A DNA stretch of 61,627 nucleotides from an uncultured Planctomycetales bacterium (GTDB taxonomy: Bacteria > Omnitrophota > Gorgyraeia > Gygaellales > Profunditerraquicolaceae): the NCBI GenBank assembly GCA_964354795.1, contig CAYHBB010000005.1, positions 1-61,627 on the forward strand, given 5' to 3'. A model generated the notes under the pieces. The model worked only from the letters and a program-made list of their open reading frames with translations. It was not told the DNA's origin and did not search any database. Below, piece by piece: positions 1-61,627 of this stretch (positions are counted from its first letter, which is position 1; each line of letters begins with the position of its first letter). A program made the translations under genes and the position numbers.

Positions 1-4
1 CGCT

Positions 5-26
5 ACAGCCCTTGTCGGGCTGTTTT
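5..26 (+). terminator. Hairpin plus T-run at the window edge, possibly the terminator of an upstream plus-strand gene
   Basis: ACAGCCC-ttgtc-GGGCTGT followed by TTTT. Confidence 0.35.
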
Positions 27-74
27 ACGCTCGCTTGAGTGCACTTTAAAATTCCCTTATCGGGAATTTTAAAG

Positions 75-147
75 TGGAGCTGAGGGGATTTGAACCCCTG
101 ACCCCTTGCATGCCATGCAAGTGCTCTCCCAGCTGAGCTACAGCCCC
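75..147 (-). tRNA. tRNA-Ala (anticodon GGC)
   Basis: The reverse complement reads GGGGCTGTAGCTCAGCTGGGAGAGC...CTTGC-ATGGCAT-GCAAG...GGTTCAAATCC...CAGCTCCA. It has a G3:U70 pair and a 7-nt anticodon loop with GGC. CCA is not encoded. Confidence 0.9.
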
Positions 148-301
148 AATATCATTTTACTTCTAGTTGGGGCGCCCTGCCTAATTTCACTAGTCGAAGG
201 GCAGCCCCGAAGCTAATTTTAATTGCCTGAGGGGCGTCCCAAGTCATTTTACTTCAGGGGACAGCCCACCGCAATAATTCATTTACACGCTACGATATCT
301 A

Positions 302-330
302 TTGACCTTTGCTATTTTAGACTATAAAAT
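302..330 (+). promoter_or_regulatory. Sigma70-like promoter for tRNA-Leu
   Basis: TTGACC (302-307), a 17-nt spacer, then TAAAAT (325-330), about 27 nt upstream of the tRNA 5' end. Confidence 0.5.
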
Positions 331-356
331 AACTTACGTCAATAAATTAAATTCTT

Positions 357-439
357 GCCGGAGTGGCGGAATGGCAGACGCAGCAGCCTCAAAAGCTGCC
401 GAGGGCAACCTCATGGGGGTTCAAGTCCCTTCTCCGGCA
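357..439 (+). tRNA. tRNA-Leu (anticodon CAA), class II with a long variable arm
   Basis: Acceptor GCCGGAG/CTCCGGC, anticodon stem GCAGC/GCTGC with loop CTCAAAA, long variable arm, T-loop TTCAAGT. CCA is not encoded. Confidence 0.9.
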
Positions 440-446
440 CTTAATA

Positions 447-1112
447 ATGCCTACCTTTAATTCTTATAAGTGGACTCCGGAACTTGCATACATAGTAGGA
501 CTGATCACCACTGACGGATCTCTCTCAAAAGATAAAAGACATATTGATTTTACATCCACAGACCTGCAGTTATTAAGAACTTTCAGAAAATGCCTATCTT
601 TAAAAAACAGGATCTGCAGAAAATCAAATTCTCACAATCCCGAAAAGAAATATTACCATGTGCAGTTTGGAAATGTCAGGTTTTATAACTGGTTGCTAAG
701 TAAAGGGCTTAGATCAAATAAAACATACAATATAGGAAGAATCGATGTCCCAAAATCATACTTCAGAGATTTTCTACGGGGCCACATAGATGGGGATGGC
801 TCAATATTCACTTATGTCGACAGATATCTTGTGTACAAGAAAAAGCGGTATTCTTATAAAAGGCTCTATACTACCCTTAACTCAGCCAGCCCTAAACATT
901 TAAAGTGGATTCAAACAAATATAAAATTGCAATTAGGTATTAAAGGTGCCCTTGGTTCACACTTAAGAAAAAACAGAAAGTTTCCTGCCTGGAAACTAAG
1001 GTTTGCAAAGAATGACTCATTAAAACTTCTTGCTTGGATTTATTATAAAAACGACATCCCCTCATTAAACCGTAAAAGAAAAATAGCTGAACAGTTCTTA
1101 AATAACGCCTGA
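447..1112 (+). CDS. LAGLIDADG-family homing endonuclease (two motifs in a single chain)
   Basis: Motifs LAYIVGLITTDGSL and FLRGHIDGDGSI lie about 100 aa apart. The tracked ORF start at 363 lies inside tRNA-Leu, so the ATG at 447 was chosen. Confidence 0.8.
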   Translation: MPTFNSYKWTPELAYIVGLITTDGSLSKDKRHIDFTSTDLQLLRTFRKCLSLKNRICRKSNSHNPEKKYYHVQFGNVRFYNWLLSKGLRSNKTYNIGRIDVPKSYFRDFLRGHIDGDGSIFTYVDRYLVYKKKRYSYKRLYTTLNSASPKHLKWIQTNIKLQLGIKGALGSHLRKNRKFPAWKLRFAKNDSLKLLAWIYYKNDIPSLNRKRKIAEQFLNNA

Positions 1113-1113
1113 C

Positions 1114-1851
1114 TTACTTCCTCGTAATCACCAGCTTGCTCCACAAAGCCGGCATTTCCAGCTTAAGCGGCACCCTTTTCTCTTTATCCAGCTCCAGCAC
1201 AATCCTCTTGGGGCTGACCTCACAGACATAAAATTCTCTTTCCCCCTGGCTGGTTTGCCCCTTACGCAGTTCCTTTACCTTGATCTTTACTTTTTCTAAA
1301 GGCAAATTAAAATCCAACTGAGCCCCGATCTTATTCTCTAAAGCTAAAGGATAAATAAAAAACAGGCTGTGGGAATTGTGAATCGGAGGAGCCTGAGGGA
1401 TGATCCGATTTTTAATCTTGCCGCCTTTTTCCTGGATGACGTTCACCCAACCGTCTTTCTGGTTATACTCTTCGATTATATGCTCAGGCTTGCCGAAAAA
1501 CACCACGTCTCTTTCCACCCTTTGAGGTAGGCAGGTAGCGGCGTCGATATACACCGAATCCTTGCTGTCGATCCGGAATATATTCAAGACGTTGACTTTG
1601 GTGGTCACTACTACAAGATCCAGATTATCTTTGCGGCTGAGGTATTCAAAATCGATAGTACCGGCTTTAAGGCCGTTAAAAGTCACTTCGTAAGAAAGCT
1701 TCTCTCCCGGGCTGATAGGAAGCTGCTGCGGGATGGTTTCCGTGACTGAGGGGTTATTCTCCTTAAAATTACGAAGACCGCAGAATAATGCTCCGCTTAT
1801 AAGCGCAGCGCATAAAAGGATAAAAGCCAAAAGGATAGATCTTTGCCGCAA
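1114..1851 (-). CDS. Signal-anchored hypothetical protein, DUF3108-like
   Basis: N-terminal hydrophobic signal or anchor. The beta-rich composition resembles DUF3108. The family assignment is from memory only. Confidence 0.35.
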   Translation of the reverse strand: MRQRSILLAFILLCAALISGALFCGLRNFKENNPSVTETIPQQLPISPGEKLSYEVTFNGLKAGTIDFEYLSRKDNLDLVVVTTKVNVLNIFRIDSKDSVYIDAATCLPQRVERDVVFFGKPEHIIEEYNQKDGWVNVIQEKGGKIKNRIIPQAPPIHNSHSLFFIYPLALENKIGAQLDFNLPLEKVKIKVKELRKGQTSQGEREFYVCEVSPKRIVLELDKEKRVPLKLEMPALWSKLVITRK

Positions 1852-1854
1852 ATC

Positions 1855-2460
1855 TTACTCCTTATTTTCTTTAAGATAGGGCTTTATGGCGTTATAAATC
1901 CTGCCGGCGATAACCGTATAACCGCTAGCGTTAGGATGCAGAAAGTCGCTTTTCATGGAAGGGTTGGTAAGGATTCCATTAAGTATCGCCGGGACGAATA
2001 TCACCCCTTCTTCCCGGGCCAACTTCCTAAAGGCGAGGCGGTAGTCCCTCAAAAAGAACCCCGCGCTGATATCCACCAGCGCCACTATCGCCCCCTTTTC
2101 CTGGCTCTTACGTATGATCTGGCGCAGGTTGCGGATTGTGGCCTCCATCGGAACCTTCTTTATAAAATCATTTCCGCAAAACTCAACAATTACTAAGTAG
2201 GGATCCTTATCTAATACGTCCTCCTGCAAGCGCCTGAAAGCAAGAATAGTAGTATCTCCGTCCACTCCGGAATTGATCACCGGCATACGCACATATTTCT
2301 TAAGAGCAGTGGGATAGTCTTCCGCCGGGGCTGCGCCATAACCAAAGGTCAGGCTGTCGCCGAAACAGATTATCTCTTTACCCTTAGCTGTGCCGGCATT
2401 CTTAATCTCTTGTTTAGCGCAGCCAAAAAATAATCCCGCCGCCAGGAGACAAACAACCAT
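1855..2460 (-). CDS. SGNH/GDSL esterase-lipase (TesA-like) lipoprotein
   Basis: FGDSLTFGYG (block I), SGVDGDT, CGNDF, and a lipobox LFFGC. The tracked ORF extends to 2604 only by translating the family A repeat, so the ATG at 2460 was chosen. Confidence 0.75.
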   Translation of the reverse strand: MVVCLLAAGLFFGCAKQEIKNAGTAKGKEIICFGDSLTFGYGAAPAEDYPTALKKYVRMPVINSGVDGDTTILAFRRLQEDVLDKDPYLVIVEFCGNDFIKKVPMEATIRNLRQIIRKSQEKGAIVALVDISAGFFLRDYRLAFRKLAREEGVIFVPAILNGILTNPSMKSDFLHPNASGYTVIAGRIYNAIKPYLKENKE

Positions 2461-2463
2461 CGC

Positions 2464-2590
2464 TTGACACCCTGACACCCACTTGAGTTTTCCGGTCCTT
2501 GACACCCCCTGCAATTTTACGAACCGCTGATACCCGCATAATTTTCCGGAGCTTTGACACCCACTTGAGTTTTCCGGTCCTTTGACACCC
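2464..2590. repeat. Family A tandem repeat array, locus 1 (27/28-nt units)
   Basis: TGACAC(C/T)C octamers start at 2465, 2473, 2500, 2528, 2555 and 2583. The unit is TGACACCCACTTGAGTTTTCCGGTCC(T)T. The array fills the whole gap between rlmN and the SGNH gene. Confidence 0.9.
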
Positions 2591-3616
2591 TTATCTTTTC
2601 TCATACTTAAGCCTCAGTTGCCCACACGCAGCGTCGATATCCTGGCCGCGGGACTTACGCAAAGTCACCTGGATCCCTTGCTTGATCAGGTAATCCTTGA
2701 AATACAAGACCTCCAACTTCCCCGGCGGCTGGACATTCATCTCTTTGATGGGATTAGAAGGAATAAGGTTTACCTTGGCTAAACGTAACGGCTTTAATAT
2801 TTTAGCCAAATCCTTGACACTTTGCAAATCCGAATTAAATCCTTTGATCAAAACATACTCAAAAGTGATCTGGCGGTCGGTCTTTTTGATATAATCCTGA
2901 CATGCGGCCATCAACGCTTTAAGCGGATACTTCTTGTTCACCGGCATAAACCGAGAGCGGATTAAATCACTCGCGGCATGCAAGGAAATGGATAGCTCTA
3001 TCTGCAATTTTTCCTGCGCCAGCTTTTTCATTGCGGGAATCACCCCGCATGTGGATATCGTGATCCGGCGCGCGCCTATCCCAATTCCGTCAGGAGAATT
3101 GATCACCCTGATCGCCTTCAGGACTTCATCATAATTATCCAGTGGCTCGCCTGTGCCCATAAAAACTATATGCGTAAGTTTTTTTACGAAGTTCAGAAGC
3201 AGTATCTCTTCCAGAATTTCCCCGCTGGCCAGATTACGCTTAAACCCCGATTGCCCGCTGGCGCAAAAAGTGCAAGCGTACTTACACCCCACCTGGCTGG
3301 ATATGCAACCGGTCACCCTGCCTTCAGCCGGAATAATCACTGCCTCAATTAGATTTGCATCAGGCAGCCGGATGAGGAATTTCTGAGTCCCGTCTATAGA
3401 ATCTTGCTGCTTGGCGATCTTTGACCCCAAAATAAAGAAATTATCTTCTAGGTGTTTGCGCAAGCCAACGGAAAGATCGCTCATCACAGAAAAATCCCGC
3501 GCGCCTAATTTAAAGATCCAGTTGAATATCTGCTTGGCGTTATATCCAGGCGCGCCCCAGCCCTTAAGAATGGCCTGCAATTCAATAATATTGAGATTTT
3601 TTAAGTCCTGCTGCAT
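2591..3616 (-). CDS. rlmN: 23S rRNA/tRNA adenine-C2 methyltransferase RlmN (radical SAM)
   Basis: CKYACTFCASG radical SAM motif and RlmN/Cfr-type N- and C-terminal architecture, including the conserved C-terminal Cys (DIDAACGQL). Confidence 0.85.
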   Translation of the reverse strand: MQQDLKNLNIIELQAILKGWGAPGYNAKQIFNWIFKLGARDFSVMSDLSVGLRKHLEDNFFILGSKIAKQQDSIDGTQKFLIRLPDANLIEAVIIPAEGRVTGCISSQVGCKYACTFCASGQSGFKRNLASGEILEEILLLNFVKKLTHIVFMGTGEPLDNYDEVLKAIRVINSPDGIGIGARRITISTCGVIPAMKKLAQEKLQIELSISLHAASDLIRSRFMPVNKKYPLKALMAACQDYIKKTDRQITFEYVLIKGFNSDLQSVKDLAKILKPLRLAKVNLIPSNPIKEMNVQPPGKLEVLYFKDYLIKQGIQVTLRKSRGQDIDAACGQLRLKYEKR

Positions 3617-3644
3617 GATTGTTCTAAAGGGTTATTGCGAAGGG

Positions 3645-5186
3645 TTAGGAAACCGCGACTTTCAGCTTCTCTTTATCGATTTTTCCGACCCGGTTCTTGG
3701 GAAGGACCTTGGTAAACTCAAAATGATGGGGTATTTTAAAATGGGCCAGGTGCTGACGCAGAAATTCACGCAGCTCCTCCTTTTCCAACACTTCTCCCTC
3801 TTTTAACACAACGAAAGCCTTAGGCACCTCACCGCGCATGGTATCCGCGATGCCGATGACCGCCACTTCGCTTATCTTAGGATGGCGGTGGATGACTTCT
3901 TCCACCTCAGAGGAAAAGACTATTTCACCGGCCACTTTGATCATGTCTTTGATCCTGCCTACGATAGAACACCGGCCGCGCGTGTCAAAACGAGCCACAT
4001 CTCCGGTCCTTAGCCATCCATCACTAGTAATAGCCTGCTTAGTGAGCTCCGGCTCCTTGTAGTATCCGACCATCACGCACTTGCCTTTGATCCACAGTTC
4101 TCCGTCTTCATCCGGACCAAGAGTGTTGCCGTTATCGCCCACGATCTTTGCCTGGCTTTGGGGAGCAAATTCTCCGGTGTGCGGGATCTCCCGGGTATTG
4201 GTGCCGGTAGCAAAAAAGGCGTTGGGTGCAGCGGTCTCAGTCATGCCCCATCCGTTTAAAAGATAGGCATTCGGGCACTGCCTGTGAAAACGCTCCAATA
4301 ACACCGGTGAAGAAGGCGCGCCGAAAACCACGGCATAGCGTAATGACAATAGATCGAACTTATCGTATTCTTTCAATGATAAAACCGCCACATACATCGA
4401 CGGGACAATGACAAAAATACTGATCTTGTGTTTCTCAATGGTCTTTAGAAACTCAAAAGGCTGGAAGCGCTCCATCAAAACCATGGTCATGCCTGAATTC
4501 AACATCAAGAGCACATGATCCAGGCCACCCAGATGAGAAAAAGGGATCGCCGCGCACAAAAGCACATCTTTGTCGCTTAAAGAAATAAAATACTCAAAAG
4601 TATCCAGCGGATTCTTAAGGTGGCCGTAATTAAGCAGTACACCCTTGGGATGGCCGGTAGAGCCGGAGGTGTAAAAAATCGAGGAGTGGTCCAGTTCACT
4701 GATGTTCTTTTCGCAAGCCCCGGGATTCGTAGCTTTAGCGCTGAATTCCTTATCCCAGAAAAGGAAATCCCGCTCATTAAGATTCTGGGCCTCCCCCACC
4801 TCGAATAAGATGACCTCTTTTAAAGATGGACATTTATTCTTTACGTTCATTAAATCAATACTCTTTTTCCCTTGGGCAATAAGGACTTTGCTTTCGCTGT
4901 GATTGATAAAATTGATCACTTCCTCCTCGGTAAGCATGAAATCCAGCGGCACCGCTATACCGCGCAAGAGAAAAATACCCAGGAAGCTGTAAATATATTC
5001 GGGAATATTGGGAAGAAAGATAGCGACTTTATCGGATCTTTTAACTCCGAGTGAAGATAGGCCGCTTGCGACAGAAAGAGCCTGTTCCTTAAGCGCCCTA
5101 AAGGTGATTGCGGAGTCGCGAAAGAGTATAGCCGGCTTATCGCAATACTTGCCAGCCTGTTTTTCTAAAAGCCCAAGGAAGTCCAT
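3645..5186 (-). CDS. AMP-dependent acyl-CoA synthetase/ligase
   Basis: YTSGSTGHPKGV AMP-binding motif, plus GWLRTGD and PKNRVGKIDK at the C-terminus. Confidence 0.85.
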   Translation of the reverse strand: MDFLGLLEKQAGKYCDKPAILFRDSAITFRALKEQALSVASGLSSLGVKRSDKVAIFLPNIPEYIYSFLGIFLLRGIAVPLDFMLTEEEVINFINHSESKVLIAQGKKSIDLMNVKNKCPSLKEVILFEVGEAQNLNERDFLFWDKEFSAKATNPGACEKNISELDHSSIFYTSGSTGHPKGVLLNYGHLKNPLDTFEYFISLSDKDVLLCAAIPFSHLGGLDHVLLMLNSGMTMVLMERFQPFEFLKTIEKHKISIFVIVPSMYVAVLSLKEYDKFDLLSLRYAVVFGAPSSPVLLERFHRQCPNAYLLNGWGMTETAAPNAFFATGTNTREIPHTGEFAPQSQAKIVGDNGNTLGPDEDGELWIKGKCVMVGYYKEPELTKQAITSDGWLRTGDVARFDTRGRCSIVGRIKDMIKVAGEIVFSSEVEEVIHRHPKISEVAVIGIADTMRGEVPKAFVVLKEGEVLEKEELREFLRQHLAHFKIPHHFEFTKVLPKNRVGKIDKEKLKVAVS

Positions 5187-5241
5187 AGGTCAAATTCTAC
5201 TAGTCTTTAAGGAGAGTGTCAAGGGGTTTGAAGCGGAAGAA

Positions 5242-5781
5242 TTACTGTGCTTTAACGAACCTGGTATAGCGCATGTCTTGATCCGTATAGATAATGGTTT
5301 CCAAGTCTGGGTAATACTTGAGGATAGCCTGACGGATATCGGACTCCGCAGTATGATACAATTTCTGATTGGAAATAAAGCTGATATTGCCGGCAGCATC
5401 CTTCCAGACACAAACGGCATGGGAAATGGAAATGCCTCTGAATTTTAAAATCACTACATCGCTCTTAATGCCGATCTCTTTTAATATCGCCTGAGCCAAG
5501 ACGGCAAAATCATCGCAATCTCCCTTCTTAAGCTTAATGATCTCTTCAGGCGCCTGCCAGCCGTCACCCATGGCGAACTCATAGCGAACATTGCTGCTCA
5601 ACCATCCAGCCAGCGCTTCCGGAGTCTTGACTCTCGAAGCTATGTCAACCAGCGACAGACTTTGCGCCGCCATGCTTAAACCTAAAAGCGCAAAAAATAT
5701 AACCAGGCAAATCACCGCTACCCGCACCAAATTGTTGATGAATTTTATCTTCATAAAGAAAGCGTTTTCTTTTTTTTCCAT
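5242..5781 (-). CDS. Transglutaminase-like (BTLCP/LapG-type) cysteine peptidase, secreted
   Basis: GDCDDFA Cys motif followed by SHAVCVW (His), with an N-terminal TM or signal segment. The start may be the internal ATG at 5754. Confidence 0.5.
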   Translation of the reverse strand: MEKKENAFFMKIKFINNLVRVAVICLVIFFALLGLSMAAQSLSLVDIASRVKTPEALAGWLSSNVRYEFAMGDGWQAPEEIIKLKKGDCDDFAVLAQAILKEIGIKSDVVILKFRGISISHAVCVWKDAAGNISFISNQKLYHTAESDIRQAILKYYPDLETIIYTDQDMRYTRFVKAQ

Positions 5782-5911
5782 AAAAAACCACGTTCAAAAG
5801 GGCATATTCTGACCCTTCATCCCGTGGCATGGATGAAACGTGCTACCTCCACAAATCAGAATAAGTATACATTATTTATTACCGGATTTCAAGGCGGGGA
5901 AGAAAGATTTT

Positions 5912-7402
5912 TTAGAATCCGTACCAGTAATTGACCAGGGGTTTTGCGTCCTTGGTTTTATCGACGATAACATCCTTAAGGCGGGTGTATTCGAGGAAGC
6001 CTTCCTTGCCTAACTCCTTGCCAAAACCGCTCTGCTTAAAGCCGCCGTAAGGCAGCTCATTGAAAAACATCCCGTAGGTGTTGACCCAGACAGTACCGGC
6101 ATTAAGCTGCCTGGAAATTTCCGCGGCTTTTACCTCATCCTTAGTCCAGACGCAGGCAGCCAAAGCAAAATCTGTCGCGTTTGCCAGGGATATTGCCTCA
6201 TCTAGCTTTACGAACTTACTAATGCAAACCACCGGACCGAAAACCTCTTCCTTAAATATGTTGGATTGAGGATTGACCTCCGTAATCACTGTCGGCTCAA
6301 AAAAGAATCCATTCTTAAGGGGCTCTGCTACAGGGACCTTGCCTCCGCAGATTATCCTGGCGTCATCTTTCTTGGCCTGCTCCAAATACGCCATAACCCG
6401 TTTACGCTGACTATCAGAAATCAACGGCCCCATCTGGGTTTCAAAATCCCCTCCTACCCCAAGTTTTATCCTCTGGGCCTTATTGGCGAAGTCATTAACG
6501 AACTGATCATATATATCCGCTTCAACCAAAATGCGCGACATAGCTGTACACATCTGGCCCTGGTTCAGAAATATCGAACAAAGCGAGCTATTCACCGCTG
6601 CCTCAATATCCGCGTCATTACAGATGATGCTTGCTGATTTTCCTCCCAGCTCCATGATCAGCTTCTTGACGTTTTCAGAAGTGTATTCCAGTATTTTCTT
6701 ACCCACCTCATTACTTCCGGTGAATGAGATCATATCCACCCGCTTATCCGCACAAAGGGCCTTGCCGATTTTCTCACCGCTACCCACGATCACATTGACC
6801 ACGCCATTGGGAAGCCCAGCGTCTTTGATGATCTGGGCTAACTCCAAAACGCTTAAAGGTGTCAGACTCGATGGCTTAAGCACAACAGTGTTTCCGGCAG
6901 CTAAAGCTTGAGCCAGTTTCCAACAGGCGATCAACAAAGGATAGTTCCAGGGCACGATCAAGACAACTACGCCCAAAGGTTCGCGTAAAAGTTGAGCCTG
7001 AACTTGGGCGATTTGCGTCGAAACATTCTTAGTCTCTGATTTAAGAAACTTTTCTAAATTCTCGGCAAAGTAGCGGAATGTTTCCGCCGCCGAGGGAATA
7101 TCCATAAAAGTAGATTCCTTGATCGGCTTTCCGGTGTTTAAGGTCTCAAGGTTTGCCAACTCTCCTGCTTTATCCAGGATGCCCTGCGAGATCTTTAAGA
7201 GAAAATCTTTACGCTCTCCCAGGCTTAAGCCGGTCCAATCCTTATTGTCAAAGGCAATACACGCAGCGCTCACTGCAGAAAGCACATCGTACTCCGAGGC
7301 CAGAGAGACTTCGGCAATCACCTCTCCTGTCGAGGGGTTGACTACCTTCTGCAACTCTTCGCTTTCCTTAAATTCCCCGTTTATAAATAATTTTGTATTC
7401 AT
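5912..7402 (-). CDS. NAD(P)-dependent aldehyde dehydrogenase
   Basis: ELGGKS, FLNQGQMCTA (catalytic Cys) and VPWNYP motifs. Confidence 0.9.
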   Translation of the reverse strand: MNTKLFINGEFKESEELQKVVNPSTGEVIAEVSLASEYDVLSAVSAACIAFDNKDWTGLSLGERKDFLLKISQGILDKAGELANLETLNTGKPIKESTFMDIPSAAETFRYFAENLEKFLKSETKNVSTQIAQVQAQLLREPLGVVVLIVPWNYPLLIACWKLAQALAAGNTVVLKPSSLTPLSVLELAQIIKDAGLPNGVVNVIVGSGEKIGKALCADKRVDMISFTGSNEVGKKILEYTSENVKKLIMELGGKSASIICNDADIEAAVNSSLCSIFLNQGQMCTAMSRILVEADIYDQFVNDFANKAQRIKLGVGGDFETQMGPLISDSQRKRVMAYLEQAKKDDARIICGGKVPVAEPLKNGFFFEPTVITEVNPQSNIFKEEVFGPVVCISKFVKLDEAISLANATDFALAACVWTKDEVKAAEISRQLNAGTVWVNTYGMFFNELPYGGFKQSGFGKELGKEGFLEYTRLKDVIVDKTKDAKPLVNYWYGF

Positions 7403-7451
7403 TTTTAGTTCTCCTTTTCCGCCTGAGAGGCGGAATCGGCATATTTAATGA

Positions 7452-8480
7452 TCAGGATTTATGCGGCTCGACGATCACTTTGATGCATTCCCTCCCCGAA
7501 GCCATAAGCGCAAAACCAAGGCCTGCCTCTTTAAGGCTTAAACGGTGAGTGATCAGCTTATGCACAGGTATTTTTCCAGCGCCAAGCAAATCTACCGCCG
7601 CGGCTAAATCCGAGGGACTGGCTCCGTAAGAATGCATGATCCTTATGCTCTGGCGCCAGAAATCGTTTACCGGGATAGGCAGGCTTATTCCGGGGTCTGT
7701 CGGAGCAAAAAACAACAACGTGCCTGCGCGGTCAACGCATTGTAATGCCTGCTGAAAAGCCGAGAAGCTGGAAGCACAAACAATCACCAGGTCCGCAAGC
7801 CTTCCTTCGTTTGCCTCTCGCAGCCTGGCAACCAGGTCATCTTTGGCGTTGAGGGCGTCATCAGCCCCTAATTCTTTGGCCGCCTTTAGCCGGTATTCAT
7901 TTATATCCGTGATGATCACGCGCTCGACCCCTTGCGCGACCGCTGTTAAAAGATGGAGTAACCCGGAAATTCCCGCTCCCAGGATAAGCACAGTCTGACC
8001 GGGTCCAAGGCGCGCCATTTTCTGGCCGCGCAATACGCAGGCTAAAGGCTCGATAAAAGTCCCGTCTTCAAAAGATACCCCCTCCGGCAGTAAAAATACT
8101 CCGCGCTCCACATTGATCTGCGGGACACGGATATATTCCGAGAAACCTCCGGGATAATAGTTTGTGGTATGCAGTGTTTGGCAAACGGTGTGGTTGCCGC
8201 TTAAGCAATAGCGGCAACTATTGCAAGGCACATGATGCGAAACAAATACCCTGTCCCCGGCCTTATAGCCCCTGACATCCTTTCCCGCTTCCACAATCTC
8301 TCCGGTGATCTCATGTCCCAGGACAAGAGGGGCTCTTTTTACCCGATACCATTCCATACAATCGCTGCCGCAGATGCCGCTGGCTTTTACCTTGACCAGC
8401 AATTCTCCGGGACCGATCTGAGGCTTAGGGATTTCTTCTAAGCGGACATCATTATTCCTGTAATACATTGCCACATACAT
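7452..8480 (-). CDS. Zinc-dependent alcohol dehydrogenase (MDR family)
   Basis: GICGSDCMEW, GHEITGEIVEAG, a structural-zinc Cys cluster CNSCRYC, and GAGISG Rossmann motif. The start may be the ATG at 8468. Confidence 0.85.
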   Translation of the reverse strand: MYVAMYYRNNDVRLEEIPKPQIGPGELLVKVKASGICGSDCMEWYRVKRAPLVLGHEITGEIVEAGKDVRGYKAGDRVFVSHHVPCNSCRYCLSGNHTVCQTLHTTNYYPGGFSEYIRVPQINVERGVFLLPEGVSFEDGTFIEPLACVLRGQKMARLGPGQTVLILGAGISGLLHLLTAVAQGVERVIITDINEYRLKAAKELGADDALNAKDDLVARLREANEGRLADLVIVCASSFSAFQQALQCVDRAGTLLFFAPTDPGISLPIPVNDFWRQSIRIMHSYGASPSDLAAAVDLLGAGKIPVHKLITHRLSLKEAGLGFALMASGRECIKVIVEPHKS

Positions 8481-9295
8481 TATTTTTCCCCTTTACCGCT
8501 CTTGATCTTATTAAACAATTCCTGGGCAGCCTTTACCGTAGCGTTTTCGTGCACTATGGCACGCAGGGCTGCAGCCATTGCTACCGGATGGGGGCTCTGC
8601 CAGACATTCCTTCCCAAATTTATCCCGATAGCGCCTTTTTCCATACCGTCATGGACAAACTCAAACACCTCAGTCTCAGACGCGCATTTTGGGCCGCCGG
8701 CAATGACCACAGGAACCGGGCAGCCACTCACTACTTTTTCAAAACCATCCTCGCACCAGTAGGTTTTTACGATCCGAGCTCCCAACTCTGCGCAGATCCT
8801 GCAGGCAAGCCCCAGATACCGCGCGTCGCGCTTTTCTAATTCTTTTCCCACCGCTGTAACTGCCATTACAGGGATACCGTAATTTTCGCATTCGTTTACC
8901 AGCTCAGAAAGGTTCTTTAGCGTCTGATGTTCGTAATCTCTGCCCACAAAAACAGAAATGCCCACCGCGCTCGCATTCAGCCGGATGATCTCTTCTATTG
9001 AAGTGGTCAGGCACTCATTAGCCAGATCTTTACCCGCCATGCTTGTGCCGCCGGATACCCGCAGGATGATCGGCAGGCTGTTCAGTGCGTCAACCGCTGA
9101 ACGCAAAACTCCTCTGGTGACAAAAAGACCGTCGCAATATTTAAGCAGCGGCTTGATCGTCTCTCCCGGCTTTTCCAAACAACTGGTCGGGCCCTGAAAA
9201 TATCCGTGGTCGATAGGCATAAAGAAACATTTCCCGTCAGGAATCAATCTGTTCAGTCTGTTTTTCATTCCCCAGTCCATGATGACCTCCCTCAC
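8480..9295 (-). CDS. Class I aldolase of the DhnA/LsrF family
   Basis: DWGMKNRLNRL..., PIDHGYFQGP, IVKTYW (Schiff-base Lys region) and CPVPVVIAGGPK. From memory this matches E. coli LsrF along its whole length. Confidence 0.7.
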   Translation of the reverse strand: MREVIMDWGMKNRLNRLIPDGKCFFMPIDHGYFQGPTSCLEKPGETIKPLLKYCDGLFVTRGVLRSAVDALNSLPIILRVSGGTSMAGKDLANECLTTSIEEIIRLNASAVGISVFVGRDYEHQTLKNLSELVNECENYGIPVMAVTAVGKELEKRDARYLGLACRICAELGARIVKTYWCEDGFEKVVSGCPVPVVIAGGPKCASETEVFEFVHDGMEKGAIGINLGRNVWQSPHPVAMAAALRAIVHENATVKAAQELFNKIKSGKGEK

Positions 9296-10293
9296 TTGAA
9301 CTTGACCTGTTTAAATAATGCAAATAGCCGCGTAAAAGGCACATACCACTTGGAGAGCTGCGCTAATTGGCCCTCTAGCTTCATTTTGCCCTGCGTAACC
9401 GCCACAAACGAATCAAGTCTTCCCAAAAATACCTGCTCCCAGATCTCCTTTGGCGCAGAAATCACAAAAGAAGCATTAGCATCAGGGTCTAACCTAATGA
9501 TCCTTCCTTTTTCGAAATTGAATTTGAAGGCCTTATCGGTCCCGTCGAGCTTTATCGCTAATTGCACAGTCAGATCCAGCTCCTTGCCTTTCTGCGCGAT
9601 AAGTTCATCTTTATTTACGAGGTCTACGATCGCCTGGACATGTTCTCTGCTAAACATTGGGTAAGCGATTTCTTCACTGGTCAAGCCTTCTTTTAACGCT
9701 GTATCCAGATCATCGAGGATCTCTTTGTCAAAAAGCCTGGCTACAGCCGCGACCTTTACTGCCTCCTCTAACTCCTCGACTAAATATAAGGCGTCCTTAA
9801 ATTTATCCGCGATAGCGACTACGCCGTGATTCTTCAGCACAACAATATTGCTCATCCTTAAAGCCTCGATTACCGGCTCAAGCCTGGTGATGCTGGGAGT
9901 ATCCTGTCCTAAAACAGGGATATTTCCCAGGAATAGCTTTGTCTCAAAAGTCAGTGTCTTAAGAACTGAAACGGTTGCGAAATAGGCATTAGCCAAAGTG
10001 GGATGACAGTGGATGATCACGTTGTTTATAAAATTTTTGTATATTGTGCTATGCAGGGGGAATTCCGTAGTCAGGCGGCTGTTTTTTATATCCTGTTCAC
10101 TGGCTAAATCAACCTTGATGATATCATCACCGCTTAAGCTTCCGAGGCTTGCGCCGGTAGCGGTAATAAGAATCGTATTTTTATCGACTCGGGCGCTTAA
10201 ATTTCCTGACCGCGCCACAACCAGCCGCAGGCCATATAATTTCTTACCGATATTAATGATCTCATCCTTCAATAAATTTTCATGATCGGACAT
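9292..10293 (-). CDS. Class II aldolase/adducin-domain protein (MtnB/Ald2/FucA-like) fused to a C-terminal SCP2 domain
   Basis: IIHCHPT and LKNHGVV metal-ligand motifs in the N-terminal domain. The C-terminal ~100 aa resemble SCP2 (VTQGKMKLEGQLAQLSKW). Confidence 0.7.
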   Translation of the reverse strand: MSDHENLLKDEIINIGKKLYGLRLVVARSGNLSARVDKNTILITATGASLGSLSGDDIIKVDLASEQDIKNSRLTTEFPLHSTIYKNFINNVIIHCHPTLANAYFATVSVLKTLTFETKLFLGNIPVLGQDTPSITRLEPVIEALRMSNIVVLKNHGVVAIADKFKDALYLVEELEEAVKVAAVARLFDKEILDDLDTALKEGLTSEEIAYPMFSREHVQAIVDLVNKDELIAQKGKELDLTVQLAIKLDGTDKAFKFNFEKGRIIRLDPDANASFVISAPKEIWEQVFLGRLDSFVAVTQGKMKLEGQLAQLSKWYVPFTRLFALFKQVKFK

Positions 10294-11229
10294 TTAAACC
10301 CTCAGATAAATGAGTTTGGTGATCAAATGGCTGGGAGTGACATCAAATGCCGGGTAATATGCCTTTGCCCCTTTGGGTGCCAGGCTTATGCCCTGATACT
10401 CCAGCAATTCATGGTCAGGGCGGATTTCGATCAAGATGTCTTTGCCGCTTCTGGCTTCAGATGCCGGTGGGCAAAGCACATAAAAAGGAATGTTGAAGTG
10501 TTTAGCCAGGATCGCGATCTGATAGGTGCCGACTTTATTAGCGATATCCCCGTTTTGCGCTAAGTTATCCGCTCCGACGATGACTTTATTGATCCTGCCT
10601 TCGAACATCACTTGGGCCACCATGTTATCGCAGATGATAGTCACATCAAACCCCTCGCGCTTTAATTCCCAGGCAGTCAGGCGCGACCCTTGCAGATACG
10701 GCCTGGTCTCGGTAGCGTAGAAACGCACGCGCTTATTTTCTTTTTTAGCAAACTGCGCGATCAAAGGCATCTGCCCTGAGATATTACAGTGGGTAAGCAC
10801 AGCGTCGCCGTCATTTAAAAATTTGCTCATCTCCTCCGCCTGCTGGATGCGCTTATGTCTTAAGTTCTCCAGGAAACCTTTGATGCAACGCTCAAGGTCA
10901 ATATTAGACTTGGCCCAGTTCAAGACCATAGTGGTAAGGAACTTAAAAGACAGGGTTGGCCGGGTAGCATTGATAGCTTTAGCCACTTTCTCAAGCACTA
11001 CCAATAGCTTCTTTTTGTCTTTGGTCTGCTGGATGACTTGCAGGAAGATGCAGAAAACCAGGATCACCTGTCCCACTGCCCGGGTCTTCATCTCTTTTAT
11101 CGCTAGGCACGCCTGCTTATAATTTCTTACTTTTACATAAACAAGCTTATGCGGCAACTTGGTCTCATCAAGGATGTAGATTGTGCTGCCCTTTAATTGA
11201 ATCGGCCAAAATAACGGCGAAAACTTCAT
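10294..11229 (-). CDS. mtnA: S-methyl-5-thioribose-1-phosphate isomerase (eIF-2B alpha/beta/delta family)
   Basis: ATETRPYLQGSRLTAWEL, VIVGADNLAQNGDIANKVGTY and PFYVLCP. Confidence 0.8.
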   Translation of the reverse strand: MKFSPLFWPIQLKGSTIYILDETKLPHKLVYVKVRNYKQACLAIKEMKTRAVGQVILVFCIFLQVIQQTKDKKKLLVVLEKVAKAINATRPTLSFKFLTTMVLNWAKSNIDLERCIKGFLENLRHKRIQQAEEMSKFLNDGDAVLTHCNISGQMPLIAQFAKKENKRVRFYATETRPYLQGSRLTAWELKREGFDVTIICDNMVAQVMFEGRINKVIVGADNLAQNGDIANKVGTYQIAILAKHFNIPFYVLCPPASEARSGKDILIEIRPDHELLEYQGISLAPKGAKAYYPAFDVTPSHLITKLIYLRV

Positions 11230-11328
11230 CTTTCTCCTTATTCAGGGACGGTTCTCAAACCGAAGCAAAACTGTCCCTCTTTAAGGGACAGTTTAAGATT
11301 AAGTTGAGAACCGTCCCTGATTTATTAA

Positions 11329-12078
11329 TTATTTTCCTTCCAGCTTTTTCACTGCCTCTAACGCAATCGTAATCAGATTTGACTCCGCCATGTAATATAG
11401 GGGATTCATAAATCCCATCTCTCCAGTGATGACATTGTCGCTGATTGCCAGGATCGAGCCTGCCTTTATTTTGTAAGTCTGGGCGATAGTAAGCAGGGTC
11501 GAAGAGACCATGTCCACTACTTTTGCGCCTTCTTTGCGCTTGACTTCCACTATTTCGCGTGTCTCACGAAGAAGCGCGTCAGTGGTCCAAGCCACGCCGC
11601 GGTGCACATTCAGGCCCATGCTTTTTGCGATATCATACATGGTGTCGGAGATCTTTTTATCGGCAACTGTCTTGAAATCTTTATCCACGTAATACGGGGT
11701 GACCCCGTCGCCGCGGATTACTTCATCTACAATAAATAAATCTCCGACTTTAATAAACTCATCCAAAGAGCCCGCGGTGCCGATACGAATAATATTCTGG
11801 ATCTCGGCATTGCACATCACTTCCGCGGTGATGGCGGTGTCAGTAGAGAACCTTCCGCCGTTCATGGCCGTGATCTTGATGCCGTTGAACATGCCGGTGT
11901 ACATATTATACTCCATGAAAGAGAAGTTCTTCACGGGATTTTCTATTTTTTTCAAAAGCACATCCAGCCTGTCTTTTGGCCCTGGGACAATGGCGTATTT
12001 ACCCACATCCTGCGGCCTGAGCTGCACCATCTGCGTCAGGTCCTTACCCGTCATATGCACATCTTTTTGCATCTGCAT
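11329..12078 (-). CDS. PNP/UDP-family nucleoside phosphorylase (candidate MTA/5'-dA phosphorylase)
   Basis: RIGTAGSL motif and VDMVSST. The ATG at 12078 was chosen because AGGAGAG lies 6 nt upstream. The longer tracked ORF only translates the family B leader. Confidence 0.65.
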   Translation of the reverse strand: MQMQKDVHMTGKDLTQMVQLRPQDVGKYAIVPGPKDRLDVLLKKIENPVKNFSFMEYNMYTGMFNGIKITAMNGGRFSTDTAITAEVMCNAEIQNIIRIGTAGSLDEFIKVGDLFIVDEVIRGDGVTPYYVDKDFKTVADKKISDTMYDIAKSMGLNVHRGVAWTTDALLRETREIVEVKRKEGAKVVDMVSSTLLTIAQTYKIKAGSILAISDNVITGEMGFMNPLYYMAESNLITIALEAVKKLEGK

Positions 12079-12090
12079 GTTTACTCTCCT

Positions 12091-12133
12091 TTCACAGTAA
12101 GTGAAACACTGGCCTATCCTATAAGGCCAGGTG
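12091..12133 (-). promoter_or_regulatory. Family B leader element (hairpin 1 plus hairpin 2, abutting the SD)
   Basis: Minus-strand RNA: CACCTGGCCT-TATAGGAT-AGGCCAGTG, then TTTCAC-TTACT-GTGAAA, then GGAGAG. Confidence 0.7.
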
Positions 12134-12162
12134 TTAAAAATTCCTGTTTCTCGCGGGCTATA

Positions 12163-12253
12163 GTTAGCGGGCACCTGCCGAAGACAGGGTGGCTTGGCTT
12201 GTCCTGCGCGCGGCTTATGGCCGTGCTCGGATCAAGCCAAGCCACCCGCTAAC
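12163..12253. repeat. Family C inverted-repeat element, copy 1
   Basis: GTTAGCGGG...GGTGGCTTGGCTTG pairs with CAAGCCAAGCCACCCGCTAAC. A 60-nt core is identical to 59433-59492. Confidence 0.85.
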
Positions 12254-12262
12254 ATGCATTCC

Positions 12263-13174
12263 TCACGAAGTAAATATTCTATCTAAATTCCCGCCTAAAA
12301 TACTTTCTTTATCTTCTTCCGACACCTCTAAACTCCGCACCGCGTTAATCGAGCTAAGGATGTCCTTCTTTGCCGGCCAGTCGCTGCCCCACAATAAATG
12401 CTTTGGACCTAAGAGTTCCAGCGCGGCAAGAAAATTAGCCTTGCGGATATCTCCGCTGGTATCCACATATATATTCTTCAGGAAATCCGTCGGATTGCCT
12501 TTTAAATCTTTGACAAAATCGACCCCGCGAAGCATTTGATATGTCGCATCAAATCGATGAGACAGATTTGGGATGACTCCGCCAAAATACCCAAAGATAA
12601 ATTTCACGCTATAATCACGCAGGATATCCGACATCAGGAGTTTACCAATACAAATCGTGGTGTCGAAAACATACTCGATCACCGGGGTCAGAAGTGGATC
12701 CTGCACCCGCTCAAAACCTATAGGATTGACTATCTGCGAATGCACGAAAATAGGGATAGCCTTCTCCTGCGCCAGCTTATACAAGATAAGGAATCTTGAA
12801 TCTTCAAGATATATCCCGTTATAGCTTGTGGCCAGCGAAATCGCCCTGAATCCAAGCTCTTCGGTAGCGCGCTTAAACTCCCACAACATCTCTTCCTCGT
12901 TATCAATAGGTAAAACAGCTGCCCCGATAAAACGCGAAGGATGATCTTTCAATATTCTGGCGACGTTATTATTAAAGGCCTTTGCTACCGCGCCGTGGCC
13001 ACCAAGCTTTACAAAAGCGTCAGAAGTTGGATACGAAAGTACCGCCTGATCGATTCCGGCCTCATCCATTGCCTTAAGCTGTGCCTCGATCATGCCCCAA
13101 CCCTTATGGTAAAAATGGGCGTTGAGAATCACCTCTTCCGGCAGCCAGTGGCTGTGCGCGTCGATTATCTTCAT
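12263..13174 (-). CDS. Amidohydrolase-2 (ACMSD/decarboxylase-type TIM-barrel metal hydrolase)
   Basis: IIDAHSHW N-terminal His-x-His, GSDWP near the C-terminus. Confidence 0.7.
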   Translation of the reverse strand: MKIIDAHSHWLPEEVILNAHFYHKGWGMIEAQLKAMDEAGIDQAVLSYPTSDAFVKLGGHGAVAKAFNNNVARILKDHPSRFIGAAVLPIDNEEEMLWEFKRATEELGFRAISLATSYNGIYLEDSRFLILYKLAQEKAIPIFVHSQIVNPIGFERVQDPLLTPVIEYVFDTTICIGKLLMSDILRDYSVKFIFGYFGGVIPNLSHRFDATYQMLRGVDFVKDLKGNPTDFLKNIYVDTSGDIRKANFLAALELLGPKHLLWGSDWPAKKDILSSINAVRSLEVSEEDKESILGGNLDRIFTS

Positions 13175-13239
13175 TGTAGTAACCTTTTTATGAAATCCGC
13201 AATCCTTCTACAGTTCAAAAGATACCGCATACTTCATGG

Positions 13240-13638
13240 CTAAAGCTTTTGCTCCCGCTCTTGGAGGATGCGCCGAATCATCTCCTGCTCATAAAAAACT
13301 TCGATCTCTTCCAGGCCCTTCTTGCCAAACTCTTTCTCAATCGACTTCTCAATAGCCTGAAGCTTCAGCTGCAGGAAATAATATTCCGGCTTCAGCTCCT
13401 TACCTTCGTATTTGCGGCCCAAAGCATCCTTTTCTTTATTCTGGATATATACCTTGAATTCCTCAATATAATTTTTGGCGGCTCTGCTTGTATCAAATTT
13501 ACGCATCTGCTCCAAAATATACTGATCGATTTCAAGTTGGGTGAACTTACGATCTATCTTATCCAGAGATTCCCTGACCTGCTTATAAAACCAGATCAGG
13601 TATCGTTTTTTAAGGCTTTTGCTGTCTTGCTTCTTCAT
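13240..13638 (-). CDS. Hypothetical coiled-coil protein
   Basis: Lys/Glu-rich helical composition with no recognisable motif. It abuts the upstream gene (2-nt gap). Confidence 0.5.
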   Translation of the reverse strand: MKKQDSKSLKKRYLIWFYKQVRESLDKIDRKFTQLEIDQYILEQMRKFDTSRAAKNYIEEFKVYIQNKEKDALGRKYEGKELKPEYYFLQLKLQAIEKSIEKEFGKKGLEEIEVFYEQEMIRRILQEREQKL

Positions 13639-13639
13639 A

Positions 13640-14248
13640 TTATTTCTTCACCAATTCCACTGTGTCAAAGTAAAGCGTACCCTTGGATTCAGGTAAAGGC
13701 TCAAACTGGAACACTTTGATGGGGTAATCAATGTTACCGTTATTGTCGGAGTTCTGAGGCTGCCAGTCGGTACGCAGGACAAATTTATCAAAGCTGCAGA
13801 CGATCTGTTTCCATCCAGTGAAGTCGTCTACAACGATGAAGCGCCACAGCTCATTACCGTTATCCTTGATATCAAAAGCCACCTGTGCCTTAGAGTCAGT
13901 GCCATACATAAAAAAGGAGATTGCGCTATACTCTTCCCATTTGATATCCTCGGGGCTTATCTGCCAGCTGGCATTCTTAGCGTCAAGGGCAGAACCCTTA
14001 GCAATATACATATACCCACCCTTAACCGCATCATATACTACTTTGATCGACTGATTTCCGCTATTCTTCGTATTTTTATCTGCGGTAACTACCACTGATG
14101 AGCCGTTACCAGAGCCAAAATCAAAAGTACCCGCAGGGCCTCCGGAAACATCCACCTCAAAATCATCTACCAACAAATTGTCCGCGGCAAAACAGACTAA
14201 AAATGTTACAAGGACAAAACTTAGAACTAAAAATAACGGCTTTCTCAT
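13640..14248 (-). CDS. Secreted beta-rich protein (CBM/CIA30-like fold suspected)
   Basis: Signal peptide MRKPLFLVLSFVLVTFLVCFA. The family guess is weak. Confidence 0.4.
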   Translation of the reverse strand: MRKPLFLVLSFVLVTFLVCFAADNLLVDDFEVDVSGGPAGTFDFGSGNGSSVVVTADKNTKNSGNQSIKVVYDAVKGGYMYIAKGSALDAKNASWQISPEDIKWEEYSAISFFMYGTDSKAQVAFDIKDNGNELWRFIVVDDFTGWKQIVCSFDKFVLRTDWQPQNSDNNGNIDYPIKVFQFEPLPESKGTLYFDTVELVKK

Positions 14249-14267
14249 TCTTCCTCCTTAGTTGTTA

Positions 14268-14378
14268 GGTTATCAGTATATCGGAATATCAGTTGGCGGA
14301 ATATCAGGATAGCAGGTTTAGTTTTCTCTGATTCCCTGATATTCTGAACGCTGATTCTCTAATTCCCTGATAATCTGG
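14268..14378. repeat. Family D inverted-repeat element (TATCAG/CTGATA arms), copy 1
   Basis: The left arm carries repeated (A/T)ATCAG and the right arm repeated CTGAT(A/T). It is collinear with 39824-39928 (GGTTATCA..ATATCGG..ATATCAG....CTGATATTC...CTGATAATCTG). Confidence 0.8.
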
Positions 14379-14393
14379 CTTACATATTCTAAG

Positions 14394-15167
14394 CTACTTA
14401 TCCGGATGCTGTTGTTTAAAGGGAATCACCGGAGCCGTCCACGGCGTCTGCTGATTGATCACCGAGATCTCCAAAGGACAGACATTCTGCGGAACCGTAA
14501 GCGCGAATTTTACCGCATTTTCAATTGCCTCAGTAGTCATCAGACGCGATGTGTTAGAGGTAATCTCGCTTAGCTTCCCGGTTAAATCGGTATCCGTAAC
14601 TCCTGGCAAGATGGAAGTCACCTTTATTCCATGGTCGCGCAACTCCCAAAATAACCCCTTAGAAAAAGCGCGTAACCCCACCTTTAAAGAGCTATAAACA
14701 ATAAAATTCCTCGGAAGCGGATCGCACAAGGTCGAACCGGAAACCATGTTGATGATCGCTCCGGATTTGTTTTTGATCATATCGTTGATCACCAGCCGTA
14801 TCAAGCGCACATACCCCAGATAATTGGTATGCGCCAGCCTCTCAAAATCCTCAATGGGCTGCTCCTGAAACGGATATTGGGAAGATACCCCCGCATTATT
14901 GATCAGGATGTCTATCCTGCCGTATTTCTCCTTGGTTTTGTTGACCAAGTTCTCCAAATCCTCTAATTTTGTGACATCACAGACAACCGGCAAGACTTCG
15001 ACCTTATACTTTTTAGCGATCTCTTCCGCCGTTTCTTTAAGCGGACCTTCCTGGCGCGCAGCAATCACCAAATTTATCCCGAGGCCCGCAGCTGTGCATG
15101 CCAGAGCCTTACCGATCCCGCGGCTGGCACCGGTTATAATCGCTGTCTTTCCTTTTAAGTTTTCCAT
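14394..15167 (-). CDS. Short-chain dehydrogenase/reductase (candidate ketoreductase)
   Basis: TGASRGIG, NNAG, and the YSSLK catalytic Tyr-x3-Lys. Confidence 0.85.
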   Translation of the reverse strand: MENLKGKTAIITGASRGIGKALACTAAGLGINLVIAARQEGPLKETAEEIAKKYKVEVLPVVCDVTKLEDLENLVNKTKEKYGRIDILINNAGVSSQYPFQEQPIEDFERLAHTNYLGYVRLIRLVINDMIKNKSGAIINMVSGSTLCDPLPRNFIVYSSLKVGLRAFSKGLFWELRDHGIKVTSILPGVTDTDLTGKLSEITSNTSRLMTTEAIENAVKFALTVPQNVCPLEISVINQQTPWTAPVIPFKQQHPDK

Positions 15168-15197
15168 CTTTACCCCCTTAATTTGCCATTATTTTTC

Positions 15198-15264
15198 AGC
15201 TCTGCAAATACCCCGAAGCCTACGCATGAAATTCTTGAGGCAACCCACAAGAATTTCAAAGTGA
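15198..15264. repeat. Family E intercistronic element, copy 1 (hairpin B module)
   Basis: CCCCGAAGCCTACGCATGAAATTCTTG...CAAGAATTTCAAAGTGATTAGGCAAGGGGCAA. It shares TTAGGCAAGGGGCAA with 23707-23722. Confidence 0.7.
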
Positions 15265-16383
15265 TTAGGCAAGGGGCAACCTTTTACTTAAGAATAATAA
15301 CCCGATAAGACAAAATCCAAAAACCGTAAAGCCCAAAGCAAAACTTTGTTGCATAACTAATCCACCCAAAGCTACACCTAAGCCCCCGGAAATAAAACGC
15401 ACGCTGCTGTTAAGGCTAGCTGCCTCATTCAAATATTCCTTAGGCAAATCAGTCAATAACGTAGAGAGCCCGGCATGATTAAAGGTCCAACCCACCCCCC
15501 AGACAATCATTAATAACGCCAACACCAGAAATGGCGATTGCAACATCAATAAAGACACGCTGATTACCATCAAGACTATTCCGATATTAAGAGTTCTAAC
15601 CCTGCCCAGAGAATCGGAAAACTTTCCCCCGATTACCTCACCAAATACTCCACTTAAGCTAGTCAGCGTTATCAGCATGCTGATATAAAATTGCGAAAGA
15701 ACGAAACTTTTTGAAAAATACACTGCCAGCCACTGCTGCACCCCGTGATAAAACAGGCTGACCATAAATATATAGGTAAATACTATTAAGACGTTTTTGT
15801 TCTTAAGCGCCCGACCGTAATTTACCCTGAATCCGGTGGCATCTTGCTTAAAGCTGGGTAGGAATAAATACATCGCCAGCATCAAAATGAATCCGGCTAT
15901 TCCAGGGAGCAGGAAAATGAGGCGCCAATGGATGAAGCTGCTTAGCAGGAGCCCAAGTAAGGACGCTACAAATGTAGCGCCGAAAAAAAATCCTACATAC
16001 TCACCGCGTTTCTTAGGCTCAATATGCTCGCCGATCAAGATCAAGCCAAGAGGTATAACTGATGCGCCGAACACCCCCATCAGCACCCGCGCGGTAAAGA
16101 GCGCGCCGATATTCTGCGCTAGAGCCGCCAGAATATTCGCGCAGGAGAAAAAAAACAAACAAGCCAGCTCTACTTTCTTGGCATCATATGCCCGCACCAG
16201 TGGGCCGTAGAAAAGCGCGGATACTCCGTATGGCAGCATATAAAACCATACGATTTTACCTACTAAAAACTGAGAAAGAGCAAATTCTTTTGCAACCGAG
16301 GGAACCAAAGCCGCGGCTGCCGCTACGTTGAATGATAATACCGCGCTTTCAAGGCAAAGAATTATAAAAGTTAAATTGCTCAA
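15265..16383 (-). CDS. MFS transporter
   Basis: About 12 predicted TM segments. An MFS motif-A-type loop lies at GPLVRAYDAKKV. Confidence 0.75.
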   Translation of the reverse strand: MSNLTFIILCLESAVLSFNVAAAAALVPSVAKEFALSQFLVGKIVWFYMLPYGVSALFYGPLVRAYDAKKVELACLFFFSCANILAALAQNIGALFTARVLMGVFGASVIPLGLILIGEHIEPKKRGEYVGFFFGATFVASLLGLLLSSFIHWRLIFLLPGIAGFILMLAMYLFLPSFKQDATGFRVNYGRALKNKNVLIVFTYIFMVSLFYHGVQQWLAVYFSKSFVLSQFYISMLITLTSLSGVFGEVIGGKFSDSLGRVRTLNIGIVLMVISVSLLMLQSPFLVLALLMIVWGVGWTFNHAGLSTLLTDLPKEYLNEAASLNSSVRFISGGLGVALGGLVMQQSFALGFTVFGFCLIGLLFLSKRLPLA

Positions 16384-16384
16384 C

Positions 16385-16867
16385 TTATTTCTTTGCTTCC
16401 CGCTCTATGATCTCTTTAAATATCTTCAAATTATGCTGCGAGCCTTCGTTAATGAACCCTTCGATCTGGGTATCATTAAATTTAAAAGTTTTTTCCATTT
16501 CAAAATCTTGAATCCAAGTCAGCTTAACAGGACAGAAGTCCGTAGTTTGGCCTCCATTAGCCAAAGCCATACCTTCCTGGACAAGCGTATAAAGCCAGAT
16601 AATTTTCATGTACTTAAAAGGAAATACTGGCTCATGACGCTGAGCATAGGTAAAATATTTATCCTTGAATAGCAACCTCCAGGAAACCCAGGACTTATCG
16701 TCTTCGTCAGTCAGGCGGAAAGTGATCTTATTATCTTTCTTTTCTAAAACCTCTGCCTTCTTATATTCAGTGCCGAATAATTCTGTCCAGCGAGTAATGT
16801 CGTTAGAAATATCGAAAACTAGATCATAAGGCGCGTTAATGATTATAGAATTACATGTATGGCCCAT
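16385..16867 (-). CDS. SRPBCC-superfamily protein (polyketide aromatase/cyclase-like)
   Basis: N-terminal IIINAPYDLVFDISNDITRWTELF is typical of Polyketide_cyc2/TcmN-like proteins, and the size (160 aa) fits. Confidence 0.6.
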   Translation of the reverse strand: MGHTCNSIIINAPYDLVFDISNDITRWTELFGTEYKKAEVLEKKDNKITFRLTDEDDKSWVSWRLLFKDKYFTYAQRHEPVFPFKYMKIIWLYTLVQEGMALANGGQTTDFCPVKLTWIQDFEMEKTFKFNDTQIEGFINEGSQHNLKIFKEIIEREAKK

Positions 16868-16877
16868 ATTTTCTCCT

Positions 16878-17675
16878 TTATAAAATCGCCACTACTCGCG
16901 CCCAGGCAGCACCGGTTTGCCTGATGCGCACCGGAAAACAAATGATCTTAAATCCGGAATCCGGCAACTTTTCTAAATTAGCCAGACGCTCGATATGAAT
17001 AAATTCTCGTTTGCGGCCATAAAAATGCGCCGGGTAAAACTTTTTCGGATTTTTTTCCTCTAAAAACTCTTTAAGCATAAAACGGTACGGCCGATCAATA
17101 CCCATAGTATCTACGCCAAAAACCTTAATCCCCTTGTCCATAAGATAATCAATTGCCGAGACATCTATTCCGGGATAATCGGTGAAATACTTCGGTCCGC
17201 CGTAAAACTTATCCGCGCCTGTACGCAATAAAACTATATCCAAAGCTTTAAGTGTATAGCTGATTTTCTTTAAGGCCTCTTCTATATCTTGGGAGGTGAT
17301 GGACTCAGCCGGTTTTTTATGCGACATATCCAGCTTCACGCCGTCCTGATAACAATACTCTAGAGGGATCTCATCCGCGGTTTTTGAAGGCCGGCCCTCA
17401 GATTTTGTGCCATAATGGAAAGAGTAATCCAGGTGGGTGCCTACATGCACCGGCGCATGTACCACTTCAAGGGAAAGAAACTCTTCATCCGGCAGATCTT
17501 CTTTTCTTAAGATGCGTTTACCCAGAAGATACTGAATCCTGCCTTTTAAGGTCTTCCCCATGATCACCCGGTTGAATTTCTCCACCCCGGCGGCATGCGT
17601 TACCCGCTCGATTTGGACACGGTGGACCTCAAAAGCCTTTTCGTCTATGGGCAGGCTTAAATCTACTATCTTCAT
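16878..17675 (-). CDS. Cyclase-family protein (PF04199, kynurenine formamidase-like fold)
   Basis: HVGTHLDYSFH matches the HxGTHxDxPxH-type metal motif. Confidence 0.7.
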   Translation of the reverse strand: MKIVDLSLPIDEKAFEVHRVQIERVTHAAGVEKFNRVIMGKTLKGRIQYLLGKRILRKEDLPDEEFLSLEVVHAPVHVGTHLDYSFHYGTKSEGRPSKTADEIPLEYCYQDGVKLDMSHKKPAESITSQDIEEALKKISYTLKALDIVLLRTGADKFYGGPKYFTDYPGIDVSAIDYLMDKGIKVFGVDTMGIDRPYRFMLKEFLEEKNPKKFYPAHFYGRKREFIHIERLANLEKLPDSGFKIICFPVRIRQTGAAWARVVAIL

Positions 17676-17905
17676 TATTTTACCAGTTTTGACTGAATAA
17701 CTGCATCTATCTCATTGATGGTCGAGAACTTAGTGATCTCTTTAGGGCTAAACTTAGTGCCAAAAGCCTTTTCCAAAGCAATCACGGACTCAACCATCTC
17801 GGTTGAGTCAACGCCAATACTATCTTGCAGGCTGACATCGTCTTTTAATTCTTCAACCTTAACTTTCAGAAGATTACTCAACACTCCTTTGATCTTTTCT
17901 TTCAT
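17675..17905 (-). CDS. Acyl carrier protein
   Basis: 76 aa, acidic, with a GVDSTEM phosphopantetheine-attachment Ser motif. It shares one base with the start of the downstream cyclase gene. Confidence 0.8.
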   Translation of the reverse strand: MKEKIKGVLSNLLKVKVEELKDDVSLQDSIGVDSTEMVESVIALEKAFGTKFSPKEITKFSTINEIDAVIQSKLVK

Positions 17906-17973
17906 AAACGCCTCCTATAAATTTCCGCCTCATAAATGCCGCAAAGCTTTCTGGCGCTTCGCATCTAAAAACT

Positions 17974-19434
17974 TTAAATCAACACTTCTCCATTGACCGC
18001 TGCCGCTTCCCACTTGTTAAGGTTATCCAACTGGTCCTTGAAACACAGCTTGGCAAGCGGGTCGAAATTACTCTCCATGATGCGGTTGATGCGTCCGGGC
18101 TTGGAGAAGAATTCACGCATGCACCAGGAACCCAGACGACCAAGGTCTTCCGTAGTCAGATGATCAGTGGGGATGACCGGATGCAAGAAATCCCAGGTAG
18201 AGAAATCCACTTTCTTCGGATCGATCCAGCCTTTCTTAAGCGCAATCCTCCACATCGGAGAGTTCGGGGCAGGAGTAACGTAACCTAACCACAGAATATC
18301 CGGATCCACCGCGTCGCTATACTCAAAACGCTTCTTGATAATAGCTTCGGTATCATGGTCAAAACCCATCATGATATCCGCGACAATAGCAATATCGTTT
18401 TTACGCAGGATATCAATGGTCTTTTGTATCTGATCAAGAGTGGTGCCTTTAGCTATTTTCTTAAGCTCTGATTGGGTGGTCACCTCGATGCCGAAAACGC
18501 CCATAAACAAACCATTTTCTTTCATCAGGGGCAGGATGGATTCGCAATTGACCCAGTCAATGGCCCGTCCCAAAGACACCCATTTGATGGGATTATTAGA
18601 TGCTTTTTTAAGTTCACAGAACTTCTGCACCCTGGCAGGGTCGACATTAAAATTATCGTCCTGAATGACCACAACCTTAACTCCATACTTTTTGTGCAGA
18701 AGATTCAGTTCCTCCATCACCCTTTCCGGAGACTTAGCGCGCCACTTTAAAAAGTCTGAGGGGGAACGCGGATCAAATTGATCCCACTCATAGCAAAATG
18801 TACAAGCTGAGGGGCATCCGCGGGAAGTGACCATATCCACAAACGGCTTCCAATAGGTGTGGCCCACGTATTTATCCATCGGGAACAGGTCATACGCCGG
18901 CAAAGGAAGCTTATCCAGATCCTCCATGAGCGGCTTATGCGGCCCCATGATTATCTCGCTGCCTACGCGTGAGGTTACACCACCCACATCCTTAAGCGGC
19001 TTATTCTTATCTATGGCTTCGATCAGGTCTCCGAAAGACTCCTCTTCCCCCATGACCACAAAATCAACTGCTGGATTCTCTTCCAGCGTCGGCACAGGCA
19101 TGGCTGAATACCACAACCCGCCAAGCACTATCTTTGTCTTAGGCAGCGCTTTTTTAATTCCTGCTGCCGCATCTTTAAAGTGGCGCAAAACTCCATAGCC
19201 ACCATAGCCGTGCAGCTGCTCACCCATTACTACCACATCCGGCGCTTTTTCTTTTACTTTTTCAATAAGCTGGTCCATGGGGATCTGCTCAGCCCTGCCG
19301 TCTATGACCGACACATCCTCATATCCTCTTTCCCGCACATATGCGGCCCAGTGCGCATAAAGCTGATTTGGCGAGCGGTGTATTCCGTGTGATGCCCAGG
19401 CGCCGACTTTCGGCATTACAAAAAGAATCTTCAT
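17974..19434 (-). CDS. B12-binding-domain radical SAM enzyme (class B)
   Basis: N-terminal Rossmann-like B12 domain (KILFVMP..., VVVMGE), then TSRGCPSACTFC (CxxxCxxC). Confidence 0.8.
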   Translation of the reverse strand: MKILFVMPKVGAWASHGIHRSPNQLYAHWAAYVRERGYEDVSVIDGRAEQIPMDQLIEKVKEKAPDVVVMGEQLHGYGGYGVLRHFKDAAAGIKKALPKTKIVLGGLWYSAMPVPTLEENPAVDFVVMGEEESFGDLIEAIDKNKPLKDVGGVTSRVGSEIIMGPHKPLMEDLDKLPLPAYDLFPMDKYVGHTYWKPFVDMVTSRGCPSACTFCYEWDQFDPRSPSDFLKWRAKSPERVMEELNLLHKKYGVKVVVIQDDNFNVDPARVQKFCELKKASNNPIKWVSLGRAIDWVNCESILPLMKENGLFMGVFGIEVTTQSELKKIAKGTTLDQIQKTIDILRKNDIAIVADIMMGFDHDTEAIIKKRFEYSDAVDPDILWLGYVTPAPNSPMWRIALKKGWIDPKKVDFSTWDFLHPVIPTDHLTTEDLGRLGSWCMREFFSKPGRINRIMESNFDPLAKLCFKDQLDNLNKWEAAAVNGEVLI

Positions 19435-19445
19435 ATCCTACCTCC

Positions 19446-19489
19446 TTGCGCAGAAAGCGCAACACTGGCTTATCCTTTAAAGCCAGGTG
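19446..19489 (-). promoter_or_regulatory. Family B leader element (intercistronic, between CLF and the rSAM gene)
   Basis: Minus-strand RNA: CACCTGGCTT-TAAAGGAT-AAGCCAGTG, then TTGCGC-TTTCT-GCGCAA, then GGAGG, then 6 nt, then ATG. Confidence 0.75.
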
Positions 19490-19498
19490 CATTCATTA

Positions 19499-20728
19499 TT
19501 ATGCTTTTTCTACTACCAATACTGAATTTATCCCGCCTCTGCCGCGCGAAATGATCAGCGCTTTATTGATCTTATGCTCTCTGGCTTCCTTACCTACATA
19601 TAGCAGACCTTCTACAGCCGGGCTCTCCAGATTAATAGTCGGCGGAACCAAGCTGTGCTCCATGGCATGGATCGCAATGACCATATCTACAACTCCGCTG
19701 GCACCCAAAAGATTTCCAAACATGGACTTGGGGCAGCTTACAGGAATATCTTTTATGCGCGCGCCAAAGACGCTTCTTATGGCGTCAATCTCTGAATTAT
19801 CCCAGATATCTACAGCCAAACCATCCAAAGAAATGTAATCAATTTTATCGGGTGAAATCTTTGCCTCATCCAAAGCCATCCTGATCGCCCGGGCTAATTC
19901 TTTTCCGTCGCCAGCAGGATTGATCCTGTCCACTCCGTCGCAGGTAGTACCAAAACCGGTAATATACGCCAGGGATTTAGCGCTACGCGACTTGACACGA
20001 TCTAGGCCCTCCAACACTACGATTGCCGCGCCCTCACCTATTACAAAACCATTACGCTTTTTATCAAAAGGCCGGTAAGCTTCCTGTGGATGCGCGTTAT
20101 CTACAGAAAGCGCGCCATAGGTATTGCAGCATAATAAGGCATATGGCGTAACCGGCGCTTCCATGCCTCCGGCTAAGATCATGTTCAGCTTATTCTTTGC
20201 CAGAACTTTGCGCGCATAACCAAGGGCCATCAAAGAACTTGCCCGGTCAGATACAACTGTCTTAGAAAACCCCTTGATCCCGTAATAAATAGACACCTGG
20301 CCTTGAGGAGCAGCGGGAAACCAGGCAGAAGCCATGTAAGGAGAAACCCCCTCCCTGCCTTCCATGTACATATCACGCAATTCTGTCTCGGCATACAACC
20401 ATCCTCCAATAGCATTACCTAAAAATATACCCACTAGATTAGGGTCTTCTTTTTTAATATCGACCCCCGCATCCTGCAGAGCCAGCTCCGAGGCGATCAG
20501 AGCCATGTGCGAGAAAGCGTCGATCTTCTTCAAAAGCCTCTCAGAAATTGTAGAATACTTATCCAGGTCGTCGATTTGCCCCGCGATATGCGAAGGATAA
20601 AGGGATGCGTCAAAACGGGTGATCTCTTTGACAAAAGAGCGTCCGCTTTTAATATTCGCCCAGAACTGGCGTTTGCCTATTCCAGAGGGGGTGACTACGC
20701 CGACACCAGTGATTGCAATCTTGCTCAC
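19499..20728 (-). CDS. Ketosynthase beta / chain-length-factor-like subunit
   Basis: WFPAAPQGQVSIYYG is CLF-like. The active-site position reads VVSDRASS (no Cys, and Arg where CLFs carry Gln). There is no NAHG His motif. The GTG start overlaps the KS-alpha stop (GTGA). Confidence 0.75.
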   Translation of the reverse strand: MSKIAITGVGVVTPSGIGKRQFWANIKSGRSFVKEITRFDASLYPSHIAGQIDDLDKYSTISERLLKKIDAFSHMALIASELALQDAGVDIKKEDPNLVGIFLGNAIGGWLYAETELRDMYMEGREGVSPYMASAWFPAAPQGQVSIYYGIKGFSKTVVSDRASSLMALGYARKVLAKNKLNMILAGGMEAPVTPYALLCCNTYGALSVDNAHPQEAYRPFDKKRNGFVIGEGAAIVVLEGLDRVKSRSAKSLAYITGFGTTCDGVDRINPAGDGKELARAIRMALDEAKISPDKIDYISLDGLAVDIWDNSEIDAIRSVFGARIKDIPVSCPKSMFGNLLGASGVVDMVIAIHAMEHSLVPPTINLESPAVEGLLYVGKEAREHKINKALIISRGRGGINSVLVVEKA

Positions 20729-21984
20729 TCATATCTCCTTAATACTAACGAGGAATGGATCCCGGAAAAACCGCTGCTTGTTTTAAGAATAGTGTTTACT
20801 TTCTTGGCTCGCGCGACATTGGGGATATAATCCAGATCACACAATGGATCCTTTTCTTCCTGATTGATCGTGGGAGGAAGAATATTCTTCTCAAAGATCA
20901 TTGCGCATACCGTAAACTCTACCGCGTTCGCCGCGGCCAGAGGGTGACCAATCATGGATTTTAAGGAGCTGATCGGTAATTTATAGGCGTAATCTCCAAA
21001 AATCATTTTATAGGCATTAGTTTCAAAGATATCATTCATACGCGTAGATGAACCGTGGGCATTGATATATTCGATTTCCCTTGGCTTCATCCCCGCATCT
21101 TTCAAGGCCAGACTTATGCAATTAGCCATGGCTTGGCCATCCGCGGGAAGATCGGTCATATGAAAGGCATTACAGCTTGTGCCAAAACCAAGGACTTCCG
21201 CATAAATATGCGCACCGCGCTTTAAGGCGTGATTCAATTCTTCCAAAATCAAAATTCCTGCGCCCTCCGATAAAACAAAACCGTCACGCTTTTTGTCAAA
21301 TGGCCGCGATGCTTTTTCCGGCTCATCATTTCTTGCTGACAAAACACTCACTACATCAAACGCGCCAAAGGTAATGGGGGTAATAGGAGCCTCTGCCGCG
21401 CCACATACCATCACATCATGCTCGCCGTCCTGAATAGTCTCCATGCCAAAACCCATGGAATCTGTCCCGGCGGTGCAGCCTGTGGAAAGCGTGTCACAAA
21501 TACCTTTAAATCCGTACCTGGCGCTGATTTCAATGGACGGCGTGTTAAACATCGCCGCGTCATACAGATCCGGCCGCACTTTGCTGGGATCTATCGGCTT
21601 TTTGCCGTTATCAGTGACCAAAGCAAACTCCTCTTCCATATATTTTGTACCGCAAATAGCATTGGCCAAACACACACCGATACGTTCCGGATCTTCTTTG
21701 GAGAAATTCAGTCCGCTATCTTTTATGGCCATATCGCCTGCCACCACGCCAAACTGCACATACCTATCCATGCGCATGACCTCTTTATGAGTAAGGCCCA
21801 ATTTAAAAGGATCAAAATCCCGCACCTCGGCGGCGATCTTGGTGTTAAATATGGAAACATCAAAACCATCCACCAACTTGACTCCGGAGACTCCGCCCGA
21901 CATGCCTTTCCAGATGTTATCCTTGCCAATGCCGTTGGGAGCCACTACTCCTATGCCGGTGATCACTACACGTCTTTTTGACAT
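20725..21984 (-). CDS. Type II PKS ketosynthase alpha subunit
   Basis: LSTGCTAGTDS (catalytic Cys), SCNAFHMT and INAHGSST (His-His), SMIGHPLAAA. The ATG at 21984 was chosen because AAGGAG lies 9 nt upstream. Confidence 0.8.
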   Translation of the reverse strand: MSKRRVVITGIGVVAPNGIGKDNIWKGMSGGVSGVKLVDGFDVSIFNTKIAAEVRDFDPFKLGLTHKEVMRMDRYVQFGVVAGDMAIKDSGLNFSKEDPERIGVCLANAICGTKYMEEEFALVTDNGKKPIDPSKVRPDLYDAAMFNTPSIEISARYGFKGICDTLSTGCTAGTDSMGFGMETIQDGEHDVMVCGAAEAPITPITFGAFDVVSVLSARNDEPEKASRPFDKKRDGFVLSEGAGILILEELNHALKRGAHIYAEVLGFGTSCNAFHMTDLPADGQAMANCISLALKDAGMKPREIEYINAHGSSTRMNDIFETNAYKMIFGDYAYKLPISSLKSMIGHPLAAANAVEFTVCAMIFEKNILPPTINQEEKDPLCDLDYIPNVARAKKVNTILKTSSGFSGIHSSLVLRRYE

Positions 21985-22001
21985 CAGATAATTCTCCTTG
22001 A

Positions 22002-22592
22002 TCATTCTTCCACTCTCTTGACTTTAAAAACAATATTTCCTCCGTCAGGGCAAGTGACGGTATCGATAGAGTCAGGGTCCGGCATAAAGAAAAACTTCGC
22101 TCCGAAATTAAGCGCGAACAGCGCCGGAAACGCGGTATGGAATGCCGCACCGCAGAAACCCGGAATACATTTTAACCCCTGCGTCTCCCACTTATCCCCC
22201 ACCTTATAACCAAAGGTACATTTGCCTTTTGCCTGCACTACTTCAATGACCATTTTTTTCGGATTCGGACCCTTGAAATTCGCATCCTTTGGGATCACCT
22301 GGACCAAGCCGCCCTTATCCAAAATCTCCGCTTTAAACTCTAATTTTCCTCCGTCAGGGCAAGTCACTAAAAGCGAGCGCTGATTATCGCGAAAAGGAAA
22401 ACAGGCCCCGAAACTTAAAGCATAGATCAACGGAAACAAAGCATGGGCCAAACCTAAACAAAAATGCTTAGGCGGATGAGTGAAATCCTCAAGAATTATC
22501 TCATCGCCGATCTCATAGCCGTGATAACAAAGGCCAAATACTCCGGTTACAGTGAGTTTTAATTTCGGAAAAGGGGTATTTACTTCGCCCAT
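22002..22592 (-). CDS. Tandem-duplicated TIGR04076-like protein (two CPDGG modules)
   Basis: Two ~95-aa halves, ending VTCPDGGKLEFKAE and VTCPDGGNIVFKVKR. Each has a GDE/GDK...FC...F(P)xxxAL core. The family name is recalled from memory. Confidence 0.5.
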   Translation of the reverse strand: MGEVNTPFPKLKLTVTGVFGLCYHGYEIGDEIILEDFTHPPKHFCLGLAHALFPLIYALSFGACFPFRDNQRSLLVTCPDGGKLEFKAEILDKGGLVQVIPKDANFKGPNPKKMVIEVVQAKGKCTFGYKVGDKWETQGLKCIPGFCGAAFHTAFPALFALNFGAKFFFMPDPDSIDTVTCPDGGNIVFKVKRVEE

Positions 22593-22593
22593 A

Positions 22594-23595
22594 TTAATAT
22601 AATCCTTTCGTATTATCCAGAAGCTCCTGCTTAGAGAAAAATTTACCGGCAGGCTCTACCTGATGCACCATTCTAACCAGTTTTTCATTTAAAGGAGCGC
22701 TGACGTTATTCTTCTTGGCCAAAGCCACAAATTCTCCGTTTATATAATCTATCTCGCTGGCCTTGCCTCTTTTGATGCTCTGCAGAATCGAGCCGTACAT
22801 CGGCTCGCGGCTAAGACTAGTCATGATTCCGGAGAATATTTTCGCTGCTTCTGGCAGGCTAAGCGCAGCGAGCTTAATCACCCTTTCCAGAGGAAAATCC
22901 GGAAGTGAAGATAAATTGACCCCTGCCTTCTCTACAACAGTTAAGCCCTCTTTCCAAATAGCCACACTTACGGCGCAGATATCAGTATCAGAAAAAGCTT
23001 CCTGCATACTTACGCCCAATATCGCCGGAATACAGTTGTTGGAATTTACAAAAACCTTCAAATATTTCATCCCCAGAATATCCTCGCTGACTATTGTGGG
23101 AAAAATAGTATTAAGAACGTGGCTTACCTTGACCACTGAATCGTCATTCCTGCCAAAGGCCTTGCCGATGATCCAGCTTTTGTCAAAGTTGTGCACAATC
23201 TCACCGGGCTTTAGATAAGTAGATCCAAACATCACGATGCTGGAGATGATCTTCTCTTTTGGGATAAACTCGGCAGCAATGCTATCTGCCTGCAAGCCGT
23301 TTTGAGTGGTAAGGACAAGCGCGTCGCGGATAAAATCTATATTGGCTTTAAGCGCGCTCTCTAAATCCTGGGTCTTGGTGGCTAAAATCACTAAATCTAC
23401 TTTCTCGCTTAAAGTCTCGCAAACCGGCAGGCTGATATCCAGCTCTCCGCGCACCCCGGAGATCTTTAATCCGTCGGCCTTAATAGCTTTAACCGCATCC
23501 TGCCTGCCGACCAAAACTACATCATTGCCTTTAAGTTTTAGATATCCAGCGACCAGTCCGCCAATGGCCCCTGCACCGATAACCGCAATTTTCAT
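22594..23595 (-). CDS. ApbA/PanE-family 2-dehydropantoate reductase-like oxidoreductase
   Basis: MKIAVIGAGAIGG Rossmann start, about 330 aa, with a C-terminal KPR-type helical domain. Confidence 0.7.
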   Translation of the reverse strand: MKIAVIGAGAIGGLVAGYLKLKGNDVVLVGRQDAVKAIKADGLKISGVRGELDISLPVCETLSEKVDLVILATKTQDLESALKANIDFIRDALVLTTQNGLQADSIAAEFIPKEKIISSIVMFGSTYLKPGEIVHNFDKSWIIGKAFGRNDDSVVKVSHVLNTIFPTIVSEDILGMKYLKVFVNSNNCIPAILGVSMQEAFSDTDICAVSVAIWKEGLTVVEKAGVNLSSLPDFPLERVIKLAALSLPEAAKIFSGIMTSLSREPMYGSILQSIKRGKASEIDYINGEFVALAKKNNVSAPLNEKLVRMVHQVEPAGKFFSKQELLDNTKGLY

Positions 23596-23606
23596 TTAAT
23601 GAGCGC

Positions 23607-23722
23607 ATAACTTACGGAGCACTCGTTTTGCTCGCTGCGACGTAAGTTATTTGCGCGAATTAACCCCGCAGCCTGCCACAAAAATATCGAAGAGATTTTT
23701 GGGGCGCTTAGGCAAGGGGCAA
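23607..23722. repeat. Family E intercistronic element, copy 2 (hairpin A, linker and hairpin B)
   Basis: ATAACTTACG...CGTAAGTTAT, GCGCGAATTAACCCCGC, CAAAAATaTC..GAtTTTTGG, CTTAGGCAAGGGGCAAG. It is collinear with 25681-25789. Confidence 0.8.
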
Positions 23723-23737
23723 GACTATACATAATTA

Positions 23738-24007
23738 TTATTTCTTTGCGTTTTTAGGATACCCATACTTCTTATAATCAAATCCAGTCTGCTCCAGGAG
23801 GCGGATCATCATGCTGTAAAACGGAGAAGGCACATCGGAGAAAAAAGCCGCTACCACATCCTGCTCCTGAACCTGATTTGAATTTCTGCCTTTGGCTAAC
23901 TCCTGAGCTACTTTAGTCACCGCCACCTCGGTAATGTGGCGGTGAAACACCGGTATCTTAGCGATAAAAACCCTGAACCTCTCTTTGACTTCCGGATTCC
24001 AATCCAT
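23738..24007 (-). CDS. Small PCP-reductase-domain-like protein
   Basis: WNPEVKERFRVFIAKIPVFHRHITEVAV resembles the W..EA...L..IP.F.R pattern of PF08369. The ATG at 24007 was chosen because GGAGAG lies upstream. Confidence 0.4.
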   Translation of the reverse strand: MDWNPEVKERFRVFIAKIPVFHRHITEVAVTKVAQELAKGRNSNQVQEQDVVAAFFSDVPSPFYSMMIRLLEQTGFDYKKYGYPKNAKK

Positions 24008-24021
24008 ATCTAGAGCTCTCC

Positions 24022-24065
24022 TTACGCAGAAAGCGTAACACTGGCCCATCCTTTAGGGCCAGGTG
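24022..24065 (-). promoter_or_regulatory. Family B leader element (first gene of the PKS-like operon)
   Basis: Minus-strand RNA: CACCTGGCCC-TAAAGGAT-GGGCCAGTG, then TTACGC-TTTCT-GCGTAA, then GGAGAG. Confidence 0.75.
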
Positions 24066-24085
24066 AAATCTTAGTTTAATTTAAT

Positions 24086-24101
24086 TAGTAAAATTTTACT
24101 A
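24086..24101. promoter_or_regulatory. Perfect 16-bp palindrome (candidate operator)
   Basis: TAGTAAAATTTTACTA lies immediately downstream of the -10 box of the minus-strand promoter. Confidence 0.5.
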
Positions 24102-24102
24102 T

Positions 24103-24130
24103 ATTATAGGCTTAAAACTCCCCCTGTCAA
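24103..24130 (-). promoter_or_regulatory. Near-consensus sigma70 promoter of the PKS-like operon
   Basis: On the minus strand: TTGACA (24130-24125), a 16-nt spacer, then TATAAT (24108-24103). Confidence 0.65.
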
Positions 24131-24201
24131 GAAAAACCTGAGGTTTTTACAAGAAGAAATCTTACGTATTCACAATGAGTTATGTATTCAAAGAAGGGTT
24201 T

Positions 24202-24723
24202 CTAGACGGACTTGATCAGGTCGATGAGGAAATCCGACTCTGCCTGCACCTGACGCCTGTTATGCTCCAGAATGCGGGCAAGGGAAGAAGGCTTTTTTTT
24301 GGACTGCTCTTTGATCATCTGCTCAAGGCCTTTAGAGACCCTGTTAAGGATAGAAAGCCTGGCGCGCATCCTGCGCTTGGCTACCGCAGGTTTCATGAAG
24401 TGCAGGAAATAAAGGCTTAAATCCAGGCTGAATTGTGGCCGCTTAAAATTAAGAAAACTTTTGTTAAGCAAATCGTCAAAGTAGGATTCGCCCTTGGGGG
24501 TGAGCTCATAAACAATGCGTTCGGGCCGGTTGCCGGGCTTGGTGGTACGTTTGATCACCAAACCGTCTCTTTCCAGGACCTGCAAAGGATAATATATGGA
24601 CTTTAAATCTACACCGGCAAATAAAGAAAGTATTTCTTTGATCTTGCGCTTGATATCGTAGCCGTGCTTGGGGCTTTCCTTAAGTAAACCTAATAACAGC
24701 AATTCTTTTTCGATCATGCGCAC
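24202..24723 (-). CDS. PadR-family transcriptional regulator
   Basis: [21 protein letters not shown]... and [13 protein letters not shown] form the winged-helix core, with a long C-terminal helical domain. Confidence 0.8.
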
Positions 24724-25682
24724 ACTCCCATGCTGCGGAATTTCTTATAACGGGCTTTAAGCAACTCTTCGGGCGGCTCTGCTTTTAATTCTTTCAGGTT
24801 CTTAAGCAACACTTCTTTTATATTCTGCGCCATGGCCTGCGGGTCGCGATGCGCTCCGCCCAGCGGCTCAGGAATAACTCCATCAATAATCCCCATCTTA
24901 ATCAGGTCCTGACCGGTAAGTTTTAAGACTGCCGCAGCATCCGGCGCCCGGGCGCCGTCTTTCCAGAGTATCGCCGCACACCCTTCCGGCGATATAACCG
25001 AATAATAAGAATTCTCAAACACAAATACACGGTCAGCGACTCCGATACCTAATGCGCCGCCTGAGCCGCCCTCGCCTATGACTGTAGCGATTATAGGAGT
25101 GGCTATTTGCATCATCTCTCTGAGATTATATGCGATGGCCTGAGACTGTCCGCGCTCTTCAGCTCCTATCCCCGGATATGCACCGGGCGTATCGATAAAA
25201 ATCACAATAGGTAGCCCGAATTTATCGGCCAGCTGCATCACCCTCAAAGCCTTGCGGTATCCCTCAGGATGGGCGCAGCCAAAATTACGCTTTAAATTCT
25301 CTTTAGTGTCCCGGCCCTTCTGATGCCCCATCACTACGACCTTTTGATTATCCAGCTTTGCCAGGCCGCAGATCATAGCCTTATCGTCGCTAAAGCCCCG
25401 ATCCCCATGCAGCTCTATAAAGTCCGTCATCAGCATGCTGATATAATCCAGGGTATAGGGACGTTTGGGGTGGCGGGCCAACTGGACTTTCTGCCAGGCA
25501 GTAAGATTACTATAGGTGGTTTTCTTCTTCTGCTCCAGCTTTTCTTCAAGGCGCTTAAGCTCGGCGGAAAGGTCGATCTTACGGCTGGCGGAAAAATGCT
25601 TCAGCTCGTTAATTTTTTTCTCAAGCTCGACAATATCTTTTTCGAAACTTAATCCAATGGTAGTCATTTTTAATGAGCCCAC
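24714..25682 (-). CDS. accA: Acetyl-CoA carboxylase carboxyltransferase alpha subunit
   Basis: [40 protein letters not shown]. The true start may be the ATG at 25667. Confidence 0.9.
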
Positions 25683-25789
25683 AATTTATGGAGCCCTTCT
25701 CTGGGCGACATAAATTGTATGGGCGAATTACCCCCGCCGAATGCGCTAAAAATTCCAAAGGAATTTTTAGCAGCGTTTATGAGGCGGGG
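25681..25789. repeat. Family E intercistronic element, copy 3
   Basis: ACAATTTATG...CATAAATTGT, GGGCGAATTACCCCCGCC, GCTAAAAATTCC-AAA-GGAATTTTTAGC, GTTTATGAGGCGGGG. Confidence 0.8.
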
Positions 25790-25808
25790 AATCTTATCAT
25801 CACCTCGC

Positions 25809-26630
25809 TTAATCAACAATGGTCACTTCCGTGCCAACGGGGATGATAGTGTAAAGCTCCTCGACATCGCTGTTTAACATGCGCACGCACCCAGAGGTAG
25901 ACTGCTTGCCGATACTCTGCGGCTCGGTAGTGCCGTGAATACCATAACTAGGAGCGACGTCAAAACCCATCCAACGCGATCCCAGGATATTCCTGGGGTC
26001 TCCCGCAGGGATGACTTCATTATCCTTAAACCAAGTGGGATTTACCAGTTTAGTGGCGATCTTAAAAGTACCTACGGGTGTACAGTTATCCCTGCCTGTC
26101 GCCACCACATAACTCTTAAAGATATCTTCATCAGTCTTTAAATAAAGGCTATTCTGGGATTTATCCACAAAAATAGTAAATGCAGCGGTCCAGATTTTGA
26201 TCTTCTTACCGGGAGAAATAGCGTCATTGGAAAGATTGTTGCTTTTCTTGATCAGCTCGACGGTGGTCTTATGTTCCTTGGCTATTTTTGTCAGAGTGTC
26301 CCCAGGCTTGATCTCATACAAAACGCTCTTAAGGGTGATAGCAGTTGAAAAAAGCAACTTCATATTCAGCTCTTCCAGGCGTTTTTGCCAGTTCATCACT
26401 TCGGGAGAATTAGAGAAATCGCTGACCAGCTTCTGGTAAACAGACCTTGCTTCCACAAGGTTACCCTTTGCCTCCAGCTCCTTTGCCTGATTGATCAAGG
26501 GTAGAGCCTGCGAAAGATTGCTCCCTGCTACAGACAGGCCTATCCGGCATTTCTTGATATTCAAAACCAACACGCCTACAATAACCAACACAATGAGAGT
26601 AGGTATTATAATCAACAGCTTCTTATTCAC
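25809..26630 (-). CDS. LysM-domain L,D-transpeptidase (YkuD family)
   Basis: LysM segment YEIKPGDTLTKIAKEH; YkuD catalytic segment YGIHGT...STSGCVRM. Confidence 0.85.
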   Translation of the reverse strand: MNKKLLIIIPTLIVLVIVGVLVLNIKKCRIGLSVAGSNLSQALPLINQAKELEAKGNLVEARSVYQKLVSDFSNSPEVMNWQKRLEELNMKLLFSTAITLKSVLYEIKPGDTLTKIAKEHKTTVELIKKSNNLSNDAISPGKKIKIWTAAFTIFVDKSQNSLYLKTDEDIFKSYVVATGRDNCTPVGTFKIATKLVNPTWFKDNEVIPAGDPRNILGSRWMGFDVAPSYGIHGTTEPQSIGKQSTSGCVRMLNSDVEELYTIIPVGTEVTIVD

Positions 26631-26640
26631 ACATCCTCCT

Positions 26641-27087
26641 CTAACCCGCTACAAAAGCAATGACTACGCCCAGAAGAAATCCCATGATCACTTCCATGGG
26701 CGTATGCCCGATAAGTTCGCGCAGTTGGCCGTCTTTGATGCGGCCCTTCCAATAGATATCATCGGTAATCTTATTCAAAATACGCGCCTGTCTGCCGGTG
26801 GCCCGACGCACGCCCTGCGCGTCGAACATCACCACTAGAGCAAATGCGGCGGCAAGCGCAAAATATACACTGTCAAAACCGTAATTTATGCCTATAGAGG
26901 TGCCCAGACACGAAGCCCCCGTGGCGTGACTCGAGGGCATTCCGCCTGTACCCACAAACCAGCGAAAATCAAAACGCTTCAAGCGAAAGATGCCAATGAT
27001 CACCTTGATGGTCTGGGCAATAAGCCAACCAGATATAGTTATGATCAGAATTTTATTCTTAAAAAACTGGGCAAAAATATCGTTCAT
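26641..27087 (-). CDS. Divergent PAP2 family membrane protein (DUF212)
   Basis: GGMPSSHA motif and 4 TM segments. Confidence 0.7.
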   Translation of the reverse strand: MNDIFAQFFKNKILIITISGWLIAQTIKVIIGIFRLKRFDFRWFVGTGGMPSSHATGASCLGTSIGINYGFDSVYFALAAAFALVVMFDAQGVRRATGRQARILNKITDDIYWKGRIKDGQLRELIGHTPMEVIMGFLLGVVIAFVAG

Positions 27088-27716
27088 TATTCTTTTCCCG
27101 GAGCCGGGGCAGGAGCAGGGGTTACTTCTATTTTGATTACCTTAGGGATAAGTGTAGGCTGGCCGTCTTTAATGACAAAACCGCGGTTGCCTTCCGCGAC
27201 CTGATTGGCGTTGACCTGATGCTTGATCTCCTTACCGACTTTGCCCATCTGCTTGCGGAACTCGCGGATAGCCTTTTTCATCTCGGAAACAGAGCTAAGC
27301 TTCGCCTTCATTGACTCATTCTCAGAAGACATCTTAGCGGTCTGGTCTTTTAAAACGGTGTTCTCCGCTTTAAGCAGTGAGAATTGCGCGCGCATATCTT
27401 CCAAAGACTTCTGAGTATTCTCCGCATCCGTAAAAAGCCTAGTCAGCCTGGTAATACTGGCCCTTAAGTTATCTTTTAAGCCGGCGTTCTGTTCGCTAAG
27501 CTTATCCGCAAGCTGTTTTTCCTTCTCCAGCTCAAGCGAAAGGTTCTGTTTGTCATTTTCCAAGACCTGGACCTGCTGTTTGATCTCGTTCAGGGCGTTC
27601 AGGAGCTCGTACTTCTCCTTTAAAGCAGAAACGTATTTATATACGCTAAAGATAGTTATAGTAAGGAGTAATACGAAAATAGCGATCTTTGCGTTCTTGG
27701 GAATATTCAGGTCCAT
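27087..27716 (-). CDS. Membrane-anchored coiled-coil protein
   Basis: N-terminal TM segment, then heptad-rich Glu/Lys/Leu sequence. No enzymatic motif. Confidence 0.5.
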   Translation of the reverse strand: MDLNIPKNAKIAIFVLLLTITIFSVYKYVSALKEKYELLNALNEIKQQVQVLENDKQNLSLELEKEKQLADKLSEQNAGLKDNLRASITRLTRLFTDAENTQKSLEDMRAQFSLLKAENTVLKDQTAKMSSENESMKAKLSSVSEMKKAIREFRKQMGKVGKEIKHQVNANQVAEGNRGFVIKDGQPTLIPKVIKIEVTPAPAPAPGKE

Positions 27717-27763
27717 AGGCTAATATTATATTGATATAGACCCAATATTGCAAGGTTTTTTTC

Positions 27764-27884
27764 GTTAGCCCCTGCGCTTAGCACCTTGGCATAAATGGCA
27801 CCTTTGCCTATAGGAGGGCAAAGTACGCCTCTTGCGAGGCGTTGCCTAGTGCGCCCCTTCTGGGGCGGAAAGGCGCGGGGCTAC
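27764..27884 (+). ncRNA. Family B nested multi-hairpin element (long form) upstream of comM
   Basis: GCACCTTGGCA...TTGCCTAGTGC encloses CTTTGCC-tatagga-GGGCAAAG and ACGCCTC-ttgc-GAGGCGT, followed by GCGCCCC-ttct-GGGGCG. The outer stem is GCCCCTGCGC/GCGCGGGGC. It is about 85 percent collinear with the reverse complement of 34714-34828. Confidence 0.7.
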
Positions 27885-27939
27885 ACTTTTTGTGTTAGAT
27901 TTTGCCACCCCTTACGTCTATTATAGTAGGAGGTGTTAA

Positions 27940-29466
27940 ATGTTAGCAAAAACGCATAGTTTCGGTCTTTTGGGAATTGAGGCATATCCGGTTGAAATAG
28001 AAGTGGATGTCTCACGTGGCCTGCCGGCAGTCACGCTGGTGGGGATGGCGGACACCGCCATTCGAGAGAGCAAGGAGAGGGTAAGGGGCGCGATCAAGAA
28101 CTGCGGCTTCAACTGGCCGCAGGAGCGGCTGACCATCAGCCTAGCTCCATCGGATATACGTAAAGAGGGATCCTGCTTTGACCTGGCCATTGCTTTAGGA
28201 GTGCTGGCTGCGACCGATCAGCTGGATAAAGAAAAACTTAAAAATCACTACATACTCGGAGAGCTTTCCCTGGACGGAACACTTAGGCCGGTGCGCGGAG
28301 CCCTGCCCATAAGCATTGCCGCAGCAAAGAACGAGCTCAAGAATATACTTCTACCTTTAGCCAATGCCCGGGAAGCAGGGATTGTTTCCGGGGTAGATAT
28401 TTGGCCGGTACGAAGCCTGAAAGAGGCGGTAGAATTATTATCCAACCCACAAGGGTATACGCCTTTTAAACTTGACCTAAAGAGCATTTTTCAAGAAAGT
28501 CTGGCTTATCCGCTGGACTTCTCCGAGGTCAAAGGCCAGTATCTGGCCAAGCGCGCGCTGGAGGTGGCGGTTTCCGGAGGGCACAATATCGCCATGATCG
28601 GGCCCCCGGGAAGCGGAAAAACTATGCTAGCTAAGAGAATCCCGACCATAATGCCGCAGGTGACCATTGAAGAAGCGCTAGAAGTAACCAAGGTGCATTC
28701 CACGGTAGGAACGCTTACAGATAAAACCGGCCTGATCGGCATCCGGCCTTTTCGTTCACCCCATCACAGCATCTCCTCTGTGGCGCTAGTAGGCGGAGGC
28801 TCTATGCCACAACCGGGCGAGATCAGCCTGGCCCATCGCGGAGTCCTATTTTTGGATGAGCTCCCAGAATTCCGGCGCGACTGTCTGGAGGCACTAAGAC
28901 AGCCGCTGGAAGATGAATTCATCCGGGTATCCAGGATATTTAGGTCTTTCACCTTTCCTGCAAGCTTCATGTTGGTCGCGGCCATGAACCCCTGCCCGTG
29001 CGGATACTACACTGACCCCAAAAAAACCTGCCGCTGTCACCCCAACCAGATTGCAAAATACATGGGCAAGATCTCAGGGCCACTACTAGACAGAATCGAT
29101 ATCCACATCGATATCCCAGCGGTAAAATACAAAGAGTTGACTGAGGCTAAAGACGCCGAGCCTTCAGCCGCGATCAAGGAGCGGGTGGAAAAAGTTCGCA
29201 GACTGCAGCTGGAAAGATTCAAAGAAGACAGGATTTATTTTAACGCCCAAATGAACACTAAGCTGATAAAAAGATACTGTTCCCTAAACGCTGAGGCAAG
29301 GGAATTGCTGAAGCTGGCTATGCATGAGCTGGGGTTGTCGGCAAGGGCCTATGATAAGATCCTACGTGTCAGCCGCACGGTAGCGGATCTAGCGGGAAGC
29401 AACACCATCGAAGCACCACATATTTCGGAGGCGATACAATACAGGAGCCTGGACAGACAGTGGTAA
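27940..29466 (+). CDS. comM: YifB/ComM-family Mg-chelatase-like AAA+ ATPase
   Basis: N-terminal Lon-protease-like domain, GPPGSGKTMLAKR Walker A, VLFLDELPEF Walker B, and a CPCG zinc motif. Confidence 0.85.
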   Translation: MLAKTHSFGLLGIEAYPVEIEVDVSRGLPAVTLVGMADTAIRESKERVRGAIKNCGFNWPQERLTISLAPSDIRKEGSCFDLAIALGVLAATDQLDKEKLKNHYILGELSLDGTLRPVRGALPISIAAAKNELKNILLPLANAREAGIVSGVDIWPVRSLKEAVELLSNPQGYTPFKLDLKSIFQESLAYPLDFSEVKGQYLAKRALEVAVSGGHNIAMIGPPGSGKTMLAKRIPTIMPQVTIEEALEVTKVHSTVGTLTDKTGLIGIRPFRSPHHSISSVALVGGGSMPQPGEISLAHRGVLFLDELPEFRRDCLEALRQPLEDEFIRVSRIFRSFTFPASFMLVAAMNPCPCGYYTDPKKTCRCHPNQIAKYMGKISGPLLDRIDIHIDIPAVKYKELTEAKDAEPSAAIKERVEKVRRLQLERFKEDRIYFNAQMNTKLIKRYCSLNAEARELLKLAMHELGLSARAYDKILRVSRTVADLAGSNTIEAPHISEAIQYRSLDRQW

Positions 29467-29472
29467 AAGAAT

Positions 29473-31137
29473 CTATTTGTTAAATACTTCTTTGAGTATG
29501 GTATTAGCAATGCTCTCTGCGAGAAGACGATTGCCTTTTCCTGTACAGTGACCGAAGTCGCCGCCGAACATATCATTAAAGTATTCTCGGTAATCGGTTT
29601 TCTTAAGAGCATCTTTAAATATCTTTTCGTTATCTACAAACATAATGCCTTCTGCATTACCTTGGAATATCCTCTTAAGCGTCTCTAAATTTCGCATGGG
29701 ATACTGCACACAAACATACGCTATACCTCTTTTGTCTAAGATCGCTTTAAGCTTATTATAATTGTCAGTTGTAATTGGATAATAGTAGCTTGATCTTAAT
29801 TCCTTGGCCTTTTTACCATATTCCCTAGCAAGCCTTAGGCTATCCATTTCTCCAAATAATAACTCTAGCGCTCCATATATCCTATCGTCTTTAGGGTCGA
29901 GTTCTAGAGCCTTTTTGAATAACTCCTCAGCCTCAAGAAATCTATTTTGGGCTTGATAAAACTTTCCCAGCCCAAAATATACCAACTCGTTTTTGGGGTT
30001 GAGCTCTATAGCCTTCTTAAATGACTCCTCAGTCTCAGGGAATCTACCCCAGCTTAGATAAAAATTTCCCAGCTCATAATATGCCCAATCGTCTTTAGGG
30101 TTAAGCTCTATAGCTTTCTTGAATAACACCTCAGCCTCAGAGAATCTGCCCTTGCGCTGATAAGAAATCCCTAGCCCAATATATGCCCACTCGTTATTAG
30201 GGTTGAGCTCTATGGCTCTCTTGAATAACTCCTCAGCCTCGGAGAATCTGCCCTTGCTTTTATAAAGCCTTCCCAGCCCAAGATATGCCCAATCGTTTGT
30301 GGGCTTAAGCTCTATAGCCTTCCTGAATAACTCCTCAGCCTCAAATAATCTACCCATGTTTTGATAAGAATCACCTAGCCCAAAATATACATAATCGTTT
30401 TTGGGATCGAGCTCTATGGCTTTCTTGAATAACTCCTCAGCCTCAGAGAATCTACCCTTGTTTTGATAAAGCTTTCCCAGCTCAATATATGCCCACTCGT
30501 TTTTGGGGTTGAGCTCTATAGCCTTACTGAACTTTAATAATGCTTCACTTGACGGAGCATCCTTGTCTTCTGCATAAACCTGTTGTAATTCGACTCTTTG
30601 AAGGAGAGGCTTAGGCTGTTTTGAATCTTTTAATTTGGTTACAATATGTAACCAAAGGAGCCTGCTTAATTTATAGGTTCTAAAAGACTTTAAAAAATTT
30701 ATAAACTTCGAATCAGAAATAGCCTCATAAGGCAGATGCGGACCCATGTCATTAATCCCCATCATAGTAATGACCATATCCGGATGGTATGTCTCGAGAT
30801 CAGATTCAAGCATGGATAATATAGCGGCTGTACTTGTTCCGATAATACCCTTGTCTATCACGCTGAATTTTATGCCGATATTGCGCTGATTGAGTATTTC
30901 TTCCAGAAAAAGCGGATACTGCCCTGCGGTGGTGGATTCACCCAGGCACATAATACGATAAGTCCCTTTTTTGCTGATAGAGGCCCTGTTGCTGTGCTCC
31001 TGGATTGACAACAATACAAACCCTCCCAGGCGTAATCCTATCTCAAGGATAACAACAGTCAAAAATAACCCGAATATTATCAGAGCTATTTTTTGCCAAA
31101 ACGAAGTTTTAGTTAGGGTTTGATTGTTTCGGCTCAT
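29473..31137 (-). CDS. Membrane-anchored SGNH hydrolase interrupted by a TPR array
   Basis: IMCLGESTTAG (block I), MMGINDM (block III), then about 8-9 TPRs (KAIELNPKN...AY..LG), then GGDFGHCT (block V, DxxH). Confidence 0.65.
   Translation of the reverse strand: MSRNNQTLTKTSFWQKIALIIFGLFLTVVILEIGLRLGGFVLLSIQEHSNRASISKKGTYRIMCLGESTTAGQYPLFLEEILNQRNIGIKFSVIDKGIIGTSTAAILSMLESDLETYHPDMVITMMGINDMGPHLPYEAISDSKFINFLKSFRTYKLSRLLWLHIVTKLKDSKQPKPLLQRVELQQVYAEDKDAPSSEALLKFSKAIELNPKNEWAYIELGKLYQNKGRFSEAEELFKKAIELDPKNDYVYFGLGDSYQNMGRLFEAEELFRKAIELKPTNDWAYLGLGRLYKSKGRFSEAEELFKRAIELNPNNEWAYIGLGISYQRKGRFSEAEVLFKKAIELNPKDDWAYYELGNFYLSWGRFPETEESFKKAIELNPKNELVYFGLGKFYQAQNRFLEAEELFKKALELDPKDDRIYGALELLFGEMDSLRLAREYGKKAKELRSSYYYPITTDNYNKLKAILDKRGIAYVCVQYPMRNLETLKRIFQGNAEGIMFVDNEKIFKDALKKTDYREYFNDMFGGDFGHCTGKGNRLLAESIANTILKEVFNK
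29899..30545. repeat. 102-nt periodic DNA repeats encoding the TPR units
   Basis: (G/A)AGCTCTATAGC-like anchors occur at 29899, 30001, 30103, 30205, 30307, 30409 and 30511, an exact 102-nt spacing. Confidence 0.9.
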
Positions 31138-31161
31138 GGAGATGGCCCATCAGGGATGAAT

Positions 31162-32148
31162 CTAAGGTATAACTTTATCTGATTTCAGAATACCGTAAAT
31201 ATATTCTGCAGAGATTCTAAGGGTAGCCGCGTTTTTATGGCTCTCGTCGTGATAATAATCAATAGAGACCTTTACCGGGTCAAGACCCAAGCGGTTAAAC
31301 TCATCCATCAGATCGATAAAAATAATATTATCCGAAGAAATGCTTTTTATCAGCTTATGCACTCCGGTAAAAGGATACTTTTCCTTGAAATCCTCTACCC
31401 CTTTTCCGGAAGAAGGAAATATCACCACCACAAATTTGTTCCCCCGGTCCTTTGCGATATCCGCGATCTCTAGCATAGCCCGCTGCACAGGAAGAAAATA
31501 TTTCGGCTGATGAAGGTAGAGAATGAAATCCGACTCGTTTTTTATATTGGATTTTTTGCGCTCTTTTTTTATGGAGGCTTTTTTAATACGCGTAGAAAAA
31601 TAGCGCGCCAAAGCGCTGTGGCGCATCCAAAAAGAATCAGAAAAATAATATTCCGCAGGGTCAGGATCGTTCAGGCAATAATTCAGAATGATCAGATCAG
31701 GATCATACTTAAGTCCCTTCACCTTAAGCTGCTCTAGCTCCGAGAAAGTATTGTACCCTTCGACTCCGAAATTAAGCACCTCATAGCGCAAGCCGGTGGA
31801 TTTAGCATTTAGAATATTTTCCAGCTGCGCGACAAGAGTATCCTGTTCAGAAGTCAGGAGAGACAGAGTCTCAGAATCCCCTAGCATTAAAACGCGAAAA
31901 GTATTGGCGGGTTTTCTTACTGGACGAACCGGACCACGGTATCCATCGGAATTTACCTCGACACAGGCATGACGAGAGCCGGGCTTAAGCTCCCAGCGCA
32001 GATACGGATCGGAACTTCTCTGGTACAAAGGCCGGTCAGGGAGCTTGCCCATCTTCCAGGCAAAGCGCATGATGATTTCCGCGGCACCCAGGACCAAAGA
32101 AACTGTAACCAGCGCCAAACCGATATTGATGAAGATATTTTTCTTCAC
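31162..32148 (-). CDS. SGNH/GDSL-family hydrolase, membrane anchored
   Basis: VLMLGDSETL (block I), YCLNDPD (block III), and HDESHKN near the C-terminus. Confidence 0.65.
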   Translation of the reverse strand: MKKNIFINIGLALVTVSLVLGAAEIIMRFAWKMGKLPDRPLYQRSSDPYLRWELKPGSRHACVEVNSDGYRGPVRPVRKPANTFRVLMLGDSETLSLLTSEQDTLVAQLENILNAKSTGLRYEVLNFGVEGYNTFSELEQLKVKGLKYDPDLIILNYCLNDPDPAEYYFSDSFWMRHSALARYFSTRIKKASIKKERKKSNIKNESDFILYLHQPKYFLPVQRAMLEIADIAKDRGNKFVVVIFPSSGKGVEDFKEKYPFTGVHKLIKSISSDNIIFIDLMDEFNRLGLDPVKVSIDYYHDESHKNAATLRISAEYIYGILKSDKVIP

Positions 32149-32165
32149 CCGAAGGATATTGACGC

Positions 32166-32636
32166 TTATTTCTTGGTGGCCTTGGTACTTTCGGCCTTAA
32201 GCTTATCCAAAGAGGAAAGCTGGATATCCTGCCACTTCTTCATCTGGGCGGGAGTAAGCACGCCTTCGATCTTACGGGCGGTCTCAATATCAGAGTAAGA
32301 TATATCCACCTGAAGGTCGGCTATTTTTTTAAGCTGAGGACGGATAGTACTGAGTGGATCCTTATTCTTGATCATCTGTGAAAGGCCTTGACGCAGCTCG
32401 CTGATCTCCTTGCCTTTTTCATTAAGGGTAGTCTGCAATTTTGAAACAAGAGTTTTCATATCCTCGGACTGCTTGTCAGTAAGCCCCAGCTCGCTTTTAT
32501 AATTAAATATGGTCTTGACTTCCTGCTTCTGCGCTTCCTGAGCCGGCTTCGTTGCTTTAGTCTCAGCAAAAGAACTAAGCGCTGACAACTGCAGGCCGAC
32601 GGCCGCGATAAATGCGATTTTTAACAGCTTTCTCAT
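32166..32636 (-). CDS. Periplasmic LTXXQ-motif (Spy/CpxP-like) protein
   Basis: Signal peptide MRKLLKIAFIAAVGLQLSALSSFA; LTDKQ and LTPAQ motifs. The ATG at 32636 was chosen because AAGGAGGAA lies upstream. Confidence 0.65.
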   Translation of the reverse strand: MRKLLKIAFIAAVGLQLSALSSFAETKATKPAQEAQKQEVKTIFNYKSELGLTDKQSEDMKTLVSKLQTTLNEKGKEISELRQGLSQMIKNKDPLSTIRPQLKKIADLQVDISYSDIETARKIEGVLTPAQMKKWQDIQLSSLDKLKAESTKATKK

Positions 32637-32652
32637 CGTGTTCCTCCTTTTA

Positions 32653-32723
32653 CACTGGCTTATCCGTGCCCACAAGGCACGCACTTGGCAATCCATTATG
32701 CCAAGGTGCTATAAAGCCAGGTG
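32653..32723 (-). promoter_or_regulatory. Family B leader element, once-nested form
   Basis: Minus-strand RNA: CACCTGGCTTTATAG[CACCTTGGCA-TAATGGAT-TGCCAAGTG][CGTGCC-TTGT-GGGCACG]GATAAGCCAGTG, then AAAAGGAGG. Confidence 0.7.
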
Positions 32724-32747
32724 TTATTGATTCTACAAGGTTATCCC

Positions 32748-33482
32748 CTAGTTTTCAATGCCCTGTTCGTTAGCTTTGTCCTTGACAAAGGCGTCGATAT
32801 CTTTGGTCGCCTGCCAGATCTCACGGATCTTGTTCTTGCATTTTAAAAAAACTTTTACCACATCCGGATCAAAATGCTTTCCCGACTCTACCTTTACCAT
32901 CTCTACTGCCTCATCAAATCCGTACGCTTCTTTATAAGGACGTTGTGAAGTCAAGGCGTCAAATACATCCGCCAAGGCGACTATTCTGCCGAAAAGCGGG
33001 ATATCCTTGCCCTTAAGGCCGCTAGGATAACCCGTCCCGTCGTAACGCTCATGATGGGTCAGAGCGATAAGCTTGGCTACTTTTAAAAGCGGAGAGCGGC
33101 TGCCTTTAAATATATTCGCTCCTAGGGCCGCGTGCTTCTTGATCACCTCCCGCTCTTCGGGAGTCAAACCACTTGGCTTCTTCAATATCGCATCCGGCAC
33201 CACCAGCTTTCCAATATCATGCATGACGCTGGCGTATTTAAGGTAATTCACGTCTTTGGCCGATAGATTCATGGCCCGGGCGATCTCGGTGGAATAATCG
33301 GCAATGCGCACCAGATGTGTTCCGGTAGAATCGTCCTTATATTCAGCCACCAGGGCCAAACGAAAGACCATCTCGGCGTAAGAGTCCTGGACTTCCGCGT
33401 AAGCCTTCTTTAACTCGAGGTAGCTCTTGCGGATGCGCTCTTCGTATTCAAAAAAACGGCTCTTGCGCTCTTTAGTAGCCAT
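32748..33482 (-). CDS. HD-GYP domain phosphodiesterase (c-di-GMP)
   Basis: HDIGK and HHERYDGTGYP motifs. The ATG at 33482 was chosen; it overlaps the STAS gene by 11 nt. Confidence 0.8.
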   Translation of the reverse strand: MATKERKSRFFEYEERIRKSYLELKKAYAEVQDSYAEMVFRLALVAEYKDDSTGTHLVRIADYSTEIARAMNLSAKDVNYLKYASVMHDIGKLVVPDAILKKPSGLTPEEREVIKKHAALGANIFKGSRSPLLKVAKLIALTHHERYDGTGYPSGLKGKDIPLFGRIVALADVFDALTSQRPYKEAYGFDEAVEMVKVESGKHFDPDVVKVFLKCKNKIREIWQATKDIDAFVKDKANEQGIEN

Positions 33483-33813
33483 AAAAATTCTTGAGCGCTT
33501 CCTCTTCGGTATCAAAGATCCGGAATACCTTATCCAGTTTGGTGATGCTGAAGATCGAGCTGACCTTAGGCGAAAGTTCGGATATAAAAACCATACCCTG
33601 TGTCACCTTAAGGTTACGCGAAAGGTCGATCAACGAGGCAAGGCCTGAGGAATCGATATAATCAACCCCGCGAAAATCTAAAAGCACCTTGCGGGTCTTA
33701 TTATCGATGATCTTCTTAAAGGTTTTCTTCAGCTCAGGAGCAGTATCTATGGTGATCTCGCCACTAATACAACAGATCGCCACCCCATCAGAATCCTTAA
33801 GTTTTATCTGCAT
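33472..33813 (-). CDS. STAS-domain anti-sigma-factor antagonist
   Basis: 113 aa, with DYIDSSGLASL (a phosphorylatable Ser context). Confidence 0.8.
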   Translation of the reverse strand: MQIKLKDSDGVAICCISGEITIDTAPELKKTFKKIIDNKTRKVLLDFRGVDYIDSSGLASLIDLSRNLKVTQGMVFISELSPKVSSIFSITKLDKVFRIFDTEEEALKNFYGY

Positions 33814-33815
33814 GA

Positions 33816-34286
33816 TTATTTATTTTTATGCCGGATCTCCTGCGCGCGGGCCTGAAGCTTTGCCGCTTCATCGTCTTTACCGATCTTACGGTAGAAATCC
33901 GATAGATAATTTAGGAATATCGCGGTGTATTCACTTTCCTTACCGAAACTCTTCTCTATGATCACCAAGGCTTTACGATAGAGTTCTTCTGCTTCAATAT
34001 ATTCACCTTCGGCAGTCAGGTAGGTAGCCAGATTATCCATGGACTCGGCGACATTGGGATTTTCCGGACCGAATTTTTCAGTAGCATAATCCAGAGCCTT
34101 GCGCGCCAAAGCAATTGCTTCTTTATGCTTACGCTGCTGATACAGAACAATGGCGTCATCAGTCATCTTTACCCAGGTATCCAGCGCGATGTCTCCGGAT
34201 TTTGTTTCAGGAAACTGCTGCTGGGCGCAGGCAGGTATGGTTAAAACAAATATTAAATAGATAATGACAAAAAATATTTTTCTCAT
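33816..34286 (-). CDS. TPR-repeat lipoprotein
   Basis: Lipobox LTIPAC; TPR_12-like repeats (NVAESMDNLATYL..., AEELYRKAL). Confidence 0.65.
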   Translation of the reverse strand: MRKIFFVIIYLIFVLTIPACAQQQFPETKSGDIALDTWVKMTDDAIVLYQQRKHKEAIALARKALDYATEKFGPENPNVAESMDNLATYLTAEGEYIEAEELYRKALVIIEKSFGKESEYTAIFLNYLSDFYRKIGKDDEAAKLQARAQEIRHKNK

Positions 34287-34293
34287 TTTAAAT

Positions 34294-34327
34294 AAAAACT
34301 GCCAGCAGGGACAACCCCTGCCGGCAG
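34294..34327 (-). terminator. Rho-independent terminator after the DUF4870 gene
   Basis: Minus-strand RNA: CTGCCGGCAGGGG-TTGT-CCCTGCTGGCAG followed by TTTTTATTT. Confidence 0.6.
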
Positions 34328-34357
34328 AAGTTTAACTTATTTTGCTTCGCATCCGGA

Positions 34358-34696
34358 TTAAGAATTCTTCTCGGCGATGTCGCCGGCAATCGGAAGCTTG
34401 AAATACTCGCCCTGATAGGCCTTGACCATCAAAAATATCCACAGGATCAGGCTTACCACGCCCACAATAGGCATGATCGCCCAGCCGATCACCGGAATGA
34501 TCGCCAGGACCGCGTTCAACACCCAAAGAAATCCAAAGGCTATGATAGATTGCATGGCATGAAAACGCACAAACTTATTTTCTTTCTCGACTAAGTAGAA
34601 AATTATCCCAGTAATAGGGCCGACCAGGTAGCTTAAAAGCGCAGCTAAATTGGGCTGCATTCCGGTTGAAGTATTGCCCAAACTACTATTTTCCAT
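34358..34696 (-). CDS. DUF4870-family small membrane protein
   Basis: LLSYLVGPITGIIFYLVEKENKFVRFHAMQS signature and 3 TM segments. The ATG at 34696 was chosen because GGGAGGG lies upstream. Confidence 0.65.
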   Translation of the reverse strand: MENSSLGNTSTGMQPNLAALLSYLVGPITGIIFYLVEKENKFVRFHAMQSIIAFGFLWVLNAVLAIIPVIGWAIMPIVGVVSLILWIFLMVKAYQGEYFKLPIAGDIAEKNS

Positions 34697-34713
34697 ATTA
34701 CCCTCCCTTTGTG

Positions 34714-34828
34714 CTGCTGGCCTATCCTGCCCAGAAGGGGCGCACTTGGCAATTGCCTCACAAGAGGCATACTTTGCCATCAAATAGGCAAAGGTACCTT
34801 TTATGCCAAGGTGCTTTAAGGCCAGGTG
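34714..34828 (-). ncRNA. Family B nested multi-hairpin element (long form)
   Basis: Minus-strand RNA: CACCTGGCC TTAAAG [CACCTTGGCATAAAAGG[TACCTTTGCC..GGCAAAGTA][TGCCTC-TTGT-GAGGCA]ATTGCCAAGTG][CGCCCC-TTCT-GGGCAG] GATAGGCCAG, then the SD. Confidence 0.7.
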
Positions 34829-34880
34829 TATCTTTTAATAATTATAAACCAAATCGCCCTTTATTCAAGCAAATTTATCT

Positions 34881-35438
34881 TTACCCTTTTATAAGCGCCA
34901 GGGTCTCGGAACGGGTCTTCTGGTCTTCCTTAAAGATTCCGCGCACTGCCGAAGTCACGGTCAGAGTGCCGGGCTTTCTCACTCCCCGCATGGACATGCA
35001 TAAATGCTCTGCCTCGATCACCACCATTACACCCAGCGGCTTAAGTTTGCCCATAATGATCTCGGCGATCTGTGTGGTCAAGCGCTCCTGTACCTGAGGC
35101 CTGCGCGACAGGATATCCACTACCCTGGCCAACTTGCTTAAGCCGGTGACCCGGCCTGCCTTAGGAATATATGCGATATGCGCCTTGCCGATAAAGGGGA
35201 GCAGATGATGCTCGCAGGTAGAGTACAAAGGAATGCCCTTCAAAAGCACGATCTCGTGATGCTTCTGGTCGAGAATGACCTCAAGCTCCTTCTCCGGGTC
35301 CTGGCCAATGCCGGCAAAGATCTCCTCGAACATCTCGGCTACCCGCGCGGGAGTCTCCTGCAGGTCTTTTTTATTAGGGTTCTCTCCGATCGCTTCCAGA
35401 ATATCCCTGACCGCTTTTTCGATTTTCTTCTTATCCAT
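34881..35438 (-). CDS. folE: GTP cyclohydrolase I
   Basis: CEHHLLPF and [15 protein letters not shown] motifs. The start is ambiguous (35438 or 35462). Confidence 0.9.
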
Positions 35439-35446
35439 ATAAGGTC

Positions 35447-36829
35447 TCACTTTCCTATACAAAATTTAGAAAATATCCTATCTAATAAACCCTCTGAAAA
35501 CTTCTTTCCCAATAATTCGTCTAAATATCCCAGGCTGTCTTTAACATCCTGGGCAATAAGCTCTATAGACGCTTTATTATCCACTGAACCGGCAGATTGC
35601 GCAATAAGTTTTTGGGCTTCCCGCAGGCAGGAGACATGCCTGAGGTTTCCCACCACCACCGATTCCGGGCCGATGACCTTACCTTTATATACCAACTCTA
35701 CGATTTTATCTTCCAAAAGATTTATATTCCTGGCTTTCTTTGCCGAAAGAGAGATCGTATGAATAAACTGCTTAGTGATCTTTTCCCTTTCAATCTTTTG
35801 TTTTAAATCCATCTTATTGATAATGGCGATGGCCTGTTTGCCCTTTAACGATCTAATAATATCCCTGTCCTGCGCTGATAATTTTCTGCTTCCGTCAAAA
35901 AGGATTACAACGATATCCGCCTGGGCAATATGCTTCTTTGAGCGCTGGACAGCTTTCTTCTCGACTAAACCCCGCGGATTAAGCATCCCTGCGGTATCCA
36001 CGATGCGGACCGGAATACCTTTTATGTCGATAATCTCCTCGATAGCATCGCGAGTGGTGCCGGCAACATGCGTGACAATAGAACGCTCATGCTTAAGCAG
36101 GGCATTCAATAACGAGGACTTGCCCACATTAGGCTTACCGCAGATAACCACGTATATCCCTTCACGAAAGATCCTGCCGCGCCTTGAGCTTGCCAGCATG
36201 GCTTTCAGTTTACCGTCGCACTCTCTTAAGCCTGCACCAACGCTATTAAAATCTACAGTGTCGTTTGCATCTTCGGGAAAATCAATGCTCGCTTCAAGTT
36301 GAGTAAGGATATCCAAAAGAACATCCCTGATTTTATTAAGTTCTGCCGACAGCGCCCCTTTTAGCTGCCCAAGGCCGATCCTTAAGGCAGAATCAGTCTT
36401 GGCGCGGATAATATCCAGAACCGCCTCGGCCTGGGCTAAATCAATCCTGCCATTTAAAAACGCCCGCTTGGTGAATTCACCCGGCTCAGCTAAACGCGCT
36501 CCGTTTACCAAAGCTAGGTCCAAAACATCCCGCAAAGCCACTATCCCGCCGTGGCAATTGATTTCCACTACGTCTTCTTTAGTATAGGAGCGGGGAGCGC
36601 GCATCACCGTAAGGATCACCTCATCGATTATTTCCCCGCCGTTCTTTATTAAACCGTAATGGATAGTGTAGCTCTTAAAATCCGATGGCTTTATCTTTCC
36701 TTTAGAAAAAAATATTTTATCTGTAATTGCCAACGCACCCTTGCCGCTTAAGCGCACGATCCCGATCCCGCCAACGCCCACAGGCGTAGAAATCGCAGCG
36801 ATGGTATCATCGATATTATACTTATGCAT
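35447..36829 (-). CDS. mnmE: tRNA modification GTPase MnmE
   Basis: [13 protein letters not shown]1 motif, DTAG, and the C-terminal CIGK. Confidence 0.9.
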
Positions 36830-38213
36830 TTCTCAGCTCTCCCACCACAAATAGAGACCCTGTCCCAAGGATAAGGTCGTCTTTTGCAGCAAGCTGTATT
36901 GCTTCCTGCTTCGCCTCTTTTACGCTGCTAGTTAAAAGATAATTCCTGCCTTTAAAATATCGGCTTAAAACCTTGGGGTTTTCTGCTCGCGGATTATCGG
37001 CGCAGGTCAAGATAACCTGATCAGCTAAACTATAAAGCTCATTACAAATCCCTTTAATATCTTTGTCCTTGGATATTCCTAGCACTAGGATCAATTTCTT
37101 ATATTTAAAATTGTTCCTGATGGTTTCTTTTAATGCTTTTACGGAAGCGATATTCTGAGCTCCGTCGAGCACAACCAAAGGATTCCTGGACACAACCTCA
37201 AACCTGCCCGGCCATTGAGTATTCAAGAGCCCTCTTCGTATTATCTTTTGGCTTATCCCTGACTTAAGCGCCTTGACTGCGCTAACCGCAACCGCAGCGT
37301 TTATCCGCTGATGCTTTCCAAACAAAGGAAGCTTTATCCCCATTAAAGGCTTATTTATTTCCTGTAACACTACCCCGACTTCTTTACATCTATTACGGAT
37401 TACAATTGCCGCTTCTTTTTCCTGCGGCGCACTTATCACAATCGCCTGACACCCACTTGAGCTTTCCGGTCCTTTGACACCCACTTGAGCTTTCCGGTCC
37501 TTTGACACCCATTCGAGCTTTCCGGTCCACTGATACCCTTTAATAATCCCCGCCTTCTCCCTTGCGATCTCTCGCAAGGTTTTCCCCAGCTTCTGGGTAT
37601 GCTCGTAGCTGATGGGCGTGATCACGCTTACCAGGGCATTGGCGGTATTAGTCGCATCCAGCCTTCCGCCTAAACCAGTCTCCAGCACCGCGAAATCCGT
37701 CTTCTGCTCCTTAAAATACACAAAGGCTAAAGTAGTATACACTTCAAAAAATGACAGCGGCCCGTATTTTGAGCCTTGATTATACCTATCTATCTCCGGC
37801 TTTAATTTGCTAACTATCCTAGCCAATTCAAGCTTGGCAACCATCCCCTCAAACGGATCTGACACTTTGACACCAACTTCAGCTTTCCGGACTTTTGACA
37901 CCAACTTCAGCTTTCCGGCTTTTTGACACTCTAATATACGAATTCTCTCCCGAAAGTCGGATAAATGCGGAGAGGTATAAAGCCCGACCCTGAACCCCGC
38001 TTCCCGCAATATATAGGTAATGAAGGCACAAGTCGAACCCTTGCCCTTAGTGCCGGCTACATGGATACAACGCAAATGGCTTTGAGGATTGCCGATGAGA
38101 GAAAGAAAATCTTTAATGCGCTCCAGCTTCAGGGATTGTTTATAAGGATAGTCGATGAATTTTTCGTAATTAACAAAACTCTCGAGGTATTTTATTGTCT
38201 GAGGGTAGGTCAT
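36822..38213 (-). CDS. folC: Folylpolyglutamate synthase / dihydrofolate synthase carrying two repeat-encoded insertions
   Basis: VAGTKGKGST P-loop, ETGLGGRLDATN, IAREKAGIIK. At 463 aa it is about 45 aa longer than I recall for typical FolC. The excess coincides with the family A arrays. Confidence 0.85.
   Translation of the reverse strand: MTYPQTIKYLESFVNYEKFIDYPYKQSLKLERIKDFLSLIGNPQSHLRCIHVAGTKGKGSTCAFITYILREAGFRVGLYTSPHLSDFRERIRILECQKAGKLKLVSKVRKAEVGVKVSDPFEGMVAKLELARIVSKLKPEIDRYNQGSKYGPLSFFEVYTTLAFVYFKEQKTDFAVLETGLGGRLDATNTANALVSVITPISYEHTQKLGKTLREIAREKAGIIKGYQWTGKLEWVSKDRKAQVGVKGPESSSGCQAIVISAPQEKEAAIVIRNRCKEVGVVLQEINKPLMGIKLPLFGKHQRINAAVAVSAVKALKSGISQKIIRRGLLNTQWPGRFEVVSRNPLVVLDGAQNIASVKALKETIRNNFKYKKLILVLGISKDKDIKGICNELYSLADQVILTCADNPRAENPKVLSRYFKGRNYLLTSSVKEAKQEAIQLAAKDDLILGTGSLFVVGELRNA
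37447..37538. repeat. Family A tandem repeat array, locus 2 (inside folC)
   Basis: Three 28-nt units start at 37447, 37475 and 37503, plus a terminal octamer TGATACCC at 37531. The three units total 84 nt, or 28 codons. Confidence 0.9.
37860..37931. repeat. Family A variant array, locus 3 (inside folC)
   Basis: TGACAC octamers at 37860, 37868, 37896 and 37924. Two 28-nt units read TGACACCAACTTCAGCTTTCCGG(A/C)(C/T)TTT. Confidence 0.9.
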
Positions 38214-38235
38214 AAACCGAGAGGGGATAAAACGA

Positions 38236-39792
38236 TCAATGTTTGAAGTGCCGCATGCCGGTCAGAACCATGGCGATTTTATGTTTATCCGCCATCTTGA
38301 TGATCAATTCATCGGCAATGGAGCCGCCCGGCTGGATAATGGCTTTGATCTTATATTTTGCGGCTAATTGGATCGCATCTTCCTTGGGGAAAAACGCGTC
38401 TGAGGCCATCACGGACCCAGCAGCGAGTTTCCCGGCTTTTCTCGTCGAGATAAACACGGAGTCAACCCTGGACATTTGTCCCGCGCCGATACCCACGGTC
38501 TTGGTGCCACGGCAAAGGATGATGGCGTTGGACTTGACGTGTTTTGCCACTTTCCAGGCAAAAATCAGGCAAGCCATTTCGCTTTTGGTCGGCTTCTTCT
38601 TGGTCACGACTTTGAGCTCATTCATATTCAGGGTATCCAGATCCTTGTCCTGCAAAAGCAACCCACCGCTGACCCGCTTAAAATCCGTTTCTTTTATCGA
38701 CTCAAGATCATACGACTCTAATAGACGAAGGTTCTTCTTCTCTTTAAATAATGCCTTGGCCCCTTTATCAAAACCGGGCGCGATAACGCACTCCAGGAAT
38801 CCACTTTTTAAAACAACACTCGCGGTTTTTAGATCCATCATCCTGTTTAAAGCCACGATCCCGCCGAAAGCGGAAAGTTTGTCGCACTTCCAGGCTTCAA
38901 GATAAGCTTTATCCAGGGTTTTATCCTCGGCAGCGCCGCAGGGGTTGTTGTGCTTGACGATCACTGCCGCCGGATTCTTAAATTCTTTCACCAGCTCAAA
39001 AGCCGAATTAAGGTCAAGGATGTTATTGAAGGATAATTCTTTTCCCTGCAGCTGCTTGGCGTTGATGATACCGCTGGCCTTGCCTTTTTCCCGGTAAAAC
39101 GCGGCTTTCTGGTGCGGATTTTCCCCGTAACGCAGCTCCTGGATCTTCTCAAAGCTCACCGTTAAATCATGGGGAAAACCGGCGGACTCTTTCTGGACCT
39201 TAAAATGATTGCTCAAGTAACTATTGATCGCCGCATCATACCGGCTGGTATACGCGAACACCTCGATGCCCAACTCGCGCATCAGCGCCTCAGACAACGC
39301 CCCGTTATTAACTTTAAGCTCTTCAATCACCTGTGGGTAGCGGCCGGGATGACAGATCGCTGCCACTGACTGATGGTTCTTGGCCGCAGAACGCAGCATG
39401 GATGGGCCGCCGATATCGATATTCTCGATCACCTCGAGAATTGAAACCCCGGGCTTCTGGGTAGTCTTCTCAAAAGGATACAGATTCACCACCACCATAT
39501 CAATCAAACCGATGTCATGCTTTTTCAAGGTCTCCATGTGCTCGTTGTTTTCCCGTAAAGCCAAAAGCCCGGCATGTATTTTAGGATGCAAAGTCTTTAC
39601 TCTGCCGTCGAGCATCTCGGGAAATCCGGTGTAATCTGAGACCTCTTGAACCGGGATATTATTCTCTCTAAGCAATTTCGCCGTGCCACCGGTAGAAAGA
39701 ATTTCAACGCCTAGCTTCTTTAACTCCCTGGCAAAATCCAGTATTCCTGCCTTGTCCGAGACGCTTATCAGCGCGCGCCGAATCTTGACCAT
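38236..39792 (-). CDS. purH: Bifunctional AICAR transformylase / IMP cyclohydrolase
   Basis: ALISVSDK, GGTAKLL, GRVKTLHP, and IQPGGS near the C-terminus. Confidence 0.95.
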   Translation of the reverse strand: MVKIRRALISVSDKAGILDFARELKKLGVEILSTGGTAKLLRENNIPVQEVSDYTGFPEMLDGRVKTLHPKIHAGLLALRENNEHMETLKKHDIGLIDMVVVNLYPFEKTTQKPGVSILEVIENIDIGGPSMLRSAAKNHQSVAAICHPGRYPQVIEELKVNNGALSEALMRELGIEVFAYTSRYDAAINSYLSNHFKVQKESAGFPHDLTVSFEKIQELRYGENPHQKAAFYREKGKASGIINAKQLQGKELSFNNILDLNSAFELVKEFKNPAAVIVKHNNPCGAAEDKTLDKAYLEAWKCDKLSAFGGIVALNRMMDLKTASVVLKSGFLECVIAPGFDKGAKALFKEKKNLRLLESYDLESIKETDFKRVSGGLLLQDKDLDTLNMNELKVVTKKKPTKSEMACLIFAWKVAKHVKSNAIILCRGTKTVGIGAGQMSRVDSVFISTRKAGKLAAGSVMASDAFFPKEDAIQLAAKYKIKAIIQPGGSIADELIIKMADKHKIAMVLTGMRHFKH

Positions 39793-39823
39793 CGATCTTT
39801 CTCCCGTAAAAACAATTAACTGC

Positions 39824-39928
39824 GGTTATCATCATATCGGGATATCAGTAGGCAGAATATTAGGTATCAGCGGATCAGGTTAAATCTGATACCCTGATTT
39901 TCTGATATTCTGCCTACTGATAATCTGA
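39824..39928. repeat. Family D inverted-repeat element, copy 2
   Basis: A 17-bp perfect arm, ATCAGTAGGCAGAATAT, pairs with ATATTCTGCCTACTGAT. Flanking TATCAG/CTGATA repeats are collinear with 14268-14378. Confidence 0.85.
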
Positions 39929-39945
39929 TTTTCTGATACCCACAT

Positions 39946-40647
39946 TTACTTATTAAACCTGAAGTTAACCAAGTCCGCATCCTGCATCACGTATTCTTTT
40001 TGCTCCAAGCGCTGTTTGCCTGCCTGCTTGGCCTGGTTCTCTCCTCCGCATTTTATAAAATCATCAAAGCTGATGATCTCCGCCCGGATAAAACCCTGCT
40101 GGATATCCGAGTGTATGGCACCTGCGGCTTCCCAGGCAGTAGTGCCCTTGCGGATCAGCCAGGCCCGGGTCTCTTTTTCTCCGGTAGTAAAAAAGCTGAT
40201 GTACCCGCCCTCGCGCACTGCGCGGCTAAGCAAAGCGTTCGGCTCTTCAGCCTCCGACTTCTCGGAGGTGATCACCGGCCGGCTAGTGAGCATCCCGTAC
40301 TTGATCAGCGCTTTCTTTTCCTCTTCGCTTAAGGCCACATTACAAACTAGCTGTTCCTTCTCAAGTGAGACCTTTACTTTATTCAACAGCGTTTTTTCCG
40401 CCTCATCCGCCGAGCGGGAAAACCGGGTCTCCGCAAATTCCAAATCTTTTAGAATCAAATCTGCGGCAGAATCTCTTGCCACTAGTATTGCGTCGGAATC
40501 AAGCGCCGCATCTTCGGCAACCGCCTCGATCTGTATATAAGTCTTTTTCTTGGCTTTGGTAATGGAGTCCACCTGGTCAAGGCGGGCGTCCTTAATATTA
40601 TGCTTGCCCGGGTTTATCTCGGGAATAGAAATAATACTGATCTTCAT
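39946..40647 (-). CDS. YchF/OLA1-like protein lacking the P-loop G domain
   Basis: The C-terminal half matches YchF (ETRAWLIRKGTTAWEAAGAIHSDIQQGFIRAEII...VNFRFN). The N-terminus (MKISIISIPEINPGKHN) has no GxxGxGKS and the protein is only 233 aa. Confidence 0.6.
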   Translation of the reverse strand: MKISIISIPEINPGKHNIKDARLDQVDSITKAKKKTYIQIEAVAEDAALDSDAILVARDSAADLILKDLEFAETRFSRSADEAEKTLLNKVKVSLEKEQLVCNVALSEEEKKALIKYGMLTSRPVITSEKSEAEEPNALLSRAVREGGYISFFTTGEKETRAWLIRKGTTAWEAAGAIHSDIQQGFIRAEIISFDDFIKCGGENQAKQAGKQRLEQKEYVMQDADLVNFRFNK

Positions 40648-40655
40648 TTTAAGAT

Positions 40656-42611
40656 TTACTCCTCTTCGTGTTTGCGGCTAGACTGGTACTGGGTGATGAT
40701 AGACTGCGCTACTTTATGCGGGACTTCCTCGTAATGGGAAAAGCGCATAATATAAGAACCCCTTCCGCCGGTGATGGAGCGCAGATCATTGGCGTATTTG
40801 AACATTTCAGAAAGAGGTATCTGGGCTTTGACGATCTGATTCCTTCCCTTGACATCCATACCCATCACCCGGCCGCGCCGGGAATTGACATCTCCGGAAA
40901 TGGCACCCAGAAAATCTTCGGAGATAGTGATATCTACATCCATGATCGGCTCTAAAAGTACCGGCCCGGCTTCACTCACTGCCTTACGTAAAGCCATAGA
41001 TCCGGCTTTCTGAAAAGCCATATCCGAGGAATCGACATCATGATAAGAGCCGTCAACCAAAGTGACACGCAGATCCTCAATCGGATAACCGGCAACCGCC
41101 CCTTCACTGACTGCCTGGCGCACCCCTTTTTCCACCGAAGGGATAAAGTTCCGGGGTATAGCGCCGCCGAATATTTTATCCACAAACTCAAGGCCCTTGC
41201 CTCTTTCCAGGGGCTGCACCTCGATCCAACAGTCACCATACTGGCCGCGGCCTCCAGACTGACGCTTGAATTTACCCTGGACCTTTAAAACCTTAGTAAT
41301 GGTTTCTTTGTAGGAAACTTTAGGCGTGCCCAGATCCACATTGACATTGAAACGCTTTTTCAGTCGCGTGACCATGACCGTCAAATGCAGGTCGCCCATG
41401 CCGGAAATAATCAGCTCCTTGGTCTGCGGATCATGGCGCACGGTAAACGTGGGGTCTTCCGCCGCAAGCTTATGCAGGGCATCAGATATTTTCTCTTCGT
41501 CCTCGCGAGAATGCGGCTTCACCGAAGCAGAAATGGCTGCTTCCGGGAAAGCCAGCGGATCATACAAAAACTGTTCTTTATCATTAGACAGGGAATCCCC
41601 GACCTCTGTCTCCTTAAGCTTGGCAATGGCCACGATATCTCCGCAGGAAGCGGCGTCAGTGGCCCTTTGTTCTTTCCCCTGCAGATTAAAGATAGTGCCT
41701 ATTCTCTCCTTGGTCTTTTTGTTGACGTTATAGAATCCAGTGTTCGAAGCGAGGATGCCGGAAAACACCCTTAATAAAGTAAGCTGCCCGACATAAGGAT
41801 CGGAAATATTCTTAAAGACAAAAGCGGAAAACGGGGCTTCCGCGGTCAAAACAACCTCTTTTATGGTGTCCAGCTTTGCTGGGTCAGCTGCCTTCACCTT
41901 TAACCGCGACTGCGGATCAGGAAAGTATTTTATAACTGCCTCCAACAACTCCGGCAAACCCTTATCCGCCAGAGCCGAGCCGGCCACAACCGGAAAGATC
42001 TTACGCTTGATCACCGCCTGCGTAAGCGCGGACTTTACTTCTTCCGCAGACAAACTCCCGCTCTCAAGGAATTTCTCAAGCAACTTATCGTCGCTTTCCG
42101 CCACTGCCTCGATCAACTCCGGGTTATCGGCATTATCAATGAAAAAAGCCTTTTTGGAAAGAGTATTTCTTATATTCTCTAAAACCTTGGGGACATCCGA
42201 GGCTTCTTTATCGGTCTTGCTGACAAAAATCATGCAAGGCAGGTCATTCTCTTCCAGAATTTGCCAGGCGCATTCCGTGCCTACTTCCACCCCGCTTGAC
42301 ACATCCACTACCAAAACCGCGCCGTCAACAGCGCGTATACCCTGGATGACCTCGCCGTAAAAATCAGCGTATCCGGGAGTGTCCACTATCTGAATGCGGT
42401 TACCTTTATAATCGCAAAATAACAGGCTTAAGTTTATAGAGCTCTTGCGCTCGATCTCGTCAAAGCTATAATCGCTGACTGTGGTGCCGTCGGATACGCT
42501 ACCTTTGCGGGAGATGGCCTTGCAAAAATACAGCAGCGATTCGGCAAGAGAAGTTTTTCCTGACTGGGCGTGGCCTAAAAGAATAAAGTTTCTTTTATTT
42601 AACACTGCCAT
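40656..42611 (-). CDS. Elongation factor G paralog (EF-G2-like)
   Basis: GHAQSGKTSLAESLL G1 motif, DTPGYADF G3 motif, and domains II-V recognisable. At 651 aa it is shorter than canonical FusA. Confidence 0.8.
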   Translation of the reverse strand: MAVLNKRNFILLGHAQSGKTSLAESLLYFCKAISRKGSVSDGTTVSDYSFDEIERKSSINLSLLFCDYKGNRIQIVDTPGYADFYGEVIQGIRAVDGAVLVVDVSSGVEVGTECAWQILEENDLPCMIFVSKTDKEASDVPKVLENIRNTLSKKAFFIDNADNPELIEAVAESDDKLLEKFLESGSLSAEEVKSALTQAVIKRKIFPVVAGSALADKGLPELLEAVIKYFPDPQSRLKVKAADPAKLDTIKEVVLTAEAPFSAFVFKNISDPYVGQLTLLRVFSGILASNTGFYNVNKKTKERIGTIFNLQGKEQRATDAASCGDIVAIAKLKETEVGDSLSNDKEQFLYDPLAFPEAAISASVKPHSREDEEKISDALHKLAAEDPTFTVRHDPQTKELIISGMGDLHLTVMVTRLKKRFNVNVDLGTPKVSYKETITKVLKVQGKFKRQSGGRGQYGDCWIEVQPLERGKGLEFVDKIFGGAIPRNFIPSVEKGVRQAVSEGAVAGYPIEDLRVTLVDGSYHDVDSSDMAFQKAGSMALRKAVSEAGPVLLEPIMDVDITISEDFLGAISGDVNSRRGRVMGMDVKGRNQIVKAQIPLSEMFKYANDLRSITGGRGSYIMRFSHYEEVPHKVAQSIITQYQSSRKHEEE

Positions 42612-42890
42612 GGCAAGACTCCTTTCGCAGAAAGCGAAACACCAACCTTTCCTATAAGGTTGGGTGTTACAGTAAGCTACGCCCTATAAAGCCAGGTGTA
42701 AGCAGTAAGCAAAACACCAACTTTTCCTATAAAGTTGGGTGTTGCAGTAAACTACACCCCAGCTATAAGGTATGCTGGGTGTGTCCTTTTTAGGACTACA
42801 CCCCAGCTATAAGGTATGCTGGGTGTGTCCTTTTTAGGACAAAACACCGGCCTTTCCTATAAAGCCAGGTGTTTGCTTTAAAGGTAAGAG
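42612..42890 (-). ncRNA. Long structured leader of the EF-G2-like gene (array of family B hairpins)
   Basis: Hairpins lie at 42623-42639, 42639-42667, 42714-42742, 42844-42872 and in the two units at 42752-42839. Three have AGGA in the loop in the mRNA sense. Confidence 0.6.
42752..42839. repeat. Exact 44-nt direct tandem duplication (two hairpins per unit)
   Basis: CTACACCCCAGCTATAAGGTATGCTGGGTGTGTCCTTTTTAGGA occurs at 42752-42795 and again at 42796-42839. Confidence 0.95.
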
Positions 42891-42898
42891 GAAGCCTT

Positions 42899-42927
42899 AT
42901 TATATAATACCTGTATGGGAGGGTCAA
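42899..42927 (-). promoter_or_regulatory. Consensus-like sigma70 promoter for the EF-G2-like gene
   Basis: On the minus strand: TTGACC (42927-42922), a 17-nt spacer, then TATAAT (42904-42899). Confidence 0.65.
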
Positions 42928-43028
42928 GGCTAAATTGGCGTACACCCGGCCTTATGGGAAAGGCCGGTGTGTGGTCCAGAAAGGACACACCCGCTGAACC
43001 TTTAAAGCGGGGTGTAGCTTTCTGCCAC

Positions 43029-43072
43029 AAAAAAGCGCGAAACCCTCAAGGCTTTCCTTTAGAGTTTCGCGC
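43029..43072 (-). terminator. Rho-independent terminator of the kamA / ATP-grasp operon
   Basis: Minus-strand RNA: GCGCGAAAC, a 20-nt loop, GTTTCGCGC, then TTTTTTGTGG. It lies 15 nt after the stop codon. Confidence 0.75.
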
Positions 43073-43086
43073 CTGAATAAATACGG

Positions 43087-44286
43087 TTATTCGAGGTAAG
43101 TATAGATCTTTCCCTTGTAATTGCGCAAGACGAACTTCCCCTTGGCCTGGGAAAGTATATAATTTGGGCCGACTGGGATCTTGCCGCCACCGCCTGGCCC
43201 GTCGATGACATAAGTCGGGACAGCGTAGCCTGAAGTATGTCCGCGCAGCTTTTCCATGATGTTTATGCCGACGGAAACCGGGGTGCGAAAATGCTGAGTG
43301 CCGCGAACGGGATCGCACTGGTAAATATAATATGGCCGCACCCGTATCTGAAGCAACTCATGCAACAGCTTTTTCATGATATAGGGACGATCGTTAATAC
43401 CTTTTAAAAGCACAGTCTGACTACCCAGCGGAACTCCGGACTCGGAAAGCATATCGCAGGCTATTTTGCAGCGCTTAGTGATCTCTTTGGGGTGGTTAAA
43501 ATGGATGCTCATCCAGATAGGCGAATAAATCTTTAGCATATTCACCAAACTCTCGGTGACTCTTTGCGGCAAGGTGACAGGAATACGCGTGCCTATCCTT
43601 AAAAATTCCACATGGGAAATAGAGCGGATCTTCTGCAGTAGATTTTCCAGTTCTTCGTCTTCAAGCAGAAGCGGATCTCCGCCGGAAATCAGAACATCGC
43701 GGATCTTACGGTTCTGACGGATATACTCAATCGCCGCGTCAAAACGAGTTGCTCCGGACTCTCCCTTGGGCTCATGGTCACCTACCAGGCGACGGCGAGT
43801 GCAGTGACGGCAATACATAGCACAGGCTTCGGTGGCCAATAATAGTACTCTATCCGGATAACGATGAACCAAGTGCGGCGCCGGAGAATCCCGATCCTCG
43901 GCACACGGGTCAGTCATCTCGTGCGGTGAAACAGCAGATTCCTCTGCCACCGGCACTGCCTGACGACGAATAGGACAAGTGGCATCCTCTTGATCCATCA
44001 AGGCTGCCCAGTAAGGAGTGATAGCCATAGAAAGCCTGCCCTTAGCCTTATCAATCCCCTTTTCTTCCTCAGGTGTAAGTTTAATGATCTGAGAAAGCAG
44101 CTCCTTGTTGCAAACTCTGTTTTTCAGCTGCCAACGCCAATCTTCCCAATCCAGAGGATTCACATCCTTATATAGTGAGATCTGCTGGTAATCGCGCGGC
44201 CTTCTGATAATGCGCGGCGTGCTTTGCGTTTCCTGCTGCTGGCTTAGAGTTTTATGGTTTTCGATTAGCGACTGAGGATGACTCAA
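43087..44286 (-). CDS. KamA-family radical SAM aminomutase (lysine 2,3-aminomutase-like)
   Basis: CAMYCRHCTRR cluster motif, N-terminal WEDWRWQLKNR, and ISGGDPL. Confidence 0.85.
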   Translation of the reverse strand: MSHPQSLIENHKTLSQQQETQSTPRIIRRPRDYQQISLYKDVNPLDWEDWRWQLKNRVCNKELLSQIIKLTPEEEKGIDKAKGRLSMAITPYWAALMDQEDATCPIRRQAVPVAEESAVSPHEMTDPCAEDRDSPAPHLVHRYPDRVLLLATEACAMYCRHCTRRRLVGDHEPKGESGATRFDAAIEYIRQNRKIRDVLISGGDPLLLEDEELENLLQKIRSISHVEFLRIGTRIPVTLPQRVTESLVNMLKIYSPIWMSIHFNHPKEITKRCKIACDMLSESGVPLGSQTVLLKGINDRPYIMKKLLHELLQIRVRPYYIYQCDPVRGTQHFRTPVSVGINIMEKLRGHTSGYAVPTYVIDGPGGGGKIPVGPNYILSQAKGKFVLRNYKGKIYTYLE

Positions 44287-45284
44287 TTTAACTTTTTCCT
44301 TTCTGAGGCACTTTTAAGTATAGCCTCAATAAGTTCTTCGTATTTCATCCCCGCGGCATAAGCCATGATCGGGAAATTCGACTCCCGGGGGTTTAACCCC
44401 GGCAATGGGTTGATCTCCAAGACATAGGGGACACCATTACTATCCAAGCGTATATCGGTGCGCGAAATATCCAGGCAGCCGACGGCGCGGTGCGTGCGCA
44501 CCACTACATCCTTAACGCGCTCCTCTGTCTCCTTATCCAGGCGCGCCGGGCAATGGAATGTGGGCACCAGCCCCATCTCCCGATTACCCTGATACTCTTT
44601 CATTCTCCAGGAATAAAAATATTCTCCGCTTTGCCTGCAGCTTTCGAAATCGATTTCCAAAATAGGCAGAACGCTGGTCTTTCCGTTTTCCAAAATTCCA
44701 ACGGTAAGCTCCTTACCTTCGATGAATTCCTCGACCAGAGCCTCCTGCTTATATACCTCGATTATCTCTTTGGCCTTGGCCTCAAGCTCTTCGATATTGC
44801 GCACCACATTGGATTTATTGATGCCCTTTGCAGAACCCTCACAGTTGGGCTTGACGATCATGGGAAATCTTAATGAGGGATCCAGAGTTTCTTTGCCGGT
44901 TGAGAAAACCTGAAAATTGGGAGTAGGGATACCTTCGGCTTTCAATATTTTTTTGGTAAGGGCCTTGTTCAAAGCCAGGGCAAGCGAAAAAGTGTCGGAG
45001 CCCGTATAAGGAATATTCAAGTAATCCAGCACTGCCGGAACTTCCGATTCACGGAACTTGCCGCATTTACCTTCAGCGATATTAAAAACCATATCTACCC
45101 GATTTTTACGAAAATACGAAAAAAGACCGGGATACTCCACGTCGATAGTATCCACGCTATGGCCTTTATTTTTAAGGGCTGAGGTAATGGCGTTGATAGT
45201 TTCCTCGGAGTCCCACTCCGAGAAATAATCCGCCGGAAGGTTTGAATCTTTCTTTTTTAGATTACAAGTCAGGGCAATTTTCAT
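44283..45284 (-). CDS. D-Ala-D-Ala ligase-family ATP-grasp enzyme, copy 1
   Basis: ATP-grasp fold (IVKPNCEGSAKGI, EEFIEGKELTVG, EINPLPGL). It overlaps the kamA-like start by 4 nt. Confidence 0.75.
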   Translation of the reverse strand: MKIALTCNLKKKDSNLPADYFSEWDSEETINAITSALKNKGHSVDTIDVEYPGLFSYFRKNRVDMVFNIAEGKCGKFRESEVPAVLDYLNIPYTGSDTFSLALALNKALTKKILKAEGIPTPNFQVFSTGKETLDPSLRFPMIVKPNCEGSAKGINKSNVVRNIEELEAKAKEIIEVYKQEALVEEFIEGKELTVGILENGKTSVLPILEIDFESCRQSGEYFYSWRMKEYQGNREMGLVPTFHCPARLDKETEERVKDVVVRTHRAVGCLDISRTDIRLDSNGVPYVLEINPLPGLNPRESNFPIMAYAAGMKYEELIEAILKSASERKKLN

Positions 45285-45287
45285 TTA

Positions 45288-46310
45288 TTAATTCAGGTTG
45301 TGGCGCTTAAGAGCGCTCTGCAGGATCTTTCCGATCATCTGCTCGTAAGTGATGCCGATACTTTCGGCAATAAGCTTAAATACGTCTTCGGTAGAAAGTG
45401 ACGGCAGCGGATTTATCTCAAGGACATAAGGCTTGCCCTCATTATCTACCCTAAAATCCACCCGGCCAAAATCTTTGCACTCTACCGATTTATAAACCTT
45501 TAGCGCCAAAGCACTCAAGCTATTCCGCAGTTCCGCGGAGATCTTTGCCGGACAGATATATTCCAACCTATTGGAGGTGATACGGGCAAAGGTATAAAAC
45601 TTGTCGTTAAGCTTAAGTTTCCCGTCGATCTTGATCTGCACCACCGGCATCACCTCGGGGCGATCATTGCCGACAATAGCCACGGTAAACTCCTGGCCGG
45701 ATATAAACTCTTCCACCAGCGCCGGTTGTTTGTAAGTATTGACCACAAAATCGATCTGCTTCATCAGCTCTTCCCGGTTTTCTACGCGGGAACTCTCACT
45801 CAATCCCTTGGAAGAGCCCTCAAAGCGCGGCTTGACTATAAGTGGATAGCGGTGATGGTTCATGTTGCGAATTTCTTGACTAGAGTTTGCTTCGAAAAAT
45901 TTCGGGGTAGGGATTCCGTCGGCGATAAAGATCTTCTTGGCCATCACTTTATCTAAAGTCAAGCCAAGGGTCAAGGCGTCTGCGCCAACAAAAGGGATGC
46001 GGGCCATCTCAAGCAACATAGGCACTTGAGATTCACGGTTACGTCCGGTAAGGCCTTCAGAAATATTGAAGACGATATCAGCTTTAAGCGAACCGATTTT
46101 ATCCATAAGATTGACCACGTTGCCAATGCGCTCTACCTTGAAACCGTTGGCTTCGATCGCTTTGGCGATAACGCCTATCGTCGATGGATGGTCAAACTCA
46201 GCATTGGCATCCGGAGGATCTCCGGGCTTAAATTTGTATTCTGACCTTAAATCGTATGTTAAGCCTACTGTTTTCATAAATGAGCACTGGTAGTCCCCAC
46301 CTCGCACCAT
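45288..46310 (-). CDS. D-Ala-D-Ala ligase-family ATP-grasp enzyme, copy 2
   Basis: A paralog of the preceding gene (IVKPRFEGSSKGL, EEFISGQEFTVA, EINPLPSL). An alternative start is the ATG at 46277 (MKTVGLTYDL, parallel to MKIALTCNL). Confidence 0.75.
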   Translation of the reverse strand: MVRGGDYQCSFMKTVGLTYDLRSEYKFKPGDPPDANAEFDHPSTIGVIAKAIEANGFKVERIGNVVNLMDKIGSLKADIVFNISEGLTGRNRESQVPMLLEMARIPFVGADALTLGLTLDKVMAKKIFIADGIPTPKFFEANSSQEIRNMNHHRYPLIVKPRFEGSSKGLSESSRVENREELMKQIDFVVNTYKQPALVEEFISGQEFTVAIVGNDRPEVMPVVQIKIDGKLKLNDKFYTFARITSNRLEYICPAKISAELRNSLSALALKVYKSVECKDFGRVDFRVDNEGKPYVLEINPLPSLSTEDVFKLIAESIGITYEQMIGKILQSALKRHNLN

Positions 46311-46620
46311 GTGTCAAAATTCTCTTCGATAATTTTGACACGCTCGGTGGGGTTAATTCGGGTATATAACTTACCCCACAGGGGTAGGCCTTCCTATACC
46401 TTTTAAGGAAGGGCCTTATGTCGCCTATAATTAAATAATTTCTCCATAAGTTATGCCCTCATTAAAAATAAAGGGCCCAATTCCTTTCTGAGCCCTTAAA
46501 AGATTTCGCCTTATTTTTCAAAGTTGGTTTAAATCCTCCTCACGCGTTACTCTATATATTGTATCTACACTTATTTTTATCACAACCTGTAGTCAATGTC
46601 AAGAAGATTCTGCTTAATAA

Positions 46621-46647
46621 CCGCCGCGCGCGGCGCGGCGCCGCGCA
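46621..46647 (-). terminator. GC-only palindrome cluster after the UPF0280-like gene (weak terminator candidate)
   Basis: CCGCCGCGCGCGGCGCGGCGCCGCGC contains the perfect palindrome GCGCGGCGCCGCGC. In the RNA sense it is followed by TTATTAAG, which is not a clean T-run. Confidence 0.3.
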
Positions 46648-46668
46648 ATTTCACCGACGGAGATATGC

Positions 46669-47406
46669 TTATTTATCAAATTCCACTTTCCCCCAGCTGA
46701 TCATATTGTTTTTTAAGATGATCACCACGCCCACAATACCTTTTATGACGCGGGCGAAATCCACCGCCTTCTGCAAATCTTTCTTGGAATGAACTAGATT
46801 GCCTACGGCAGTAGCCACAGCATCGGCAAGCGCGGTATTCTTGGAAAGAATGATCACGCTATCGGCAGAACCGAAACTCAAAGAATGGCCGACAGTTCCG
46901 CTTGAAGTGCAGACTCCGATAGGCGTATCTTTGGGGAATATTTTTAGCCTCAGGGTATTCCATAATTTAGATTTCCCAGCGTAAATACCGATAGTGCGCA
47001 TCTTACGGGTTTTTAAGAAGATATCTCCGCCATTTTCTATGATCACGTCCTTGTGCCCGGCTTTCAGCAGGTCCCTGCCTATATACTCAGAGATTGCTCC
47101 GGCAATCGTAGCCATCGGCCCGACATTGGCGATTTTTGCCGCCTCAGCCATAGCCTGAATTATCGGCGGAGCGGTCAGCTCCACGGCGATAGGCTTAAGG
47201 GCAACCAGGAACCTTCTATCTTTAGAAATGTAACTCTCGATATCCCAGCGGTAATGCCGGATCCGCTCCTCGATAAAATCCTTAGGAATGATCTTATTGG
47301 TAAGGATCTGCAGGTCGGTTTCCCGGGCGATAATATGCATTAAATGCAGATCTTTAGCGTTCACCCAGTCACGATAGAACCGCCTTTGATATTTTTGTGA
47401 TTTCAT
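46669..47406 (-). CDS. UPF0280 (ApbE-like superfamily) protein
   Basis: VGPMATIAGAISEY, IENGGDIF, and CTSSGTVGHSLSFGSADSV, as recalled for UPF0280 members. Confidence 0.55.
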   Translation of the reverse strand: MKSQKYQRRFYRDWVNAKDLHLMHIIARETDLQILTNKIIPKDFIEERIRHYRWDIESYISKDRRFLVALKPIAVELTAPPIIQAMAEAAKIANVGPMATIAGAISEYIGRDLLKAGHKDVIIENGGDIFLKTRKMRTIGIYAGKSKLWNTLRLKIFPKDTPIGVCTSSGTVGHSLSFGSADSVIILSKNTALADAVATAVGNLVHSKKDLQKAVDFARVIKGIVGVVIILKNNMISWGKVEFDK

Positions 47407-47407
47407 T

Positions 47408-48415
47408 TCAACAAATCCTCGGCAGCGGCTCGCTGGTCAACATATCTACGATGCGCTGAGTCCCCAGAATCGTGTTCATTACTACCCTACCCTTTTGCTC
47501 TTTGCTTACCTCGCCGATTATCTTTGCGTTGCGGCCTAAGGAGTGTTTCTTGAGTAAGCTTAAGATTTTCTTCTCGCTACCATTCTTTACGATCAATATC
47601 GCCCGGCCCTCATTAGCCACATACAAAGAATCGATCCCCAGCAGCTCACAAGCAGTGCGCACTTTATCCGAGATCGGAATATTCTTCTCATCGATTAAAA
47701 TCCCTAAACCCGTCTGCTCTGCCACTTCATTCAACGCCGTAGCTAGGCCGCCGCGCGTAGGGTCGCGCATGAACTTTACCACATCGGTTTTTTTAAGAAC
47801 TGGAATAAGCAAAACGTTTAAAGCCGCGCAGTCGCTTTGGATATTAAACCCCAGATCCAGCTCTTTACGTTTGGCTAAAACACTTAAGCCGTGCTGGCCT
47901 ATCTCGCCGGTAATAATGATTTTATCCCCCGGCAAAATATTCTTTACCGAGAGCGCTGTGTTCTTAAGCACCCTTCCGATACCGGAGGTATTTATGAATA
48001 TTTTATCACAAGCAGACTTCTCTACAACCTTTAAATCCCCGGTTACAATGCGTACACCGGCCTTACGCGCCTCAAGACTTATGGAGCGAACTATCTTCTC
48101 AAACAGTTTCTGCTCCAGGCCCTCTTCAATAATAAAAGCAAGAGAGAGGTATTCTGGAACGGCCCCGCACATCACCAGGTCATTGACCGTGCCGCAGACC
48201 GCAAGCTTGCCGATATCCCCTCCGGGAAACTCCAGAGGACTGACCACGAAAGAATCGGTGGTAAAAGCTAACTTTTCTTTGTAATTTATGGATGCCCCGT
48301 CGGCAAGCTCTCGAAGTATGGGGTTGTCAAACTCTTTTAAAAGCAGGCCCTTGATCAGATTATGAGCGAGCCTGCCTCCGCTTCCGTGAGCAAGAAGTAT
48401 ATTTTCACCGGACAT
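47408..48415 (-). CDS. hypE: Hydrogenase maturation carbamoyl dehydratase HypE
   Basis: AIR-synthase-like fold and the diagnostic C-terminal PRIC. Confidence 0.9.
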   Translation of the reverse strand: MSGENILLAHGSGGRLAHNLIKGLLLKEFDNPILRELADGASINYKEKLAFTTDSFVVSPLEFPGGDIGKLAVCGTVNDLVMCGAVPEYLSLAFIIEEGLEQKLFEKIVRSISLEARKAGVRIVTGDLKVVEKSACDKIFINTSGIGRVLKNTALSVKNILPGDKIIITGEIGQHGLSVLAKRKELDLGFNIQSDCAALNVLLIPVLKKTDVVKFMRDPTRGGLATALNEVAEQTGLGILIDEKNIPISDKVRTACELLGIDSLYVANEGRAILIVKNGSEKKILSLLKKHSLGRNAKIIGEVSKEQKGRVVMNTILGTQRIVDMLTSEPLPRIC

Positions 48416-48416
48416 G

Positions 48417-49031
48417 TTAATTTACCATGACTCCCACGCTGGCTAAATCCTGCTTCAATTGCTCAGGACTGGTAAAAAGAAAACTGTTGATGCCAAGACC
48501 TTTAGCGCTATCCACCAACTCCTGCCGGTCATCGGTGTAAAAAACATTTTCCGGCTGAGCCTTTAACTCCTCAAGTACTTTTCTATAGATATCCTGATCG
48601 GGCTTGATCATACCCATTTCATAAGAAGCAAAAACCCGGTGAAAAACATTAAAAACCGGAAAATACTGCTTCAAGTACTCATGGTGCAAGACGTTGATGT
48701 TGGACAATAACGCCACCTGATAATGGGCATGCAGGTTATTCGCCAGGCTGTATACCGCGCGGTTGGTGGCGGTAAGAAAGAATATATCGTTCCATATCGG
48801 GACAAAGGATTGATACTCCAGCCTCAGATCAAGAGTCTCTTTTACCCGGCGAAAAAACTCCTCTGGGGTGATCTTACCCTCCTCAAAAAGAATAGTGGCC
48901 TCGGAAAGGAAAAAAAGGTCGAATATTTCCCTGGGAGTCTTGTTGCAAAAATTAGAGATGCGCTCGGCAGCCCGCAGGTGATCGAAGTCGATCAAAACCT
49001 TGCCCAAATCTAAGATTATAGCGTGGATCAA
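48417..49031 (-). CDS. HAD-superfamily phosphatase (YihX-like DLG variant)
   Basis: Motif I reads ILDLGKVLIDFD, as in YihX FDLGNVIVDID. Motif IV reads FYTDD. Confidence 0.6.
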   Translation of the reverse strand: MIHAIILDLGKVLIDFDHLRAAERISNFCNKTPREIFDLFFLSEATILFEEGKITPEEFFRRVKETLDLRLEYQSFVPIWNDIFFLTATNRAVYSLANNLHAHYQVALLSNINVLHHEYLKQYFPVFNVFHRVFASYEMGMIKPDQDIYRKVLEELKAQPENVFYTDDRQELVDSAKGLGINSFLFTSPEQLKQDLASVGVMVN

Positions 49032-50041
49032 TTTCCTTTATCCTTGGCGTTGCGGAAAAGGTCGAGAAATCGGTCCTCGTAATCCTTATACACGTTCCAT
49101 TTATCCAGCTCAGCCTTAAGCTCGTGGGCTTTTTTAAGGTCAGATGTAGCCTCGGCAAATAATTTCTCTATCTTGTCTTTTACCGACGCGGGAAGCTTGG
49201 TCAGCTGGGATAAAGCCCTCTTGATCTTCTCGATCTCTTCCTCGTTTATGGGCGTGGGTTGTCCCGGAGTGCCGGTCTTAAGATAGTCCATGAGTTTATT
49301 GATCTCCACTTCTATGGCATGGACCTGCTCTTGGAGGCCGGCAAAATCGATCTTGATATCGTAGATCTTGGAGAAAACCGTAAGCACCGCCTGCGCTGCC
49401 TTAGGATTCTCGATCTGGATGGTATAAAGCGGCATCTCCCCTAACAAACAGAAGCCCTTAAACCCTTCCTGTTTGGCAATCCCTAAAAATAATCCATTCA
49501 TTCCGCTTACCTGGCCCTCATTAAGCATGTTCAGGTTGTATTTCTTCAAACTCTCCCGGATCTGCGGATGGGTCGCGGCAAACCAGACCGCCGGATTCTG
49601 GGTGTGGTCAATAGGAAGAGGCATGGAGGCAAATCCCACCAAGGTATCGGCCTTGAAAAGTTTGGCCACATAAAGGATGCGCTTAGAGTATTCTTCGGCT
49701 TTAGCCAGGTCAGGCTGGGCATTACTGATAAAAACGATCAGGTCGTGCTCGCCGGCCTTTCCGCCAAAATACTTGGCGGACCCGCCACGCCTTGTGGCGG
49801 GATTTTTCCAGAAATAAAACTTCCCCAAGGGTAGATCCGGAACGCTTAATATGCCTTCCTTAATCATGCTTCCTGTAAGATAAAAGAACTCTTCGGCCGG
49901 TATAGCGGCGAACTCCTCGGCTTTTAATTTCTCGACCAGGTAACTTGCCGCTTTAAAGGCCACCTCCCCCATCCCCGGCCAGGCGACGATCATGTATGGT
50001 TTCTTTAGTTTAGGTCTTTTGGTGATTTTTACGCCATCCAT
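49028..50041 (-). CDS. PAC2 (proteasome assembly chaperone 2-like) family protein
   Basis: PYMIVAWPGMGEVAFKAASYL start and GMNGLFLG are typical of PF09754. There is a C-terminal coiled-coil tail. Confidence 0.5.
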   Translation of the reverse strand: MDGVKITKRPKLKKPYMIVAWPGMGEVAFKAASYLVEKLKAEEFAAIPAEEFFYLTGSMIKEGILSVPDLPLGKFYFWKNPATRRGGSAKYFGGKAGEHDLIVFISNAQPDLAKAEEYSKRILYVAKLFKADTLVGFASMPLPIDHTQNPAVWFAATHPQIRESLKKYNLNMLNEGQVSGMNGLFLGIAKQEGFKGFCLLGEMPLYTIQIENPKAAQAVLTVFSKIYDIKIDFAGLQEQVHAIEVEINKLMDYLKTGTPGQPTPINEEEIEKIKRALSQLTKLPASVKDKIEKLFAEATSDLKKAHELKAELDKWNVYKDYEDRFLDLFRNAKDKGN

Positions 50042-50053
50042 AGCAATTACTCC

Positions 50054-51193
50054 TTAATTAAAATTATAATTCTTTAAAAACTCCTCTAACAACAACGTTC
50101 CCTTATACAAACTATCGATTTTAACAAATTCATCGGCGGCATGCGCGCATCCGCCAGAACCAAATCCCGTGGCTACCGCCGGGATATTTTTTTGCTGAAA
50201 AAAGGTGATCACTGTTGCGCCCTCCGAGCCTTTGGCCCTGGCGATTACTTTGGCTTTCCTGGCCGCCTTTTTTAAACAGCTCACCAGCTCATGGGCCTCC
50301 TCGATATTATACGGCTGCTGGATACCCTGGACCTCGACCTTATACTTTTTGGTGTATGAGCTTAAAATCTTCTTTACCTTGCTGATGATCTCAGGCGCGT
50401 GGCTGCCGGGAAGAAAACGGAAATCCAACTCAAACTCGCACCAGTCCGCCACGATGTTCACCTTGTCCCCGCCCCTGATAGTGCCCACATTAATCGTAGG
50501 AGGTCGCAGATATTTATGCCGGGTGCGGGAAAACTTGATCTTTTTGATTTCCTTAATAGCATTGATTGCGATATCGATAGCGTTTATCCCGCGCCAGGGA
50601 TATGCCCCGTGCGCCCGCTTGCCGGTTATCTTGACGGTCATATGCATGAGGCCCTTTTGGGAAACGATGATATCGAAATCATCGGCATCCAGGACCACCG
50701 CGGCATCCGGTCTTAAAATATTTCTATTCAATAGCGGGATCAGGCCTAAGTCCGAACCGGTTTCTTCATCAGCGGTGGCGGCGAAAATCAGAGTATATGG
50801 CAAAACCACGCCTTCTTCAATTAAACTGTTGATGGCTTCTAAAGCAGTTGAGATATTGCACTTGCAATCCGTTGCCCCCAAGCCGTAAATCTTATTTCCC
50901 TTGATCCTTGCCGATAGCGGACCCATTGTCCAGCTTCTTCCCGCAGGAACAGTATCCAGGTGCGGAGTGATCAGAAGAGACTTAGAACCACTGCCCTTGA
51001 TCATCGCGATGACATTAGGCCGATTCTTCTTAAACTCATAAACCCTGGAGTTTATCCCTAAGCGTTTTAAGTAATCCGCCACAAAACCCGCGATCTTTTT
51101 TTCGTCTCCGGGAGGATTCTGGGAATCTATCTGGACAAGCTTACGGGTAAGCTGTATTAAACGCTTCTTATTGACCATGACCCACCAAATCAA
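50054..51193 (-). CDS. M20-family metallopeptidase (ArgE/DapE-like deacylase)
   Basis: LITPHLDTVP, ATDCK, and ADEETGS metal-ligand motifs. The start may be the ATG at 51178. Confidence 0.75.
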   Translation of the reverse strand: MIWWVMVNKKRLIQLTRKLVQIDSQNPPGDEKKIAGFVADYLKRLGINSRVYEFKKNRPNVIAMIKGSGSKSLLITPHLDTVPAGRSWTMGPLSARIKGNKIYGLGATDCKCNISTALEAINSLIEEGVVLPYTLIFAATADEETGSDLGLIPLLNRNILRPDAAVVLDADDFDIIVSQKGLMHMTVKITGKRAHGAYPWRGINAIDIAINAIKEIKKIKFSRTRHKYLRPPTINVGTIRGGDKVNIVADWCEFELDFRFLPGSHAPEIISKVKKILSSYTKKYKVEVQGIQQPYNIEEAHELVSCLKKAARKAKVIARAKGSEGATVITFFQQKNIPAVATGFGSGGCAHAADEFVKIDSLYKGTLLLEEFLKNYNFN

Positions 51194-51830
51194 TCCTTAA
51201 CGGGCACACTGCGCACTTAGGCTTTGACTTAAGGCAATACTCCTTGGCCAGCCTCACGATAAGCGCGTGATACTCATTAAATAATTGTACACTGGATTCG
51301 AGGTTTTGGGTAAAAAATCTTTGCACTGCCTGATAATCGCTATCCTCAGGGGTAAGCCCGTGCCGAGAGCTAAATCTTTTGGTATAGGCATCCACCACGA
51401 ACACCGGTTTATTCAACGCATAAAGCAGTATGGAATCCGCGGTCTCCTCCCCTATGCCGTTGACCGAGAGCAACTGACCGCGCAAAACATCTGTGTTAGC
51501 CGCACGCATCTTGCGCATATTAGCACTATAACTATCCAGATAAAACTTAAGGAAATTCTTCAATCGCTTAGCCTTGATATTAAAATACCCGGCAGGACGC
51601 AATAGCTTAGCCAATTTCTTTTGCGGCATGCGGTAAAGCTTACGCGCATCCAGCGCTTTGGCTTTTTTGATATTGACGATAGCCCGCTCTACATTCTGCC
51701 AATTAGTGTTCTGGGTGAGGATCGCGCCCACTATCACCTCTAACGGCGTTTTACCCGGCCACCAATGCTGCGGACCGAAACTCTTATAGAGTTTTTGATA
51801 GATCAAATTAAGCTTGCGGGATTTTGTCAT
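51168..51830 (-). CDS. Endonuclease III-like HhH-GPD protein with an Fe-S cluster loop
   Basis: LTQNTNW, the HhH segment LLSVNGIGEETADSILLY, and C-x6-C-x2-C (CLKSKPKCAVCPL). Confidence 0.7.
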   Translation of the reverse strand: MTKSRKLNLIYQKLYKSFGPQHWWPGKTPLEVIVGAILTQNTNWQNVERAIVNIKKAKALDARKLYRMPQKKLAKLLRPAGYFNIKAKRLKNFLKFYLDSYSANMRKMRAANTDVLRGQLLSVNGIGEETADSILLYALNKPVFVVDAYTKRFSSRHGLTPEDSDYQAVQRFFTQNLESSVQLFNEYHALIVRLAKEYCLKSKPKCAVCPLRIDLVGHGQ

Positions 51831-51836
51831 CCTGGA

Positions 51837-53717
51837 TCAATCTTCTAAAACCAGCGGATTGTAATTATGGAAAGCAAAAATCGCATAGGCTGTACCGGCA
51901 ACTGAACCAGTGGATGTGCCTTTAGGAGTGTTCCAGCCATGTCCTGTATCCACGGAATCCTGAGTGGCATATGGAAGGCACCCTGCGCCCTCACCCGAAG
52001 CGGAAGGGCTGGAGATGATCATCTTTTCCAGCTCATCGATATAATCATTGGCTTTGACGCTGTAGCTAAGCGCCTTAAGGCTATCGCCTTTGGCCTTATA
52101 ATAAGCGCTCATAATCTTAAAAGAAACGATCATCTGCGCTGTCCACTCCGAAGATACCACTCCGCCACGGCCCAGGTGCTTTTCCGGCGCGAAATCAAAT
52201 CCTTTAATGCGCACGCTGCGTCCGTCAGGACGGATATAAGTCACTTCTGCTACACAATTTGCCTCGGCAAATTCCATGATTTTATCCGGATTCATGCCTA
52301 TTTCCCGCAGCTTAGCCGGCCCGATGGCCGCTATTGACCAGGCATAGGTGTCGGTAGCGATAGTGGAATCTCCCTTGCCGCGCTGGATAGGAATATCGCT
52401 TTGGTCATAAGTATGCTGTTTGAGCCAATCCAGGACATTCTCTGCCACAAGGCGGTAAACGCGTTTATTGGTCATAGAGTAAAGCATATTAAAAAACGCG
52501 TAGGCATCCTGGTTATGCTCGGTAGCATACCAGGTAGTATCCGGCCCGCCGCGGATCCCGCCTTCTTTATCCTGAAAGGTCATAATGCTCTGGGCGATCT
52601 CCTCAGCCAAATACAAGTAACCTGAATCCCGGGATTCTTTAATGTAGTGCAGAATAGCGATACCCAACCAGATATTCGGGCCGCAATGAACAGTATATTC
52701 TGCGGGTGAGCCGTCGTTTGCGTAATAAGCATTGTAAAATAAACCACCTGAGCGTTCGGCGCTGCGGCTAAAAAATTCCAGGACTTTGCGCGCCCGGCCG
52801 TAATCAGAGGCATTATTATAAACCTGGGCAACCAGAGACTGGTCATAAGTAAAAGCCCAGTTCTTAATATCGCCGTCTCCCTCAAAGCTCATCACCAGCC
52901 CGGTGCGGGGATTCTGATGGACGCTCAGCCACCGGTACATCTTGTCGAAATTTATCTTCTCAAGCTCCCCGCGCTCTTTTCCTAGGCGCTGCAGCTCATC
53001 GGCAATAGCACTTTCCTTACGCTGCAAAGCTGACAGCTGCTCCTGCAACCCGGACTTATCCTGGGTAAGCTTATCGATAAGCGGGCGGTCTTCCTGCGCG
53101 CCCTGAATACGCGACTGAAGTGACTGGAGGCTCTCCTCGAGGTCCTGGCGCTCCCTGGCCACCTGCCCAGAGCGCTCTTTTGCGGCACTTGCCTCCTGAG
53201 AGATTTCTATCAGCTGCTCAACCAGCGCTTTATTACTTTTAATGAGCCTGGCGGTAATAAAACTGTTGATCATAAAACCGCTCCCTAACAAAAGGAATAG
53301 AGCAATCACCGCGGGAACAAATAATTTCCTGGTCCAGGCGTAACGCATGATCGTGGAATTTTGCCCCTGATCGATATCTTCATAGGTCAAGCCGATCAGG
53401 TAACGGGTGGGATTGCCGGGAGAATCCTTGACCCAGGCAATATTAGCCCTGGCGACTGCCGGGCCCCTTAATAAAGGCATCTCAATTTCCAGGGCGACTT
53501 TAGCGCTCTTATTCCTGACCAGCTGCACGCATTTTTCATCCAGAGCATTTGCCGACAGGCATATTCCTCCGTGGCTTACGTCAGAGGTGAATCCCAGAAG
53601 CCACCCCGACAGAAAACTCCTGCCGTCGAGAGACACCAGCCGAAACTGCACCGGGAAGACCGTATCTAGACGGATATATTTACGCCGCTCCTCAATTTTC
53701 TGCTCTTCGTGCGACAT
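51837..53717 (-). CDS. PilZ-domain protein with TM helix, coiled coil and a large C-terminal (alpha/alpha)-toroid-like domain
   Basis: PilZ motifs RRKYIR and DVSHGG; a TM segment at about residues 131-150; a coiled coil; the C-terminal ~370 aa are unassigned. Confidence 0.6.
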   Translation of the reverse strand: MSHEEQKIEERRKYIRLDTVFPVQFRLVSLDGRSFLSGWLLGFTSDVSHGGICLSANALDEKCVQLVRNKSAKVALEIEMPLLRGPAVARANIAWVKDSPGNPTRYLIGLTYEDIDQGQNSTIMRYAWTRKLFVPAVIALFLLLGSGFMINSFITARLIKSNKALVEQLIEISQEASAAKERSGQVARERQDLEESLQSLQSRIQGAQEDRPLIDKLTQDKSGLQEQLSALQRKESAIADELQRLGKERGELEKINFDKMYRWLSVHQNPRTGLVMSFEGDGDIKNWAFTYDQSLVAQVYNNASDYGRARKVLEFFSRSAERSGGLFYNAYYANDGSPAEYTVHCGPNIWLGIAILHYIKESRDSGYLYLAEEIAQSIMTFQDKEGGIRGGPDTTWYATEHNQDAYAFFNMLYSMTNKRVYRLVAENVLDWLKQHTYDQSDIPIQRGKGDSTIATDTYAWSIAAIGPAKLREIGMNPDKIMEFAEANCVAEVTYIRPDGRSVRIKGFDFAPEKHLGRGGVVSSEWTAQMIVSFKIMSAYYKAKGDSLKALSYSVKANDYIDELEKMIISSPSASGEGAGCLPYATQDSVDTGHGWNTPKGTSTGSVAGTAYAIFAFHNYNPLVLED

Positions 53718-53718
53718 A

Positions 53719-56064
53719 TTATTTTACCTTCTCAAAAACCACCCTTTGCTTGATTTTTTTCGCCAGGCCCTCGTAAAACTTTTTAAATTCCGCGTACTCG
53801 CTTTCGAGGATAGCCTGTTTCTTAAACACCGTATCCTGCCTGAAAAACAAAAGATTATTCTTAAAACTGTACTCTACGCTCACACCCATCCAAGGGCTAT
53901 CCTCGGATATATTGCCGGGAATAAATTTAGCTGTATAAGTTTTTGGCACAGCGATCTCAAAAATCGTTTCCTTCTTATCTAAGACGCTGAAATCCAATGC
54001 ATAAAACCGTTTATCTTTAGCGACCAACGCTGTGTCAAGGCCAGCCAGCTGCGGCATAAGGCGCAAGCTACCGGCAACGGTAAAATATTCCGGGCCGGAA
54101 AAAGAGTATTTCAGCTCCACCGGCTTATTCAGGTCATTAAGATTAGCGATAGCGTAGTCTTTAAGCGTGGCTCCGATAGAAAATTCCTGGATCCTTTCTT
54201 TTAATTGCGCCTCGATCAGCTCCGGCTGGGTATAAAGCAGCCAATAGCGTTGACCCTGATCATAAATCCCGTAGGTAAAAATATCTTTCTTTGCCAGAAT
54301 AGTCTCATCATCATTGATGCTGATGCGTGTGGATTGTCTGACCAGATTGTGCTCTGGCTCATAAAGCGGCGTAGTCTCTATACGGAATTTATCCTCTTGG
54401 CAGATGAATACCGTGCGCGCCTGATCGCCAGCCGGGAGATCTGCGAAAGAACAGGTCTGGGCCGTGGGATCAAGAAAAATGATCCTGTCATTTAGCAATA
54501 CGCTTGCAATACAGTGGTCGAAAAGCATCGCCGGAAAATCCGGGTTCAGGTTGTAGTAATCTTTAGTGGGGATAAGCACCGGCCAGGCCTTAAAGCCGGC
54601 ATCTTTTAACATAGTTACCAATAATATCGCCTGGTCTTTACAATCGCCGTATTTATTACGAAATATATCCGCTGCCTGATGCGGCTCAAATCCCGCCTGT
54701 CCGTATTCCACCGCCACATAGCGGATATCTTTGGCGCAAAAATTGTAAATGGAACGGACTTTTTCCTCATCAGTCTTAAGGCCGCGGATCAATTGTTGCA
54801 CCTTGTCTTTTATAGCGGCATCCGCCTGGATTTTATCCTTAGCTAGCTTCCACCACCAATCGTATAACTCCTGCCACTCTTTAAAAGAAGACAAAATCAC
54901 GGTGGGAGTGATCTCTACCACAGGAGGCATATCCGCTTCGCTGATTATTTGAGGAATGTCTTTGAACTTCCAACGCAAAGTGACGATGCCATCTTTTTCC
55001 TCTTTCTCAGGAGTAAGCTTAGCTCCAAAAGTATTATACCGCTCATTAATGATCTTAAGGTTAGCGGGATTTTCTTTAGGAAAGCTCACGATAAAATCCG
55101 CGGAAATTATCGGATCAGCTGACTGCAGCGAATAAGGGACCCCATAATCCTTCTTATTTACCAGCTGGTTGCGGTAAACTTTAAGCTTATACTCCACGCT
55201 TACGCCATCGGCAATCTCAGGGAATGAAATAATAAAAACGCGGGCGTTGCTGTAGAGGGGAAAATTAAGATACTTGGATACGTCGCGAATATGACGCGCG
55301 CCCACATCTACCACCGTACCGTCGCGCTTGATGGTACGGGCGTATTCCAGCTCGACTTTCTCGTAAGTGGAATCATACTCGATCTTGGCCTCGGAAAAAT
55401 CTTCTTTACCGCGCTCATTAAGGATCTTTACCAGATAATGCAAGCGTGAAACTTCGGTATTTTCCCGGGTGACCTCGATACTTTCATTACACAGAAGGAT
55501 CAATGCCCCTGCCTGCGGATAAAGCTCCTCGCTTGGCGCATTGGCGATTGCCTGATACGACTCCGGGCTCAGCTCCCTGATATTGCGACCGACAGCCAAC
55601 CGCTCTATAGCCTCAATACGCTCTGCGGCAAGGAAAGCAAATTCTTTTTCTTTTATCTTCTTGTAAGCAGCAAGAGCAGGATCAAAAAGATTTAACTTTT
55701 CGCAAGTCAATCCCTTATAATACAGACATTCGTCGTCAGAACTGTCGATCTTGTCAAGGACCTCCAGCGCGTCGGTAAACTCTTGGCTGCGATAAAATGA
55801 TATCCCCAAAAACTTTTTCGCCTGAGGCAGGCCGCTCTTGGCAAAACACTCTGTGGCTTCTTTAAACGCGCCATGGCCAAGATACAGTTTACCGAGGTCA
55901 AAATAAAGCTGATCAACATTCTGCCCCTTTATTATCTCCTGCTTGTAACCGGCAAGCGCCTCCTGGTAATATTGTTCTGATTTTCTAGCCAGCTGCTGCG
56001 CTTCAGTGCCAGCATTCGCCCCGCATCCGGCTATAAACAACGCCACTAAAATGACCCCTGACAC
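53719..56064 (-). CDS. TPR + DUF3857-like + transglutaminase-like domain lipoprotein
   Basis: Lipobox LFIAGC, and YGDCKDQAILLVTML transglutaminase core Cys. The GTG start lies inside a family A repeat, so the start is uncertain. Confidence 0.65.
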   Translation of the reverse strand: MSGVILVALFIAGCGANAGTEAQQLARKSEQYYQEALAGYKQEIIKGQNVDQLYFDLGKLYLGHGAFKEATECFAKSGLPQAKKFLGISFYRSQEFTDALEVLDKIDSSDDECLYYKGLTCEKLNLFDPALAAYKKIKEKEFAFLAAERIEAIERLAVGRNIRELSPESYQAIANAPSEELYPQAGALILLCNESIEVTRENTEVSRLHYLVKILNERGKEDFSEAKIEYDSTYEKVELEYARTIKRDGTVVDVGARHIRDVSKYLNFPLYSNARVFIISFPEIADGVSVEYKLKVYRNQLVNKKDYGVPYSLQSADPIISADFIVSFPKENPANLKIINERYNTFGAKLTPEKEEKDGIVTLRWKFKDIPQIISEADMPPVVEITPTVILSSFKEWQELYDWWWKLAKDKIQADAAIKDKVQQLIRGLKTDEEKVRSIYNFCAKDIRYVAVEYGQAGFEPHQAADIFRNKYGDCKDQAILLVTMLKDAGFKAWPVLIPTKDYYNLNPDFPAMLFDHCIASVLLNDRIIFLDPTAQTCSFADLPAGDQARTVFICQEDKFRIETTPLYEPEHNLVRQSTRISINDDETILAKKDIFTYGIYDQGQRYWLLYTQPELIEAQLKERIQEFSIGATLKDYAIANLNDLNKPVELKYSFSGPEYFTVAGSLRLMPQLAGLDTALVAKDKRFYALDFSVLDKKETIFEIAVPKTYTAKFIPGNISEDSPWMGVSVEYSFKNNLLFFRQDTVFKKQAILESEYAEFKKFYEGLAKKIKQRVVFEKVK

Positions 56065-56122
56065 CCACTTGAGCTTTCCGGTCCATTGACACCCACTTGA
56101 GCTTTCCGGTCCGCTGACACCC
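56059..56122. repeat. Family A tandem repeat array, locus 4
   Basis: 28-nt units start at 56059 and 56087, with a terminal octamer at 56115. The array fills the gap between the hypD stop and the next start. Confidence 0.9.
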
Positions 56123-57213
56123 TATCTATGATATTTATAGTAAGCATTACACGCTCCTTCATGCGAAACCATGCACGGGCCCACCGGATTATCCGGAGTG
56201 CAGGCCCTGGCAAACAGCGGGCAAAGATCAGGCCGGATCAGGCCTTTTAAAACTTCCCCGCAAAGGCATTTCTTTATCTTTGCGTCATACTTTGTGACCC
56301 GCTTAAAAACAAATTTCTTCGAGGCGTCGAACCCGGAAAATTCTTGTCTTAACGTCAGGCCGCTTTTAGGGATCTTTCCCAGTCCACGCCAGGAAGCACC
56401 TGCAGGCTGAAAAACCCGATTGATAATCTTTACGCCTTTAGGATTCCCTTGTTTCTTTACTACCCGGATGTATTGATTATCCACCCGCGGCTTGTTTTGT
56501 GCCAATTGACGCATCAATAGATAAATACCTTCCAAAATATCCAGCGGCTCAAATCCAGCGACACAGCTGCCGATACGGTATTTCTTCACCAGGAATTCGT
56601 AAGGCCGGGTGCCGATGATGCTGGAGACATGTCCGGGGCAAAGAAAACCGTCGAGCTTAAGCCTTTTATCCCGGCATAAATATTCCATAGCCGGAGTGAT
56701 CAATTTTAAAGCGCACGAAAATGTAAGGTTGGGGATCTTTTCTTTCTTGGCGGCAAGGATAGTCAGAGCGATGGTGGGAATAGTAGTCTCAAACCCCACC
56801 GCCAGAAATACTACCGACTTATCAGGGTTAGCCCGGGCCACACTGATGCTCTCAAGCGGCGAATATACCACCCGGATACTTCCTGAACGAGCCCTCTCCT
56901 TTTCCAGCGTAGAAAACGTACCCGGAATACGCAGCATATCCCCGAAGGTAAGGATGAGCGCGTCTTTTCTTTTGGCCAAAGCAATGGCCGCGTCGATATA
57001 CTCCTGGCTGCTTACGCACACCGGGCATCCCGGCCCGGCGATAAGCCGTAGGTTTGCGGGAAGCATCTTATCCAGCCCGAAGCGGAAGAAATTCTGAGTA
57101 TGTGTGCCGCAGACCTCCATGATATTCACCTGCCTAGGAGGCGTAACTGCGCGGATACCTTCCGCAACTTTCCTGACTAACTTTATATCGCGGTATTCGT
57201 CAACGAATCTCAT
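56122..57213 (-). CDS. hypD: Hydrogenase maturation protein HypD
   Basis: MEVCGTHT, GPGCPVCV, FETT, and the C-terminal Cys cluster PVGPCMVSHEGAC. Confidence 0.9.
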   Translation of the reverse strand: MRFVDEYRDIKLVRKVAEGIRAVTPPRQVNIMEVCGTHTQNFFRFGLDKMLPANLRLIAGPGCPVCVSSQEYIDAAIALAKRKDALILTFGDMLRIPGTFSTLEKERARSGSIRVVYSPLESISVARANPDKSVVFLAVGFETTIPTIALTILAAKKEKIPNLTFSCALKLITPAMEYLCRDKRLKLDGFLCPGHVSSIIGTRPYEFLVKKYRIGSCVAGFEPLDILEGIYLLMRQLAQNKPRVDNQYIRVVKKQGNPKGVKIINRVFQPAGASWRGLGKIPKSGLTLRQEFSGFDASKKFVFKRVTKYDAKIKKCLCGEVLKGLIRPDLCPLFARACTPDNPVGPCMVSHEGACNAYYKYHR

Positions 57214-57409
57214 CTACCATCCTCAGCGTTTCCTTAGCGCTTTCAGGGTCAATTCTCTGAATAGCAAAACCGGCATGCACCAAAACATACTCTCCCAACT
57301 TGAGATGGGGCAGCATTTGGATATTGATGGTACGGATCAACCTGCCAGATTCCACCTCGGCAAATTCACCCTTAAGCTTCTTTATTTTCATAGGAATTGC
57401 TAAACACAT
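57200..57409 (-). CDS. hypC: Hydrogenase maturation chaperone HypC
   Basis: MCLAIPMKI N-terminus and a size of 69 aa. It overlaps the hypD start. Confidence 0.9.
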   Translation of the reverse strand: MCLAIPMKIKKLKGEFAEVESGRLIRTINIQMLPHLKLGEYVLVHAGFAIQRIDPESAKETLRMVDEIR

Positions 57410-57410
57410 T

Positions 57411-57500
57411 GAGCGCCTCTTTTTACGAGTGTCCGCGAAACCCCGCCGAGTGCCTGCAAAGTTTATGAAAGAAACTTTGCGGCGTTTATGAGGCGGGGCA
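57411..57500. repeat. Family E intercistronic element, copy 4
   Basis: CGCGAAACCCCGCC, CTGCAAAGTTT-atgaaag-AAACTTTGCGG, GTTTATGAGGCGGGG. Confidence 0.75.
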
Positions 57501-57504
57501 CTCC

Positions 57505-58587
57505 TTACCTCATGCCTGCGACCACTGCCTGGCCAAGAGACAGGCCGGAATCATTACAGGACAATTTTTTGTTTATAAAGACCTTAAACCCTTCCTTATA
57601 TAATAAATCCAAACTCAGGCGTAGCAAAAGGTTATTTTGGAACACTCCGCCCGACAAAACCACATTGCTGATCTTAAATTTTCTTTTTAAGCGGATGCAA
57701 ACCTCAGTGATCATCTGGGCCACAGCCAGATGAAAGCGATAGGCGATCTCAGGTTTTACCTCTTTGGCTTTCAGGTCTTTTATTATCTGCCGGAATACTG
57801 GCGTCGGGTCAATGATATAGCTTCCTTTGTCTTTTATGACTTTGAATTTATAGCTTATGGATGACGCCTCAAAGTTAAAAGCTTTTTTTCCAAGCTCAAT
57901 AGCCAATTCCGCCTCAAAATTCGCCTGGCATTTCCCCAATATCAATACCGCCGCCGCATCAAATAATCTTCCCATGCTGCTGCTTAAGGGAGAGTTAAAT
58001 GCTTTTGCCTGCACCCTTTTCACCAAGCCCCACTCTTTTCTTTTAACTAAAGCGGGCCTATCCAAACCTAAAGCTGCCAACAGCCTCCATGGCTCAAGTA
58101 TGGCTTTTTCTCCTCCGATAAGCGCAACCTCTTTTAAATGCGCGGCTCGGATAAAGTTTTTATAATCGCAAACCAAAAACTCCGCTCCCCAAAGGCTGCC
58201 GTCGCGGCCTAAGCCGGTTCCGTCAAAAGCTACGCCTATCACTAACTTGTTCTTCAGCCCGTTCTCAGCCATGCAGCCGGCGATATGCGCATGGTGATGC
58301 TGCACTTCTGATACGCTGATCCCCTGATTCTCTGATACGCATTCACGCGCATATTTACTTGAGAAATACTCCGGATGTAAATCGCAGGCGACCATTCTTG
58401 GCTTTTTCTTCAAAAAGCATTTCGCATCTTTTTCGAATGCCGAAAGGTCCCTTGGGTCGCTTAAGTCTTTGTGCACTGCGCTGATATAGGCGGTTTTATT
58501 CTGGGCAAAGCAAACGGTATTCTTGACCTGACTTCCCAGGGCCAAAATCGAACGCTTGAGAGAAACCGGAAGGGCGATTTTTATCAC
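57505..58587 (-). CDS. hypF: HypF C-terminal (Kae1/YrdC-associated) half only, lacking the acylphosphatase and zinc-finger domains
   Basis: LALGSQVKNTVCF, VQHHHAHIAGCMAENGL, GVAFDGTGLGRDGSLWGAEF. The GTG start at 58587 has GGAGAT 5 nt upstream and overlaps the preceding stop (GTGA). Confidence 0.7.
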   Translation of the reverse strand: MIKIALPVSLKRSILALGSQVKNTVCFAQNKTAYISAVHKDLSDPRDLSAFEKDAKCFLKKKPRMVACDLHPEYFSSKYARECVSENQGISVSEVQHHHAHIAGCMAENGLKNKLVIGVAFDGTGLGRDGSLWGAEFLVCDYKNFIRAAHLKEVALIGGEKAILEPWRLLAALGLDRPALVKRKEWGLVKRVQAKAFNSPLSSSMGRLFDAAAVLILGKCQANFEAELAIELGKKAFNFEASSISYKFKVIKDKGSYIIDPTPVFRQIIKDLKAKEVKPEIAYRFHLAVAQMITEVCIRLKRKFKISNVVLSGGVFQNNLLLRLSLDLLYKEGFKVFINKKLSCNDSGLSLGQAVVAGMR

Positions 58588-59405
58588 AATATCTCCAAAT
58601 GCAATATTCCGTCCAAACGAAAAATACGCTCTTCGCAGCGCATACAGCAATACCCCACCAGATAATCGCGCTTATTATCCTGCTTGAGCTCCTTAGGGAT
58701 GATCTCCCGCTCTGAAAGGTCTCCTCCTGTCGAGGGAAGATAACGTATGCGTATCCTCACTCCCAAATCTATGGCTTCCTGTATTTGCGCCAGCTTCTGG
58801 GTATTGATGTCTTCCAAAAGTTTCGGGTTAATAGTGAACAAGTGCGAGAAGCTGGTAAAATCCGAGATCCCCTTACTAAGAAGCAGGGCCTTAAGCCGGA
58901 AAAATACTTCCAAAGTCATCTCCACGTCTGAGAATGCCCGGTGCGCCTGCTGGGTCTTGATCCCCAAGCTATCCGAGACAAACCATAGCGCGTAACGCTC
59001 TAATCCCGGAAGCAGGCGGCGGGACATCTTCAGCGCATCCACAACCACAACATTTTCCAAATGCGACCGGCCCAAAAGCGTCAGCTCATTATTTAAAAAC
59101 TCCATATCGAATCCCGCATTGTAAGAACACAAACAGCTATCCTTGATAAACTTCAAGAATTTCGGCATCACTGTCTTCATATCCGCAGCATCCTGCAACA
59201 TTTCTGCTGATATGCGGTTGACCTTGTACGCTGCCTCCGAAATCTCGCGATGAGGGTTGACTAATTTCTGAAAAGTCGCCAAGCGCTGACTACCTTTAAA
59301 GCGCACAGCCGCGATCTCCACGATCCTGTCCCCCGACGCCGGATCCAACCCGGTAGTCTCGGTATCAAAAATCGTAAATTCTACATCATTAATGTGCTGT
59401 GTCAT
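58584..59405 (-). CDS. DEDDh (DnaQ-like) 3'-5' exonuclease fused to a C-terminal WYL domain
   Basis: Exo I FDTETTG, Exo II YNAGFDMEFL, Exo III HRAFSDV. The C-terminus, RIRIRYLPSTGG...REIIPKEL...DYLVGYC...RIFRLDGI, is a WYL pattern. Confidence 0.7.
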   Translation of the reverse strand: MTQHINDVEFTIFDTETTGLDPASGDRIVEIAAVRFKGSQRLATFQKLVNPHREISEAAYKVNRISAEMLQDAADMKTVMPKFLKFIKDSCLCSYNAGFDMEFLNNELTLLGRSHLENVVVVDALKMSRRLLPGLERYALWFVSDSLGIKTQQAHRAFSDVEMTLEVFFRLKALLLSKGISDFTSFSHLFTINPKLLEDINTQKLAQIQEAIDLGVRIRIRYLPSTGGDLSEREIIPKELKQDNKRDYLVGYCCMRCEERIFRLDGILHLEIL

Positions 59406-59417
59406 ATTTGTCTATTG

Positions 59418-59493
59418 TTTAGCGGGTCCTGCCTTGGCTTGTCCTGCGCGCGGCTTATGGCCGTGCTCGGATCAAGCCAAGCCACCCGCTAAA
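59418..59493. repeat. Family C inverted-repeat element, copy 2
   Basis: TTTAGCGGGT..CTTGGCTTG pairs with CAAGCCAAG..ACCCGCTAAA. The core is identical to the copy at 12193-12252. Confidence 0.85.
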
Positions 59494-59518
59494 CCTACCA
59501 TTTATCAGCAAGCTTGTT

Positions 59519-59688
59519 GTTAGCGGCTGACTTGGACTGATTTCGAGCGGGGCGTCCGAGGACCGAGCGGGCATGGATCACCCGCTATCACTTGCAGGTG
59601 AGAGCGAGGTCCGCAGGCCGAGCGAAGTTTTGCCTCGCAGGGGCAAAACGAGCGCCCCCGCGAGAAACAGGCCAAGGCAGACGCTAAC
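59519..59688. ncRNA. Family C-related 170-nt multi-hairpin element closed by GTTAGCG/CGCTAAC
   Basis: Closing stem GTTAGCGGCTGACTTGG / CCAAGGCAGACGCTAAC. Inner hairpins are GAGCGGG-catggatc-ACCCGCT and GTTTTGCC-tcgcag-GGGCAAAAC. A TTTCGAGCGGGGCG / CGCCCCCGCGAGAAA pairing is also present. Confidence 0.5.
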
Positions 59689-59694
59689 TAAGGT

Positions 59695-60594
59695 TTAGAA
59701 AGCAGCTCGTTTTGCGATATATGCCGGGACGAGCTTGACCGGATGATACGACATCTTTACTTTCTTAAGACTCTCCAGCCCCGAATCATCCATGATATTT
59801 ATGTACGTATAGTCTTTTAACTCCGAGCAGAATTCTCGGAAAATAAACTGCGCCAGGCCCTTGACCATCAGGTCGGTTATCTCATACAGAATGCAGAAAG
59901 TATTATTATTTACCCGATATCCGAAAGTAAACGCCCGCAGCTGATCGCCAATCAGCACCACCCTGCCCGTGTAATCAAGCTTTGAAAAATTATCCAGCAG
60001 GACCTGAAAACTCTTCAAACTATCCTGCATCATACCCTGATAGAAACATTCGTTATTTTTACTTAAACGCTGCTCCATCCAGTACTCATACAACCACAGA
60101 CAGCCATCTTTGTGCTTTGGAGAATACGGCAGATACTCAAAGTTATTGTGCTTTATGAAATGATTGTGGCTAGCGCGTTTTGATTTAAACTTATCTCCCT
60201 TAAGATGTGCCAGATCCGTCCTACGGCACAGATAATCCAGAGACTTTTCTTTACAAGTGTAACCTAAATCGCTGTAAAAATCGAGCTCAGGCTCCTGCAC
60301 ATTCTCAACCCGGGAGATCTCCTTGTTTTTATTACAGCTGTCCATGATCTCAAACGCCACCTTTACTGCCTCGGGACTTTTAACTTTCCCGATGGGAGAA
60401 AAATAAAGAAAACATCCCATGGAATCGCAAAAGAACAGGCAGAGATTTCCGTCGATCACCTGCCAGCGGATATCAAAAAGGCTAATCCATATAAAGATAT
60501 TCTCAAAAGAATACACCGACAGTTCATGTCCGGATAAAGCAAGATAGCGTCGAAAAAGTGCTCGGTCTTTAAGGGTAAGCTTATTAAGTTTCAC
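59695..60594 (-). CDS. DUF2156-like protein (LPG-synthase C-terminal / acyltransferase-like fold)
   Basis: The N-terminal L.L.D...F..YL......S.YSFENIFIW pattern and the ~300-aa size match my recollection of DUF2156. Confidence 0.45.
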   Translation of the reverse strand: MKLNKLTLKDRALFRRYLALSGHELSVYSFENIFIWISLFDIRWQVIDGNLCLFFCDSMGCFLYFSPIGKVKSPEAVKVAFEIMDSCNKNKEISRVENVQEPELDFYSDLGYTCKEKSLDYLCRRTDLAHLKGDKFKSKRASHNHFIKHNNFEYLPYSPKHKDGCLWLYEYWMEQRLSKNNECFYQGMMQDSLKSFQVLLDNFSKLDYTGRVVLIGDQLRAFTFGYRVNNNTFCILYEITDLMVKGLAQFIFREFCSELKDYTYINIMDDSGLESLKKVKMSYHPVKLVPAYIAKRAAF

Positions 60595-60595
60595 T

Positions 60596-61108
60596 TTAGT
60601 AATGCGAGGTGTCCGGGAAGTTCAGCTCCACAATATCCTTGACCTCTTCGTAGGCCTGCAGAATATGCGGGTTGTCCTTTAAAATTTCCATCTGGACTGG
60701 CGAATTAAGGAACACAGTCAGATAATCAACGTACTCCTTGAATTCCGGAGCGTTCATCTTCTCTTTCACGTAAGGACAGTTAAGATCAATGGTCAGGATG
60801 ACCTTATTGTGCCTGAGGTTCAGTAAAAACGGATACAGCTGACATTCAAATGGCCGCTGCAGATATGCTTTGCAAATATTGTCCGCGGGATTCAGAAAAG
60901 GACAAAGGTACCCCTCTTCGCCAGGGGTAAGCACCAGATCCAGATGCTTAGTCAAAGAAACGGAAACCGCTGGAATATCCTTGTTGTCGGCAAAATCCAC
61001 GATTTCTTCATCTAAAAGACAGGGAGACCACACCGAGTTCTGGTCGCGAAACCTGCAGCAACCCCGGCATTTCAGGCAATATTCTGAAGGGACTAGCTGC
61101 CGGATCAT
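60596..61108 (-). CDS. YkgJ-family CxxCxxCC zinc/iron-chelating protein
   Basis: CLKCRGCCRF motif near the N-terminus, and a second Cys group (CPF...C). Confidence 0.6.
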   Translation of the reverse strand: MIRQLVPSEYCLKCRGCCRFRDQNSVWSPCLLDEEIVDFADNKDIPAVSVSLTKHLDLVLTPGEEGYLCPFLNPADNICKAYLQRPFECQLYPFLLNLRHNKVILTIDLNCPYVKEKMNAPEFKEYVDYLTVFLNSPVQMEILKDNPHILQAYEEVKDIVELNFPDTSHY

Positions 61109-61425
61109 TTAACCGTGCTCCCAAGCTTTAATTTTCTCTCAGGGCTTACGACAAACACCCCGCTTTCATCACTGCCAGCCAGGATCATCCCCTGGCTTTC
61201 CACACCGCGCAACGCGATATGGTCCAGATTATCCACGACCACCACCTGCTTACCGATCAACTCTTCCTTCTGGTATGAGCCCTTTATCCCGGCTACCACC
61301 TGTTTAGTCCTATCGCCTAAATCCACAATAATTACATACAGCCGGTCAGCATCAGGGTGGTCGTTGACTTCTTTGATTTCACCGACTTTCAGCTCTATTT
61401 TCCTGAAATCATCTATGGTTGCCAT
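61105..61425 (-). CDS. tRNA-binding domain protein (CsaA/Trbp111-like)
   Basis: FRKIELKVGEIKEVNDHPDADRLYVIIVDLG...VVAGI is the OB-fold EMAP/MetRS C-terminal-like signature. Confidence 0.8.
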   Translation of the reverse strand: MATIDDFRKIELKVGEIKEVNDHPDADRLYVIIVDLGDRTKQVVAGIKGSYQKEELIGKQVVVVDNLDHIALRGVESQGMILAGSDESGVFVVSPERKLKLGSTVK

Positions 61426-61439
61426 GTCTTATGACCTCC

Positions 61440-61627
61440 TCAGAATACCTTTGTAATTACGCGAAACAATAGATAGGCCGACGCTGAGATCAGCGCAGCG
61501 CAGGGGATCGTTAATACCCAGGCCCATACAATTCTGCCGGCAACGCCCCATTTAACCGCGCTCAGGCGCTTAAGCGAACCGATACCCATAATGGAGCCGG
61601 TGATAGTATGGGTGGTAGAGACCGGAA
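61440..61627 (-). CDS. Inorganic phosphate transporter (PiT/PHO4 family), C-terminal fragment running off the window
   Basis: This ORF is not in the supplied track. The minus-strand translation reads ...PVSTTHTITGSIMGIGSLKRLSAVKWGVAGRIVWAWVLTIPCAALISASAYLLFRVITKVF, with the stop at 61442-61440. Confidence 0.75.
   Translation of the reverse strand, partial: PVSTTHTITGSIMGIGSLKRLSAVKWGVAGRIVWAWVLTIPCAALISASAYLLFRVITKVF

Follow-up and report, generated by a model that had tools for sequence, protein, structure and literature searches.

A modular hairpin repeat adjoining Shine-Dalgarno sequences in Omnitrophota forms a stack in the leader of an EF-G-like gene

The window, i.e. the whole 61.6-kb stretch of DNA analysed here, contains an intergenic spacer (42612-43028) that was read on both strands and is flanked by two genes on the minus strand, a KamA-family aminomutase gene (43087-44286) and an EF-G-like gene (40656-42611). 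The features of the spacer are listed below with the evidence for each in brackets; R1 denotes a covariance model of a hairpin A, a small hairpin h2 and the Shine-Dalgarno sequence (SD), and L014 is the closest relative.

42609..42611, minus strand: ATG start codon of the 651-aa EF-G-like gene, 40656-42611 (ORF list; NCBIfam NF009381 'elongation factor G', 826 bits)
42619..42625, minus strand: SD AAAGGAG, the first A's of which double as the last bases of h2 (sequence; SD also present at the 'empty' orthologous site in L014)
42624..42638, minus strand: h2, a small hairpin of the form UUCGC-UUUCU-GCGAA directly next to the SD (second helix in the family model; 5 of 5 pairs with double changes, n = 127 copies)
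42639..42667, minus strand: SD-proximal hairpin A1, ACACC-C-AACC UUAUAGGAAA GGUU-GGUGU (A1, h2 and SD together 78.8 bits with model R1)
42683..42699, minus strand: truncated hairpin A, 5' half only, ACACCUGGCUUUAUAGG (repeat family D6; sequence)
42714..42742, minus strand: hairpin A2 (repeat family D2; R1 match 42690-42744, 50.9 bits)
42751..42838, minus strand: two exact 44-nt 'C-B' units (repeat search; Tandem Repeats Finder)
42783-42796 and 42827-42840, minus strand: C, GUCCUAAAAAGGAC, within the C-B units
42754-42782 and 42798-42826, minus strand: B, an inverted A-like hairpin, within the C-B units
42844..42872, minus strand: promoter-proximal hairpin A5, with two G.U pairs on the sense strand (pattern search; model R1)
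42899..42927, minus strand: sigma-70-type promoter TTGACC-17-TATAAT (11 of 12 positions; homologous promoter in L014)
42941..43028, plus strand: orphan A-C-B-h2 composite, complete and oppositely oriented, between terminator and promoter (sequence; module census)
42942-42970, 42974-42986, 42987-43015 and 43016-43026, plus strand: the parts of this composite, which are A6, C, B7 and an h2-like segment, respectively (sequence)
43029..43072, minus strand: terminator-like hairpin with U-run 3' of the KamA-family gene (inverted repeat I9; sequence; not called by a simple terminator scan)

The motif ACACC-N12-30-GGTGT was matched eight times in the 61.6-kb window compared to 0.19 expected matches, and none of 100 shuffled sequences reached eight. 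Seven of these matches are located at 42639-43015 and are hairpins of the form ACACC-N19-GGTGT, in agreement with the hairpin family and the coordinates given in an earlier reading of this DNA from its letters alone (the sequence-only reading). The exact 44-nt tandem duplication described there was recovered with Tandem Repeats Finder as a 2.0-copy array (42751-42840) and by a repeat search, in which 42751-42794 and 42795-42838 were 100% identical. Three sense hairpins (42639-42667, 42714-42742 and 42844-42872) carry the loop UAUAGGAA, and hairpin A2 with its h2-like linker represents a 58-nt copy of the A1 unit, 88% identical to it and 75 nt away.

The promoter TTGACC-N17-TATAAT (42927-42899, minus strand), which had been proposed together with a long leader, is the sole promoter-like site in the region 42400-43300, matches 11 of 12 consensus positions and is conserved in L014. 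The predicted leader RNA has a length of 297 nt, and its fold consists of local hairpins in a row (-113 kcal/mol; z = -6.1 compared to shuffled sequences), the SD being left unpaired in the centroid. The array extends without a break from the promoter to the SD and the ORF and lacks a terminator of its own. With regard to transcription, four contigs of a metatranscriptome run (X23) bear the generic element, a weak sign of transcription. Such runs can contain DNA, and at the EF-G-like gene this run contains relatives at ~90% identity only and does not cover the leader described here.

The basic unit comprises 42-45 nt and consists of hairpin A followed by the small hairpin h2. Hairpin A (29 nt) has a foot ACAC/GUGU, a bulged C, a variable stem of 5-6 bp and an 8-nt loop UAWAGGAW, and h2 has the form NNNN-UUUCU-NNNN with either UUUCU or UUACU as loop. 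The second module, C-B, has a length of 44 nt and combines a small hairpin with an inverted A-like hairpin. Copies oriented by the loop UUAUAGGAAA read hairpin A, h2, AAGGAGG and ATG in this order, and they stand before unrelated genes.

In the alignment of the 127 R1 matches, which was fitted to the model and whose pair counts therefore lean towards the structure, 98% of the cells were paired and double changes occurred at 14 of 15 pairs. Values as high were reached by none of 500 shuffles, slid controls were 30-41% paired, and a hand-built alignment of 11 sequences gave the same pairing picture. On the sense strand of helix 1, G.U wobbles outnumber A.C mismatches by 11 to 1, that is in 12 events only, and this excess suggests selection for the sense-strand hairpin, be it in RNA or in single-stranded DNA of the same strand. 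The GGA of the loop is nearly invariant in the 127 copies, the main loop variants being UAAAGGAU (56 copies), UAUAGGAU (27 copies) and UAUAGGAA (21 copies), and GGAG is rare in the loops (4 of 127). Foot, bulge and loop are conserved while the stem drifts, and the retention of loop and foot sequence in particular suggests recognition by some factor. This could be a transposase acting on DNA or a GGA-reading partner of the RNA, namely a CsrA-like protein or the 30S subunit with its anti-SD tail. A kissing contact between the loops of hairpin A and h2 was rejected, the loop variants being without covariation. The 5' flanks of the copies showed mild A/T richness only and no conserved sequence as insertion target. 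Searches of Rfam, both at the gathering threshold and at E <= 10, returned tRNAs and noise only and no family matching the element.

A search of the window with R1 revealed four further full units, which are all located on the minus strand with a gene immediately downstream, as well as a nested plus-strand copy near 27800. The element is present at 6 loci of the 61.6-kb window, and those outside the spacer are the following.

12082..12136, minus strand: single A, h2 and SD before a PNP_UDP_1 phosphorylase gene (R1, 75.6 bits; Pfam)
19438..19492, minus strand: single A, h2 and SD between the stop codon of a ketoacyl-synthase gene and a B12-binding radical-SAM gene (R1, 63.4 bits; Pfam)
24014..24068, minus strand: single A, h2 and SD before an 89-aa ORF, ~35 nt downstream of a TTGACA..TATAAT promoter-like site (R1, 60.8 bits)
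27768..27900, plus strand: triple-nested copy (three units, each inner one in the loop of the next outer one) 5' of a Mg-chelatase/ComM-like gene (R1; Pfam)
32640..32726, minus strand: hairpin A with its loop split at UAUAG^GAUA by a nested unit (A-like plus small hairpin), followed by the SD (R1; sequence)

The position relative to genes was recorded, with a gene cut-off of 50 aa, for 83 distinct copies with good pairing, which had been collected irrespective of their context. A same-strand SD and start codon follow 22-45 nt downstream (mode 24-28) in 48 of the 83 copies and 46-300 nt downstream, behind further modules, in another 18. No sense gene is present within 300 nt of 13 copies, two of which precede a 49-aa gene just under the cut-off, and the contig end was too close in the case of the remaining four. 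About 84% of the copies are sense-oriented before a gene, orphans without SD amount to about 11-13 of 79 copies, and several of the orphans adjoin A-runs of opposite-strand terminators. The 3' end of the unit lies, in sense orientation, exactly at the (A)AGGAG of the ribosome-binding site, and in four loci (L242, L260, L269 and L323) the stop codon of the upstream gene is located inside the element. The downstream genes are unrelated to each other; they include EF-G-like, rplU, pilT, PilZ, PfkB kinase, AMMECR1, phosphorylase and radical-SAM genes as well as genes for hypothetical proteins.

Among species-representative genomes, a pattern for hairpin A only was matched in 13 stretches of Omnitrophota MAGs, two of which look like chance. 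A second genome scan, carried out with the main loop variant, returned 34 stretches. About 20 Omnitrophota MAGs account for 33 of these, with most in JAPLLR01, while the single match outside the phylum shows no pairing and looks like chance. The MAG JAPLLR01 has about 19 strict matches, and the hairpin-A-only pattern was found in at least 120 metagenome contigs. A radical-SAM protein encoded in the window shares 98% identity with one of JAPLLR01; the EF-G-like protein shares 85% identity with that of the MAG CAYGZJ01 and 53-77% with those of other loci, nearly all of which are Omnitrophota MAGs, and these orthologs assign the window to Omnitrophota. Neither published repeats of such a kind nor CsrA control were found for Omnitrophota in the literature searched.

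The sequence-only reading had placed the hairpins upstream of the EF-G-like gene and had proposed a comparison with orthologous leaders. When this comparison was carried out, R1 had no match upstream of the EF-G gene in any of 80 orthologous loci and one match in all 508 kb. In L014 the gene order is the same, a homologous promoter is present and the 24-nt leader ends in AGGAG, visibly without the array. Compared to L014, the window has ~246 nt of hairpins (42872 down to 42627) exactly between leader and SD, and the flanks on both sides are syntenic. By this comparison of orthologous DNA, the element is not a regulator specific to the EF-G-like gene.

Empty and filled sites were also found at other genes. 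At the gene 'MGHTCNS' the unit is present in eight species and shows compensatory changes even in the foot (ACGCC/GGCGT and ACATC/GAUGU); the corresponding site of the window is empty and reads TAAaggagaaaatATG. The leader of the radical-SAM gene is filled in seven genomes, namely in the window, L214, L226, L240, L242, L260 and L269, and this spacer is empty in most of 80 other species. There, L261 reads 'gagaa|AGGAG' and L242 reads 'gagaa|unit|AGGAG', the insertion of the L242 type lying within the 3' end of the upstream ORF, with the stop codon moved into the hairpin loop. As the junction is the same in all empty/filled pairs, the SD is not part of the unit, which is placed directly 5' of it. 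Target-site duplications and terminal inverted repeats were absent from the empty/filled pairs of both the EF-G leader and MGHTCNS. The retention of the unit at one orthologous site in eight species points to function rather than mobility at that site. The patchy presence at other sites argues the opposite way, and both may be stages of one process.

Between strains and species, the gain and loss of units proceeds in blocks; the units also multiply in tandem, and their stems keep pairing by compensatory changes. In the DNA run X1, which derives from a sediment sample, an 895-nt contig with the joint 42940->43029 lacks the 88-nt antisense A-C-B-h2 composite as one block. A DNA-run contig with the joint 42747->42843 is without both 44-nt units, and a low-depth contig with the joint 42598->42898 is without the whole array. 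The C-B module was found at 19 distinct places, including four tandem 44-nt copies in L138, and the 42-nt A-h2 unit forms at least three perfect tandem copies in L323. Units moreover occur nested in one another's GGA loops, with a depth of up to three.

We consider the spacer to be a recent, lineage-specific stack of a dispersed, modular, SD-adjacent leader hairpin repeat of Omnitrophota, with a probability of roughly 0.7. The description of the element as such is held with good to high confidence. A role of the element in translation initiation or mRNA stability is conceivable at slightly less than even odds, and CsrA specifically would be a rather improbable partner.

Much of the turnover described above is also compatible with purely selfish DNA of the REP/REPIN type, in which hairpins of single-stranded DNA would be recognised by a RAYT or another HUH/Y1 transposase with a preference for purine-tract targets, without any role of the RNA. 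Such an element would fit the patchy occupation of orthologous sites, the block indels seen inside a single population, nested self-insertion, REPIN-like inverted A/B doublets with a short spacer and orphan copies adjoining A-runs, and the asymmetry between G.U and A.C also fits a same-strand hairpin of single-stranded DNA. Moreover, enzymes of the IS200/IS605 type bind hairpins with conserved foot, bulge and loop and a variable stem, which is the pattern of conservation seen here. Selfishness as the whole explanation is nevertheless unlikely, because the unit was kept at one orthologous leader in eight species with compensatory changes and because the ~84% of copies in sense orientation stand before a gene at a fixed distance. 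Furthermore, neither a Y1 nor a RAYT gene was found: searches by tblastn with three CsrA sequences, FliW, IS200 TnpA and an approximate RAYT detected no homologue in 1.65 Mb of related DNA, and two weak matches lie inside other genes, one in L013 (type IV pilus gene) and one in L178 (large ORF). A cognate RAYT gene of the REP type is flanked by a pair of inverted REPs. In REP elements a conserved GT(A/G)G head adjoins the palindrome (PMC2817692). Beside 171 distinct copies of the present element such a head occurs once on the sense strand and six times on the other strand, and the REP-like GTAG/CTAC flank of the sequence-only reading dissolved into a 'CT' followed by the ACACC foot of B-type hairpins.

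A CsrA/RsmA-type system would use the GGA of the loop and that of the SD as a two-site repressor target, and the EF-G leader with its three or four sites would be either a strongly regulated target or a CsrB-like sponge. The element resembles the sites of CsrA/RsmA and the RNAs CsrB/RsmZ in having GGA in hairpin loops, a further GGA in the SD, ~30 nt away, and several hairpins per RNA. The core of the CsrA selection consensus is ARGGAU, which the loop AAGGAU/UAGGAU fits, and the rarity of GGAG in the loops is in line with it as well. Such a system is improbable all the same, since the invariant foot and bulge, which like the dispersed-repeat behaviour set the element apart from Csr targets, are unexplained by CsrA binding and since the array is absent from orthologs and variable within the population. 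No csrA was found in the window, and neither csrA nor fliW was found in the 1.65 Mb of related DNA, which is a weak test. A sponge RNA of the CsrB/RsmZ type, one of the likenesses drawn in the sequence-only reading, was not sustained: the array enters SD and ORF with neither a separate transcription unit or sRNA gene nor a terminator, the same module stands singly before unrelated genes, and Rfam contains no matching CsrB/Rsm family.

It is very improbable that the array is an assembly artefact in which reads of many dispersed copies were mis-joined. The copy number given here does rest on a short-read assembly that breaks at hairpin repeats, in four DNA runs the contigs are interrupted within the array, and the word depth reaches ~110 on the hairpins vs. 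~7 on the flanks. However, both flanks are syntenic with L014, partial contigs link parts of the array to unique flanks, and equivalent arrays are present in independent assemblies (4 x 44 nt in L138, at least 3 x 42 nt in L323). A gene-specific attenuator or riboswitch of the EF-G-like gene, with three hairpins and UGUUUU as terminators, can practically be set aside and is largely refuted by the ortholog comparison as far as sequences can tell, because, although a simple terminator scan made three terminator-like calls in the leader (at A1, A2 and A5), the UGUUUU tails are not a family trait, most copies going on with UCCGCUUUCUGCGG, the same unit precedes unrelated genes, the 80 orthologous leaders are without it and no Rfam family matches.

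Among known repeats, the RAYT-associated REP, BIME and REPIN elements of Proteobacteria are similar in being short imperfect palindromes of 20-40 nt (here hairpins of 29 nt) that occur in many copies in extragenic DNA, are kept by compensatory changes and are transcribed within mRNAs. They also form clusters of alternating orientation and inverted doublets, corresponding to A (forward), C and B (inverted A-like) in the present case, and the A-C-B composites substantiate the likeness to BIMEs seen in the sequence-only reading, i.e. clustered palindromes of alternating orientation. In contrast to these elements, the Omnitrophota repeat belongs to a different phylum, is without the GT(A/G)G head and without a RAYT in the 1.65 Mb searched, possesses an AU-rich conserved GGA loop and a second small hairpin, and has its 3' end fixed at the SD in sense orientation. 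The pneumococcal BOX elements (boxA-boxB(n)-boxC) are likewise modular, with a variable number of internal modules, located near genes, co-transcribed and predicted to form stable RNA hairpins, but they are unrelated in sequence, hold no fixed position at the SD and lack a GGA loop. Mycobacterial MIRUs lie between operon genes, are oriented with the genes, vary in tandem copy number between strains and overlap the stop and start signals of their neighbours, comparable to the upstream stop codon in the element described here; unlike it, they are direct repeats read as small ORFs and not covarying hairpins, and they show no nested insertion. The Correia elements of Neisseria and the enterobacterial ERIC elements are small non-coding repeats near genes and in mRNAs, with presence varying between strains. 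Both are co-transcribed MITEs and can change mRNA stability or expression, but they have 100-160 bp, terminal inverted repeats and target duplications, and neither of the latter two features was seen here. A MITE was rejected on this account, i.e. for want of terminal inverted repeats and target-site duplication, and a CRISPR array was rejected as well, as a defining feature is missing. Integron attC sites, which are hairpins with R''/R' core sites at the cassette boundaries of mobile arrays, were also discarded: the flanking genes are syntenic housekeeping genes across Omnitrophota, and there is no GTTRRRY core. With its 3' end fixed at the SD, its strong sense orientation and its near-invariant GGA loop on covarying stems, the family is unusual.

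For the SD-adjacent leader repeat that we prefer, the following course of events can be proposed. After the split from the nearest sequenced relative, ~246 nt would have been added between the conserved promoter and the conserved SD, the added block comprising three A units, one half unit and two C-B units, and the 88-nt composite would have been added upstream of the promoter. The unit may spread by copy-insertion with purine tracts, e.g. AAGGAG, as anchor and with a single-strand transposase or microhomology-driven template switching as the possible agent. Anchoring of this kind would account for the junction at the SD, for units nested in GGA loops and for orphans located at A-runs. Arrays would subsequently grow by repeated insertion or slippage at their SD-proximal end. 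Units located in a leader would be transcribed and would fold as hairpin beads that leave the SD single-stranded and display the AAGGAU/UAGGAA loop ~30 nt upstream of it. They would in this manner modulate translation initiation or mRNA stability and may offer a docking site for a GGA-reading factor, i.e. the CsrA-like protein or the 30S anti-SD tail mentioned above, rather than act as a gene-specific switch. The 3' end of the 16S rRNA, with which the loop/anti-SD pairing could be compared, was not found in the related loci searched. It is a doubtful but coherent possibility that the unit is a self-propagating module which inserts at the ribosome-binding site and at the GGA loops of earlier copies. 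By giving every gene it reaches an identical hairpin for binding a protein or the ribosome, it would bring unrelated genes of Omnitrophota under a single post-transcriptional control. The literature searched contained no mobile element that targets the SD.

Intergenic hairpin repeats have been well studied in Proteobacteria and Firmicutes, and none were found for Omnitrophota in the literature searched or in Rfam. If the position of the present element reflects targeting, it would be a mobile element homing to ribosome-binding sites. If the position reflects selection, it would be a common leader module, present in perhaps a tenth of the operons, as estimated from 6 loci among the roughly 55 genes of the window. 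On either reading, the repeat would serve as a marker of variation at strain level and would explain why assemblies of Omnitrophota MAGs break.

The gene downstream of the stacked hairpin units (EF-G-like gene, 651 aa, window 40656-42611) lies outside a str-operon setting, in the order kamA-like gene, EF-G-like gene, YchF-like fragment and purH, and this gene and its neighbours are kept across Omnitrophota. Its product passed only the broad NF009381 model and failed the EF-G and EF-G2 equivalogs. The protein looks like a phylum-wide EF-G paralog. For the spacer that separates the EF-G promoter from the aminomutase gene, positions 2256-2415 of L014, the closest relative at this locus, were compared with window 42930-43087. 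In L014 a short ORF, some 50 codons long (MIKKIIITALVIFAALWFYKKYMA..), probably encodes a membrane peptide; in the window its place is taken by the antisense repeat composite together with a terminator-like hairpin.

In the DNA sequencing runs X1-X4, the hairpins of window 42300-43400 were end points of contigs, and word depth at the hairpins was 5-15 times that of the flanks. It is likely that the hairpin repeats cause contig breaks in Omnitrophota MAGs. The ortholog search retained 80 EF-G loci, and none of them came from JAPLLR01, the MAG closest to the window.

At some loci the hairpin unit was inserted at an SD located within the preceding ORF. In these cases (L242, L260, L269 and L323, the last at 5040-5055) the preceding ORF terminates at a TAA or TAG that lies within the hairpin or where it begins, so that the upstream protein has its C-terminus rewritten by the element.

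A further recurrent intergenic sequence, roughly ..CTACACTTTTTGTGTTAGATTTTGCC(A/T)CCCCTTACGTCTATTATAGTGAGGGCATAACTTA... and distinct from the hairpin unit, was observed in the window and at four other loci:

Window 27876-27935, + strand: copy of the further sequence
L008, about 1760-1880: copy
L111, 774-797: copy
L115, about 715-752: copy
L013, about 4640-4690: copy

Hairpin units adjoin this sequence at several loci, and in the window it reaches the SD of the Mg-chelatase/ComM-like gene. It may represent a second repeat family or a promoter-carrying cassette.

In other Omnitrophota species, the orthologous spacer upstream of the B12-binding radical-SAM gene (130 nt 5′ of the gene, L214-L293) is occupied by repeats of a quite different kind, either palindromic or of low complexity, for example GGGGACGGTTCTA.. 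hairpins (L249, L252, L282, L287) and AAATCCTAAAC-type repeats (L233, L245, L248, L291). The colonisation of intergenic DNA by repeats therefore seems to be general across Omnitrophota.
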